A stretch of DNA of 64,000 nt from Pirellulales bacterium (GTDB lineage Bacteria; Planctomycetota; Planctomycetia; Pirellulales; DATAWG01). The translations under genes were made by a program, and so were the position numbers. This document shows, piece by piece, positions 1-64,000 of the stretch. The stretch is from positions 189,207 through 253,206 of the forward strand of contig CAVTYW010000019.1 in assembly GCA_963738955.1 (NCBI GenBank). Direction: 5' to 3'. Every line of letters begins with the position of its first letter. Position 1 is the first letter of the stretch. The notes below the pieces were generated by a model. That model did no database searches, had not been told where the DNA came from, and was given only the letters and a program-made list of their open reading frames with translations.

Positions 1-418
1 TCGCCTCGGCGGCGGAAAGCCGTGTCGTCGCTGCCGTGTCGCTCGCTTCGCGCAATCGGTGATCGACGAGTTGCCAGAAGCCGCGAAGCTGCGCGGCGTC
101 GAACTCCGGCTGCGACGCGACCCAAGCCGAGGCCGCGCTGGTGCCGCCGGTTTCAAGAAACCGCATCCGGGCCAACGGCGCCGCGGTTTCCGGATCGGAA
201 AGCTCGACGCCCTGATAGAGCACGATCCCCGGCCGCGGATACGAGACGGCATTGCACGAGACCTGCAAGCCGACGGTCCGCGACAATTCGGCCGCGCAAG
301 CCCGCTGATGCCAGGCCCCGCCGCGCCAGCCCGACCAGGCCAACACCCCCGCCGCGGGCAAGACGCCCAGCGCAAGAAACGCAACCCGACAAACCAGCCG
401 CCGCGTTCGATCGTGCAT
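1..418 (-). CDS. Hypothetical membrane-anchored protein, runs off the window start
   Basis: ATG at 418 preceded by AAGGAGG; reads MHDRTRRLVCRVAFLALGVLPAAGVLAWSGW (N-terminal hydrophobic segment) and stays open to position 1. Confidence 0.7.
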   Translation of the reverse strand, partial: MHDRTRRLVCRVAFLALGVLPAAGVLAWSGWRGGAWHQRACAAELSRTVGLQVSCNAVSYPRPGIVLYQGVELSDPETAAPLARMRFLETGGTSAASAWVASQPEFDAAQLRGFWQLVDHRLREASDTAATTRLSAAEA

Positions 419-474
419 CTTGCCGGACCTCCTTGTCCAAACCGCAAATAACTATCCGTCGCGCGCGTACACTT

Positions 475-552
475 GTAGGGAACGGCCTTCGTGCCGTTCC
501 GCGCGCACGACTTGACGCAGCGCGACGGAACGGCACGGAGGGCGTTCCCTAC
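475..552. repeat. GTAG-type REP doublet (REPIN-like)
   Basis: GTAGGGAACGGCCTTCGTGCCGTTCCG ... CGGAACGGCACGGAGGGCGTTCCCTAC: imperfect inverted pair of palindromes with terminal GTAG/CTAC. Confidence 0.75.
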
Positions 553-560
553 GCGAAAAT

Positions 561-1700
561 TTAGCGCTGTTGTGCCATCTTCAAAAACATCTCATAACGC
601 GCCTTCATTTCCACGAGGCTGTCGCCGCCGAATTTGTCGATCAGTGCCGCGGCCACCTCGAAGGCCACCACGTTTTCGACGATCACGCTCGCCGCCGACA
701 CGGCGCAAACGTCGCTCCGCTCGTACTGCGCCGCCTCGGGCTCCTTCGTTTTCAGATTGACCGATTCGAGCGGCTTGCGGAGCGTGCTGATCGGCTTTTT
801 TCCCGCGCGAACCACGAGCGGCTGGCCGTTCGTCATGCCGGCTTCCAGGCCGCCCGCGTTGTTCGTCGGACGGATGTAACCGAGGTTCGGCGAGCCGGCT
901 TGTTCGGCATCGTATTGAATCGGATCGTGAACTTGCGAGCCGCGCCGCCGCGCCGCTTCGAAGCCGAGCCCGATCTCGACCCCCTTGATCGCTTGGATCG
1001 ACATCACGGCCTGGGCCAGGCGGCCGTCGAGCTTGCGGTCCCATTGAGCATGAGTGCCGAGTCCGAACGGCAATCCCTCGACGCGCACTTCGAGAATCCC
1101 GCCGAGCGTGTCGCCGTCGCGGCCGCACTGGTCGATCATCGTTTTGTATTGCTCGTCTTGATCGGGATTCAACGTGTAAAGCTCGCTCCGATCGCGCAGC
1201 GCGCGATGCTCTTCCAGCGTGCCCGGTTGTGGCATAACGGCAACGCCGCCGAGCTCGACGACATAACCTAGCGCATGAATACCGAACTCCGCCAGCAACT
1301 GCGCGGCGAGCGCCCCCGCGGCGACTCGCACGGTCGTCTCCCGGGCGCTGGCTCGTTCGAGCGTGCCTCGGATCGAGCCGAGATATTTGATCGCGCCTGT
1401 CAGATCGCCATGTCCCGGTCGAGGTCGGTCGAGATCGCTGAGGCGCTCTAGCTTGTAGTCGCGGTTGACGACCTCCAGCGCGATCGGACTGCCAAGCGTC
1501 ACGCCCTGCCAGATGCCGCTTTTGATATCGACCGCGTCGGATTCGATCCGCTGCCGCCCGCCCCGGCCGTATCCCCCTTGCCGGCGACGAAGCTCGGCAT
1601 CGATCGGCCCGGTATCGACCTTCACGCCGGCCGGAAACCCATCGACCAGCGCCAGCAGCGCTTTGCCATGCGATTCGCCGGCTGTCAGATAACGCAACAT
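561..1700 (-). CDS. aroC: Chorismate synthase
   Basis: MLRYLTAGESHG start, RPGHGD, ERASARETT, TNNAGGLEAGMTNG, KPIST, ERSDVCAV motifs. Confidence 0.98.
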   Translation of the reverse strand: MLRYLTAGESHGKALLALVDGFPAGVKVDTGPIDAELRRRQGGYGRGGRQRIESDAVDIKSGIWQGVTLGSPIALEVVNRDYKLERLSDLDRPRPGHGDLTGAIKYLGSIRGTLERASARETTVRVAAGALAAQLLAEFGIHALGYVVELGGVAVMPQPGTLEEHRALRDRSELYTLNPDQDEQYKTMIDQCGRDGDTLGGILEVRVEGLPFGLGTHAQWDRKLDGRLAQAVMSIQAIKGVEIGLGFEAARRRGSQVHDPIQYDAEQAGSPNLGYIRPTNNAGGLEAGMTNGQPLVVRAGKKPISTLRKPLESVNLKTKEPEAAQYERSDVCAVSAASVIVENVVAFEVAAALIDKFGGDSLVEMKARYEMFLKMAQQR

Positions 1701-1820
1701 GAAAATCCCCGGAAAACGGCCATCGTAATCGCCTATTTTATCGGGCTTGGCAGACCGCTGATAGGCCGGTTCGACGGACTGGAATCGCCAATTCTCGCCG
1801 GAACATCGGCTTGTCCCGCT

Positions 1821-1891
1821 CGCCCTCGCTAACGCTTCGGGTTAGTATGCCGGCGCGATATGCATACTAACCCGAAGCGTTAGCGAGGGCG
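1821..1891. repeat. REP-like doublet, family AACCCGAAGCGTTAGCGAGGG
   Basis: Perfect 30-bp inverted repeat, arms 1821-1850 and 1862-1891. Confidence 0.9.
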
Positions 1892-1899
1892 GCGGCGGG

Positions 1900-3168
1900 C
1901 TACTCGTCCGGCACGCCCGGCAGCACCCAGGCGATCGCGGCTGCCGGAAAGAACAGGCAGCCGGCATATAGCAGCGCGTAGCGATGGTCGCCATTCGACG
2001 ACGACAGGCCAAATGCGACGGTCCCCAGTCCCGCGGCGATGCGGCTGATGTTGTAGCAGAAGCCGGCGCCGGTCGTCCGCAGCAGCGTGGGAAACAGCGG
2101 CGGCAAATACATCGTGAACAATCCGAACACGCCTTGGCAGATTCCGATGGCCGTGAAACCGATCCACAAATCGCCATGTGCTCGCGGCACGCCGAAAGTC
2201 ACCACCATTGAAATGCCGTAAGCCAGGCACAACAGTGCAATCGCTCGGCGGTATTTCAGCCACCGCGCCAGCCAGGCGGCGAAGAAATTCCCGAAAATCG
2301 AGGTTCCGATCACGAGCCAGACCACTTGGCTCACCAATCGGCTCTTTTCGACGTCGGTCCAATCCGCCAAATCGGGCAGATTGCGCAGAAGTTGCAAATA
2401 CCAAAATAGAAACGCCCAATGGGCCGTCAGCGAAAGCGCGCAAACCAACATCGTCAGCACCGTTGTCCGCCGCAGCGACCGGCCAAATAAATCGGCAAAT
2501 CGCGGCATCGCCCGGTCGGTTCGCTTGCGGTCGCTCTCCCATTGCTCCGACTCCGGCACCGCCTTGCGAATCCAAACGACCAATAGCGCCGGAATCACGC
2601 CGACGAGAAACACATACCGCGGTTCGTGCCCCGCCAGCAAATAGACAACCAGTCCTGCTAGCAACACGCCGATATTTACCGCCGTTTGCAACACCGCCGC
2701 CAGCCACGGTCGCCAATGCCGCGGCCAGGTCTCCGATAGCAGCGTCGCGCCAACAGCCCATTCGCCGCCAATCCCAAGCGCCGCCAAAAAACGAAAGATG
2801 AGCAATTGCCACCACGTCTGGGCGAAGAACGACAGCCCGGTGAACATGGCATAGGTCGAAATCGTCAGCATCAACGCCCGGCTGCGACCGAGCCGATCGC
2901 CGATGCGGCCGAAAAACCCGCCGCCGAGAGCCCAGCCGATGAGAAATGCGGCTTGAATCCAGGAGCTATAGAACCCGACGTCGGGATCATGCTCGCTCTT
3001 CGCGCCGATCAATTCCATGACGAACGGCGCGGCGACAAGCACATATAGGTGCATGTCCAAGCCATCGAACAGCCAGCCCATCCAGGCGGCAATGCCCGAT
3101 CGCCATTGCTCGCCGGAAAGATCGCGCAAATGCCGAACTTCTTGCCCGCCCGAATCAATCATCGTCAT
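1900..3168 (-). CDS. MFS transporter
   Basis: GWLFDGLD, GRIGDRLGRSR (MFS motif A), RFLAALGIGGEW, FPTLLRTTG; about 12 hydrophobic segments; start chosen at MTMIDSG. Confidence 0.93.
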   Translation of the reverse strand: MTMIDSGGQEVRHLRDLSGEQWRSGIAAWMGWLFDGLDMHLYVLVAAPFVMELIGAKSEHDPDVGFYSSWIQAAFLIGWALGGGFFGRIGDRLGRSRALMLTISTYAMFTGLSFFAQTWWQLLIFRFLAALGIGGEWAVGATLLSETWPRHWRPWLAAVLQTAVNIGVLLAGLVVYLLAGHEPRYVFLVGVIPALLVVWIRKAVPESEQWESDRKRTDRAMPRFADLFGRSLRRTTVLTMLVCALSLTAHWAFLFWYLQLLRNLPDLADWTDVEKSRLVSQVVWLVIGTSIFGNFFAAWLARWLKYRRAIALLCLAYGISMVVTFGVPRAHGDLWIGFTAIGICQGVFGLFTMYLPPLFPTLLRTTGAGFCYNISRIAAGLGTVAFGLSSSNGDHRYALLYAGCLFFPAAAIAWVLPGVPDE

Positions 3169-3274
3169 AACCGCCCCCGCCAGGCGTTTCTTGGACCAAA
3201 GACCGAGAGCAACTATCGCACTGCGCCGCGCCAAGTGCAACCGGTCGGCACGGCCAGGCAAAGCCGCGGCCGAG

Positions 3275-3327
3275 GTTGGAGTTCAGCTTTCCGGCGCTCG
3301 ACGGGCGGCTAAAGCCTGAACTCCAAC
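3275..3327. repeat. Intergenic palindromic element
   Basis: GTTGGAGTTCAG...CTGAACTCCAAC inverted arms between divergent genes. Confidence 0.65.
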
Positions 3328-3438
3328 GGGTTCGCGGTCCGGATTGACGCACGCGGCGGAAGCTGTCAGGCTATCTGTTTGTGGCCGCGGGGGTGTGCTA
3401 TCGCGGCATATTCGCGCGTTCGAGGGAGCTTGAATACG

Positions 3439-4806
3439 ATGGTTCGCATCCGTTTTGTCTCGCTCATTCGTTTGGTCGCGTTCGTCGGGTGTGGCGTATT
3501 TGCCGGGCAGTCGCTGGCCGCCGATCCCGCCGCGACAACGCTCTATTCCACCGACGCCTTGCAGGGAACCAAGTCGGTCATGGTCCGCCATAGCGATGCC
3601 GCGACGGCCGGTCCGACCACATCGCCCGTGAGAAAGATCGACAAGGCTGTGCAGCCTGCGTCGGCCAACGAACCCTTGGGCGCACTTGCCGCCGCTGACG
3701 GGGTCAACACAGCCGCCGCCGCTGCGGCCTCTCTGGCCGCCAGCGATTTGCTGAACCGTGCGCTCGAGCCCTCCAAAACATCGCCGCTCGCCGGCCACAC
3801 GTTGACGCTCCTGCAAGCGATCACTCCCTTCGCCGGGAACCGAACCTTCCAGCTCGCCATCGCCCGCGCCTATTGGAAGCTCGCGGCCGCCGAAGGCGAT
3901 TACAACTGGGCCGTTGACGAAGCCGATCAACTCGACCACATTGCCGCGGGCACGACCCCCACCGATGCCACCGTCATCGCCACCGCTCGCGCTTCGTCGC
4001 AAGCGCGGTTGCTCGAAGCCAAGCTGGGCGCGGTCACGGCGCAGCAAGAATTGGCCGATCTGCTTACCATCCCGCCGAACAATCCCTTGCCGCTGACCGC
4101 TGATCCGCCGTTGGTCGGCGCGTATCGCACCTATTTCGACACTTTGTATTCCGGCCGCGTGCCGCCGCCACGGATGCGGCTCATCGATCGAACGCTGCCG
4201 ATCCGCCGTGAAGCGATCGAAACGCACGTCGCCGCCGTGCAAGCCGCCGCCAGCGCGGTCCACTCCGCTGAAGACGCCCGCGCCAAAGGCACGTCGGACC
4301 TGCAAAACTTGCTGCTCTGCCAAGCCGATTTGAGCCGTCAGCGGCGGTCGTTTCTCATGGCCGTGCGCGATTACAATTACGACATCGACGAATATGCTTT
4401 GACGGTGGCCGAGCCAAACGTGCCCACCGACCGCGTGATCGGCATGTTGATTCGCACGAGACCGGCAGCGGCGCCGACGATCGCGCCTCCGCCATCCAGC
4501 ACCGTAGCACCACCAGCTTCGAGCGAGCCGACGATCGTGCGTCCGTCCCCCGGTGATCCCCTATTGCGACCGGCGCTGCCTTCAGGCACCCGGCCAGCCC
4601 CGGCAGCAAGCGGCGCCGACTCGGGATCCGCAAGAGCACCGGCGAGCCCGACCACACCAGCGACATCAACGCCGCCGATCGCTCCCGCCGCGCCGACAAC
4701 TCCGTCGGCCCCTAGCGCACCCACAACTCCGCCGCCGGCTCCGCCAACAAGCACCGATTCGTCAACGCCGCCGTCGTTTGTCCCCGCCGCCCCAGCGGGA
4801 AAATGA
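3439..4806 (+). CDS. Exported helical protein, possibly TolC/outer-membrane-efflux-like, with Pro/Ser/Thr-rich tail
   Basis: Signal peptide (…GQSLAA); OEP-like patterns IARAYWKLAAA, AQQELADLL, AVRDYNYDIDEY; low-complexity C-terminus. Confidence 0.55.
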   Translation: MVRIRFVSLIRLVAFVGCGVFAGQSLAADPAATTLYSTDALQGTKSVMVRHSDAATAGPTTSPVRKIDKAVQPASANEPLGALAAADGVNTAAAAAASLAASDLLNRALEPSKTSPLAGHTLTLLQAITPFAGNRTFQLAIARAYWKLAAAEGDYNWAVDEADQLDHIAAGTTPTDATVIATARASSQARLLEAKLGAVTAQQELADLLTIPPNNPLPLTADPPLVGAYRTYFDTLYSGRVPPPRMRLIDRTLPIRREAIETHVAAVQAAASAVHSAEDARAKGTSDLQNLLLCQADLSRQRRSFLMAVRDYNYDIDEYALTVAEPNVPTDRVIGMLIRTRPAAAPTIAPPPSSTVAPPASSEPTIVRPSPGDPLLRPALPSGTRPAPAASGADSGSARAPASPTTPATSTPPIAPAAPTTPSAPSAPTTPPPAPPTSTDSSTPPSFVPAAPAGK

Positions 4807-4925
4807 CGAATGTCGAATGACGGATGCCTATAGAATGACGAAGCACGAATGACGAAATGAAGCGCGCTGTTGGTCATCGGCCATTCGACGTTAGTCATTC
4901 GTCATTAGACATTAGACATTGGTCA
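4803..4925. repeat. Degenerate heptamer tandem array in inverted arrangement
   Basis: (GAATGAC/GAATGTC)n followed by the complementary (GTCATTC/GACATTA)n. Confidence 0.75.
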
Positions 4926-4936
4926 TTTCCCTTGCC

Positions 4937-5975
4937 ATGCCCCATCCTCCTCTCCGCATCGGCCCCGTCGTCGTCGATCCGCCGGTCCTCCAGGCTCCGA
5001 TGGCCGGATTCACGAATTACGCCTATCGGCAAGTCGTTCGCGAATTCGGCGGGGCGGGCTTGCAAGCGACGGAGATGATTTGCGCCCAGGGGTTCTTGGG
5101 CCGCGAACGGGCGGAAGGGGAACTGCCCGATCGGCTGTGGGGCGTGGCCGACGAAGCGCGGCCGCTGGCCGTGCAAATTTGGGACAATGATCCCGAGCGC
5201 CTGGCCGCGGTCGGCGCGAAGCTGGCCCATGAGTTGAAAGTCAGCGTCGTCGATATCAACTTCGGCTGCCCGGTGCGCAGACGTCGCCGAACGGGCACAC
5301 AGCGGATCGTATCTGTTGAACGAACCGCAGCGGATCGGCGCGATCGTCGAGCGTGTGGCCGCGGCCTGCGCTCCGACGCCGGTCACCGCCAAGATCCGCC
5401 TCGGCTGCACGCGCGATTCGATCCGCGCGATCGAAGTCGCGAAAGTGGTCGAATCGGCCGGCGGCGCGGCTCTGACGGTCCACGGCCGGACCGCCCAGGA
5501 TTTTTTCAAGGGCCAGGCCGATTGGGACCGGATCGCCGAAATCAAGCCGCACCTGAAAAAGATTCCGCTGATCGGCAACGGCGACCTCAGCTCGCCGCAG
5601 GAAGTTCTCGCGGCCTTCGCCGCGCTACGGCGTCGACGGCGTCATGATCGCCCGCGCAGCGCTCGGCAAGCCGTGGCTCTTCCGCCAAGTGCTAGCCGCG
5701 ATGCGCGGCGAAGAAATCCCACCCGATCCGACGCTGGAAGAAGAGTGCGAACTGTTGGTGCGGCACTACGACCTCGTCCGCAGCCGCTTCGGCGCGGAGC
5801 GGGGGACATTACTAATGCGCAAATTCGCCTGCTGCTACGCCCAAGGCCGCCGCGGCGCGCGCGATTTCCGCGCAGCCGTCGCAAGAGTCTGCACGCCGGA
5901 GGAATTCTTGAACGCGGTCAACGAGTATTTCCCCCGCGAATTCTCGCGCCACGAGCCGTCGAAACGACAACGTGA
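4937..5975 (+). CDS. dusB: tRNA-dihydrouridine synthase, frameshifted in assembly
   Basis: LQAPMAGFT, VDINFGCPV, VTAKIRLG, LTVHGRT, LIGNGD, MIARAALGKPW spread over three frames. Confidence 0.9.
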
Positions 5976-6007
5976 CCAAAGTAGCAGGCACTCTTCAGGA
6001 GGCCAGC

Positions 6008-9000
6008 TTATCCGTCGGTTCGGTTGCCCGGCGGGCTTGCAGTTGCTCGACGGTCCAAGCGACGAATTCCGGCGTCGGCCAGGCGTAGGGGCGGAATTTT
6101 TCGAGCCGGCCTTCTTCTTCGTTGTAGAACAACGCCAGGTTCGGGCCGAGTTTGCTGGCTAGCGGGGTGTCGATCAGGTTGGCTGGAGTCGGCGTCGCTC
6201 ATTTGGAACAGCACGCGAAGATCGAATTCGCGAATGCCTTGGCGATCGACGGCCCGCTTCAGGTTGTTGAGCGTGTCGCACCAGACGATCGTGTGGACGC
6301 CCTGCGCCGGGACCTTCGCGCAGGATGTCGGCGAATTGCGGCTCCGAGGCTCGGCCGGCTTCGGTTCGCTGCTGAAGGAATAGCTGATGTAGTCGTCTTC
6401 GCGGCGCAGGTCGCGGAAACGGGCCAGATCGAAGATGAAGAGATAAATGTCGGCGCGTCGGGCTTTTCGGCCGATTGGCGGCGCTCGACTTCTTCGGCAA
6501 TCTCGCCGATGATGCTCGTGCAACTCTCGGCGGCCGCCGGATGCGAACTGGATGCGGCAACAGCTTGTCGGCCAGCGCCGCGAGCGAGCGAGTGTCGGTC
6601 GATTCGACGCGGCCGGGCTCGATGCACATAGAACGGCGCCTCGGTCGCGTGCGGGCCGGCCGTTGAGCGATTGCGTTCGCGGCCGGAATCTGTGCGCCGC
6701 GAGGCTCACCAGCGCCGTGGCCATGATTGCCAAGCGCCGCTTCGTCGCGCTGGCCGATCAGCAGCAGGTTGCAGCCGTTCTGCGGACGGAACACGGCCGC
6801 CGTCGGATCCTTGATCGCGATCGCCTCGCCCAGCCAGCGCCTGCGGGCCGCCGATCGTCGTTCCAGACCAGTCGGGCGTGCAGCAGATCGGCCAGCAGCG
6901 CGATTGCGGCTGACTCGGCCGGAACATTCCCTTCGAACACGATCTGCCGCGGCTTCGAACGGCGGCTCGTCGCGGTCGCGCCCGTTCGCGAATCCGCTTC
7001 AGATAAACCTCGCGCCGCTCGTCGGACGAGCCAGACGACTTGGAACGGATTGTTGCCTTCCACTCATGCCGTTGGCGTCGTTGTAAATCGCCTCGCCGGG
7101 ACGCGTGCAGCAGCCGGGCGGCCGAGTTTTCTTCGCTCAGAATCAGATGCGCGTCGTTCTCGCTGCATTGCAAGGCGATGCGCACCGCCATCTGGCCGAG
7201 CGTGCTGCGGGCCAGGCTGTACGCCCCGCCGAGCGTTTGCGAGCCGAGCAGCACGTGCATGCCGAACGCACGACCTTGCCGCACGAGCCGGTCCAGCAGC
7301 AGACGCCGACTCTTGAGCGATCTTGTCGTCTTCGACGAACAATTCGTGAAATTCGTCGACGATCAGCAGGATCCGCGGCAGCATCGTCTGCCCGGCTCGG
7401 CCTGCGCGAAAGCCGGCCAGATCTTGCACGCCAAGACTCGCGGAACAAATCGCCGCGGCGTTTCAGCTCGGCGTCGAGCTTCTGCAACACGCTCAGCCCG
7501 AACTCGCGCTCGCTTTCGATGGCGATCACGCGGGCATGCGGCAGCTCGTGCGTCGCATAGGTTTTGAACTCGACCCCTTTCTTGAAGTCGATCAGATAGA
7601 GCTCGATTTCGGCGGGGCTGTAGGTCAGCGCGAGATTCGTGATCAGCGCGTGCAACAGCGTCGATTTGCCGGAGCCGGTTTTGCCGGCGATGAGCACGTG
7701 CTGCGAAGTGCCGTGCCCGAGCCGCAGATGCTGCAGCTTCGTCGCGCCGGCGCGGCCGAGGGGCACGTCGATGCCGTGCGACGTGCTGCCGGCTCCACCA
7801 GTGGTCGTCGGCCGGGGCGATGTACTCGAACGGCACTTCGACGCGCCGCGAGTCCTTGGCATTCTCGCCGACGAGCTGCACGATCTGCGTGAAGCGCTCT
7901 TCCGGCGGCGGCTGACTCGACCGCGAGCGGATACTTGCCGAAATCCGGCGATCTTTCCAGACGAACTTGCTCGCCTTCCCAGACCAGATTCGTCGCTATG
8001 CCGCTCGAACATCCTTGATGGTCGAACCGCATCGGCAGCGAAGCTGGTTCGTCGTCGGTCATCAGCACGTAGCACGCCGCACCGCGCACCGCTGGCCGCG
8101 ATGCTCGTCAACCGCCGGGCGGCCGTCTCGGTGAAATTCACCGGAAAATTGGCCACCACCAGAATCCGAAACGCCTCGGCCACCTCGCCGGCGAATTCGT
8201 TGTATTCGGCGATCGTCTCGAAATCGTTGCGCAGATATTTCTGAATCACGTTTTCCATCTGCTCGGTCAGATCGGCCAGCCGGGCTTCGATCTGCTGCGG
8301 CTCGGTCCAGATGCGATTGGTCACGAGCACGTCGTCGAAGTCGGCCAGGTGCATGAAGCCGGCGAAATTCTCGCCGAGCCCGACCGGATCGATGATCGTG
8401 AATCGAACCTTGCCCGGCGGAACGTGGCCAAGCAGCCGCAGCATGACGGCCTGCAACACATGCACGCCGTGCGTGCGGCCTTCGCCGGCCGTTTGGATCG
8501 AACATCGACGCGTTATGCGGAAACGGCAACAGCGCCGGGAGTTGCAAAACTTCCGGGCCGAGGCCGTTCAATCGCGAGTCGGCCGAGATTCCGCCCGGCA
8601 CCTGGTCCAGCCGCACGAGCAAATTCGCCGAAGCGAATCGTCGGCGGCGGGACTGGTCGGCGGCCACCAGTCTTGCCAGGCCGGATCGTTCCACTCGGGA
8701 AACAGCTCGCGGCAGCGGTCGTTCATTTCGCCGATCGTGCCGTAGACGGCCGCCATGCCGTCGCGCCACTTCGCGGCCATCGCATTCCAATCGGCTTCAT
8801 GGCGGGCGCGGCTCTCTTCCATCCGCCGGTCGTGATCGGCTTGCGACGTGATTTGATCTTGATCGAACTGGCGGCGAACTTGAGTCACCAAGCCTGGATA
8901 CTTGGCATGCGCCTCGGCCAGCAATCGATCGCGACGTTCGATCAGTTCTTTTTCGAGAGCGTGGTAATCGCGATCGGCCTCGGCCAGGCGGCCGTCGCGA

Positions 9001-9988
9001 TCGGCGATGATTTGCGTGATTTGCGTGAGATGGCGCTCGTTGGCTTCGCGAATTTCGCGGCGATGGCGCTCGGCCATTTTGCGCGCTGGCTGTCGTAATA
9101 GGCCTTGGCATCGGTGCGGCAACGCTGCTGATAGCGCTCGGCATCGGCAAGCGACTGACGAAGCGCGGTGCATAGTGCCGTCGAACGGGATCGCGCACGC
9201 TGATAGAGCGTCAGCAACACTGCGACACCAGCGGCGACGGCGATCGCGGCGCCGACGCCCAGCCAGGCAAAAATGCTACTTCCATGCATCAGCACGAACG
9301 TCGCCACGAGCGACACCAGCAAAATCGAAACGCTGAGAATTTGCGGCCGCACGCCGATGAAGAATTTCGGCGCGATGAGGCCGCGGAGATCATTCAGCCG
9401 ATCTTGGGCCGCGGTAACGCATTCGGGCAACAGCGCGAACGGGTCGCCGTCGGGATTGGTTTTGTCTTCAAGCGGCGTGTCTCGCCAGGCCACGCCCATG
9501 CGGACGAGCTCGAGCCATTTCCAAACCTGGTTGACGATCGCCACCATCGAATCGCCGTGCGAATTGACTTTCGCTTCGACGCGATAATATTGCTCGAGCA
9601 GACCGGGGTGCGACGCCTCGAAGACCGTGGTCGCTTGCCAGGCATCGACTTCTTGCTGCTTATTGGCGGTGTGCTTGAGCGTTTCGAATTCGTCGAGGGC
9701 GGCGCGGCGGCGCGATTCATGCTCGGCGGCGGCGGCGGCATGCGTGGTGTCGTAGTCTTTGGTCGGCCCGGAGATTGCCTGCTCGTATTGCTGCTGGGTC
9801 GAGCGTTCGTCGGCCTTGAAGCGGTCGGCGATTTGCTGGCGGGTCGTGCGGAAATGCTGTTCGGCCGCCTTGTTGCGGGCTTCGAACTCGGCCTGCACGC
9901 GCACTTCGGCAGCCTGCCGCTCGGCGGCGAGCCGATAGAGCTCGTCGAGCAGAGTGCGCTCGCGTTCGGAAGACAACGGTTGGGTCAT
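6008..9988 (-). CDS. Membrane-anchored FtsK/SpoIIIE multi-domain ATPase (EssC/EccC-like), several frameshifts
   Basis: N-terminal coiled coil, two TM helices, second coiled coil, degenerate domain (FTIIDPVGLG), intact domain (HVLIAGKTGSGKST, LYLIDFKKG, LLIVDEFHE, RQGRAFGMHVLLGSQ), C-terminal degenerate domain (NLLLIGQ, QGVHTIVW). Confidence 0.88.
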
Positions 9989-10135
9989 ACCAGCCGGCCC
10001 ATGGGCCTCGGAAAGAGGCCTGCTAAATTCTTCTGTTCCGGTTCAACACGCCGAATAAGGCTGCAGGCTTGAGGTTCGAAGAACGAAAGCCGCCCTCAAA
10101 TGTTCATCCTCAAGCCTCACTCCTCAAGCCTTTCC

Positions 10136-10357
10136 TCAATTGCATTCTCGCTGCGCTCGGTCCAAGGTTTCCGCCAGGCGGCTGACGGCGTCGAACGTTA
10201 GCCGCACGAGCGGTTCCAAATCGGTCAAATGATCTTGCTCGAATCTTCGGCACGCAATGTCGCGCCATTGTTCCTTCGTCTCTTCCCAATGCAACTGCAG
10301 GTCTTTCATGGCCTCCGCCAGGCGGCCGGCGCCAGAGACCAAATCGCCGACGATCAT
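10136..10357 (-). CDS. Small helical WXG100-like protein (WRD motif)
   Basis: 73 aa helix-turn-helix with EQWRDIAC; 4-bp ATGA overlap with the upstream gene. Confidence 0.7.
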   Translation of the reverse strand: MIVGDLVSGAGRLAEAMKDLQLHWEETKEQWRDIACRRFEQDHLTDLEPLVRLTFDAVSRLAETLDRAQRECN

Positions 10358-11043
10358 ACGCGAGTCTCCGTGCTTTCAACGACCTGATTTTGCTCTGCTG
10401 CCACTTCTGTTTCCGGCGATTCGGACTGCGGTTTTGCGGCCGGAGCGATTTCATCCAACGGCCGGGCCATGCTCGCTTCCGACACGGCCGACTCGGGTTC
10501 GTTCAACGAGCCGGGCCGGGCGAGCGCCGATTCGGCCATCGGCCGCGGGGCGGTCGTGGTTGTGTATCGTTCCAACGTGTCGAGGATTCGGCCAAGCGTT
10601 GACAGGGCTTTGGGGATGTCGCCATCCAGGGCCGCGTTGAACTGGACGATGCGGCCGGCATATTCATTGAGCTCGTGCTGCATCGCGCGGGTCCATTTGC
10701 GCACGGCCTCGGCTTTTTGCTCGGCTTCCTTCAGGCGCTGTTCGGCGCGTTGAATCGCTTTTCGTTCGTCGACGCACGACGGCGTGTAGCCCTCCATGCT
10801 TTTGAAGCTGATGCAGCGATGATATTCATCCTTCGCGCGATTGAGGGCCTCGCCGCTGCGGCGGATTTCGTGTTTCCAATGCTCGGCCCGATCGATGCGC
10901 ACCCAATCGACGGCGCGGCGGATCTCCAAGTCGATCATCGTGAGCGCTTGTTTCGAATCGTCGATATACTTCGCGAGCGCGGCCTGAAAGGCTTCGATGG
11001 CCGCGACCGAACCGACTTGGGCGCCCTGCGACATCGCGATCAC
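10354..11043 (-). CDS. Coiled-coil hypothetical protein in WXG100 operon
   Basis: 229 aa, long amphipathic helices plus disordered tail; ATGA overlaps on both sides. Confidence 0.8.
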   Translation of the reverse strand: MIAMSQGAQVGSVAAIEAFQAALAKYIDDSKQALTMIDLEIRRAVDWVRIDRAEHWKHEIRRSGEALNRAKDEYHRCISFKSMEGYTPSCVDERKAIQRAEQRLKEAEQKAEAVRKWTRAMQHELNEYAGRIVQFNAALDGDIPKALSTLGRILDTLERYTTTTAPRPMAESALARPGSLNEPESAVSEASMARPLDEIAPAAKPQSESPETEVAAEQNQVVESTETRV

Positions 11044-11312
11044 CGCTGTTGGAGATATTCTTCGGCGCGTTCCGCCTTGCGAACCAGATAAGGGACGTAG
11101 AGGTTCGTCGATTCGGCGAACCGCCGGAGGACCTGCATCTGTTGCTCGAAATCTTCCGAAAACTTTTTATGCTCTTGATCGCGCCACGTGCCGCCGAGCG
11201 CGGCGAGTTGGCGCTGGATCATCGACATTTGATTCAATAGCTCGCCGGAAAATTGTTTGAGCTGTTGGGCAAAGCGGCGAACTTCGCCCGGATCGACAAT
11301 TGCTTGCGGCAT
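11040..11312 (-). CDS. WXG100/ESAT-6-like protein
   Basis: 90 aa; AIVDPGEVRRFAQQL N-terminus, central TWRDQEH turn, two helices; first gene of an operon ending in an FtsK-like ATPase. Confidence 0.85.
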   Translation of the reverse strand: MPQAIVDPGEVRRFAQQLKQFSGELLNQMSMIQRQLAALGGTWRDQEHKKFSEDFEQQMQVLRRFAESTNLYVPYLVRKAERAEEYLQQR

Positions 11313-11363
11313 GGAAGCACTCGATGGAGCGTGAACTGCGAAGAGTTGATGTTTGTTTCTTTG

Positions 11364-11443
11364 GCCACACTAACCCGAAGCGTTAGCGAGGGCGGCGCTG
11401 CGTTTGACGTTCCGCCCTCGCTAACGCTTCGGGTTAGTGTGGC
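11364..11443. repeat. REP-like doublet, family AACCCGAAGCGTTAGCGAGGG
   Basis: Perfect 32-bp inverted repeat, arms 11364-11395 and 11412-11443. Confidence 0.9.
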
Positions 11444-11543
11444 ACAGGTTTCCCCGAGGCACCCGCAACCTGCGTTCAGGCCACGCTTTATCATAACCGA
11501 GGCGGCGTGGCGGGGCGAGTAGCGGGTGGATTTGAGCCGGGGT

Positions 11544-11945
11544 TCAACCCCGCAGCAATTCAACAACCTCTGGATTGTTGGCCAAATCGGCGGGCCTCTT
11601 GCCGTTCTTGTCCAGGACCTGTCTGTCCGCCCCGAGGGCCGACAGCAGTCTAACGGCTTCGACGTTTCCCTTTGACGCGGCAAAGTGAAGGGGGCTGGCG
11701 AACGCGACGAATTTGCCGTTTACGTCGGCACCTCCCCTAACCGCGAGTTTGATTTTGTGCATCTTGCCTGCTATTAATGCCGCCTCCAAATCGCTAATGG
11801 GGATAGCGCCCTTTGGAAGACTCGAGTTGCCGGTGGAATTCGCTTCATTCCATTTACGGGCCGCGTCGAGAAGAATAGCCTCCCGATCGGCCGCCCTTTG
11901 CTCTTCGTCTGTGAGTTCGAGTAGCTTATCCTTGTCGTCTATCAT
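11544..11945 (-). CDS. Ankyrin-repeat protein
   Basis: GADVN, SPLHFAASKGNVEAVRLLSALGAD, DKNGKRPADLA. Confidence 0.88.
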   Translation of the reverse strand: MIDDKDKLLELTDEEQRAADREAILLDAARKWNEANSTGNSSLPKGAIPISDLEAALIAGKMHKIKLAVRGGADVNGKFVAFASPLHFAASKGNVEAVRLLSALGADRQVLDKNGKRPADLANNPEVVELLRG

Positions 11946-11998
11946 GTTTCACTTCTGGAATGTTGCGAAGCTAATGGCAGAGCAAAAGTGTCCGACGA

Positions 11999-12685
11999 TC
12001 AAATAGACTCCTCATTTCGTTCCTCCTCAATCGTGTTGATCTCGTCGGCCCATTCTGGAAGCAACTCCGCGGGCTTCAGTTGCAACGTGTAGTGGCCGCC
12101 GTGTTCCGCCACACGGTTGGCGATCAATTGCGCTTCTTCCAGCGACTCATTCGGCCCGCGAACGTACAAGGGCCGGCCATCGTGGCCGAACTGAAATTCA
12201 TCGGGACATTGCGACGGATCGATGCCGGCTAGCAGCCGCTGCGCGTGGCGGAAATCCGAGTGCGGCGGAAAGCCCAACGACTGGCCGGAATCGGCGGTTT
12301 GGTACACGAGCTTCACAAGATACTCGGGCGTCACCGTGTTCAGTGTACCGGTCTCCTCGATGCGTTCCAGCAAATCGTTGAACTCGGCAGGCGCAAGGAT
12401 TCTCCAAAACGCGTCTTTGACTCCGAGGCAATAGACGTCGAGCAGAAACACCGCGCAGGCCAGTTGGCCGTCGGGCATCCGTCGGGCGATGACGGCGCTG
12501 CCCATCCCCTCGCTCCACACGCTTTCGGAAACCGAGCAGGCCGTGATTGGCCAATGGTCAGCGGCTTGGAGGCGAATAGCCGGATTGGGCGACGTCCGCC
12601 TCGCCAGTTGCCGACGTTTTTCGTCGCGTTTGGCTTTCTGCTTGGCTTGGCGCTTTTGCTCGCGCGCTCCATGTCGTTTGGGCAT
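11999..12685 (-). CDS. Hypothetical protein with basic N-terminus
   Basis: Protein-like ORF (AVFLLDVYCLGVKDAF, GFPPHSDF, FGHDGRPLYVRGP); function unknown. Confidence 0.75.
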   Translation of the reverse strand: MPKRHGAREQKRQAKQKAKRDEKRRQLARRTSPNPAIRLQAADHWPITACSVSESVWSEGMGSAVIARRMPDGQLACAVFLLDVYCLGVKDAFWRILAPAEFNDLLERIEETGTLNTVTPEYLVKLVYQTADSGQSLGFPPHSDFRHAQRLLAGIDPSQCPDEFQFGHDGRPLYVRGPNESLEEAQLIANRVAEHGGHYTLQLKPAELLPEWADEINTIEEERNEESI

Positions 12686-13019
12686 AAACTTGACTCCATT
12701 CAAGAGTGGACTCGATTCATCGCTACGATTGCTTGCCGACAAACAGCATATCTCGCTCCGCGATGGTTTGACAAGCAAGTTTGAAACGACGATCGTGCCT
12801 CGTCATTCCCTTGAGATTCGTCATTCGACATTAGCCATTCGCAAATTTGGCGACAATGCTGCGACTGGCCAATTATTCGGCCGTCATTTGGCGGTATTTT
12901 CCGCCGTTGACCCGCGCCGGGGGCGGGCCTATAATCGCCGCACGTCAGGGATGACAAGGCCAGTTTTGTTCGGAAACTGGTGAACAGGGTCAAGGTGGAC
13001 CCTCTGGCCCGTGTAGAAT

Positions 13020-13071
13020 CAGTTTCAAAACCGCGCGGAGAGGGGGACAGTCCCCGGCGGTTTTGAAACTG
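13020..13071. repeat. Palindromic element upstream of dnaG
   Basis: CAGTTTCAAAACCGC...GCGGTTTTGAAACTG with inner GGGGACAGTCCCC hairpin. Confidence 0.7.
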
Positions 13072-13121
13072 CTTCGAGTCAAGTCGTCTCTCCCGCCGCA
13101 CGTGTTCCAGGGGGTTGGCTC

Positions 13122-15004
13122 GTGTCTTTCGCTTCGTCGTTTGACGATAAAGAGCGGGTCCGCCAGGCAATCGACATCGTCGATCTGGTCGGCAGCTATC
13201 TGCAACTGCGGCGCGAAGGCCGGAACTATAAGGCCATTTGCCCCTGGCACGACGACACGCGCCCCAGCCTTATAGTTAACCCGGATCGGCAGTCATTCAA
13301 ATGCTGGGTTTGCGTTGACAAGGGCGGCGACATCTTCAACTTCATCATGGAGATGGAGAAGGTTGGCTTCCCTGAAGCGCTAACCATGCTCGCCGATCGC
13401 GCGAATATCACATTGACGCCGCGGAACAGCGAGGGGCGAGGGGCGAGGGGCGAGGGAGGAGTGGTCGGCAGCCCCGACGACAAACGCACACTCTATCAGG
13501 CCGCCGCCTGGGCGGAACAGCAGTTCGAGAAATGTCTGTTGTCGGCGCCGGAAGGGGAATCGGCGCGGCGCTATCTCGACAATCGCGGCGTCAACGACGA
13601 AAGCATTCGTCGCTATCATCTCGGGTTTTCGCCCGATCGCTGGGATTGGCTGATCAAGCAGGCGTTAAAAGGCGGATTCTCGCCGGCGGTGTTGGAAAAA
13701 GTCGGGCTATTGATTCGGCGGGATGGTGGCGGCGGGCATTACGATCGCTTCCGCGGCCGCGTGATTTTTTCCATCCGCGACGTGCAAGGCCGGCCAGTGG
13801 CGATCGGCGGACGAGTTCTGCCCGAGAATGCCACTGCCAATCCGGCCAAGTACATCAATTCGCCCGAAACGCCGTTGTTTTCGAAAAGCACGATGCTTTA
13901 CGGCCTCGATCTGGCCCGCGACGCAATCGCCAAGTCCACGAACAAGACCGCCATCGTGATGGAGGGTTACACCGATTGCATTGTCGCTCGGCAGTATGGC
14001 TTTGAGAATGTGCTGGCGGTGCTTGGCACGGCGTTGGGCGAACGGCATATTCGCTTGCTGCGACGGTTTGCCGATCGGATCGTGCTGGTGCTCGATGGCG
14101 ACGAGGCGGGCCAAAAACGGACTGGCGAAGTGCTGTCGCTGTTCGTGGCCGAGCAAGTCGATTTGCGAATCGTGACGCTGCCGAATGATTTGGACCCGTG
14201 CGATTATCTGCTCAAGCATGGGGCCGACGAATTCCGCAAGCAACTCGATTCGCCGGTTGACGCCTTGGAACACGCCTTTCGCATGGCCACGCGGGGCCTG
14301 GATATCGCCGGAATGCCGCATCAGGCGCAAGCGGCGCTCGATGGCTTGCTGCAAACGATCGCCAAGGCGCCGCGGTTGCGCGAGGGAACGACAAGCGAAG
14401 TGCGGATTCGCCAATGGGCAATGATGGCCCGGCTGGCCCGGATGTTCGGCATCAACGAAGACGTGTTGCGCGGGCGATTGACCGAATTGCGCGACAAGCA
14501 ACGAACGACCAAAACATCCATCGCGGCGGGAGTGGCTGCGGCGGTGCACCGGCTTTGGTCGCATTGAATCCTTGGGACCGCGAACTGCTGGAGATCTTGC
14601 TGCTGGAGCCGGAAGCAGTGACAGCAGTGGCGGACGTGGTTCGGCCCGAGCAATTGAGCGGCGAGGCCAGCCGGCGGATTTTTTCGGCCTGCTGTCGTCT
14701 GGCTGCCGCCGGGATCACTCCAGATTTTCACAGATTGCTATTGGAGTTTGACGAGCCACAGTACAAAAACTTGTTAGTTGAGCTCGACGAGCAAGGACAT
14801 GCCAAGCGATCGCTCGATGCAGCCGCCCGGTTGCACGAGCTTTTGGAAGCGTTTCGCCACCGCGATGAAGATCGTCAATCCCGCGACCAGGCCCGCGCCG
14901 TCGAGGAGAAGCGTCTTGCGGAGGACGAAGAGTTGGCCGTGTTGCAACGGATGATCGACCAGAAGAGGAATCGGCAAGGCATTTCCGCGCCCACGGATGG
15001 GTAA
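13122..15004 (+). CDS. dnaG: DNA primase, one frameshift near 14550
   Basis: CPWHDDTRPS..KCWVC zinc finger, YDRFRGRVIF, AKYINSPET, VMEGYTD, LDGDEAG, DPCD; C-terminal domain in ORF 14414-15004. Confidence 0.96.
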
Positions 15005-15141
15005 GGATGCCTCGCCTCCGCGCCGCCTTAATCCAGACTCGCTCCTGATGGAATCAGGTTCGACAATCTTCTAGGATCTTGCGGCCGGAACAGAGCATCG
15101 CCAAGCCCCGCGCCCGACAAGCGGGAGTAAGGAGAACTCAG

Positions 15142-16827
15142 ATGGACCATTGCGATATGGATTTGAACGAATTGGTCGCCAAGGGAAAGGCCCAAGGATA
15201 TCTGACCTACGACCAGGTCAACGACTACTTGCCCGACGAGGCCGTCAATCCCGAGAAGCTCGATAGCCTGCTGGTCGCGCTCGACGAGCTGGGCATCGAA
15301 CTGGTCACCGAGCGCCGCGCCGAAGCGGAAGCGAATGGCATCGTCGTGCCGCCGACTGCCGCCGAGGAACTCGAGGCCGAAGAACTGGAACTGCCGCGCA
15401 ACATGCCGCTGCCGGCTCGGACCGTCGATTGCCGAAGCTCAGCGACGATCCGATCCGGATGTATCTGACGCAGATGGCCGAGATTCCGCTGCTGACCCGC
15501 GAGGAGGAAATCTCGCTGGCCAAGAAGATCGAAGTCACGCGCAAGCGATTCCGCCGCACGGTGCTGGGCTGCAACTTCGCCATGCAGGCCACGATCGACA
15601 CGCTCGACAAGGTCCACAACGGCGCGCTGCCGTTCGACCGCACGATCAAGGTCTCGCTGACCGAGCGGTTGACCAAAGAGCAGATCATGGCCCGCATGCC
15701 GCACAATCTGCGGACGCTCGAGCATCTGCTCGACGCAAAACCGGGACGACTTCCGCAAGCTGATCAGCCGCAGCACGCCGCGGCGCGAATGGCTCGAGCG
15801 CCCGCAAGCGGTTCTGCCGCCGCCGCCGCAAGGCGCTGACGCTGGTCGAGGAGCTGAGCCTGCGCACGCGCCGCGTGCAGCCGATGGTGCAAGCAGTTGA
15901 ACGAGATGTCGCGGCGGATGGATGTATCTGCCGCGCGCGGATCGAACTGCTGCGTCGACGCAGTCGGCCGCCAAGGACGAGCGGGCCAACCTCCGCAAGG
16001 AGCTGCGCGACCTGATGCTGATCACGCTGGAAAGCCCGCGCAGCCTGCGCAATCGCCGTGCGACGATGATGCGGCAGTTCCACGACTACGAGCAGGTCAA
16101 GCGGCAGCTTTCCAGCGGCAACCTGCGGCTGGTCGTCTCGATCGCCAAGAAGTATCGCAACCGCGGCCTGAGCTTCCTGGATCTGATCCAGGAAGGAAAC
16201 ACCGGCCTGATGCGGGCGGTCGACAAGTACGAGTATCGCCGCGGCTACAAGTTCTCGACCTATGCCACCTGGTGGATTCGCCAGGCGATCACGCGGGCCA
16301 TCGCCGACCAGGCCCGCACGATCCGCATTCCGGTCCACATGATCGACGTGCTGTCGCGGCTGCGGAACGTCTCGAAGCGGCTGCTGCAGGAATTGGGTCG
16401 CGAGCCGACGACCGAAGAGACCGCGCGTGCGGCCGACATCAGCGTCGAGGAAACCCGCCGCGTGCTGAACATCGGCCGGCATCCGGTGAGCCTCGATCGG
16501 CCGGTCGGCGAGAGCGAGGACAGCAGCTTCGGCGAGTTCATCGAGGACAGCGGCACGCGAAAGCCCGATCACCACGGCCACGCAAGGCATGCTGCGGCAA
16601 AAGATCGAAGGACTGCTGAAGACGCTGACCTATCGCGAGCGGGAGATCATCCGCCTGCGGTACGGCCTGGGCGACGGCTACACCTACACCTGGAAGAGGT
16701 GGGCCGGATCTTCAAGGTCACGCGCGAACGCGTGCGGCAGATCGAAGCCAAGGCCGTCCGCAAGCTGCAACATCCGGTGCGCAGCAAGCAGCTCGAAGGA
16801 TTCTTGGGCGGAGTGGCGCAGGCCTGA
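15142..16827 (+). CDS. rpoD: Primary RNA polymerase sigma factor, frameshifted in assembly
   Basis: Region 1.1 [62 protein letters not shown]; directly follows dnaG. Confidence 0.96.
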
Positions 16828-16981
16828 CCGCCGGTCGTCCTTCTAAGATTGTCAATTATCGGCCGACGCGGCGGCGCACGAAAAACGCCGCCGCGTCGCT
16901 GCCGTTTCTGGGCTGCCCGCTGGGCGCATGTCGCTTGGCGTCGTATGCTAGTAGATACGGCAACCCAGGGAGGACACCTCA

Positions 16982-17707
16982 ATGACATTCACCGCGGCGT
17001 CGCTCCGCGAACTACATCGCATTCATCGTCAGCTATCCGATCTGCGCGAGCGGCTCGAGCGGGGCCCGAAGCAGATCAAGGCTCGGCAGGCCAATGCCGC
17101 CGCGGCCGAGGAGAAACTGGCCAAGGCTCATGCCGACTCGAAGGCGGCCCGGGTTGCGGTCGATCAAAAGCAATTGCTGCTGCGCTCCGGCGAAGCCAAG
17201 ATTTTCGACCTGAAGAACAAGCTCAACACCTGCCACACCAACCGCGAGTATCAGGCGCTGCGCGATCAAATCCTGGCCGATGAAATGGCCAATAGCGTGC
17301 TGTCGGACGAGATTCTGGAGGCGATGGAGCGCGGCGATACGTTCAAGCATACGATCGCCGAAGCGGAGCAACAAGTCGCCAAGGCGAAGGAAGATTTGAC
17401 CAAGCTCCAGCAAACGGTTCGAGCGCAAGAGGAGACTTTACTGGGCGAAGTGGCACGGTTGGAGAAGGAATTGCGCGAAGCGGAAACCGGCCTGCCCGAC
17501 GATCTTCGTGAGGCCTATCAGCGGATCGTCAAGGTTCTCGGCGAAGACGCGATGGCCCAAGTCGAAGGGGAAAGCTGCGGCGGATGCCATAAGCAGCTTA
17601 CGCCCAACGTCATGAGCCAATTGTCGATGGCCACGGTCGTGTTTTGCAAGACTTGCGGCCGGCTGCTCTATCTGCCGGAAGACCGCACGCGGACGAAGAA
17701 GGCGTAG
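16982..17707 (+). CDS. Coiled-coil protein with C-terminal C4 zinc ribbon (DUF164/CT398-like)
   Basis: Long coiled coil, TNREYQAL, CGGCH...CKTCGRLLY. Confidence 0.9.
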   Translation: MTFTAASLRELHRIHRQLSDLRERLERGPKQIKARQANAAAAEEKLAKAHADSKAARVAVDQKQLLLRSGEAKIFDLKNKLNTCHTNREYQALRDQILADEMANSVLSDEILEAMERGDTFKHTIAEAEQQVAKAKEDLTKLQQTVRAQEETLLGEVARLEKELREAETGLPDDLREAYQRIVKVLGEDAMAQVEGESCGGCHKQLTPNVMSQLSMATVVFCKTCGRLLYLPEDRTRTKKA

Positions 17708-17789
17708 TTCTGCGATTGACCGACTTTTGGGTGACGACTACATTTTGCGTCGTTTCCGACCGCCCCGCGCAATCCCACCCCGCTATCGC

Positions 17790-19219
17790 ATGGATGCGAC
17801 GATGCCGCCCACTCCGTCTCGCTGGCGCACGATGCGCGTGCTGTTTTGGGCCGTGCTGGCGTTGGTGTTGGTCGTGTGGGGACTGACCGACGTTCGCAAT
17901 CGCGGCCGGTGGGATCCGGCGACTCCGTTGAACCACATGACCGATTTGACGGTCTACACGGAGGCCGGCGCCGCGTTCTTCGACGGCCGCGATCCGTATG
18001 CGGTCTCGAATCCTCGCGGTTGGCATTATCTGTATCCGCCGCTGCTGGCAATTACGCTGGCGCCGTTGTCGAGCCTGGATAGCCAATGGCAGGTAGTGAT
18101 TTGGTATTTCTTCAATCTCGCCGTGGCGTGGGGCTGCTGTTACGAATCTCTGCGGTTGCTGCGGCTGGTAAAGCCGGCGGCACTCTTCGCGGCGCCGAGG
18201 TGGCTCGTTGGGCTTACGGCGGCTGCGATGTTGTTTCCGGCGCTGAATTGCTTGCAGCGCGGCCAGGTCGGGTTGCTGGTGACTTACTTCGTGCTGCTGG
18301 GATTGCGGCTGACGCTCGGCGGTCGATCGTGGCTTGGCTGGGCGGCGGGTGGATTTGCGTTGGCGCTAGCGATCACGATCAAACTGACGCCCATCATGCC
18401 GGCGCTGTTTCTCGTGGCCCTGCTCGGGCTGCCGGTTGTGATGGGCTGGAATCGTTCCAAGCTTCCGCAAGCTGCGACATTGCTCGGCGGGTTGACGGCA
18501 GGATTAGTGCTGTTCCTGTTGCTGCTTCCGGCGGCGGCGGTCGGATGGTCGGCGAATTTGCATCACCTGCACCGATTCGTCGAACTGATCGTGCTGAACC
18601 ATGACGTCGGCGGCGAAAACGATCTGACGTATCACAGCGTCCGCAATCAGAGTCTGACGAATGCGGTGTATCGGCTCGGAAATTGGGTCGCTTTTGCCTG
18701 GGACGGCGGACCCGATGATTTGGCGGAGCCGAAGCCGGGAGAGACGGTCGTCATGCCGATGGATCAACCGATCGTACATCGCGTGCTAATGGTGATTCGG
18801 CTTGGCTTGTTGGTCTTGCTGACGGCCGTGGGTTGGCGCGCGCGCGGCGCGGCGCGGCATTGGATTTGGCGGCAGCTTATGGAGCGGCTTGCGTGGCCAC
18901 GCTTTTGGTTTCGCCGTTGTCATGGGGGCACCATTATTTAATCGCCGCGCCTGGATTCTTGTTCGTGCCGCTTTGGTTTTTGCAGCACGGAAGGATCCGC
19001 TTTGCAAAGAGCCTCGCAGTCTCGGCGTGTGGATTGTTGTGGGCTCATTATCTGCTGCTCGACTGGACCGGACGAGCCGGCTTGCTCGGTTTGGGCACGA
19101 CAGCCTGGTTTCTCGGCGCGGCGATTGGATTGCTGCAATGGTCCGCGACGGAGAAGGCTGCGAAAAGCGATTCCGTAGGCAGCGAGCGGAAACCGGACCA
19201 AGATTTGCGGGCGGCTTGA
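17790..19219 (+). CDS. GT87/DUF2029-like membrane glycosyltransferase, frameshift near 18850
   Basis: DLTVY..G..DPY, YLYPPLLA, QRGQV, IKLTP, NQSL, SPLSWGHHY; multi-TM. Confidence 0.85.
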
Positions 19220-19263
19220 ACAGAGCGGAACAGCCGTGCAATAGCTATCTCGATCGAACTCGC

Positions 19264-20576
19264 TCAGTCGCCGCTCAAAACGTCGCCGTCGCGACGGCGG
19301 CTTTGGCTGCGCAACTCGTTCATCATGAACCGCAAAGCGCGGGAGTATTCGCGGACGGCCTGCGCATAATCACGACGTTCGATGGCTGATTTGCCTTGCG
19401 CGCTGTAGGCGTTGAACTTCGTCCAATCGACCGACCATTGCCCGTCGGTGGCTGCCTCGCGAAGCTGTTCGATCAGCAGACCGAGATTGCTGACCAGCGC
19501 TTCGTTCGGTGGGCAATCCCAGGCTCGATACGGACCGCGGCCCAAACGAGCGCCGGGCGCCAAAAGTGCGCCGGGTTTTCCGGCGGCATCCGTTGCAAGA
19601 ATCCCCAAGTGGCGAGCCCAACGGCGGCGACGAGTGCCCCGACGGCGAACGGATATTGCTCGAATGCCGCCAGCGCCACGGCTGCCGCGAGCAAGATGCC
19701 CGCGCCGAGCCAGTACTTCCCGGTGGCCGGCGGAACCGCCGTTTGCGAGGCAGCGTCGTCGGCCAAGGCCAGCGGCGCGGCTTGTGCATTGGCCCGCGCC
19801 GAAATCGCCGGACCCGTGACGCGCACGATCAAGACGGTGATGTTGTCGGGGCCGCCGCGCAAGTTCGCCAGATCGATGAGCACCTGCGCCGCTTCGGCCG
19901 GCGGCATCGTGCTCATGATGACGCCCATCTCCTCGTCCTTGACTTGCCCCGACAAACCATCGCTGCACAGCAAAAACGTATCGCCGACTTCCAGCGGAAA
20001 CGGACCTTCCAGATCGACCTGCACATTCTTATGCGGGCCAAGCGAGCGCGTGATGATATTCTTCGGAACCAAGTTGGGCAGATTCGGATTGTATTGTCCG
20101 CTGGCGGTCATCTCCCACACGAGGCTGTGGTCGAACGTTAGCTGCTCGATCCGCGTGCCGCGGAGCCGATAGATGCGGCTATCGCCCACGTGGGCAACCA
20201 ACGCTCCTTGCGGCACGAGCACAAGCACGCTCGCAGTCGTGCCCATGCCGTGAAACTCGGCGTTGGCCTGGCCCTTCCGATGAATCTCCTCGTTGACTTG
20301 CCGAATGGTTTTGCGAATCGCGTCGGGCGACGACTCTTCGCGGAACTTGTAGTAATTATGCGGAATGCCGTCGGCCGCCATCTTGCTGGCCAATTCGCCC
20401 GCGGCATGAGCGCCCATCCCATCGGCGACGACGAACACATGCCCGCGCCGCTGCCAATTCTCGGCGTTGCTCGCCAACAGAACGGCATACGAATCCTGAT
20501 TGTTGGATCGCCTCATGCCGACGTCGGTGGCTTCGACATGCGCAAGGCAGTCGTTCCAATTCAGCCCTTGTTCCAT
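19264..20576 (-). CDS. PP2C/PPM Ser/Thr phosphatase with two TM helices and C-terminal domain, frameshift near 19550
   Basis: TDVGMRRSNNQD, VADGMG, GMGTT, HVGDSR, LCSDGL, GGPDNIT. Confidence 0.93.
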
Positions 20577-20866
20577 CGTGGACCTGTCTACAAGAGTCGC
20601 CTGCGGCATCGTTTAGGTTGGCCTGCTGGCCCCGGAGCCTATGAATTCGATCGGCACCCGAAAATTGCCATTTTAGTTTACCTTATTGCGACGGAATAGA
20701 TGCTAGCGGAAGGTAGGTTTATTCGGCGCCAGACCGGCTGGATGGGCAAAACCGGGTTTTCGGTCTGGTCCGGCATCGCATGGGCACCTATACTCCGCCG
20801 CCTCAAAATGGCGGCATTCATCTCCTTTTCCGGTCGTTCGACCTGGTGCCTGGCGTGGCCTTGCCT

Positions 20867-21580
20867 ATGTTCAACCACTTGCGAAGCTGGATCGGCTGGC
20901 GCCCGCGATTGGCGGCGGCACTGGCGATCGTCTTGTCGGCATCGCAAGCCGGCTGCGTCGAGCGGCGGATGATCGTGCGCACCAATCCGCCTGGGGCGCT
21001 GTTATACGTCGATGACTACGAAATCGGCATCACGCCCTGCGCCACGTCGTTTATCTACTACGGCACGCGTAAGATTCGGCTGGTCAAAGACGGTTACGAG
21101 ACACTGGTGATCAACCAGCCGATTCCGGCCCCCTGGTATGAATACTTCCCGGCCGATTTCGTTGCGGAGAATCTCGTGCCGGGCCATATCCGCGACCAAC
21201 GGGTGCTAACCTACAACTTGCGGCCGGCGATCCTGGTGCCGAACAACCAACTCACCGGCCGGGCCGACGCACTGCGAGCGGCCGTCAAGGCCGAACAAGC
21301 GGCGGAAGGAATCGTGCCCCTGCCCACGATACGCCGCGGTCAACCGATCCCGGCGGTCACTTCGCCGGCTCCGGGCGTGCTGCCGACGCCGAGCTATTAT
21401 CCGCAACCGCAGGGTGTCTACCCGCAAGGAAGTTATCCGTCGGGCGTTTATCCGCAGTCCAATAGCATTCCGCTGCAGGGCACTGGGCCAATCATCACGC
21501 AGCCGCAGCCGTTTGGACCGATTCCGGGATCATCGGCGCCGCCGAATTACAGCTTGCCGCCACCGGGGACGCCGAATTAG
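20867..21580 (+). CDS. PEGA-domain lipoprotein
   Basis: Lipobox-like SQAGC; TNPPGALLYVDD..IGITP, LVKDGYE; Pro/Gln-rich tail. Confidence 0.8.
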   Translation: MFNHLRSWIGWRPRLAAALAIVLSASQAGCVERRMIVRTNPPGALLYVDDYEIGITPCATSFIYYGTRKIRLVKDGYETLVINQPIPAPWYEYFPADFVAENLVPGHIRDQRVLTYNLRPAILVPNNQLTGRADALRAAVKAEQAAEGIVPLPTIRRGQPIPAVTSPAPGVLPTPSYYPQPQGVYPQGSYPSGVYPQSNSIPLQGTGPIITQPQPFGPIPGSSAPPNYSLPPPGTPN

Positions 21581-21629
21581 GCGCGGCAAGAGCGCGCGAC
21601 ATCCGTTGGTTGCGACGTGGGCTCTGGGA

Positions 21630-22847
21630 TTATTTGATTCCCGGGCTGCGCTCGATCGCCCCGCGGACGCCGAGTAGTTCCGGATGCCGGGCGATTTTGT
21701 CAGTGAAATCGCGCACATCGCCCAGAATCGGCGCCAAGCGGTGCGTCAGGTCGTTGATATTGGCCGCGGCTTCGTTCAGTTGCTGGTACAACTCCGGGTT
21801 GTTAATCAACTGCCCAAGCGTTCCTTGCGAGGTATTGACCGCCTTGCTGAATTGCGCCATTTGGCCGAGCAACTCATCGAGCTCGCGAATGCTCTGGTGA
21901 GCGTGGCGGACCATTTCATCCCCTTGTTCGCTCAACGGACGAGTCACGCCTTCGAGGTTCTTCAAGTTTTCGTCGGCCAAGGCCGTTGTCTTTTGAATCG
22001 CCTGAAAGGATTGCTGCATTTGGTGCAGCGTTTCGGGCAGGTCGTTGAGGCTCTTTTTCATGTTGGATTGCATCTGCGGATCGCCGACAATCTTGTCGAC
22101 GTCGTCCAAGGTCTTCTTCATCGCATCCATCGACGCATCGGTCTTGTTGACCAATCGCCTTAAACGTTCCGAATCGCCATCGCCGATCATGCCGTTGATA
22201 TTGTGGGCCAGATCGCGAACCTCGTCGCCCGCCGCCGACAGCGATTTGCTGACCGTGGCCATGTCGGCCTCAAGCTTGCCGATTTCCTGCATCGGATTCG
22301 GCCCCACAGTGCCTTGGATCGTTTCGCCCGGCTGAATCGGCGTCGCGGGGAGCGGCGGGGGAGGCAGAACCGGCGGCGCCACGGGAGCCGGTTGCGGGCC
22401 GACCTGAAAATGCACCGGAACGATCAGCAGCGACGGTTGGCCCGACGTCTTCGGCTGAACCGGAGCTTCGGTGTGGATGACCGGCGCGGGCTTTAGCGGT
22501 TTTTGCGGAATCGTCACCACGTCGAGTTCCGCGTCGCCCAGCAATCCCGACGTGAGTTGCAACGTCTGGTTATGCAAAATTTGGTACTTGGACTCGATTT
22601 CCGCCGTGACATGCACCGGCTGGCCCGGCTTGTCGGTCTGGAGCGTGACCGATGAGACTCGGCCGATCAACACGCCGCTGCTTTTGATCGGAGTGCCGGG
22701 CGCGACGCCTGGCGCGTTGGCGAAATCGATATAGATCGTATAGCTCTTCGCCTCGAAATGGCTAAATCTCAGCGTCATGACCGCGGCGATCAACGATACC
22801 GCCAGCACCACGACGCCGACGCGAAACTGCATGATCCGATCGTCCAT
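21630..22847 (-). CDS. mlaD: MCE/MlaD family protein
   Basis: QFRVGVVV TM, FANAPGVAPGTPIKSSGVLIGRV, GTLGQLINNPELY; downstream of mlaEF. Confidence 0.9.
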   Translation of the reverse strand: MDDRIMQFRVGVVVLAVSLIAAVMTLRFSHFEAKSYTIYIDFANAPGVAPGTPIKSSGVLIGRVSSVTLQTDKPGQPVHVTAEIESKYQILHNQTLQLTSGLLGDAELDVVTIPQKPLKPAPVIHTEAPVQPKTSGQPSLLIVPVHFQVGPQPAPVAPPVLPPPPLPATPIQPGETIQGTVGPNPMQEIGKLEADMATVSKSLSAAGDEVRDLAHNINGMIGDGDSERLRRLVNKTDASMDAMKKTLDDVDKIVGDPQMQSNMKKSLNDLPETLHQMQQSFQAIQKTTALADENLKNLEGVTRPLSEQGDEMVRHAHQSIRELDELLGQMAQFSKAVNTSQGTLGQLINNPELYQQLNEAAANINDLTHRLAPILGDVRDFTDKIARHPELLGVRGAIERSPGIK

Positions 22848-22886
22848 CGTCGCACCCGTTTCAATTTTAGTTGTTTCGCATTCGCA

Positions 22887-23735
22887 TTAGGTCCGCCCAC
22901 TTACGGCAGCCGATCGTTCGCCCAATTCCATCAGCCGTTCGCCCGCTTCGCCGCGGACGAACTGTCGCACCCGCGGATCGGAGGTTCGCTCGATCTCGGC
23001 AGGTCGGCCGTCGAAAATGATCTGCGATTCGCCCTCTTTCAATCGCGATAGGGGATACACCATGATCACGCGATCGGCCACCTTCGCCGCGGTGTGCATG
23101 TCGTGCGTCACCACGATGCTGGTCACCGGCGTGCGCTTGCGAGTGCGCAGGATCAGTTCGTTAATGACGTCGCTCATGATCGGGTCGAGCCCGGTGGTCG
23201 GTTCGTCGTAGAGCATCACCTCGGGCGAAAGCACCAAGGCCCGAGCCAGGCCCACGCGTTTCCGCATGCCGCCCGATAGCTCGACCGGCTTCTTGTCCAA
23301 GATGCTTCTCCGGCAAGCCCACTTCGGCCAGCCGATCCAGGACGATTTGGCGGATTTTCGCGTCGTCGTGATCGGTATGCTGGCGCAGCGGAAAGGCCAC
23401 GTTTTGAGCCACCGTCATGCTGTCGAACAAAGCCGCGCCTTGAAACACGAAACCGAAACGAATTCGCTGGCGAGCGAGCTCTCGTTCGGTGAGACTGGCC
23501 AGATTCTGCCCGTCGAACAGCACTTCGCCCTGCGTGGGTCGCACCAGCCCGATCAAGCTCTTTAGCAACACCGTCTTGCCGCAGCCGCTTTCGCCGATGA
23601 TCACGAGCGTCTGACCGCGCGGAATCGTCAGATTGATGTCGCGCAGCACCGGCTGGCGCCCGAATCGAACACTCAGATGGCGCATTCGACCAGCGGCTGG
23701 CCGTCGTTCGCAGGCTTTGGTGCGGCGGGAGACAT
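22887..23735 (-). CDS. mlaF: Mla-type ABC transporter ATP-binding subunit, frameshifted
   Basis: [46 protein letters not shown]. Confidence 0.92.
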
Positions 23736-23758
23736 GGTTCGTGAACTTTGTTCGTCGG

Positions 23759-24634
23759 TTACAGCAGATTGACCGGTTGCGGCCAGATCATGTTGTAGAC
23801 CGAGTCCAAGAAGATTCCCAGGAACAGGTCGAGGATCAGAATAACGCACGAACGAATAGACAAACGCATTGGTCGCGGCCCGGCCGACGCCTTCCGCGCC
23901 CGGATCGCAATGAAAGCCGCGATGGCAGCTAATCACGGCGATGGCGGCGCCGAAAAACAGGCTTTTGAACACGCCCGAGAACAAATCGAAATCGCCGACG
24001 AATTTCTCGCGAGTTCTCCCAGTAATGGTGCGAGTCGATGTGCAGAAACTGCACGCTGTAAAAGAACCCTCCGACGACGCCCATGAAGTCGGCCATGATC
24101 GTCAGCGTCGGAATCAGCAGCAGGCAAGCCAGGAATCGCGGCACGACCAGATAATGGATCGGATTGGCCCCCATGCTGCACAGGGCGTCGATCTGCTCGG
24201 TGACGCGCATCGTGCCCAACTCGGCGGCCATGGCGCTGCCGACGCGGCCGGCCAGCATCGTGGCGGCCAGCACCGGGCCCAAGCTCGCGCACCAGCGACA
24301 TATTGATGATCGCGCCAAGCCGCGTTTCCAAATGCAACATGCGGAACTGATCGTAACTTTGCACGGCCAGCACCATGCCGATGAACGTGCCCGTAAGCGC
24401 CACGACCGGCAGGCTGAGCACGCCGATCTGATAGAAATTCGGCAACAGCGTTTCGCGCCGCGGCAGCCGGGTAAACATCCAGACCAACGTGCGGAACGAG
24501 AAGATGGCGATGTCGCCCAACGTCGCCAACCAATTGATGATCAACTCGCCCAAATCGGCGACCCAACTGGCAATGCCCAGCGCGATCGCTACGACCATTC
24601 CAGGTTTTCGGCTTGGCGAACTGGCGGAGGACAT
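23759..24634 (-). CDS. mlaE: Mla-type ABC transporter permease, frameshifted
   Basis: [41 protein letters not shown]. Confidence 0.92.
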
Positions 24635-24859
24635 GGCGGCGATGCTTTTACGAAGACAGGCGAAATCACGCAAGACGCGAGAACGCACGGAAGGGACGGT
24701 GCACCGCTAGCAGTGCGCGCGGCGGTTCGGCGGCGATATGAAACCTACTGTCGCCGCTCTATTGTCGGAATGTTAAACAGCAGGGCTTGAGAAAGCTTTG
24801 CCGGTTGTAGTGAATTTAATGGCGTGCAATGTGCGCACGGAGAAAACCCGTCGCGCGCG

Positions 24860-24925
24860 AAAAAACCCAGGGAAGGCCGCCGACCGACTTTGCTCTCGCA
24901 AGGCGTCTTGCCGGCCTTCCCTGGG
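24860..24925 (-). terminator. Hairpin downstream of clpC, probable intrinsic terminator
   Basis: CCCAGGGAAGGCCG...CGGCCTTCCCTGGG arms followed by a T6 run on the minus strand; loop is long. Confidence 0.5.
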
Positions 24926-24944
24926 CTTGTGGTAAATCACGCCA

Positions 24945-27522
24945 TCACGTCGTTGACGCGGTTTCGCCCGTGCTATCGTCGGCTCCCGTTCCCGCGCCGA
25001 CCGTCGCTGCTTCGGCCGGTTCGCCGACGCTGCCGACGAAGTAAAGCTGCTTCTTGCCGCCGACTTCTTTCGTGTCGACCGTGATCATGTTCTTGCCTTG
25101 GAATTCGCCCTTGAGCAATTCCTCGGAGAGCGGATCTTCGACGAACGTTCTCGATCTCGCGACGCAGCGGCCGGGCGCCGAAATCGAGGTCCGAACCCTT
25201 CTGGATCAGGAATTCTTCGCCGCATCGGTCAGCATCAGCTTCAGGCCGCGCTCGCCCAGTCGCATCGCGAACCTTCGACAGCTCGATGTCGATCACGTTC
25301 TTCAGATCGTCCATCGTCAAATGATGGAACACGATCACGTCGTCCACGCGGTTCAGGAACTCGGGACGGAACACCTTTTCGATCCGCTCCGTGACGCGCT
25401 GCTTCATGCTGTCGTACGAGGCGTCGTCGTCCGGCTTTTGGAAGCCGAAGGCGGATTCGTTCTTGATTGCCTCGGCGCCGGCGTTGGTGGTCATAATCAA
25501 AATCGTGTTGCGGAAATCGACGTTGCGGCCGAAGCTGTCGGTCAGCCGGCCTTCTTCCATCACTTGCAGGAGCATGTTGAACACGTCGGGATGGGCCTTC
25601 TCGATTTCGTCCAGCAGCACGACCGCGTACGGCCGGCGGCGGATTTTCTCGGTCAGCTGCCCACCCTCTTCGAAGCCGACGTAGCCCGGCGGAGCGCCGA
25701 TCAACCGGCTGACGTTGTGCTTCTCCATGTATTCGCTCATGTCGATCTGAATCAGCGCATCCTCGTCGCCGAACATGAACTCGGCCAGCGCCTTGGCCAG
25801 CAACGTCTTGCCGACGCCGGTCGGCCCGGCGAAGATGAAGCAACCGGTCGGCCGCTTCGGATCTTTCAACCCGCTGCGGCTGCGGCGGACGGCTTTGGAG
25901 ACGAACTTGATCGCTTCGTCCTGGCTGACGACTCGCTTGTGCAGCTCGTCTTCCATCTTCATCAGCCGCATGCTGTCTTCGGTGCTCATGCGCGTGAGCG
26001 GAATGCCGGTCATCTTGGAGACGACTTCGGCGATCACTTCTTCGTCGACCACGCCGTCGGCCTCGCGCGAGCGTTCGCGCCAGTCGCGGGTGATCGTTTG
26101 CTTCTTCTTCTTGAGTTTGTCGGCCTGGATCGCGCAGCGACGCGGCCTTTTCGAAATCTTGATTGGCGACCGCCTCTTCCTTTTCCTTGTTGAGCCGCTC
26201 GACTTCGTCGTCGATCTCCTTCAAATCCGGCGGCTTGGTCATCGCCTTCAGCCGCACGCGGGCGCCCGACTTCGTCGATCACGTCGATCGCCTTATCCGG
26301 CAGGCAGCGGCCGGTGATGTAGCGGCTCGACAGTTCGACGGCGGCTTCCAGCGCGTCGTCGGTGATTTGCACGCGATGGTGCGATTCGTACCGATCGCGC
26401 AAGCCCTTGAGGATTTCGATCGTTTCCGACTTCGTCGACGGTTCGACGATGATCAACTGGAACCGCCGGTCGAGCGCGCTGTCCTTCTCGATGTACTTGC
26501 GATATTCATCGAGCGTCGTCGCGCCGATGCACTGGATTTCGCCGCGGGCCAGGGCCGGCTTGAGCACGTTCGAGGCGTCGATGGCCCCTTCCGCGCCGCC
26601 GGCGCCGACCAGTGTGTGCAATTCGTCGATGAACAGGATCGTGTTCTTCGCCCGGCGGACTTCGTTCATCACCGCCTTGATTCGTTCTTCGAACTGACCG
26701 CGATACTTCGTGCCGGCCACCATCATCGCCAGGTCGAGCACGACGATCCGCCGGTCGGCCAAAAGCTCGGGCACGTTGCCGTCGACGACCCGCTGAGCAA
26801 AGCCTTCGACGATGGCCGTCTTGCCGACGCCCGCTTCGCCGAGCAGCACCGGATTGTTCTTCGTGCGGCGGCAGAGAATTTGGATTGCCCGTTCGATTTC
26901 CTTCTCGCGGCCGATGACCGGATCGAGCTTGCCTTGGCGAGCCAGCTCGGTCAGATCGCGGCCGAAGCTGTCGAGGGCAGGTGTTTTCGATTTGCCTGCT
27001 TGCGCCGGTGCCACTGCCGCCGCTTCCGTCCGCTCCGCCGCCTCGCTCGACGCCGCCCCGTTCGCCCCCTTCGCCTCCTTCCATGCCGTGGCCCAGCAGG
27101 CTGAGCACTTCCTCGCGGACGTCTTCCAGCTTCAGGCCGAGGTTCATCAACACCTGCGCGGCGACGCCTTCTTGCTCGCGCAACAGGCCGAGCAGAATGT
27201 GCTCGGTGCCGACGTAGTTGTGGTTCAGATTGCGGGCCTCTTCCATCGAATACTCGATGACCTTCTTGGCCCGCGGCGTTTGCGGCAGCTTGCCCATCGT
27301 GACCATGTCGGGCCCGCTTTGGACGAGCTTCTCGACTTCGAGGCGAATCTTGCGCAGATCGATGTCGAGGTTCTTGAGCACATTGGCGGCGACGCCGCTG
27401 CCTTCCTTGATGAGCCCGAGCAGCACGTGCTCGGTGCCGATGTATTCGTGGTTGAAGCGCTGGGCCTCTTGGTTGGCCAGTTGCATCACTTTCCTGGCCC
27501 GATCCGTAAATCGTTCGTACAT
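24945..27522 (-). CDS. clpC: Clp protease ATP-binding subunit ClpC, frameshifted in assembly
   Basis: [13 protein letters not shown]-domain, NBD1 [28 protein letters not shown]2 [24 protein letters not shown]. Confidence 0.96.
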
Positions 27523-27751
27523 GCTTCAATTCTCCCGAAAGGCTTTCCAGCGCTGATTGCTCTGGCAGTTGTGGCAGTTCGATGGGCTTTGCTGTGCTTA
27601 GTTTGGCAGTTTGGTTGAAGGAGGCAAGTCTAGTGCAATTGGTGTTCCACGTCGGTGGCGAGGCATTGCCAGACTATTCAAACGACACAACCCGACCCTC
27701 TTCATTGTTAACTTTGTTGGCCTACTACGCCAGTGGATTATTGCGAACCGG

Positions 27752-28414
27752 TCAAGCGGCTTTCGACACGGTCGGAGCCGGAACCTGGCGTTCCGATTGC
27801 CCAACGTCGGCAGCGACCGCCGCGACACTGCCGGTTTCAACACTGCCCGTCTCGCCGCCGCTTTCGTTTTTGTTCCGCTCCGCGGTTCGCGTGCTGCCCA
27901 TTTCGGCTAACCGGGACCGCAGCCGAGCGATCTCCATTCGCCAGTGCTCGCTGCCATCCATCCGCTTCAGCCGGTCCAATTCGCCGGCCGCTTCTTTCCG
28001 CCGAGCCGTGCGTGCCAATAGCGCCGCTCGCATCAACCGGGCTTCAATGTCCAGTACGTTTCGATCCAACAGCCGGCCGAGGGCCGTCTCCGCTTCGAAC
28101 CAGTTTCCCTTGAGATATTCCTCGCGGGCGTGCAGGAACAATTCGTTGTCGGCCGGCCGAAACCGTCCGATTTGCAAACCGCCGACCCACCGCCACGAAG
28201 CGGCTGCCGAAACGGTCCAAATCGCCGCCAGCATCAGCCAAATCGCCGTCCGCGTGGCCGGGCTAAACAGCTCCGTCCACATCCGGCTGGCTAACAACCC
28301 TAGGTCCAAAAGAGCCGCAAAGCCGAGGGCAATCGCCAGCCCCGACCATGCCCCGGCAAACCACAATTGGGGCCAACCGGGCCACAGCAACGTGAGCCAC
28401 CGCAGTTGGCGCAT
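27752..28414 (-). CDS. Membrane protein with TPR-like C-terminal region
   Basis: LWPGWPQLW, TM helices, AREEYLKGNWFEAETAL; upstream of and co-oriented with clpC. Confidence 0.7.
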   Translation of the reverse strand: MRQLRWLTLLWPGWPQLWFAGAWSGLAIALGFAALLDLGLLASRMWTELFSPATRTAIWLMLAAIWTVSAAASWRWVGGLQIGRFRPADNELFLHAREEYLKGNWFEAETALGRLLDRNVLDIEARLMRAALLARTARRKEAAGELDRLKRMDGSEHWRMEIARLRSRLAEMGSTRTAERNKNESGGETGSVETGSVAAVAADVGQSERQVPAPTVSKAA

Positions 28415-28664
28415 GAGTGAAACCTCCATGTCAAACCGAAGCCCACGAATCGGGCTGCCTCCAGGCTCGGGAATTTTAACCCCCGACTCGGGATCGTACA
28501 AGGCAAGTTAAAGACAGCTTTGGAGTTAGGACAGCCGCGTGAACGATACTGCCCTGACCCCAAGCAGCACTGGGGCGCGGCTCATGGCAAACTCGGTATC
28601 TTTGTTCCTTGAAACGTGGCAAATTGGATGGCTGTGACATCTCCCGCGAAAGAGGACGCGATCG

Positions 28665-29832
28665 ATGTACGAACGATTCACCGACCGAGCCAGGAAAGTG
28701 ATGCAATTCGCCAACCTAGAGGCCCGGCGGTTGAACCACGAATACATCGGCACCGAGCATTTGCTGTTGGGGCTCATCAAGGAAGAAACCGGCGTCGCGG
28801 CCAACGTCCTTAAGTACCTCGATATTGATCCGCGCAAGATTCAGCTTGAAGTCGAAAAGCTCGTCCGAAGCGGACCCTACACGGTCACGGTGGGCAAGCT
28901 GCCGCAAACTCCCCGCGCAGAAAGTCATCGAATATTCGTTGGAAGAAGCTCGCAGCTTGAATCACCACTACATCGGCACCGAGCATATTCTCCTTGGCCT
29001 GTTGCGCGAGAAAGAAGGCCTCGCCGCGCACGTGTTGATGAATCTCGGACTAAATCTCGAAGATGCCCGCGCTGAGGTCTTGGTAGTTTTGGGTCGGGAC
29101 ATTTCAGCGTTGAATCGTGTGACACCAGATCCGCCACGAAGCCCAAGAACGCACAACCCGAAGAACATCGAAGCGGAGATTGATCGCCTGCAAAGGAAAA
29201 AAGAAGAGGCGATTGCCAGCATGGACTTTGAGAAGGCGGCCTCGCTGCGAGATCAGATCGATGGTCTCAAAAGCGACTTGAGACGTACCCTTCGTGCAAG
29301 AATCCGTAGGCTCAAGCTGCGGCTAAAATCGCTATTGGGCCGTTCGCATGATTCCGCGAAGCCGGCAGCGAGCATTGAACCTAAATCAGACATCGCGTAC
29401 TCGCGATTTACGGATCGGGCATTGGCGGTAATGCAATTGGCGAAACAGGAGGCGCGGCGATTCAACCATGAATACATCGGCACCGAACATGTGTTGCTTG
29501 GGCTAGCCATTGAAGGGCACGGCGTTGGGGCCAATGTGCTTCGGAACCTCGACATCCGTGTGCGCAGAATCCGGCTTGAAATGGAAAAACTCATCCAACG
29601 CGGGCCTGACGCGGTCTCCATCGGAACTCCGCCGCAAACTCCCCGAGTCAAGAATGTGATTGAATACGCGATGGAAGAAGCCCGAAGTCTAAACCACAAT
29701 TACGTCGGCACCGAGCATATTCTCCTCGGGCTGTTGCGTGAGCAAGAAAGCGTCGCGGCGCAAGTGTTGATGAGTTTTGGATTGAAACTGGATGAGGTCC
29801 GTAATGAGACACTCAAACTACTTGGGCCCTGA
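28665..29832 (+). CDS. ATPase-less Clp N-terminal-domain protein (ClpN-UVR-ClpN), frameshift near 28918
   Basis: Two ClpC-like N-domains (four YxGTEH motifs) flanking [20 protein letters not shown]; no Walker motifs; stop at 29832 then hairpin. Confidence 0.88.
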
Positions 29833-29871
29833 CTCAGCGCGTCGTATTCAGCCTCGATCGGCATAGCGCAT

Positions 29872-29918
29872 AAAAAAGCGGGAACGCGTTCCCAAGAAAC
29901 GCGTCCCCGCTGGTTTTT
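29872..29918. terminator. Probable bidirectional intrinsic terminator
   Basis: AAAAAAGCGGGAACGCGTT-loop-AACGCGTCCCCGCTGGTTTTT between convergent genes. Confidence 0.7.
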
Positions 29919-29981
29919 ACTTGCAGCCCGATTTGCTTGCGTTCGCGCGGCCGGCGATTGCCGGCGAGCGAAACAGCCAAT

Positions 29982-30425
29982 TTACTTCGCCAACTTATAG
30001 CCCTTCGAAACATCGGTAAACACCGCGTTGATCTGTGCGTCGCCTGCCAATGCGGCGGCTTTCTTCTTGCAATTCGCACAGCAGAAGGCAACCTTCACGC
30101 CGCCGACGTCAACCGTTTGCTCGGCGTTGATCGGCTTGCCGGTGAATGGGCAGGCGGTTTGCTTCAATTGGCCGGTGACGACCATCTGGAGATGCGCCTT
30201 GGCTGCGTATTTCGTGCTGTCTTTCGCAAATTCCTTGGGGCAATTGTCGCAGCAGAAGTAGACCTTGCCGCCGTCGAAATCGACCGCGTGATCCTTATCG
30301 GCCGCCTTGCCGGATACCGGGCACTTGCCGGCGGTGTCGGCCTTTTCGTCGGCGGCCCAACCGTGAACGGCCCACAATGCCATCAACGCCACGACGATTC
30401 CAAATACTCGCGTCTTCATGCTCAA
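29982..30425 (-). CDS. Exported protein with two YHS/TRASH-like metal-binding repeats
   Basis: Signal peptide; CPVSGK...VYFCCDNC and CPFTGK...VAFCCANC. Confidence 0.85.
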   Translation of the reverse strand: MSMKTRVFGIVVALMALWAVHGWAADEKADTAGKCPVSGKAADKDHAVDFDGGKVYFCCDNCPKEFAKDSTKYAAKAHLQMVVTGQLKQTACPFTGKPINAEQTVDVGGVKVAFCCANCKKKAAALAGDAQINAVFTDVSKGYKLAK

Positions 30426-30687
30426 CTCCTTGGGGATGAAACCATTGGCAGATCAGACACGTGCCGGAACTCCCGCGTAACCCGGCTTTCTGTCGCGATC
30501 ATTATAGCCGTTAAAATCCCCCACGCTAGCCAGATTGACAGGGAAAAATTTGGCCCAATCCGGCTGCCGAGCCCGACGAATCCAGGGTGCTAAACTTGCC
30601 GAGGCCGCTGCCATTCGGCCGGAATTCCGTTCCTCTGGAGCCCTGCCCGTGCCGCTTTGCGAATCGCTCGATTGCCTGACCGGTCCA

Positions 30688-31185
30688 GTGATTTTCGACG
30701 CCGCGGCCGGTCTCCTCCGACGGCGGCGCTACGGCGTGATCGAAGCCATCGACGGCCGATTGGTCGCCGTGCGATTTCGGCCCTGGCCAAAATGGGTGTC
30801 GCTGCCGGAAGCGATGTTCCTGGGCAACTGGCATCACCAGTATCGACGGGCCGACCGCTGTCGATTGTATTTCAATCAACCCCGGCGGTTCTCCAATTTT
30901 CTGGCCGTGCCATACATCCTTTGCGGCCGAGGAACCCGATTATCGACCATCCATGCCGCACTGGCCGCACTCGACGAAATCGCCCGCATTAAGCAGACCG
31001 ACGCCCTGCTGGCCGACGTGCTGAACTTCCGCATCTCGCCGCGACTGCTAGCGAAACACGGCTGGGCGCCCCACAAACCGACCCGCTGGCATCGGCACTA
31101 CATCAAACGATTTTACGGCGAATATCCGCCCGCGCGGGTGAGCCAGACTCGGGAAACCGCAAGCGAGCTTCTCCACGCCGTTTGA
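30688..31185 (+). CDS. Hypothetical protein, start uncertain
   Basis: Protein-like C-terminal part of ORF 30535-31185 (YGVIEA, RCRLYFNQP, RHYIKRFYG). Confidence 0.65.
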   Translation: MIFDAAAGLLRRRRYGVIEAIDGRLVAVRFRPWPKWVSLPEAMFLGNWHHQYRRADRCRLYFNQPRRFSNFLAVPYILCGRGTRLSTIHAALAALDEIARIKQTDALLADVLNFRISPRLLAKHGWAPHKPTRWHRHYIKRFYGEYPPARVSQTRETASELLHAV

Positions 31186-31217
31186 TAGCGAACTACGGTT
31201 GCGCTTTCGCGCATTTC

Positions 31218-31266
31218 TGACCTCCGACGTCTGACCCCCGACCCCCGACCTTCGACCTCCGACCCC
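31218..31266. repeat. Degenerate heptamer array (GACCTCC/GACCCCC)
   Basis: ctgacctccgacgtctgacccccgacccccgaccttcgacctccgacccc. Confidence 0.75.
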
Positions 31267-31360
31267 TATTCCCGTATTCCTTGGTTCCCGCTACACTCCG
31301 CCCCGCTTTTGCGCCGCGTTCCTTTCCGCGGCTTTTCCGCCAGAAACTGGGGTGTTTGCC

Positions 31361-32932
31361 ATGCCATCGGAAACGCGGCGGCTTTCGGTCGCCATGATCG
31401 CGCGAGACGCCGAACCAACGATCGCGGCTTCGCTGGACAGCGTGCGCACGATCGCCGACGAAATCATCGTGGCCGACACCGGTTCGCTGGACCGCACCCG
31501 GCAGATCGCGCTCGGCCGGGCAACTAACGTCATCGACGTTCCCTGGACCGACGACTTCTCCGCGGCCCGCAACGCTTGCCTGGCCAAATGCACCGGCGAT
31601 TGGGTGTTGTGGATCGATGCCGGCGAACGGATCACCGCCGAAACTGCCACGGAAATCCGCCGATTCATCGACGAAGCCGCCGATCCGGCGAAAGTCTATC
31701 TAGTGCTCGTGCAACTTCCGCCCTCCGGCGAACATGGCATGAGCGAACAAGTCGGCCGCATCCGCTTGATGCCAAACTTGCCGACGATCCGCTTCAGCGG
31801 CCGCGTGCGCGAAAGTGTCCATCCGGCGTTGGCCGCCACTGCGATGACAGGCGCTGCAATGAAAGTTGAAGTGAAGGCGTGGCAAATCCTGCGCGGCGCC
31901 GAAGACCAGGACCCGGCGGTCAAAGCTCGCAAAGCCCGCCGCGATTGGAAACTCGCCGAACTCGAATTGCGCGATCGCGGCGAGATCGCGATTCCGCTGG
32001 TGGCGATGGGCGAAGCACTGGCAAACTTGGGCGACTCGCGGCAAGCTGCCGACTGCTTTCGCCGTGCCCTGGCAATCGCTCGATCGGGCTCGACCGAAAT
32101 GCTCGAAGCCTTTTATGGGCTGCTGACCACCTACGACGGCGCTCCGGAATCGCACAACCAGCAAGTGAAAATCTGCGTGCAAGCTTTGGAGGTGTATCCG
32201 TTCGACGCCCAATTGCTCTGCGCCATCGGCAGCTACATGCAGCGGGCCGGGCGATTGGACCTGGCGAGCCGTTCGTACCGGACCGCGGTGCGGCACGGTC
32301 AGCTCAATCTCGAAACATGGCATGTCGCGGCGATTCGCGACGTGGCCACGCTCTGCTTGAGCCTGTCGCTGGAATTGCTCGGCGAAGACGACGAGGCCCG
32401 CGAAGTCGTCGAGCAATCGCTCGCCGGCCAGCCCGACCCGGTTCGGCTCCGCCGCCGATTGATCGACTTGTACGTGAAACACGACCGCCGCAAAGAGGCG
32501 CTCGAGCAAGTGTCGCTGCTGCCGCCGGAGACGCCGCATCGCGATGCATTGCGCAGCGCCGTCCGCGGGGCGTGTCTGGCGGGGCAGAAGAATTGGGTGG
32601 CGGCTCGGGCGTATTTGCAAACCGCCTACGACTCGGGCTGCCGCGACGTGCTGTGCCTCCGTTGGCTCTCCGTGGCCCTGGCATCGAGCGGCGATTTGGC
32701 CGCCGCCGAACCGATTCTGCTCCAGTGGCAAGCCACCGCGCCGGGCATCGCCGAACCGAGGCGCTATCTGGACATGATCGCCGCCGGGAAAAATTCCGCC
32801 GGCGAATCGGATGCCTCGACAATCGGTCAGCCTGCGGAAGCCGCCGCCCGCCGGCTGCGCATTGATCCGCCGGTTGGAATCGGATCGTTGAATCCTCTTC
32901 CCATGAGTGTCGAGCGGCACCACGCGACGTAA
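31361..32932 (+). CDS. GT2 glycosyltransferase with TPR repeats
   Basis: LSVAMIARD, DEIIVADTGSLDRT, WTDDFSAARN, WVLWIDAGE, then helical repeats. Confidence 0.9.
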   Translation: MPSETRRLSVAMIARDAEPTIAASLDSVRTIADEIIVADTGSLDRTRQIALGRATNVIDVPWTDDFSAARNACLAKCTGDWVLWIDAGERITAETATEIRRFIDEAADPAKVYLVLVQLPPSGEHGMSEQVGRIRLMPNLPTIRFSGRVRESVHPALAATAMTGAAMKVEVKAWQILRGAEDQDPAVKARKARRDWKLAELELRDRGEIAIPLVAMGEALANLGDSRQAADCFRRALAIARSGSTEMLEAFYGLLTTYDGAPESHNQQVKICVQALEVYPFDAQLLCAIGSYMQRAGRLDLASRSYRTAVRHGQLNLETWHVAAIRDVATLCLSLSLELLGEDDEAREVVEQSLAGQPDPVRLRRRLIDLYVKHDRRKEALEQVSLLPPETPHRDALRSAVRGACLAGQKNWVAARAYLQTAYDSGCRDVLCLRWLSVALASSGDLAAAEPILLQWQATAPGIAEPRRYLDMIAAGKNSAGESDASTIGQPAEAAARRLRIDPPVGIGSLNPLPMSVERHHAT

Positions 32933-33185
32933 TCGCATTGCTCTCGCCTAATCTCTGCGTCGGCCAGTCCACCGTTTTTCGCGCGCACACTGGCCGACTT
33001 CGCTGGCCCGTGGCACATTCGATCCACTCCGGCTGCGGCCGCGCACCCAAACGGTTGGCCCGATAGGGGTTGACGACTTGGGGTCGGTCGTGAAAATTGT
33101 CTGGCATGGGTTGCCGTGGCGGTCCGTGCCGAAGACGCCGGCGGCGAAGCGTTTTCATCATCGCCCGTTTTCGAGGAATTGTTCC

Positions 33186-33491
33186 ATGCCGCTTGCGATC
33201 GATCCGAATTCCGATCCGACTGCTCCCGAACTGCTTGGCTCGCCGCCCCAGGTGCTGGCAGTTGACGAGGAGCTCGACGATGATGAAGAGATCGAGGAGG
33301 ATCTAGACACCGAGGACGAAGAAGAGGACGATGAATTCGACGAGGAAGACTTTGACGACGACTTCGACGATGACTTCGAGGAAGACCTCGACGACTCGGA
33401 GGGAGACTCCGACGATGATGACGACGCTGCGGACGATGACGGCGAAGGCGACGAACCCGATTTGGACGAGGATTTCGACGATAGCGTATAA
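33186..33491 (+). CDS. Small extremely acidic protein
   Basis: 101 aa, C-terminal two-thirds almost all Asp/Glu with periodic Phe (DFDDDFDDDFEED). Confidence 0.75.
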   Translation: MPLAIDPNSDPTAPELLGSPPQVLAVDEELDDDEEIEEDLDTEDEEEDDEFDEEDFDDDFDDDFEEDLDDSEGDSDDDDDAADDDGEGDEPDLDEDFDDSV

Positions 33492-33591
33492 TCTGTAAGA
33501 TGACGGCCGTGCGGAAGACGATGCTTGGAAGAGAGTGGCTTTCGACGGCGGACATGAATCGAAGCAACCTTGAACTGACCCACCAACTGCC

Positions 33592-34029
33592 ATGTCCAGT
33601 TCCGACAAATCTCCGTTAGACTCGAAACCGGTTCGCCCGGCCGGCGATGCCGTCCGGTGGTTCGGCGACCTCGGCCTGGTCGACTTGCAAATCGATCTGT
33701 ACGAGAGAATTCTGGCTCGGAACCCGAACTACATCTTGGTGCTGAGAGCCTTGGGCGAATTGCTGGCTCTCAAGGGGCGATACGACCGGTCGCTAGAAAT
33801 CGATCGCCGGCTGGTCAACCTCGTGCCGCACGATTGCGTGGCTCGCTACAATCTCGCCTGCGCCTTGGCCGTGCAAGGTTCGCCGCGGCAGGCCATCGAG
33901 GAATTGGGCGTCGCCATGGAATATGGCTACGACGACTTCGGCCATCTCGAAATCGACCCCGATCTTGATAGCATCCGGCATCTGCCGGCGTATCAGGCGC
34001 TGTTGCGGCAGCACGGGATCGATAGCTAG
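33592..34029 (+). CDS. TPR protein
   Basis: ARYNLACALA...GYDDFGHLEIDPDLDSIR. Confidence 0.85.
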   Translation: MSSSDKSPLDSKPVRPAGDAVRWFGDLGLVDLQIDLYERILARNPNYILVLRALGELLALKGRYDRSLEIDRRLVNLVPHDCVARYNLACALAVQGSPRQAIEELGVAMEYGYDDFGHLEIDPDLDSIRHLPAYQALLRQHGIDS

Positions 34030-34031
34030 GC

Positions 34032-34433
34032 CTACCGCGTGCGATCCAAATAGCCCGCGCTCGATTGGAAGAACTTTCGCCGCCGACGATCGGCTGTGGC
34101 CCGTTCCGCTTGCTGCGTTTCGAGATCGGCCAGATTCGCCTGGCAATAGCGGCAGCCGATCTGATCGAGATGAAATCGGATGTAGGCGACCGTTTCGTTG
34201 GGCAAAACATTGAGCAATAGGCTTCCCAACTGTTCGCGCGTTGGACAGGTCAGCCGGTTGCGTCGCCAAATCTCTCCGAGCGAATGAACGCCCGCATCGC
34301 GCCGTGCATTGACGGCCGCTAGCCGGCCGAGCAAATCGCTGTCGCCGCGCGCCGCCTCTTCGATCGCCGCCATCCGCTCGGCCGGCAGCGCTTCGTCGAC
34401 GTAGCCTTCAAGTTCGGCATCGGAAAAAAACAT
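34032..34433 (-). CDS. Soluble zinc-finger anti-sigma-like protein
   Basis: ELEGYVDEAL..ERMAAIEE repeat; CP...HLDQIGCRYC (HxxxxxCxxC); immediately downstream of ECF sigma. Confidence 0.75.
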   Translation of the reverse strand: MFFSDAELEGYVDEALPAERMAAIEEAARGDSDLLGRLAAVNARRDAGVHSLGEIWRRNRLTCPTREQLGSLLLNVLPNETVAYIRFHLDQIGCRYCQANLADLETQQAERATADRRRRKFFQSSAGYLDRTR

Positions 34434-34462
34434 GACAATCCTGCTATGCGGCACAGCCTAAC

Positions 34463-34547
34463 CACACCAACCCGAAGCGTTAGCGAGGGAGCACGATGCG
34501 TGGGCAACAAATCTCCGTCGCCCTCGCTAACGCTTCGGGTTAGTGTG
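34463..34547. repeat. REP-like doublet, family AACCCGAAGCGTTAGCGAGGG
   Basis: Inverted arms 34463-34489 and 34521-34547; right arm supplies the ECF stop codon. Confidence 0.88.
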
Positions 34548-35165
34548 AAGCTCTGGGAACAGGTCTTCGGAAAGCCGTTGCTTGACGAGACTATTGTGCA
34601 ATCGATCGATGAAGTCGAACTTTTGATTGGCGACCACTTGCTCCGACACGCCGAGCTCCTCGGCCACTTTCTTGTTCGGCCAGCCGGCGACGAACAGCAA
34701 TTCCACGCATTGGATCTTCTGCCACTGCCCGCGCTGGCGCCAACGGTCGAGAATTTCCGCCATCGCCGTGGCCAGCGCCTCGGCTTCGATGTGCCGCCGC
34801 TGCGCGCTCTGCAAAAGGCTGCTGGCTCGCCGATCGCGGGAAGCCGGTTCGTAGGCGGCGCCGCTTGTCGTGCTGGCGGCCAGCGGCAATGCCGGCCGCC
34901 GGCCCTGACGACGCAGGTGGTCGGTCAGCTTGTGTGCGGCGATGGAAAACAAATAACCTTCGAGCGGCCGCGACACGTCGTAATTCGGCAGGCTGGTAAG
35001 CAGCCCGATCAATGTCTCTTGCACGACGTCCTCCGCGGCATCGCGTCGCCGCAATCGCGCCTCGACGTAAGCCAGCAGCCGGCCCTCGAATCGCGCAATC
35101 AATTCCTGCCAGGCTTCCGGCTGCCCGGCCCGAATGCGGTCGATGAGGATGGCGTCGGAGGACAT
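34527..35165 (-). CDS. ECF sigma-70 factor
   Basis: AWQELIARF, AAEDVVQET, YLFSIAAHKLTDHLRR, region 4 NKKVAEELGVSEQVV. Confidence 0.92.
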   Translation of the reverse strand: MSSDAILIDRIRAGQPEAWQELIARFEGRLLAYVEARLRRRDAAEDVVQETLIGLLTSLPNYDVSRPLEGYLFSIAAHKLTDHLRRQGRRPALPLAASTTSGAAYEPASRDRRASSLLQSAQRRHIEAEALATAMAEILDRWRQRGQWQKIQCVELLFVAGWPNKKVAEELGVSEQVVANQKFDFIDRLHNSLVKQRLSEDLFPELHTNPKR

Positions 35166-35213
35166 TGGGGGAAGGCAACAGGCTGAAGGCTATAGGCTAC
35201 AGGAGCGACGGTT

Positions 35214-35897
35214 CTACCGCGTGGTTGGTTTCCATCGTAGCAGCAAATAGACGCCGCCGAGGGCCAGGAAACAGGTTCCAACCACACGCGCGGTGACGAA
35301 AAGTCGTTGGAAAACGACCAGCGCTCGCCATTGCTCCGCGATCGCCGCTCGGACCTGGCTGCCGAATTCGAGCAGCACGTGCTCTTGCTGCATCGGACCG
35401 AAAGAGGTGCTGACCTTCTCCGTGTATTGTTGCGCAATCAAGTGATCCTTGATGACTTCGCGGTCCAATTTGATCGGTTGATCGACGGCCGGTTGGAATT
35501 CCTTCTCGGCGTAATCGGTGACGGCCCGATCGATTTCGGAGGGCAGCGCCTGGTTGCATTCGTCGATCGTGGGGTATGGGCCGGCAGTTGCCGTGGCGAC
35601 GTATACTCCTTCGCGAAGTTCCAAGTGCGCCGGACGATCGACCCACGAAGGCCGCGCCGAATTGCCGTCGCTGCTCGACAGCGGCGGATTTGGCGGAGGA
35701 ACTTCTTCGGCTGGCACCATCTTGACAGTGTGCGTTTCCGTGGCCGTCCAATTATGCGGCTGCCGCTGCGAACTGTTGGTCAACCAATTCAACTGGCTGC
35801 TCTCCATTGCGCGGTAAAAGAAGATGGCAGCGCCGGCGAGCAACAGGAATCCGAATAGCGATCGGACCGGCTGCATGATGCAGAAATGATGTACCAT
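35214..35897 (-). CDS. Hypothetical protein with N- and C-terminal TM helices
   Basis: Two terminal hydrophobic segments; between kinase and ECF in an operon-like run. Confidence 0.75.
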   Translation of the reverse strand: MVHHFCIMQPVRSLFGFLLLAGAAIFFYRAMESSQLNWLTNSSQRQPHNWTATETHTVKMVPAEEVPPPNPPLSSSDGNSARPSWVDRPAHLELREGVYVATATAGPYPTIDECNQALPSEIDRAVTDYAEKEFQPAVDQPIKLDREVIKDHLIAQQYTEKVSTSFGPMQQEHVLLEFGSQVRAAIAEQWRALVVFQRLFVTARVVGTCFLALGGVYLLLRWKPTTR

Positions 35898-35915
35898 GAT
35901 TCGCCTTCCTGATCG

Positions 35916-37985
35916 TCAGGCTTTCTTTGTCTGCCAAGGACTGGCCAACTGCACGGCGATCGACACGGTCGCCGCGAACATCAATCCCCAGGGCTGCGGG
36001 AACGGCGAGATGCAATTCACCAGCGCCGCCCAAAACAACGTGACCACCACCGACCAAATGCTCAATCGCGTCGATCGACGCAAATAAGCCTGCCGCCACC
36101 AGCGCGGCACCAGCCACAACAGCCCAAAATAGGCCAGGAACGCAAACACCAACGGCGCGCCGTCCGGGCCGTAAAAACCGTGCCGGAGGCGGGCAGCAAT
36201 GATGCCATGAGCCAGTTGGTCGTGGAAATCGTAGGGCAATTGGACCAATAGCCATGTGTACAACCCATACGCTGCGAACCCCACGCCCAGCCCCAGCACC
36301 AACATCACGAATCGCCGCAGCGCTGCGTCGGCCGGGCGGTATTCCCAAATCTTCGCCGGAATCATGATGCTCCAAGCTCCCGCGATCGCCGACAACGCCA
36401 GCCACGCATATTGATTCACCTCGACCGGGCTGCCGCTGAGCGCGCTCACGCGATACAGCACGGCCACCAGCGACACGACCAGCACCACGATCGCCGACAG
36501 CAGCATCGAGCCGATCAAATCCGCCAGCCGCGCGCGGAGGCTGAGCGCAACCGGCGCCGCAGGCGGCGGGCCTTCGCGCGAGCGCCGCCACGTCGGGCTT
36601 TCATACCGAGCCGGATTCGGGCGATAGCCATTCGGCGCCGCGCCGGCTGGCGCAGGCTGTGCCGCCGCCACCGGGGCGTTCCGAGCCGTCGTTTTCCGGC
36701 GCTGCGCCGTCGACCAGATGACGCGATACACCAGGTACAAAATTGCAAGCCAGGCAATCGCCGGCATCCAAGACGCATTGGTGTCCAACACCACTTGTCC
36801 GAAGCCAAACAACGAGGCAAGCAGAATCGCCAGACGCTGCCACGCGGGCAAATTGGCCCTTCGCCACCAACCGTGCAAATCGCTCCAAGCCTCGCGGACC
36901 AATCGGGCCAGTGGCTCTTCGACACGATCCGCCACTGCTGGCGCCGCCGCCTCGGCGAGCGGAATGGATGCCGCCGCCGCAGTTGGCGCCGGGCGACTTC
37001 CATTAGCAGCCGGCGCAGCGACCGCTCCGACCGCGGCGGCAATCGGCACATGCCCATTTTGCACATCGGGCACGATCCGCGGTTGAATCGTTTCGCGCGC
37101 CAGCGGCGGCGGCAATGGCACCGGCCCCAGCGAAGCCAACGTCGCATGCAACTGCCGCGGCAACAGCGACATGAATTCGACCACCGTATGCGGCCGAGCG
37201 TCGGGATCCTTTGCGAGTGCTCGCGCGATGGCCGTTCGATAGGGCTCGGCGATCAGCGTCAGATCGGGCTGCGCCGTGAGATGCTTCATCAACACCTCGC
37301 CGAGACTTTCGCCCTCGAACGGCACCCGGCCGGTGATCATCTCGTAGAGCATGATGCCCAGAGCATAGATATCGATCTCTTTTCCATAACGGCCATTGGC
37401 CACTTCGGGCGCCATGTAATGCACGGTGCCGACGCTGCCGGTCTGTCCGCTGCGCCGGCTGCATGAAATGAATTTCGACAGCCCGTAGTCGCCGACTTTC
37501 ACGACCCCTTCGTCGCAAAAGATATTGCCCGGCTTCAGATCGCGGTGAATGATTCCATGATGGTGCAAATATCCGACCCCAGCAGCGATGCCTTGCATCC
37601 AGAACATGGCATCGTCGATCGGCATTCCGTTGGGGTGCTGCTGAATGACCCGTTCCAGCGAATCGCCGGCGACATATTCCATCACGACCCAACTCTCGTC
37701 GTGATCGTCTTGCCGGATGTCGAACAGGCTGAGCAGATTCGGATGCTTGATGTTCAAGCACTGGGTGACGCCGCGCAGCTCGATTTCCAGATTCCGGCAA
37801 ACGAGCTTGAGCGCGACTTCCTTGCCGCCGTCGCTCAGCGCGTAATAGACTTCGCCGAACCCGCCACGGCCGATGCCGCGCTTGATCGTGTAGCCGTCCA
37901 ATGGCCGATCACCGCTGGCATATGCAAAGCGAACCCCAGCGCCTGCCGGCGGAGCTTCGAGCGGCTGTGTCGCATGGAGGTTCAT
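35916..37985 (-). CDS. Hanks-type Ser/Thr kinase with multi-TM C-terminus
   Basis: GRGGFGEVY, VALK, HRDLKPGN, DYG, GTVHYMAPE; about 8 TM segments. Confidence 0.95.
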   Translation of the reverse strand: MNLHATQPLEAPPAGAGVRFAYASGDRPLDGYTIKRGIGRGGFGEVYYALSDGGKEVALKLVCRNLEIELRGVTQCLNIKHPNLLSLFDIRQDDHDESWVVMEYVAGDSLERVIQQHPNGMPIDDAMFWMQGIAAGVGYLHHHGIIHRDLKPGNIFCDEGVVKVGDYGLSKFISCSRRSGQTGSVGTVHYMAPEVANGRYGKEIDIYALGIMLYEMITGRVPFEGESLGEVLMKHLTAQPDLTLIAEPYRTAIARALAKDPDARPHTVVEFMSLLPRQLHATLASLGPVPLPPPLARETIQPRIVPDVQNGHVPIAAAVGAVAAPAANGSRPAPTAAAASIPLAEAAAPAVADRVEEPLARLVREAWSDLHGWWRRANLPAWQRLAILLASLFGFGQVVLDTNASWMPAIAWLAILYLVYRVIWSTAQRRKTTARNAPVAAAQPAPAGAAPNGYRPNPARYESPTWRRSREGPPPAAPVALSLRARLADLIGSMLLSAIVVLVVSLVAVLYRVSALSGSPVEVNQYAWLALSAIAGAWSIMIPAKIWEYRPADAALRRFVMLVLGLGVGFAAYGLYTWLLVQLPYDFHDQLAHGIIAARLRHGFYGPDGAPLVFAFLAYFGLLWLVPRWWRQAYLRRSTRLSIWSVVVTLFWAALVNCISPFPQPWGLMFAATVSIAVQLASPWQTKKA

Positions 37986-38074
37986 CGTCGTAGCCTTCGC
38001 GACTCATCATACCATAAACGAGCGATGCAACGTCTTTTCCCAGCCCCTAGGCCCCAGTCCTAGCCCCACCCGCG

Positions 38075-38935
38075 TCACACCGCCTCGAGCGTAAACGAAA
38101 AGTTTTCACCGACAACTCGCGAGCCTGGCTTAACTGGGCCGCGGCGCGAATGGAGTTTACCGTCGATCTCCAAATTGCCCGGTGCGCTGCACGCCAATCC
38201 GTTCCCCTGCCGGTACAATACGACCTGTCCCTCCAGATCCGGCATCGTCACATGGCTCGCCGGATCGCGCGACAGGATGCATGTGTCGGCCATCAGCAGC
38301 ACGCCATCGGTCGCCGGGTGCGTCCGGTGAAGACTGACCGGCTCGAGCCGCGCCGTCGCGCTGAGCGGATGAGGCCGGCGAAACCGCAGCCGCACGCCGC
38401 CGAGTTCGATCACGCGCCCGTCGTCGAGCGTCGTCGGCTGGCCCACCGCGCAGCCATCGAGCCGTGTCTCGCGCAGCGGTTCGACCCAATACCCTTCGGC
38501 ATCGCGTCGGATGACCGCATGACGGCGGGAAAGATCGCCGAGGATCGGCACATCAATCCTTTCGTTCGAAATTTTTTCGTCGGCATTCATATCATCGCCC
38601 ACCAAATGTCCCGGCGAAGATTGTCCCACCACCACCCGATCCGCCATGCAAACCAAAAACCCGCCAACCGCATCCACCCACAACATAAACCGCTCACTCC
38701 CGTTCGCCACAGCCGTATGCTGCCGCTTCATCCCTGGCCCCTCGTCCCTCGCCCCTCGTCCCTTCTCCACGTCTTTTTCCTTTCGCCCAACGATCGGCAG
38801 CAATCGCCGCCGCCAGTCGGATTTTTGGACCGGCCCCGAGCCACGAAGCTGTTCGACGACCGCTTGAACCTCGCTCCACTGTCCGAGCCGCAACGCCCTC
38901 TGCAACCTCTCAACAAGCCGGCGACGATCGTACAT
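38075..38935 (-). CDS. FHA-domain protein
   Basis: VVVGQ...ILGDLSRRHAVIRRD..GYWVEP; second FHA-like beta region. Confidence 0.8.
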   Translation of the reverse strand: MYDRRRLVERLQRALRLGQWSEVQAVVEQLRGSGPVQKSDWRRRLLPIVGRKEKDVEKGRGARDEGPGMKRQHTAVANGSERFMLWVDAVGGFLVCMADRVVVGQSSPGHLVGDDMNADEKISNERIDVPILGDLSRRHAVIRRDAEGYWVEPLRETRLDGCAVGQPTTLDDGRVIELGGVRLRFRRPHPLSATARLEPVSLHRTHPATDGVLLMADTCILSRDPASHVTMPDLEGQVVLYRQGNGLACSAPGNLEIDGKLHSRRGPVKPGSRVVGENFSFTLEAV

Positions 38936-38998
38936 TGTAGTATAAAGGCTTGAGACGACCGGCTACAGGCTTGAGGATCTGGTGCCACGCGTGCGGTC

Positions 38999-39074
38999 GG
39001 GGTCTGGCTCATTTTTCGGCCCCGCGGCGGCCCGAACCGCAGCAGGACCCACGCCGAAAAATGTGCCCGACCCC
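38999..39074. repeat. MITE-like inverted repeat element
   Basis: GGGGTCTGGCTCATTTTTCGGC...GCCGAAAAATGTGCCCGACCCC. Confidence 0.65.
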
Positions 39075-39086
39075 TTTGTCCGCCGC

Positions 39087-39899
39087 CTACTTCTCCGTCG
39101 TTTGCGTCGTGTCGGCTTTGGCAACCTTCCCTTGATCGGCCGAGAAATACTGGCCCACTTGTTCGACGATATTCGCCGGGGTGGGTTGATCCAATGGGAT
39201 CTCGTCGCGCAGGCTGGTGTCGGCATTGACTATCTTTTCGGCGACTTGCAGCCGGGTCCGCAGGTCGGTGACGAGCTCCTTCACGCGGCCCAATTGGCTG
39301 TCGTCAAACTGATAGTTGCTCGTTGTTTGAGCGACCTCGACCATCTTGTTGCGTGCCTCGAGGTTTTCGACATCGACTTCCAACTGCCGCTTGGCCGCCA
39401 GCATCCCTTCCAACTTCTGCCGGGCAGCATCCAAGCTCTTCTGCCGTGCCGAATTCATTCCGCGCAGGCTGACGAGCGTCGCCTCGGACGTCTTGAACCG
39501 CTCGAAGCGATTCGCCAGATCGGTTTTCACCTGGTCGAGCGTGTAGGTCCGGCCGGCGTAGGTGAAATGATCTTGCGCGCTGGAGGCATCGGCTTTGAGC
39601 CGCATCAATTCGGCCCGCTCCTTAGCCAGCCGCTGCTCCGACGTCGCGATTTGCTGCGTCAATTGATCGACTTCGACTTCTTCCTTGGCGATGACGTGCA
39701 TGTTCCGCTGAATGTCGGGCACGAGGTCTTTGACCATCTTGCGAGCCCGATCGATCTGGAATTCAACCGGCACGCTTTGCTCGACCGAGTCGGTCAGCCG
39801 GGCCCAGGATGTGGAAACATAGCTGGCGGCACTGCGGCCGAAGAAAAACGTGCCCAACAACCCCAGCCCCACGGTCGAGAAAACAATCCGCTTGATCAT
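39087..39899 (-). CDS. N-terminally anchored coiled-coil protein, PspA/IM30-like
   Basis: Hydrophobic N-terminus; VPVEFQIDRARKMV followed by a long helical hairpin, ENLEARNKMVEVA. Confidence 0.6.
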   Translation of the reverse strand: MIKRIVFSTVGLGLLGTFFFGRSAASYVSTSWARLTDSVEQSVPVEFQIDRARKMVKDLVPDIQRNMHVIAKEEVEVDQLTQQIATSEQRLAKERAELMRLKADASSAQDHFTYAGRTYTLDQVKTDLANRFERFKTSEATLVSLRGMNSARQKSLDAARQKLEGMLAAKRQLEVDVENLEARNKMVEVAQTTSNYQFDDSQLGRVKELVTDLRTRLQVAEKIVNADTSLRDEIPLDQPTPANIVEQVGQYFSADQGKVAKADTTQTTEK

Positions 39900-40046
39900 G
39901 GACGTGACCCTCCTATTCAAAGACGCTCGGCGAACGAAAATGGTTTTGCAGGCCGGCGGCCAACGCCGCATATCAGCCTGCCATAGCCTTCATTCGCCGC
40001 TTGAACAAGAATCTTTGGGTCGCGGAGAAGATTTTCTAAACTTTTT

Positions 40047-41471
40047 TCAGTCATACTCCATCGGATCGCGCATCAGCAGCGGTTGCGGCTGTTTGACCAT
40101 GCCGCTGGCGCGAACGCCGGGGCCCCGGCCGGTGATGCCCAGGTCGCCGTCCATTTGCTGGATGTGCCCCTGGAGTCGCCTCACGATTTCCGGATGCTGG
40201 GCTGCCACATCGGTTTTCTCGCCGATGTCGGTATCCAAATTGAAAAGAATCGGAACGAAGGGTTTGGTCGTGGGTTTTGGTTCCTTGTCGATGCCATGCT
40301 CGATCTGCTGCGAAATCGCCAATTTCCAAGGGCCCGAGCGAACTGCTTCCAGCCGATTGCCCGAGAAATAGAACAGCGCTTCGTGCGGCGATTTTTTGCT
40401 TTCGCCGGCCAATAGCGGCCAGATGTCTTTGCCGTCGATCGTTCTTTCGCTGGGAACGGTTCCGCCGGCGAGTTTCACGATTGTCGGCAGCACATCCATT
40501 TCGCTCATCACCGCGTCGCAAACCGCGCCGGCTGGAATCTTACCGGGCCAGCGGGCGATCGTCGGCTCGCGCATGCCCCCTTCCCAAGTCGACGACTTGC
40601 CGCCGCGCAACGGTCCGGCCACGCCGCCGTCTTTTCCCTGGCTGCGCCACGGGCCGTTGTCGCTCGAAAAAAGCACCAGCGTCCGCGAATCGAGCTTCAA
40701 GTCGCGCAGCGTGTCGAGCACCCGACCGGCGCTCCAATCGACTTCCTCGACCCAATCGCCGTATCGACCGTTTGCCGACTTCCCTTGAAACGCCTTGCCG
40801 GGATGAATCGGCACATGGACGGCCGTATGGGGTAAATAGAGAAAAAATGGATGCGATTGGTTCGCCGTGATGAACTTGATCGCCTCGTTGGTATACAGCT
40901 CGACGAGTTTGTTCTGCTCGACCGGCGCTTCGATCACTCGCTTGTCGCGCAGCAGCGGCAACGGCGGCGCGCCGCTCTTGTTCTTGCCATTGCCGCCCAT
41001 ATCGTTCGAATACGGCAGACCGAGATAATGGTCGAAGCCATGCTGTGTCGGCAGGAACTCGGGCTGGTCGCCCAAGTGCCATTTGCCGATGCACATCGTG
41101 GCGTAGCCCTGTGCCTTGAGCAATTCCGCCACCGTCCGCTCGGAGGAACTGATCCCGACTTTCGCCACCGGCCCGATGACATTCGGCAGCGACACGCGCT
41201 TGGCATAGCAGCCGGTCATCAACTGGGCTCGCGACGGCGTGCAAACCGGCGCGGCATAGAAGCTTGTCAGCTTCATCCCCTCGGCGGCCATGCGGTCGAG
41301 CCGCGGAGTGCGATTGAGCTTCGACCCGAACGGCCCGATGTCGCCATAGCCCATGTCGTCGATCAAAATTACGACAAAATTCGGCCGCTGCGATTCGGCC
41401 GTCGAATCGGCGGCATGAATGACAATCGGCGAGAGAACGACAGCGAAAAACAGCAGCGAAACGATTTTCAT
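40047..41471 (-). CDS. Exported arylsulfatase-family sulfatase
   Basis: RPNFVVILIDDMGYGD, CTPSRAQLMTG, GKWHLG, SSDNG. Confidence 0.96.
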   Translation of the reverse strand: MKIVSLLFFAVVLSPIVIHAADSTAESQRPNFVVILIDDMGYGDIGPFGSKLNRTPRLDRMAAEGMKLTSFYAAPVCTPSRAQLMTGCYAKRVSLPNVIGPVAKVGISSSERTVAELLKAQGYATMCIGKWHLGDQPEFLPTQHGFDHYLGLPYSNDMGGNGKNKSGAPPLPLLRDKRVIEAPVEQNKLVELYTNEAIKFITANQSHPFFLYLPHTAVHVPIHPGKAFQGKSANGRYGDWVEEVDWSAGRVLDTLRDLKLDSRTLVLFSSDNGPWRSQGKDGGVAGPLRGGKSSTWEGGMREPTIARWPGKIPAGAVCDAVMSEMDVLPTIVKLAGGTVPSERTIDGKDIWPLLAGESKKSPHEALFYFSGNRLEAVRSGPWKLAISQQIEHGIDKEPKPTTKPFVPILFNLDTDIGEKTDVAAQHPEIVRRLQGHIQQMDGDLGITGRGPGVRASGMVKQPQPLLMRDPMEYD

Positions 41472-43261
41472 CGAACAATCCCCCGAACAAAGTTCTCCAA
41501 GCGCCAACTCCCCGCACGCGCCCCATGATATGCCGCGGAAACCGGAACCGCAAACTCCATCCCCTTCTTCGGAGTCGGTTGCGCCTGTTCGGAACATCGC
41601 GCGTGGATTGATGTTGTGCGCGGCTTGAAAAGGGGCTTCCCCGCAAGTCGATCAAAATCTTGCGGGAATCGCGCGGCGAGGAATTTTTTCGTGCTTTTTT
41701 CGACCCGGCCACTGGCCATTCGGGGATATGTTGCGTAGTATCGTGCATCTCCAACGAGGCCTTCATGGAGGAGCACGCCATGCGTATCACCGCGCCCCAG
41801 CCGCTCTTTGCTTGGGAAAGTCTGGACGACTGTCCCAATCTACAAACCGTCCGTGAATTACTCGCCAGCATTCCCGATCACAAGCTGCTCGATTCGCTTC
41901 GCTCGGCTCGCGGACATGGACGCGACGATTACCCCGTTACCGTGCTGTGGGGCGTGTTGGTTTTGACCGCTGCGCTGCGGCACCCGACGATCGAGTTGTG
42001 TCTCGCCGAACTGCGACGCAACGAGGGTCTGCGACGGTTGATCGGCATCGAGTCGGAGAAGAGGGTGCCGAAGAAATGGAACATCTCGCGCTTTCAAGAC
42101 GTGCTCGGACAAGAGCCACACCGCACACTGGCGAAGGAAGCGTTCCAAGAGATGGTTCGGCGCCTCGGGACGATTGTGCCGGACTTGGGGCGCGACACGG
42201 CCGGCGACGCCACTGCCCTCAACGCCCGCCGCAAAAATGCCGAGGGCGCGGCTGCGGAAGTCGAGGAAGGATTGCCGCAAGCCACCGGAGGCCGCAAGGA
42301 GTACACCGACGACAAGGGAAACGTCACGGAAGCCTTTGAATGGTTCGGATACAAGCTCCATCTGTTGGTTGACGTGAAACACGAAGTGACGTTGTCTTAC
42401 GAGATCACCGACACGAAGGCGGGCGACGGCGAAACGCTGCCGACGCTGCTGGCCCAGGGGCAGGCCAATTTGCCGAAGGGCCGCATCCAAACGCTAGCTT
42501 ACGACAAGGCGGCCGACACCAACGACGTGCATCAACTGCTGTCCGAGGCCAAGATCAAGCCGCTGATTCAGAATCGAGCACTTTGGAAGAGCGAGCCCGA
42601 ACGGATGTTGCCCGGCCACGACGGCAACTCGAACATCGTCTATGACGAGGCCGGAACGGTGTACTGCTACGATCGGGTGAGCGAGCCGATCGTGCGTCAT
42701 CCGATGTCTTATATTGGCCACGAGCCGGCTCGCGAGACGCTGAAGTACCGTTGCCCGGCGAAGCACGAAGGCTGGGAGTGCCCGATGTCGAAGATTTGCA
42801 ACGCGGGCAAGTCGTATGGATTGACCGTCCGCGTGCCGCGTGCGATCGATCTGCGGCGATTTCCGGCGTTGCCGCGGGCGACGAAGAAATTCGAGCGGAT
42901 GTACAAGGGTCGCACGGCGGTGGAGCGGATCAACGCTCGGCTCAAGGTGTTTTGGGGCGCCGACGACGGAAACATCCGAGGAGCGCGCCGGTTTTTTGCC
43001 CAGGTGTCGGTGGTCATGCTCGTGCATGCGGCCTTCGCCACGGTGCTGGCCTCCGCTCCGCGCCGGGAAGGAACTCTTGGCAAGATGCGGCTGAGCCCGA
43101 TCGCCCGGGCGTTGCGGACCGAAACCGCGGTCTAAGCCAAGCCACCATACAAGAATCGAGACAAGCGGGCTGATCGTACGCGCTGCGGAGCCCAATTCTT
43201 CCTCCGAAGGGCCATTCCGAACAACTAAACGGCCCTCGTATCCTATACGTCGATGAAAATC
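41463..43261 (+). mobile_element. Insertion sequence (DDE); ends tentative
   Basis: Perfect 12-bp IR GATTTTCATCGA/TCGATGAAAATC flanked by AC on both sides, enclosing the transposase; alternative left boundary near 41647-41659. Confidence 0.55.
41780..43135 (+). CDS. DDE transposase (IS4/IS5/IS1182-like)
   Basis: AGDAT, WFGYKLHLLVD, YDKAAD, YKGRTAVERINARLK; GGAGGAG RBS; intact ORF. Confidence 0.92.
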   Translation: MRITAPQPLFAWESLDDCPNLQTVRELLASIPDHKLLDSLRSARGHGRDDYPVTVLWGVLVLTAALRHPTIELCLAELRRNEGLRRLIGIESEKRVPKKWNISRFQDVLGQEPHRTLAKEAFQEMVRRLGTIVPDLGRDTAGDATALNARRKNAEGAAAEVEEGLPQATGGRKEYTDDKGNVTEAFEWFGYKLHLLVDVKHEVTLSYEITDTKAGDGETLPTLLAQGQANLPKGRIQTLAYDKAADTNDVHQLLSEAKIKPLIQNRALWKSEPERMLPGHDGNSNIVYDEAGTVYCYDRVSEPIVRHPMSYIGHEPARETLKYRCPAKHEGWECPMSKICNAGKSYGLTVRVPRAIDLRRFPALPRATKKFERMYKGRTAVERINARLKVFWGADDGNIRGARRFFAQVSVVMLVHAAFATVLASAPRREGTLGKMRLSPIARALRTETAV

Positions 43262-43459
43262 ACCGCGTCTCGCCGCCAGCACCCGCCCCCAACGCTAAAA
43301 TCGCGGCAGACAACGCAACCAGCTCCCTTCTTCGCGTTCTTCGCGGCTTCGCGGTGAACCGAATCGTCGTAACCCAAATTGCTTGACGCGCCGCCTGCCA
43401 AGCCCGATGATCAATCCCGGCAACCGATCCGCATTTTCTCTTCCGCGAAAGGGCTTCCA

Positions 43460-45059
43460 ATGCGGCACAACATAGCGGCCGGATTCTGCCTAGCGCTGAT
43501 TCTTTCGATGATTTCGCAAGGTTGTTCGAATGCAGCGGCAACTCCCACGGTCGAGCGTCCGCCGGCGGTGAAGGCCAGCCCCGCGGAACTCAAGCTCGCA
43601 GAATCGGCCAACGGCAATTTCGCCGTCGATCTCTATCAGCAGCTCGCCAAGGAGAACCCAAACCAGAATCTGTTTTTCTCGCCATTCTCCGTTTCCAGCG
43701 CGCTGTTGATCGCCGCCGAAGGGGCCAGCGGGGAGACAGCCGATCAGATGGGCAAGGTGCTGCACGTTCCCACGTCGCTGCACAACTCGGGCTCCAATGC
43801 GGCATCGCTGCCGTGGCAACTCACCGATCTCCATAAGGGCCAGGCCGCGATTTACTATCGGCTTAGCCCGGAGCCCGTTTCGCCCGAACTGAGCGCGAAA
43901 ATCGCCAAGCTGCGCAGCGGCCTCGACGCGGCGAATCGCGAAACCGAACGTCTCCAAACTTCCAACAACTGGCAAAAGGCCGAAGCGTCGAACGCCGCCG
44001 CCGAAAAACTGGCCAGCGAACTCAATCCGCTGCTCGCGCAAACCGAGCCCTACGAATGGCGCACGGCCAATGCGATTTGGGCCGAGAAGACGTATCCTTT
44101 CCGCCAGTCGTTTCTCGACACGATCCACACCTATTACGGCAGCGTGGCGATGCCCGTCGATTTCCGCGGCAATGCCGAGACGTCGCGCAAGGAAATCAAC
44201 GATTGGGTCGCCCAGCGTACGCGCGACCGGATCAATGACCTCATGCCCGCCGGCTCGATCGATCAGCTGACACGGCTGGTCATCACCAACGCCGTCTATT
44301 TCAAAGGCGAATGGCTGCGGCCGTTCGACGTCGGCTCGACGCAAACCAAGGATTTCCATCTGCCGGGCGGCAAGAATTTTTCCACGCCGATGATGTCGAA
44401 ATACATGTTCGACGCCGCCGGCTACGGCGCCTTCAACGGCGACGGCACTCCGTTCAACACGCCCCATGAAATTCCCGTCGCAATGCACGACGACGATCCG
44501 TCGCTCTATCCCGACGCGCACGGCTTTACCGCCGCGCGGCTCCCGTACAAAGGCGGCAAACTCTTCATGGCGATCATCGTTCCGCAATCGGCCGACGGCC
44601 TGGCCAGCGTTGAGCAGCAGTTGCCCGGCAAGGGCTTGCAGTCGTGGATCGCCGGAATCAACGATCGCACCGTGATCGTCAACGTGCCGAAATTCAAATT
44701 GGAGGCCGAGTATTCGCTGGTAAAATCGCTTCAAGCCATGGGAATGGTCCGGGCCTTCAACAATCCGACGGCCCCAGGCGGCGCCGAATTCGACCGCATG
44801 ACCACCAGCACCGATCCCGGCGCAACAGCTTTACATCACGGCCGTCGAGCATAAGACGTTCGTCGAAGTGAACGAAAAGGGCACCGAAGCGGCGGCCGCC
44901 ACGGGCCTGGCGATGGCCGCCGCGGAGAAGGCGCCGTTCGAGCAACCCAAGACACGCCCCTTCATCCCGACCTTCTGGGCCGACAAACCGTTCCTGTTCG
45001 CGATCTGCGACAACGCGACGCACAGCATCCTATTCCTCGGCCGCGTCGAGAAGCCGTAA
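43460..45059 (+). CDS. Serpin family lipoprotein, frameshift near 44820
   Basis: Lipobox-like SQGC; NLFFSPFS, LVITNAVYFKGEW, VPKFKLE, VNEKGTEAAAAT, FWADKPFLFAI, ILFLGRV. Confidence 0.93.
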
Positions 45060-45063
45060 GCCG

Positions 45064-45149
45064 GTTGAAAAAGGGAGACTGGCTCCGAGCAGTTCACGGT
45101 TTTGTCGAACGTTGCGGGCAGTTGCGAGGCGCCTGTCCCCTTTTTCAAC
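45064..45149. repeat. MITE-like inverted repeat element
   Basis: GTTGAAAAAGGGAGACTGGC...GCCTGTCCCCTTTTTCAAC. Confidence 0.7.
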
Positions 45150-45175
45150 ACGCGCGAAAGCCCGAAAGTGCGACC

Positions 45176-45460
45176 ATGCTAATTCAATTCGACGTCGCCG
45201 GCGAGCCGGTCGAGTTCTACCGCAACTGCTTCACCGGCCGCGCGGAACTGCGCCTGCGCGGCGAAGTCGTGGTGCTGCGAAGCTCGCTGAACCTGTCAAC
45301 GCATTTTTCGCTGAAATTGACGCGCGTGCTCCAACACCGCCTCGGCGAACACGAAATCGCCATCGAACAAACCCGGCCGCTCTTATTCGCGGGATTACGA
45401 CCGCACGAATATCGAATCGCGGTGGATGGCGTTGTCGTGAGGCAGCAACGCGGGTACTGA
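45176..45460 (+). CDS. Small hypothetical beta-rich protein
   Basis: 94 aa MLIQFDVAGEPVEF...RPHEYRIAVDG. Confidence 0.65.
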   Translation: MLIQFDVAGEPVEFYRNCFTGRAELRLRGEVVVLRSSLNLSTHFSLKLTRVLQHRLGEHEIAIEQTRPLLFAGLRPHEYRIAVDGVVVRQQRGY

Positions 45461-45493
45461 AGAAAAATCGATCGGGGCGCGACGTATCCCGCG

Positions 45494-45763
45494 CTACGGA
45501 ATGTCGCGGGTGAGATTGGCTCGCGTGTTGGCGATTCGGTCGATGAACTCGATCTGTTCGTCGGTCAGGCCGTCGTAGACGCTCTGCCAGTCCTCAATCG
45601 TCGGCCCCGGGCCCCGTAGCTCATTAGGCGCTTGGTCGGAAATTTCGGCGACGCTGATTGTCAGGCGCTGATTGTCTTGCAGCCGCACGCCGATCACGTC
45701 TTCAATCGCGCGGCGGTGCGCCGCGTCGAGTCTGATGACGTCAATACTACGGATCGATTCCAT
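45494..45763 (-). CDS. Small hypothetical protein
   Basis: 89 aa, W..VYDGLTDEQIE; resembles orphan antitoxin-type small proteins. Confidence 0.6.
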   Translation of the reverse strand: MESIRSIDVIRLDAAHRRAIEDVIGVRLQDNQRLTISVAEISDQAPNELRGPGPTIEDWQSVYDGLTDEQIEFIDRIANTRANLTRDIP

Positions 45764-45875
45764 AATTGGCATCATACCGAAGGATATTTGTGCCTGCAAA
45801 CGCGAAACCGCTCGGCGTCGCTCTTCCGGTCGTACAACTCTTCACAACACCAAGCAGTCCATTGCGTGCCGCGGC

Positions 45876-46617
45876 CTACTTGGGTCCGTTTCCACTCATG
45901 TCTCTTAGCGATGCAGGCAACTCAGGCGCAAAGTCGGACGAAGATGGCAATGCGGGTGTATCGTCCTTATCAAGAGGGGGCGGTGGCTCCAATCGCTCGA
46001 CCTCGGCGTTCGGCCCTGATCTGCCCGCCGTGGATTGGCTAGCCGGGCGGATTGAATCCAGTTCGCCGTTATCTCGTGGCTCCGGAGGCGACAACATCCA
46101 TAATAAGCCATCAACGTAATTGAACAGCGATGTTAGTTCTGCTGGTTCTTTGGCTTGCCCAACGACGTAAACCGATGTGTCGATGATCCGACTGTCCGTT
46201 GAAATTTTCAATCTTGATTCACTGCCGTCGAAAATGCCGTCGCTGTGGTACTCCTGCTTCACATCATTCCAATTCACAGCCGCGACTAGGGCCCGGAGGC
46301 GCGACAATTCAGCCTCCGTGAGCGTGTTCCGTTTGGGGTCAAAAGGTTCGCGTGCAGGGTCTCTGCTCTCGTGGTGGAAGGTCAACCATTCGGTGCGACT
46401 CAAATCAACCTTGCCATCGGGGAACAGTATGAGCCGGGGCGTCGCACCATACCATGTCCGATAGCAGATATATTCGAGCGTCTTGAATTCAAATGGGGGC
46501 GGCGCGTTGCTCGTCGGAGGCGCGGCAGGACCGAAGAATCTTGAAGTTGCCAATCCCAAGCCCGTAACGGATGCGGCACGTTGCCGCAACCAACAGCAAA
46601 GAGCGCCACCGTGGCAT
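45876..46617 (-). CDS. Hypothetical exported protein, probable frameshift in signal region
   Basis: MPRWRSLLLVAAT joins the long ORF 45876-46718. Confidence 0.5.
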
Positions 46618-46718
46618 GGTCGCTTCTCCCCGCAAGACAAAACTGCCCATGCATATTGTAACTGATGGTACGCCACACTATCTAATTCATGCGCTCCGGC
46701 ATCGCTGTATTCGCGCAA

Positions 46719-47689
46719 CTAACTCGAACTTATTCCGTCGCCCTCCTTCCGAAACACAACGCCGCTATCAACCTGCTGAAAACCAAGTTTGCGGTAGAGG
46801 GCGATGGCGTTCGTATTCGTCGTCATCGTTTGGGCTTCGACCATCACGAACGATTGCTCTTGAAGCTGGCGCAGTGTCTCGCCGACTAGGTACGTTGCCA
46901 CGCCTCGGCGGCGCTGGGAATCGGAGACTTCGAGATCGATCAGGCCGCTGGCGCGAACGCCCCATGGGGCCGCGAAAGGCTCGATGTTCCAGCAGGTCAT
47001 TTGGGCCACCGGTTCGCCGCCCGCATGTGGCAGCAGGCGATACAGCGTTCGTTCGCATTCGTCCATCGTGCAGGCTTCCCACCAGGTTCGCGGCGGCGGG
47101 TCGGCGACGGTTTCCAAAATCGTGCCGCGGCGAATCTGCATTTGCTGCCGATCGATGCAGGGGCGAAAGCCGCTCAGGTCGCGGTGCAGAATCACCGTGC
47201 GGCCGATTTCGCGATAGCCGGCCCCGCGAAACACCGCCTGCACTTGCGGATCGGAATCCAGCACGCCCGGCAATTCGCTCCCGCCATACAGCCCCCAGTA
47301 AAACGGCACGAGCGGCCGCACGCCGCCGCCATAGATCACCTTCGCTCCGCGGTCACGCAAATACTCCTCGGCCAAAGCCACCAGCCGCGCAGCGATCGCC
47401 GCCTCTTCCGGATGGGCAACCACCAGCAGCATCACGATCACGCCCAAATCGGTCGACAGCCCGTCTTCCTTTTCGTTCGGCCCGAAGCCGGCGTGAACGA
47501 ATCCGACTGGCCGCTCGTCGTCGAAGGCCAAAATCAAGCCGGCCCGATCGAAATAGGGCTTCGACAGCACCAACTGATCGAGCATCTGGGTCGTGATCGG
47601 CTGCGCTAGCCGTGCCGCCCGACGCAGCCGCGCCAAACGGCGGTCAACAGCGGAGGATCGCCATTCAAGAACGGTCGGTAGCGGAGCAC
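46719..47689 (-). CDS. Tandem GNAT acetyltransferase, 5' frameshift
   Basis: VGFVHAGFG, RRRGVATYL, NTNAIALYRKLGF. Confidence 0.88.
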
Positions 47690-47766
47690 GGGGGAAGGGG
47701 CCAGGGGCGAGGGGACGAAAAACGAGGATCGAAGAACGAGGATCGAAGAAGAACGGATCGCGGCTG

Positions 47767-48090
47767 TTACTGCGCGGGGATTTCGGCGGTGTCGATTTGG
47801 ATTTGGTCGGCTTCGATGCGGACTGGGAATTGGGGTTGGCGGACTCGGCGGTTAAGTTGGTTCTGGCCGGTGCAAACGTCGAATTGCCAGCCGTGCCAGG
47901 GGCACATCAAGGTCGTGCCGACCAGTTCGCCTTCGCCCAGCGGTCCGCCTTGATGCGGGCAAACGCCGTCGAGTGCAAAAAACTTGCCATCGACGTTGCA
48001 GAGCGCGACGACGCGCTCGCCGGCAACACGCTCCAACACGGTGCCGGGCGGACATTCGGAGATTTTTGCGACGGTGACCCAGTTGGACAT
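47767..48090 (-). CDS. Rieske [2Fe-2S] ferredoxin
   Basis: CPHQGGPL...CPWHGWQFD. Confidence 0.95.
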   Translation of the reverse strand: MSNWVTVAKISECPPGTVLERVAGERVVALCNVDGKFFALDGVCPHQGGPLGEGELVGTTLMCPWHGWQFDVCTGQNQLNRRVRQPQFPVRIEADQIQIDTAEIPAQ

Positions 48091-48215
48091 GGCGGAGTGA
48101 TGCTCTTAAAAGGAAAGCAAACGGTATGCAGCGGCAATGCGCGCTCCCCGCAAGCGAGCTTCGGTGCGGTTCAAGTGCGCGGAGTTTTTTTGAGGGGTCG
48201 GCGGTTGGGAATTTT

Positions 48216-49157
48216 TTAGGCGGCTTTCGTGCGGGGGCGACGGGTGTCTTTCCAGCGGCGGTGGACCCACCAATACTGGTCCGGATCGCGGCGGATGATT
48301 TGCTCCAAGCAATGAGTATACCATTGCGTCAACCCGGCGACTCCCTGCTGATCCGGCCCGAGGCAGCGCGGATCGGCCACGTCCTCGATTCCCATCTCGA
48401 AATGCATCGGCTGGCCCAACCGTCGAAAATAGCCGACCACCAGCGGCGCGTCGTTGGCTAGCGAAAATAGCGCGATCGCCTTGTGTGTCGAAGCAGGCCG
48501 GCCGAAAAAATCGACCCAGCACCCCTTCGGGCCGGCATTCTGATCGGCCAGCACCGATAGCGTTCCCCGGCAGCCCAGCAAATCGGAAATCTCGCCGGCG
48601 CTGCCATTCTTTTCCAGAATCTTGAGGAAGTTCGCCGAGCGAAAATCGTGCACGAAGCGGTCCAAGAAGCGATTATCCAGCGGCCGAGCCACCGAAAACA
48701 TCTCGAACCCAAACAGCCCAAACACAAAGCCCGCCAACTCGAAATTCCCGAAATGGGCCGAGACGGTCACATGCGGCCGATCGGCGAACAGCCGGCGAAT
48801 CGTGCGGCCGATGTCGCGGACGTGAATATACTCTCGCCAGTTGGTGTCGTGAACTTTCCGCGGCACGTGGGCCATCTCGATGACCATTAGAAACAAATGC
48901 TCCCACATCCGCAGCGACAACCGCCGCCGTTCGTCGGCCGTCAGCTCCGGGAACGCCAGCCGCAGATTTTCATCGACAACGTCGCCACGCTTGCGGATCA
49001 CGTCGTTCACCAACACGGCCAGCCGCCGGCTCGCGGCCACGCAGGTTTCGATCCGCACCGATTGCACGAGGCAAATCATCAGGCGAACGAAAAGGTAAAT
49101 CAGAAAATCGCCGACGATCTTGAATCGGCTAACGACTTTGGGCATTGCGGAATCCAT
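48216..49157 (-). CDS. Lipid A late acyltransferase family (LpxL/HtrB-like)
   Basis: HFGNFE, RPLDN, LADQN, VDFFG, PDQYWWVHRRWK. Confidence 0.92.
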   Translation of the reverse strand: MDSAMPKVVSRFKIVGDFLIYLFVRLMICLVQSVRIETCVAASRRLAVLVNDVIRKRGDVVDENLRLAFPELTADERRRLSLRMWEHLFLMVIEMAHVPRKVHDTNWREYIHVRDIGRTIRRLFADRPHVTVSAHFGNFELAGFVFGLFGFEMFSVARPLDNRFLDRFVHDFRSANFLKILEKNGSAGEISDLLGCRGTLSVLADQNAGPKGCWVDFFGRPASTHKAIALFSLANDAPLVVGYFRRLGQPMHFEMGIEDVADPRCLGPDQQGVAGLTQWYTHCLEQIIRRDPDQYWWVHRRWKDTRRPRTKAA

Positions 49158-49176
49158 TCCTGCTTGGTTGAAGAAC

Positions 49177-49767
49177 TCAAGACTTCGCGGCGGGCGTCGC
49201 CGCCGCCGGAGCCGTTGACGGTTCCTTCGTCAACTTGAATGAATTGAAAAACGTCTTTGCGCGATCGGCCGACGGTCGGCCGCTTTCCGTCGTCACCAAC
49301 AGTTGATACAAACGGCCATTGACCAGATACAGCCGCCATAGTCGTGTGCCGCCGAGACCGGTCACTTCCAGTTCCCGGCCCGGGTTGGCATCGAGCTTGA
49401 TCTTGTTTTCCTTGGCCGGCTTGCCATGCACGCTGGCCACGCCGCCGTCGCGCATCCGGTCGAGCAGCTTTTCCGGATCGGCGTCTTTGACGAGATCGGC
49501 GGGCAAGTCGCAGTAGATCACCACGTAGGTCTCTTTGTCCTTCGACCGCCGGGCGACGAATTGGTGCATCGCGACCTCTCCCATTTCGGTGTTCGTCGTC
49601 GAAGTCGATTGATCCGGCTTGCCGGGAAACGAAACCGTGAAGCCGCCTTCTTTGGGCGTGAACGTCTTGAAATCGCCCGGGTCGGCGGCCAGCGACGTTC
49701 CCGCGATCGTCAAGACGAGGCCAAAAACGCCAAGGACGATCCGCATGGAAACGCTCCCAAAGGGCAA
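49177..49767 (-). CDS. Exported hypothetical protein (PsbP/DcrB-like fold possible)
   Basis: Signal peptide; GFTVSFPGKP, RLYQLLV, FFNSFKL. Confidence 0.7.
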   Translation of the reverse strand: MPFGSVSMRIVLGVFGLVLTIAGTSLAADPGDFKTFTPKEGGFTVSFPGKPDQSTSTTNTEMGEVAMHQFVARRSKDKETYVVIYCDLPADLVKDADPEKLLDRMRDGGVASVHGKPAKENKIKLDANPGRELEVTGLGGTRLWRLYLVNGRLYQLLVTTESGRPSADRAKTFFNSFKLTKEPSTAPAAATPAAKS

Positions 49768-49908
49768 ATGACGAATGACTAACTGACGAATGGTCGGAAC
49801 GGCGGGGCGCCAATTGCTGGCTGGCCCCTAGTTTACTCGGCAAATGGGGCGAGTGAAACAGTAGTTGGCGGGCAATTGCGTCCTTGACCCGGGCTGGCGT
49901 TGCGCGGT

Positions 49909-50387
49909 ATGCCAAGCGGTGTGAAATACGAGCCTCGCTTGCATATCGTGCTGCACCAGCCGGAGATTCCCTACAACACGGGCGCGGTCGGCCGGACGTG
50001 CGTCGCCGTCGGGGCCAAGCTATGGCTAGTCCGCCCGCTCGGATTTCGGCTCGACGACTATTACCTCCGCCGCGCCGGCCTCGATTATTGGGAACACCTC
50101 GAATTCGAAGTGGTCGACAACTGGCCCGCCCTGACGCGTGCCTGCCGTCGCGAGAACCGTGGCTGCTGACAAAAACTGCGACGAACCTCTACACGACCCC
50201 ACGCTACGAGCCGGGCGAAGTTTTCGTCTTCGGCAGCGAATCGCAAGGTCTGTCGCCGGCATTGCTCGACGAGTATCGTGAGCGAACGCTACGAATACCA
50301 ATCCGGGCGGAAGTGCGCAGTTTGAATCTATCGAACAGCGTGGCGATCGTGGCGTACGAGGCGCTTCGGCAGTGGGATGGGTTCTGA
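49909..50387 (+). CDS. trmL: tRNA (cytidine/uridine-34 2'-O)-methyltransferase, frameshifted
   Basis: [39 protein letters not shown]. Confidence 0.93.
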
Positions 50388-50415
50388 TTCATTTGCCGTG
50401 CGTCGGTCGCCGCTA

Positions 50416-51008
50416 TTACAGACCGGCCGACGTGCCGGGTTGAAACCGTGCACCCGAACGTGCGTCGCTCGATCTGAGCATCACGCAATCCGATTCGCAA
50501 TCGGCGCACGAATTGTCGGCCGAAACCGAAACCTCCATTTCTGGCACCCATTCTGTTTCCGGTTCGTCGCCCCGGTTGCCATTGTATGTCACGTAAACGT
50601 AGTACCCAGGGATTGTGAAAACATACGCACATGTGGTGAATAGAACTGGGGAAGAACTCGATTCGAGGCGCAATCGAGCCCCGTCCAGGGCGCAAAAAAA
50701 TCCTCGCCCGGCGTGGGGTCTTCTTGGGCTGGGATTTCGGCACTCGCAGTTACTGGTTGAGCGCCTGTCCAACCCGTCGTGACTTGGTCGTTGTACGGCG
50801 CCCAATAACTTTTCCGAACGGAGCGCGAGCCCGCCTTGATGCCAATCGTGTAGTCAGGAATGAGCCCGCTGTAATCCGAGCCGGAATCGCGCTCCGAGGG
50901 AGAATCCAAGGTCGCGGCGTTCCAATCGCGGAAGCCCATTTGGGCCAATACCCCGCGGGCTCCCGCCAGGGCGAAAACAAGAACCGCAGTCGTTGCGATT
51001 CGTTTCAT
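50416..51008 (-). CDS. Hypothetical exported protein, frameshifted
   Basis: MKRIATTAVLVFALAGARGVLA signal after GAGGG RBS; continuation in neighbouring frames uncertain. Confidence 0.45.
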
Positions 51009-51059
51009 GGCGTCCCCTCTGGATTGGTTCACGCAGGTGCGGAAGAGGTTGTTCAATCG

Positions 51060-51293
51060 TCACGCGGTCTCGACGACCAGCCGGTGTTTGGCGGACGGCA
51101 TTGGCAAGCCAAGTTTCTGCAGGCTCTCCAAATGTAAATCCAACGCTTCGCAGGCATGGCCGAATGCTTCGGCCAAAGTGTCGCCGCTCGTGATGATGTC
51201 GGGAATGTCGGGAAAAGTGACAGTATATGCGGGGTCTGCGGGTTGGTATTCGATCGTGAAGACGTAGTTTCGATATCCGTGGGTTGTTGTCAT
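51060..51293 (-). CDS. hicB: HicB-family antitoxin, short form
   Basis: YTVTFPDIPDIITSGDTLAEAF..ACEAL; ATGA overlap with hicA. Confidence 0.9.
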   Translation of the reverse strand: MTTTHGYRNYVFTIEYQPADPAYTVTFPDIPDIITSGDTLAEAFGHACEALDLHLESLQKLGLPMPSAKHRLVVETA

Positions 51294-51526
51294 AATCCGA
51301 GAGCCTCCAAAACTTTCTTCGCATCGGCCGGATGACACACCTTTCGCCCTCCATGAGGGCGAACGATGGTCAAAACTCGACCGCCCTTACGGTGGAATGT
51401 AAAGTGGCTGCCACGCGAGTTGAATAAAACGAACCCTTCATACTCCAGCAACGCTACCACTTCCGAAAATCGCGTGCTCTGGGGTGCAGCGCGCATCCTT
51501 AGAATTAGTTTATCACGCCGGCTCAT
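51290..51526 (-). CDS. hicA: HicA-family toxin
   Basis: 78 aa, LLEYEGF...RGSHFTF..TIVRPH. Confidence 0.88.
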   Translation of the reverse strand: MSRRDKLILRMRAAPQSTRFSEVVALLEYEGFVLFNSRGSHFTFHRKGGRVLTIVRPHGGRKVCHPADAKKVLEALGL

Positions 51527-51558
51527 CCCGTACCTCGCACAATCGCGGTGGACTGCCG

Positions 51559-53541
51559 TTAAGTTCGCTTGAACTGCCGATCAAGATCGTCACGCGTGAA
51601 CACCAATGCCGTCGGACGGCCGTGCGGGCAATGATGGGCGTCTTGAGCAAGATGGCGCTGCTCGACAAGCTCCGCCACTTCCTCGGGCGTCAGGCGGTCG
51701 CCGGCTTTGATCGCGGCTTTGCAGGCGATCATGTGCAGCAGTTCGTCGAGCAGGTCGCGGCGGTCGGGCGCTTTGCCGCCGTCCAACAGCCGCTCGACAA
51801 GCGTTCGCAGCAGTTCGGCCGGCCGGAGCTTCGCCAGCATCGCCGGGTAACTGCTGACGAGCAGCGTCCCGCCGCCGAACGGTTCGACCTCGACTCCCAG
51901 TTGCGCCAATAGCTCTCGATTCGACAGCGCCGCGGCCGTTTCCGCCGGACTCATATCGACCGGCTCGGGCACCAACAGCCGTTGCGTCTCGAGCGCTCCG
52001 GCCAGCACCTTTTCGCGCAGCTGTTCGTAAATCACCCGTTCGTGCAGCGCGTGTTGATCGATGACCACCACGCCGTCGTCCGTTTCGGCGATCAGATAGC
52101 GATCGTGAACCTGAATCGCCGGGCTCGGCTGGCGCACCGCGGCAAATGTGCGGTCGTCGGCGAGCCGCGAGACGATCGGCGCATCGGGCAGCCCGAACTT
52201 GCTGCGATCGAGCGGCATCAGTTCCAGCGGCTGCGCCGACGGCCGCGGAATTCCCGGCAGCGATGCGAATTCGCGCTGCTCGGACGCCCTACCTGGAGAA
52301 GCGGGGGCAAACTCGTTAAGCCGGCTGCGCAGCAGAAACCGGGCTCGCCGAGCCCACTGGCCCCGCCAACCGCCGCCAATTCTCCTTTCGCCCAGCGCGA
52401 CGAGTTCCTCGCGCATCTGCGCCGCGCGGGCCGCGTCATGCCCGCCGGTCGGATCGGCCGCCGCGAATGCCGATGCCGGTTCGACGGCCATGTCCGCGCC
52501 GCCGGTTTCCACGGCAGCGCCGTTCGGGCGATACTTGGCGGTCAGGTCGGTCGTGAGGAACCGCGTGCGCAGCGTGCCGAGCAGTTGGCTGTACAGCCGG
52601 CCGCCATCCTGGAAGCGGACTTCGAGCTTCGTCGGATGCACGTTCACGTCGACCATCTCGGGCGGCATTTCGATTCGCAGAAACGCGATCGGATAGCGGC
52701 CGGTCAGCAGCAGCCCGCGATACGCTTCGCCCAGCGCATGCTGCAGCGACCGATCGCGGATCGCGCGGCCGTTGAGAAACAGATACTGCATCCGCTGATT
52801 GCCGCGGCTGTGGCTCGGATTGGCCACGTAGCCGGCCAGCCGCACGTCGCCGTCGCGGCTCTCGACCCAGATCAGATCGCTCGGCCAGTTCGGCGCCGAA
52901 AACAGCCGCGATCCGCTCGCGCCAGTCGTCGGCCGGCGGCAGATCGTAGACGAGCTTGTCGTGATGCCGCAGCGTGAAGTGCGACCTGCGGATGGGCCAG
53001 CGCCAGCCGCGTGAAGGCCTCGCTGGTATGCCCCATCTCGGTCTGCGTCGACTTGAGAAACTTGCGCCGCACCGGCGTGTTGAAGAACAGATTGTGCACT
53101 TCGATCGTCGTGCCCGACCGGGCAGCCGCAGGGCGCGATCGGCGACAGCTGCCCGCCGGTCGACTTCCAGTTCGGCGCCGGCCGCTGCGTCGGCCGTGCG
53201 GCTGCGGAGCACGAAGCCGGCTGACTTCGGCGATCGACGCCAGCGCCTCGCCGCGAAAGCCGAGCGTGCCGACGCGAAACAGATCGTCGGCCTCGCGAAT
53301 CTTGCTCGTGGCATGGCTGGCGACGGCCAGCGGCAATTGGTCGGCCGCGATGCCGCAGCCGTTGTCGCACGACGCGCACCAGCTCGACGCCCCCTTGCTC
53401 GACCGCCACGTCGATCCGCGTCGCGCCGGCGTCGAGCGCGTTCTCCATCAACTCCTTGACGACGCTCGCCGGCCGCTCGATCACCTCGCCGGCGGCGATC
53501 TTGTTGACGACGCTCGGCGGTAGTTGGCGAATGTCGGGCAT
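51559..53541 (-). CDS. mutL: DNA mismatch repair protein MutL, frameshifted in assembly
   Basis: [62 protein letters not shown]. Confidence 0.96.
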
Positions 53542-53621
53542 GAGCGATCAGATCAGTGACGGATGCGCAGGTCGAAGCGGCGCGTCGAGCGGTGCGACGT
53601 TGCTCGAATCGCACGAATCGT

Positions 53622-55042
53622 CTAGAGTCCGTATTCCTTGATCTTGCGATACAGCGTCCGCTCGCCGATGCCCAGCATCTCGGCGGCGTGCTTCGCGGTT
53701 GCCGCCGGTGAGCTTGAGCGTTTCGGCGATGAACAGCCGCTCGATTTCCGCCAGCGGCTTGCCGACCAGGCTCGCCAGATGCTGCCGGTCGACGCTTCGG
53801 CCGTCGGCGAGCAGTCGACGGCGCCGGCCAATTCGCTCGGCAGATCGTCGACGTCGAGCACGCCGTCGTAATCGACCACGACCATGCTCTCGATCGCGTT
53901 GCGCAGTTGGCGCACGTTGCCCGGCCAGTCGATAGGCCATCAGCCGTCGCCGCGCGGCGGTCGACATGCTCTTGATCGTCTTGTGGTGCCGCTTGGCGAA
54001 CTGCCTGATGAAGTGCTCGATCAACAGCGGAATGTCCTGGCTCCGCTCGACCAGCCGCGGCAGCGACGATCGTCACCACCTTCAGCCGGTGATACAGATC
54101 GCTGCGAAACGTGCCGGCCGCGATCGGATCCTCCAGGTTGCGGTTCGTGGCCGAGAGGATGCGCACGTTGACCTGGATCGGATCGTTCGAGCCGACGCGC
54201 GTGATCTCGCCGCTCTCCAGCACGCGCAGCAGCTTGATCTGCGTGGCCATCGGCATGTCGCCGACTTCGTCGAGAAACAGCGTGCCGCCGTGGGCGTATT
54301 CGAACTTGCCGATCCGATCGGTCGAGGCGTCGGTGAACGCCCCGCGGACGTGGCCGAACAGCTCGCTTTCCAGGATGTTCTCGCTCAGCGCGGCGCAGTT
54401 CAGGGCGACGAACGGCTTGTTCTTGCGCGGGCTGTTCTGATGGATCGCCTGCGCGACCAGTTCCTTGCCGGTGCCGGTCTCGCCTTGGATCAGCACGCTG
54501 GCGTCGGTCGGGGCGATCCGCTTCAGGCGGTCGATCACCTCGTTCATCTGCGGGCTGGAGCCGATCACCCCCTCGAAGCCGAATTTTTCGTCCAGCCGGC
54601 GGTTCAGTTCGGCGTTCGTCCGCCGCAGCCGCAGGCTGGCCGCGGCTTTTTCGGCGACGGCCCGCAGCTGGCCCAGATCGAGCGGCTTGAGCAGATAGTT
54701 GAACGCCCCCTGCTGCATGGCCGACACGGCCGAGGGGATCGTGCCGTGGCCGGTGACCAGGATCACCTCGGCGTCGGGCAGGGCCTCCTTGGCGCGGGCC
54801 AGGATCTCCAGCCCGTCGACGTCGTTCATCATCAGGTCGGTGATGACGATGTCGAACGACTCCTGCTCGATCAGCTCGGCCCCTTGCGTGCCGGAGGTGG
54901 CCACGGTGCAGTCGTAGCCGACGCGCTCCAGGCTTTCGGCGACGGCCTCGGCGTGCGCGGCGTCGTTGTCGACGATCAGCACGCGAATGTCGCCCGGCGG
55001 GGCCTGATCGGTGGCATGCATGACTGCGGTGGACGAGACCAT
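53622..55042 (-). CDS. Sigma54-dependent NtrC-family response regulator, frameshifted
   Basis: REC domain, [30 protein letters not shown]-terminal [11 protein letters not shown]. Confidence 0.94.
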
Positions 55043-55092
55043 GCGACCGATAATACCCGATCGTCGGCGGGGCGAATAGACAGCGCCACCCA

Positions 55093-55119
55093 ACACCAAC
55101 CCGAAGCGTCAGCGAGGGC
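55093..55119 (+). repeat. Single REP-like copy, family AACCCGAAGCGTYAGCGAGGG
   Basis: ACACCAACCCGAAGCGTCAGCGAGGGC. Confidence 0.8.
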
Positions 55120-55134
55120 AATGGTCGCGGCGGA

Positions 55135-64000: not shown

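Follow-up and report, generated by a model that had tools for sequence, protein, structure and literature searches.

An ATPase-less protein of two ClpC-type N-domains and an M-domain copy, encoded near clpC in a Pirellulales bacterium

Genes and features at the locus

We examined a stretch of 64,000 nucleotides from a Pirellulales bacterium (contig CAVTYW010000019.1, positions 189,207 to 253,206), which is referred to here as the window. The gene of interest lies on the plus strand at 28665-29832 and comprises 389 codons and a stop once two missing bases at 28918/19 are counted. Its product runs from one N-domain through an M-domain copy to a second N-domain, and the gene is called N-MD-N below. 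On the minus strand lie clpC (24948-27522, with an approximate 3' end coordinate), which is spread over several frames in this assembly, and upstream of it orf249 (27752-28501), which encodes 249 aa, gave no Pfam match and adjoins clpC in relatives too. The original prediction described the gene as divergent from clpC; the divergent orientation was borne out, but orf249 intervenes, and the partner is the orf249-clpC pair. At the other end, the convergent orf147 (29982-30425, minus strand) encodes a 147-aa Cys-rich protein with TRASH/YHS-like matches under the cut-off.

The window was compared with Logan contigs from four soil-metagenome runs, which are not raw reads of the sample. On one syntenic metagenome contig, L029, the genes clpC, orf249, N-MD-N, orf147, orf216 and orf526 have the order and orientation that they have in the window, and the flanking proteins of the two share 83-97% identity. 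The intergenic region common to the N-MD-N gene and the divergent pair (28502-28664) falls within an aligned stretch (28480-28680) that is 89% identical between the window and L029, and it was found to be conserved above the synonymous sites of the flanking genes (pS 0.27-0.38). A 41-nt run at 28492-28532, reaching from the orf249 5' end into the shared intergenic region, is identical in both and may be a regulatory site. A promoter scan returned 0 sigma-70-like sites. A putative Shine-Dalgarno-like element, AAAGAGGA (28649-28656, plus strand), could be read 8 nt 5' of the ATG at 28665, and L029 holds a purine-rich TGAGGG equivalent at this position.

Between the convergent genes, a GC-rich hairpin of 16 pairs (29877-29911), conserved in L029 and followed after its plus-strand stem by GGTTTTTA, is likely a bidirectional terminator. 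A terminator of the gene's own had been proposed; a hairpin does stand 3' of the gene, but it is common to the convergent downstream gene and was flagged by the terminator scanner on the minus strand only. It was also noted that a 29-nt GC-rich insertion forming an inverted repeat (GCCGGCGATTGCCGGC) at 29943-29971 is absent in L029; it sits in the 3' intergenic region, just past the stop of orf147.

The RFTDRA, PQTPR and four GTEH motifs on which two ClpC-like N-domains had been predicted were all found in the translated frames. The first frame (28665-28922, plus strand) contains YIGTEH and GKLPQTPRA, and the next (28921-29832, plus strand) continues with KVIEY, YIGTEH and LVVLG, followed by a Pro-rich linker, the M-domain copy, a second linker and an N2 reading of YSRFTDRA...YIGTEH...PQTPRVKNVIEY...YVGTEH...LLGP, with the stop at 29830-29832. 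The first ClpC-type N-domain (N1, 28665-29094, plus strand) keeps RFT, two GTEH motifs and PQTPRA, and the second (N2, 29395-29829, plus strand) keeps RFT, two GTEH motifs and PQTPRVK. An N-domain of the Clp_N type is a pair of ~53-residue Clp_N repeats. Pfam Clp_N (PF02861; cut-off 20.7 bits) matched three stretches of the 303-aa piece behind the frame break (9.8e-50) and the 86-aa piece before it (1.3e-16), giving four repeats and so two N-domains; the L029 ortholog gave four stretches at 3.6e-59. The part between them (29152-29343, plus strand), predicted as a copy of the ClpC middle domain, is a helix-turn-helix coiled coil with a Phe at its tip that matched Pfam UVR (PF02151; E 1.3e-10) and aligns to the ClpC M-domain, the tip Phe falling on F436. 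Its second helix is long and very basic (RRTLRARIRRLKLRLKSLL). The order in the product is Clp_N x2, UVR/M-domain copy, Clp_N x2.

Besides Clp_N and UVR, nothing on either piece rose above the Pfam cut-off, no AAA family was matched, and the Walker A motif is absent from the product, as had been predicted of the AAA modules. The product is therefore outside the class I Hsp100 unfoldases, which have two AAA+ modules with Walker A/B. In an NCBIfam search, the ClpA, ClpB and ClpK models hit N-terminal parts only, at 59-99 bits against cut-offs of 993-1900, and neither Pfam nor NCBIfam gave a DNA-binding domain. The gene encodes a real, ATPase-less N-domain/M-domain/N-domain protein.

We then assessed the likeness of the parts to ClpC. 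N1 is 83.5% / 78.9% identical to the N-domain of the ClpC of its own genome and N2 76%, while N1 and N2 share 64-67% identity with each other; the ClpC N-domain itself is 100% identical between the window genome and a genome of the same family (G002). N2 of the L029 ortholog matched ClpC N-domains in the PDB at E ~1e-45, and the middle part of the ortholog could be aligned with residues 410-463 of B. subtilis ClpC, F436 included. A model N-domain superposed on ClpC1 N-domain structures with a TM of 0.93, an rmsd of 1.4 A and 57% identity. The structure model placed helices at 164-185 and 189-227 in the M-domain copy with a turn between them; its domains are confident and their mutual arrangement is unreliable (pTM 0.41, with mean pLDDT of 42-55 in 4/5 models). 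Residue numbers follow PMC12583610 and an alignment with B. subtilis ClpC. By this numbering, N1 and N2 both keep the counterparts of T7, E32 and E106, which belong to the two phospho-arginine (pArg) pockets, and the equivalent of K85 is kept in N2 and in N1 of relatives. By these pocket residues (RFT and four GTEH), both N-domains would be phospho-arginine readers.

Frame integrity, selection and distribution

The predicted frame indel near 28918 was placed at 28918/28919 (28918-28920, plus strand), where the window reads CGCGC-AGAAAG and relatives read CGCGC(CA)AGAAAG, corresponding to Arg-Ala-Lys-Lys. One 459-nt contig from a soil-metagenome run (X4), ~94% identical to the window over 28663-29116 with 26 differences, has 'CA' inserted behind 28918, and 'CA' is also present in L029 at the break and in both paralogous N-domain copies there. 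With the two extra bases, ...PRAKKVIEY... and a 389-aa frame are restored, equal in length to the intact ortholog at L029:4953-6119, which runs through 389 codons uninterrupted. The 2-base gap is the sole frame-disrupting difference between the window and L029 in the N-MD-N gene. The N1-to-linker junction is crossed by the X4 contig, and the linker-to-N2 junction by an X1 contig (29256-29496) with 0 differences.

Similar gaps were seen in the adjoining genes. Compared with L029, in which clpC is an open 857-aa frame, the window clpC has six non-triplet indels (~25150, 25212, 25266, 26127, 26270 and 26996), and orf249 has one, a base missing at 28416/17; an X2 contig independently shows an extra C behind 28416. 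Two of the clpC breaks are one-base homopolymer changes against G002, and the window clpC pieces show 94-100% protein identity to ClpC of another genus. Because almost no amino acid has changed, real decay of clpC by six frameshifts is not credible. It was noted that most of the Logan depth over clpC stems from conserved parts from other organisms. The window assembly comprises 6.97 Mb at a completeness of 60.69%, and since indel errors are frequent in it, frame breaks there are not to be taken as pseudogenes. The break at 28918/19 is very likely an assembly error. The coding regions from 30.6 to 34 kb were observed to have triplet indels only against L029, so that the errors are concentrated near the three copies of the ClpC-type N-domain. 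On another contig of the same genome (C17:566182-567419) there are two tandem clpP genes, with clpP1 split over three frames, a further indication of indel errors in this assembly.

Selection was examined by dN/dS and dS (Nei-Gojobori; window versus L029). The first 85 codons of N1 gave a dN/dS of 0.21 (dS 0.44), and the remaining 303 codons gave 0.285 (dS 0.53). Within the latter, values of 0.23 for the second half of N1, 0.22 for the M-domain plus helix and 0.26 for N2 were obtained, versus 0.86 for linker 1 and 0.74 for linker 2. Constrained domains joined by free linkers point to a functioning multi-domain protein that is selected and is not a decaying copy. The four neighbouring genes (dS 0.34-0.49) gave 0.036 for orf147, 0.10 for orf526, 0.21 for orf249 and 0.28 for orf216; the values for the N-MD-N domains (0.21-0.29) exceed those of orf147 and orf526, which we counted against the reading of the protein's role preferred below. 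Judged from these substitution patterns, the N-MD-N gene is intact and under purifying selection. The expectation that decay was unlikely was thus upheld, both by the absence of the indel from L029 and the X4 contig and by the selection on the domains.

A full-length N-MD-N match was found in 0 of the 30 relatives searched, and the same-genus genome G001 gave no match beyond clpC and one other Hsp100; the gene is therefore accessory. In two genomes of the same family (G002 and G004), orf147, orf249 and clpC are adjacent with nothing between orf147 and orf249, which makes the gene an insertion of ~1.4 kb confined to one sub-lineage, made up of the window, L029 and the relative seen in run X4. 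With the middle module only as query, a search of 5.8 billion proteins gave two matches at E <= 0.001 among 283 candidates, namely the L029 ortholog and the window's own product; one partial contig adds to these. The fused N-MD-N ortholog group is very narrow and lies in a sub-lineage of a Pirellulales-like planctomycete.

Divergence from the genome's own clpC (dS 0.5-1.0 for the N-domains and ~2.4 for the M-domain) places the duplication before the split of the window and L029. In N-domain trees (FastTree with 294 rows and a quick IQ-TREE with 48 rows), N1 of the window pairs with N1 of L029 (support 92) and N2 with N2 (support 86), whereas the deeper tree is a star around the invariant ClpC N-domain, so that single and multiple origins are not separable by it. 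Independent derivation in this lineage had been proposed. The narrow ortholog group and the insertion between genes adjacent in G002 and G004 agree with this; on the other hand, motor-less proteins with two or three ClpC-type N-domains, some with UVR and some lacking it, are common in Planctomycetota, so the design principle is not unique, and the trees do not distinguish between origins.

Motor-less N-domain proteins and ClpC partners in Planctomycetota

We sought to place the protein among other motor-less Clp_N proteins. A family search limited to proteins of 166-531 aa gave 7996 matches among 8000 scored candidates. Among the 120 matches listed, none had a Walker A motif, 116 had two or three N-domain matches and four had one. 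The arrangements among the matches listed were N-N, N-N-N, N-N-UVR, N-UVR-N and N-UVR, and most of these members (N-N and N-N-N) are without UVR. The Clp_N-UVR-Clp_N architecture, for which the original prediction had proposed a search, was found among the matches listed in three members. One (P0004) is the syntenic L029 ortholog at 74% identity and the sole one sharing the same middle module; the other two (P0015 and P0006) are N-UVR-N-like at ~50% identity with different linkers. Source names among the matches listed include Planctomyces sp. SH-PL14, Gemmataceae and Ktedonobacteraceae.

In 150 Planctomycetota genomes of at least 90% completeness, four Clp_N repeats were counted in 77, at least six in 39 and at least eight in 16, and the window genome has 11; these figures are matches per genome and not copy numbers. 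A literature search, limited in range, returned nothing on planctomycetal motor-less N-domain proteins. The N-MD-N protein is thus a member of a motor-less multi-Clp_N family of Planctomycetota that is large and apparently uncharacterised.

Several further arrangements were observed. At three loci, N-UVR and N (+TM) are separate adjacent genes, and N-domains with hydrophobic C-terminal tails stand beside N-UVR genes (L030:911-1570, L031:3-362 and L111:2376-3329); the tails are probably membrane-spanning, which suggests that the family has membrane-anchored members. Locus L111, a cluster of N-UVR, N-UVR and N+TM, was one of 80 loci kept from the genome-contig search, and the remaining 79 look like clpC, judged by a match span of ~1.4 kb. 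From the metagenome search, L029-L033 were examined individually, and the remaining loci look like clpC by match span. A protein on the minus strand of another genome (L027, G003:C100, 2042-3010) combines an N-domain, a CxxC...CxxC (Cys4) ribbon and a UVR-like motif, uniting a ClpC N-domain with McsA-like features. The window genome itself encodes a second motor-less protein (C24:10658-11206; L001:1228-1776) of 182 aa, with a single N-domain 89% identical to that of ClpC, a short basic tail and no M-domain.

A look for mcsA and mcsB in the genome had been put forward as a check. In the window assembly, mcsA and mcsB were not found by HMM, nor by tblastn with same-genus proteins, whereas 30 of 30 relatives from the order have an McsB-type kinase domain. 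Neighbours of the mcsA/mcsB locus are likewise missing from the window assembly or only distantly matched, the coaD-like neighbour seen in G002 not being found, and the whole region seems to be absent from it. Given these missing neighbours and the completeness of 60.69%, the absence of mcsA and mcsB is not evidence of loss. In the two relatives examined for an McsA-like neighbour, an McsA-like gene (Cys-rich plus UVR) was observed directly upstream of an mcsB-like arginine-kinase gene (L109, G001:C21:792-2597; L110, G002:C20). No MecA family match was found in the window genome.

A candidate ClpC modulator, its alternatives and known systems

PMC12583610 describes the ClpC resting state as two half-spirals joined solely by head-to-head M-domain contacts, with N-domain pArg sites touching M-domains. 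[quoted passage not shown] We favour, with a probability of about 0.55, the reading that the N-MD-N protein modulates ClpC in trans, using its M-domain copy for docking and supplying a further pair of N-domains. Its target would be the ClpC/ClpP protease: the M-domain copy would dock on the tip of a ClpC M-domain by a contact of the head-to-head kind that keeps ClpC resting and that MecA caps. Docking would put two extra ClpC-type N-domains on ClpC; overall, the balance between its resting and active assemblies would move, and the choice of tagged substrates or partners that reach it would change. Within the modulator reading, an adaptor or activator is slightly favoured over a decoy, the direction of the effect being a guess.

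A fold test of L029 ClpC 415-500 against residues 145-240 of the L029 ortholog scored 0.53 (runs of 0.53, 0.55 and 0.50), the best of three controls scoring 0.00. Among 80 solved complexes, 58 attain the mark used, as do 2 of 110 mismatched pairs; those attaining it with a score of <=0.60, however, are just 7 of the 80 solved complexes and both of these mismatched pairs. The runs agreed in 100% of contacts with a partner pLDDT of at least 74, a result graded as weak support. Because a ClpC M-domain pair has already been solved, the pass may reflect memory or mere likeness. Also in favour of the modulator reading we count the architecture, the intact and selected frame, the retained functional residues, the McsB-type kinase domains of relatives, the lack of a MecA match and the UVR-domain partners of chloroplast CLPC1; its accessory distribution, the missing mcsA and mcsB and the unreliable domain arrangement in the structure model count against it.

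The main rival is a pure decoy or sponge, in which pArg-tagged proteins, adaptors or natural products directed at N-domains would be captured by the two N-domains without contact with ClpC, the coiled coil serving as a spacer or in self-association. We regard this as rather unlikely. In its favour, ATPase-less N-domain proteins already characterised act in this way, mycobacterial ClpC2 being described in PMC10030653 and PMC13345244 as sequestering cyclomarin A and binding pArg; the pocket residues are kept in both N-domains; the genome also encodes the single-N 182-aa protein without an M-domain; and most family members among the matches listed lack UVR. However, constraint on the M-domain copy, tip Phe included, equals that on the N-domains (dN/dS 0.22) and exceeds that on the linkers, which a spacer would not need, and the fold test gave a weak pass for the M-domain copy with the ClpC M-domain.

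A bolder reading, which we hold to be unlikely, is that the protein imitates a ClpC subunit without its motor and would enter the resting-state network of N- and M-domains and cap or nucleate ClpC spirals in trans. Planctomycetes would then run ClpC with a modular kit of free-standing regulatory parts, a similarly speculative notion in which the kit would consist of N-domains alone, in tandem, membrane-anchored, or fused to zinc ribbons or M-domain copies. If true, a subunit mimic of this kind would represent a hitherto undescribed way of controlling an AAA+ protein.

A role independent of ClpC, for instance as a regulator with the N-domains as ligand sensors or as a partner of ClpP or another Hsp100, seems distinctly improbable. 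It has a precedent in ClpC2, a transcriptional repressor released by pArg according to PMC13345244. The long, very basic second helix of the M-domain copy would also suit such a role. A plant 'Double Clp-N motif protein' (PDB 4y0b), which we take to be ClpT, binding the ClpP core, gave a weak match at E 7.4e-11. Against this, Pfam and NCBIfam searches returned no DNA-binding domain, the domains match ClpC (E ~1e-45) far more closely than they match ClpC2 (E 6.7e-17) or the plant Clp-N motif protein, and the N-MD-N gene stands beside clpC in both genomes that have it. Least credible of all, and largely refuted, is that the gene is a decaying partial clpC duplicate or an assembly chimera of clpC fragments: the break at 28918/19 speaks for it, as does the presence of three ClpC-type N-domain copies, whose DNA identity of 75-85% could mislead assembly, but the indel is missing in two relatives, an independent assembly (L029) holds the gene intact in identical order, contigs from other runs (X4 and X1) bridge the domain junctions, dN/dS is far under 1 in the domains (0.21-0.29) and near 1 in the linkers only, and the adjacent, surely functional clpC has six such gaps in the same assembly.

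Recent work places N-/M-domain and M-/M-domain contacts at the centre of ClpC on/off control (PMC12583610), and a natural protein made solely of those regulatory parts is a ready-made probe of the ClpC switch. It suggests how bacteria without MecA might control ClpC, and it draws attention to the large planctomycetal family of motor-less ClpC N-domain proteins, with extra Clp_N in 39 of the 150 genomes.

Compared with ClpC, the protein shares N-domains that are both 76-83% identical to that of its own ClpC and fold like ClpC/ClpC1 N-domains, together with an M-domain bearing the tip Phe; it differs in lacking AAA1, AAA2 and the ClpP-binding loop, in having two N-domains and not one, and in an M-domain that is not inserted in an ATPase domain. 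With MecA, the proposed principle would be alike, in that engagement of the M-domain tip decides between the resting state and the active hexamer with substrate delivery (PMC12583610). There is no relation in sequence or fold to MecA, and the N-MD-N protein would use copies of ClpC's own parts. The protein resembles actinobacterial ClpC2 as an ATPase-less ClpC N-domain paralogue with a pArg pocket, ClpC2 having been proposed as a ligand sensor and sponge. According to PMC13345244, ClpC2 consists of one N-like domain (~40% identical to the ClpC1 N-domain) and a dimerising, DNA-binding part, and represses its own promoter; in the N-MD-N protein, two near-canonical N-domains flank an M-domain copy, and no DNA-binding domain was detected. 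The likening to ATPase-less N-domain proteins of actinobacteria made in the original prediction is thus apt as an analogy and does not extend to membership, since ClpC2 has a single N-like domain with a DNA-binding part (PMC10030653 and PMC13345244), and a PDB ClpC2 chain matched at E 6.7e-17 compared with ~1e-45 for ClpC.

[quoted passage not shown] These CLPC1 interactors and the N-MD-N protein are both motor-less Clp accessory proteins with a UVR motif. ClpF was reported by Nishimura and colleagues in 2015 to have a YccV domain in addition to UVR and an N-domain-like part, and to cooperate with ClpS1. The N-MD-N protein lacks YccV, and ClpF lacks tandem N-domains. Planctomycetal 'Clp protease N-terminal domain-containing proteins', which are database entries only, have identical building blocks. 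The N-MD-N architecture is unlike that of ClpC2 and of the plant UVR-domain CLPC1 interactors, its nearest characterised relatives by role.
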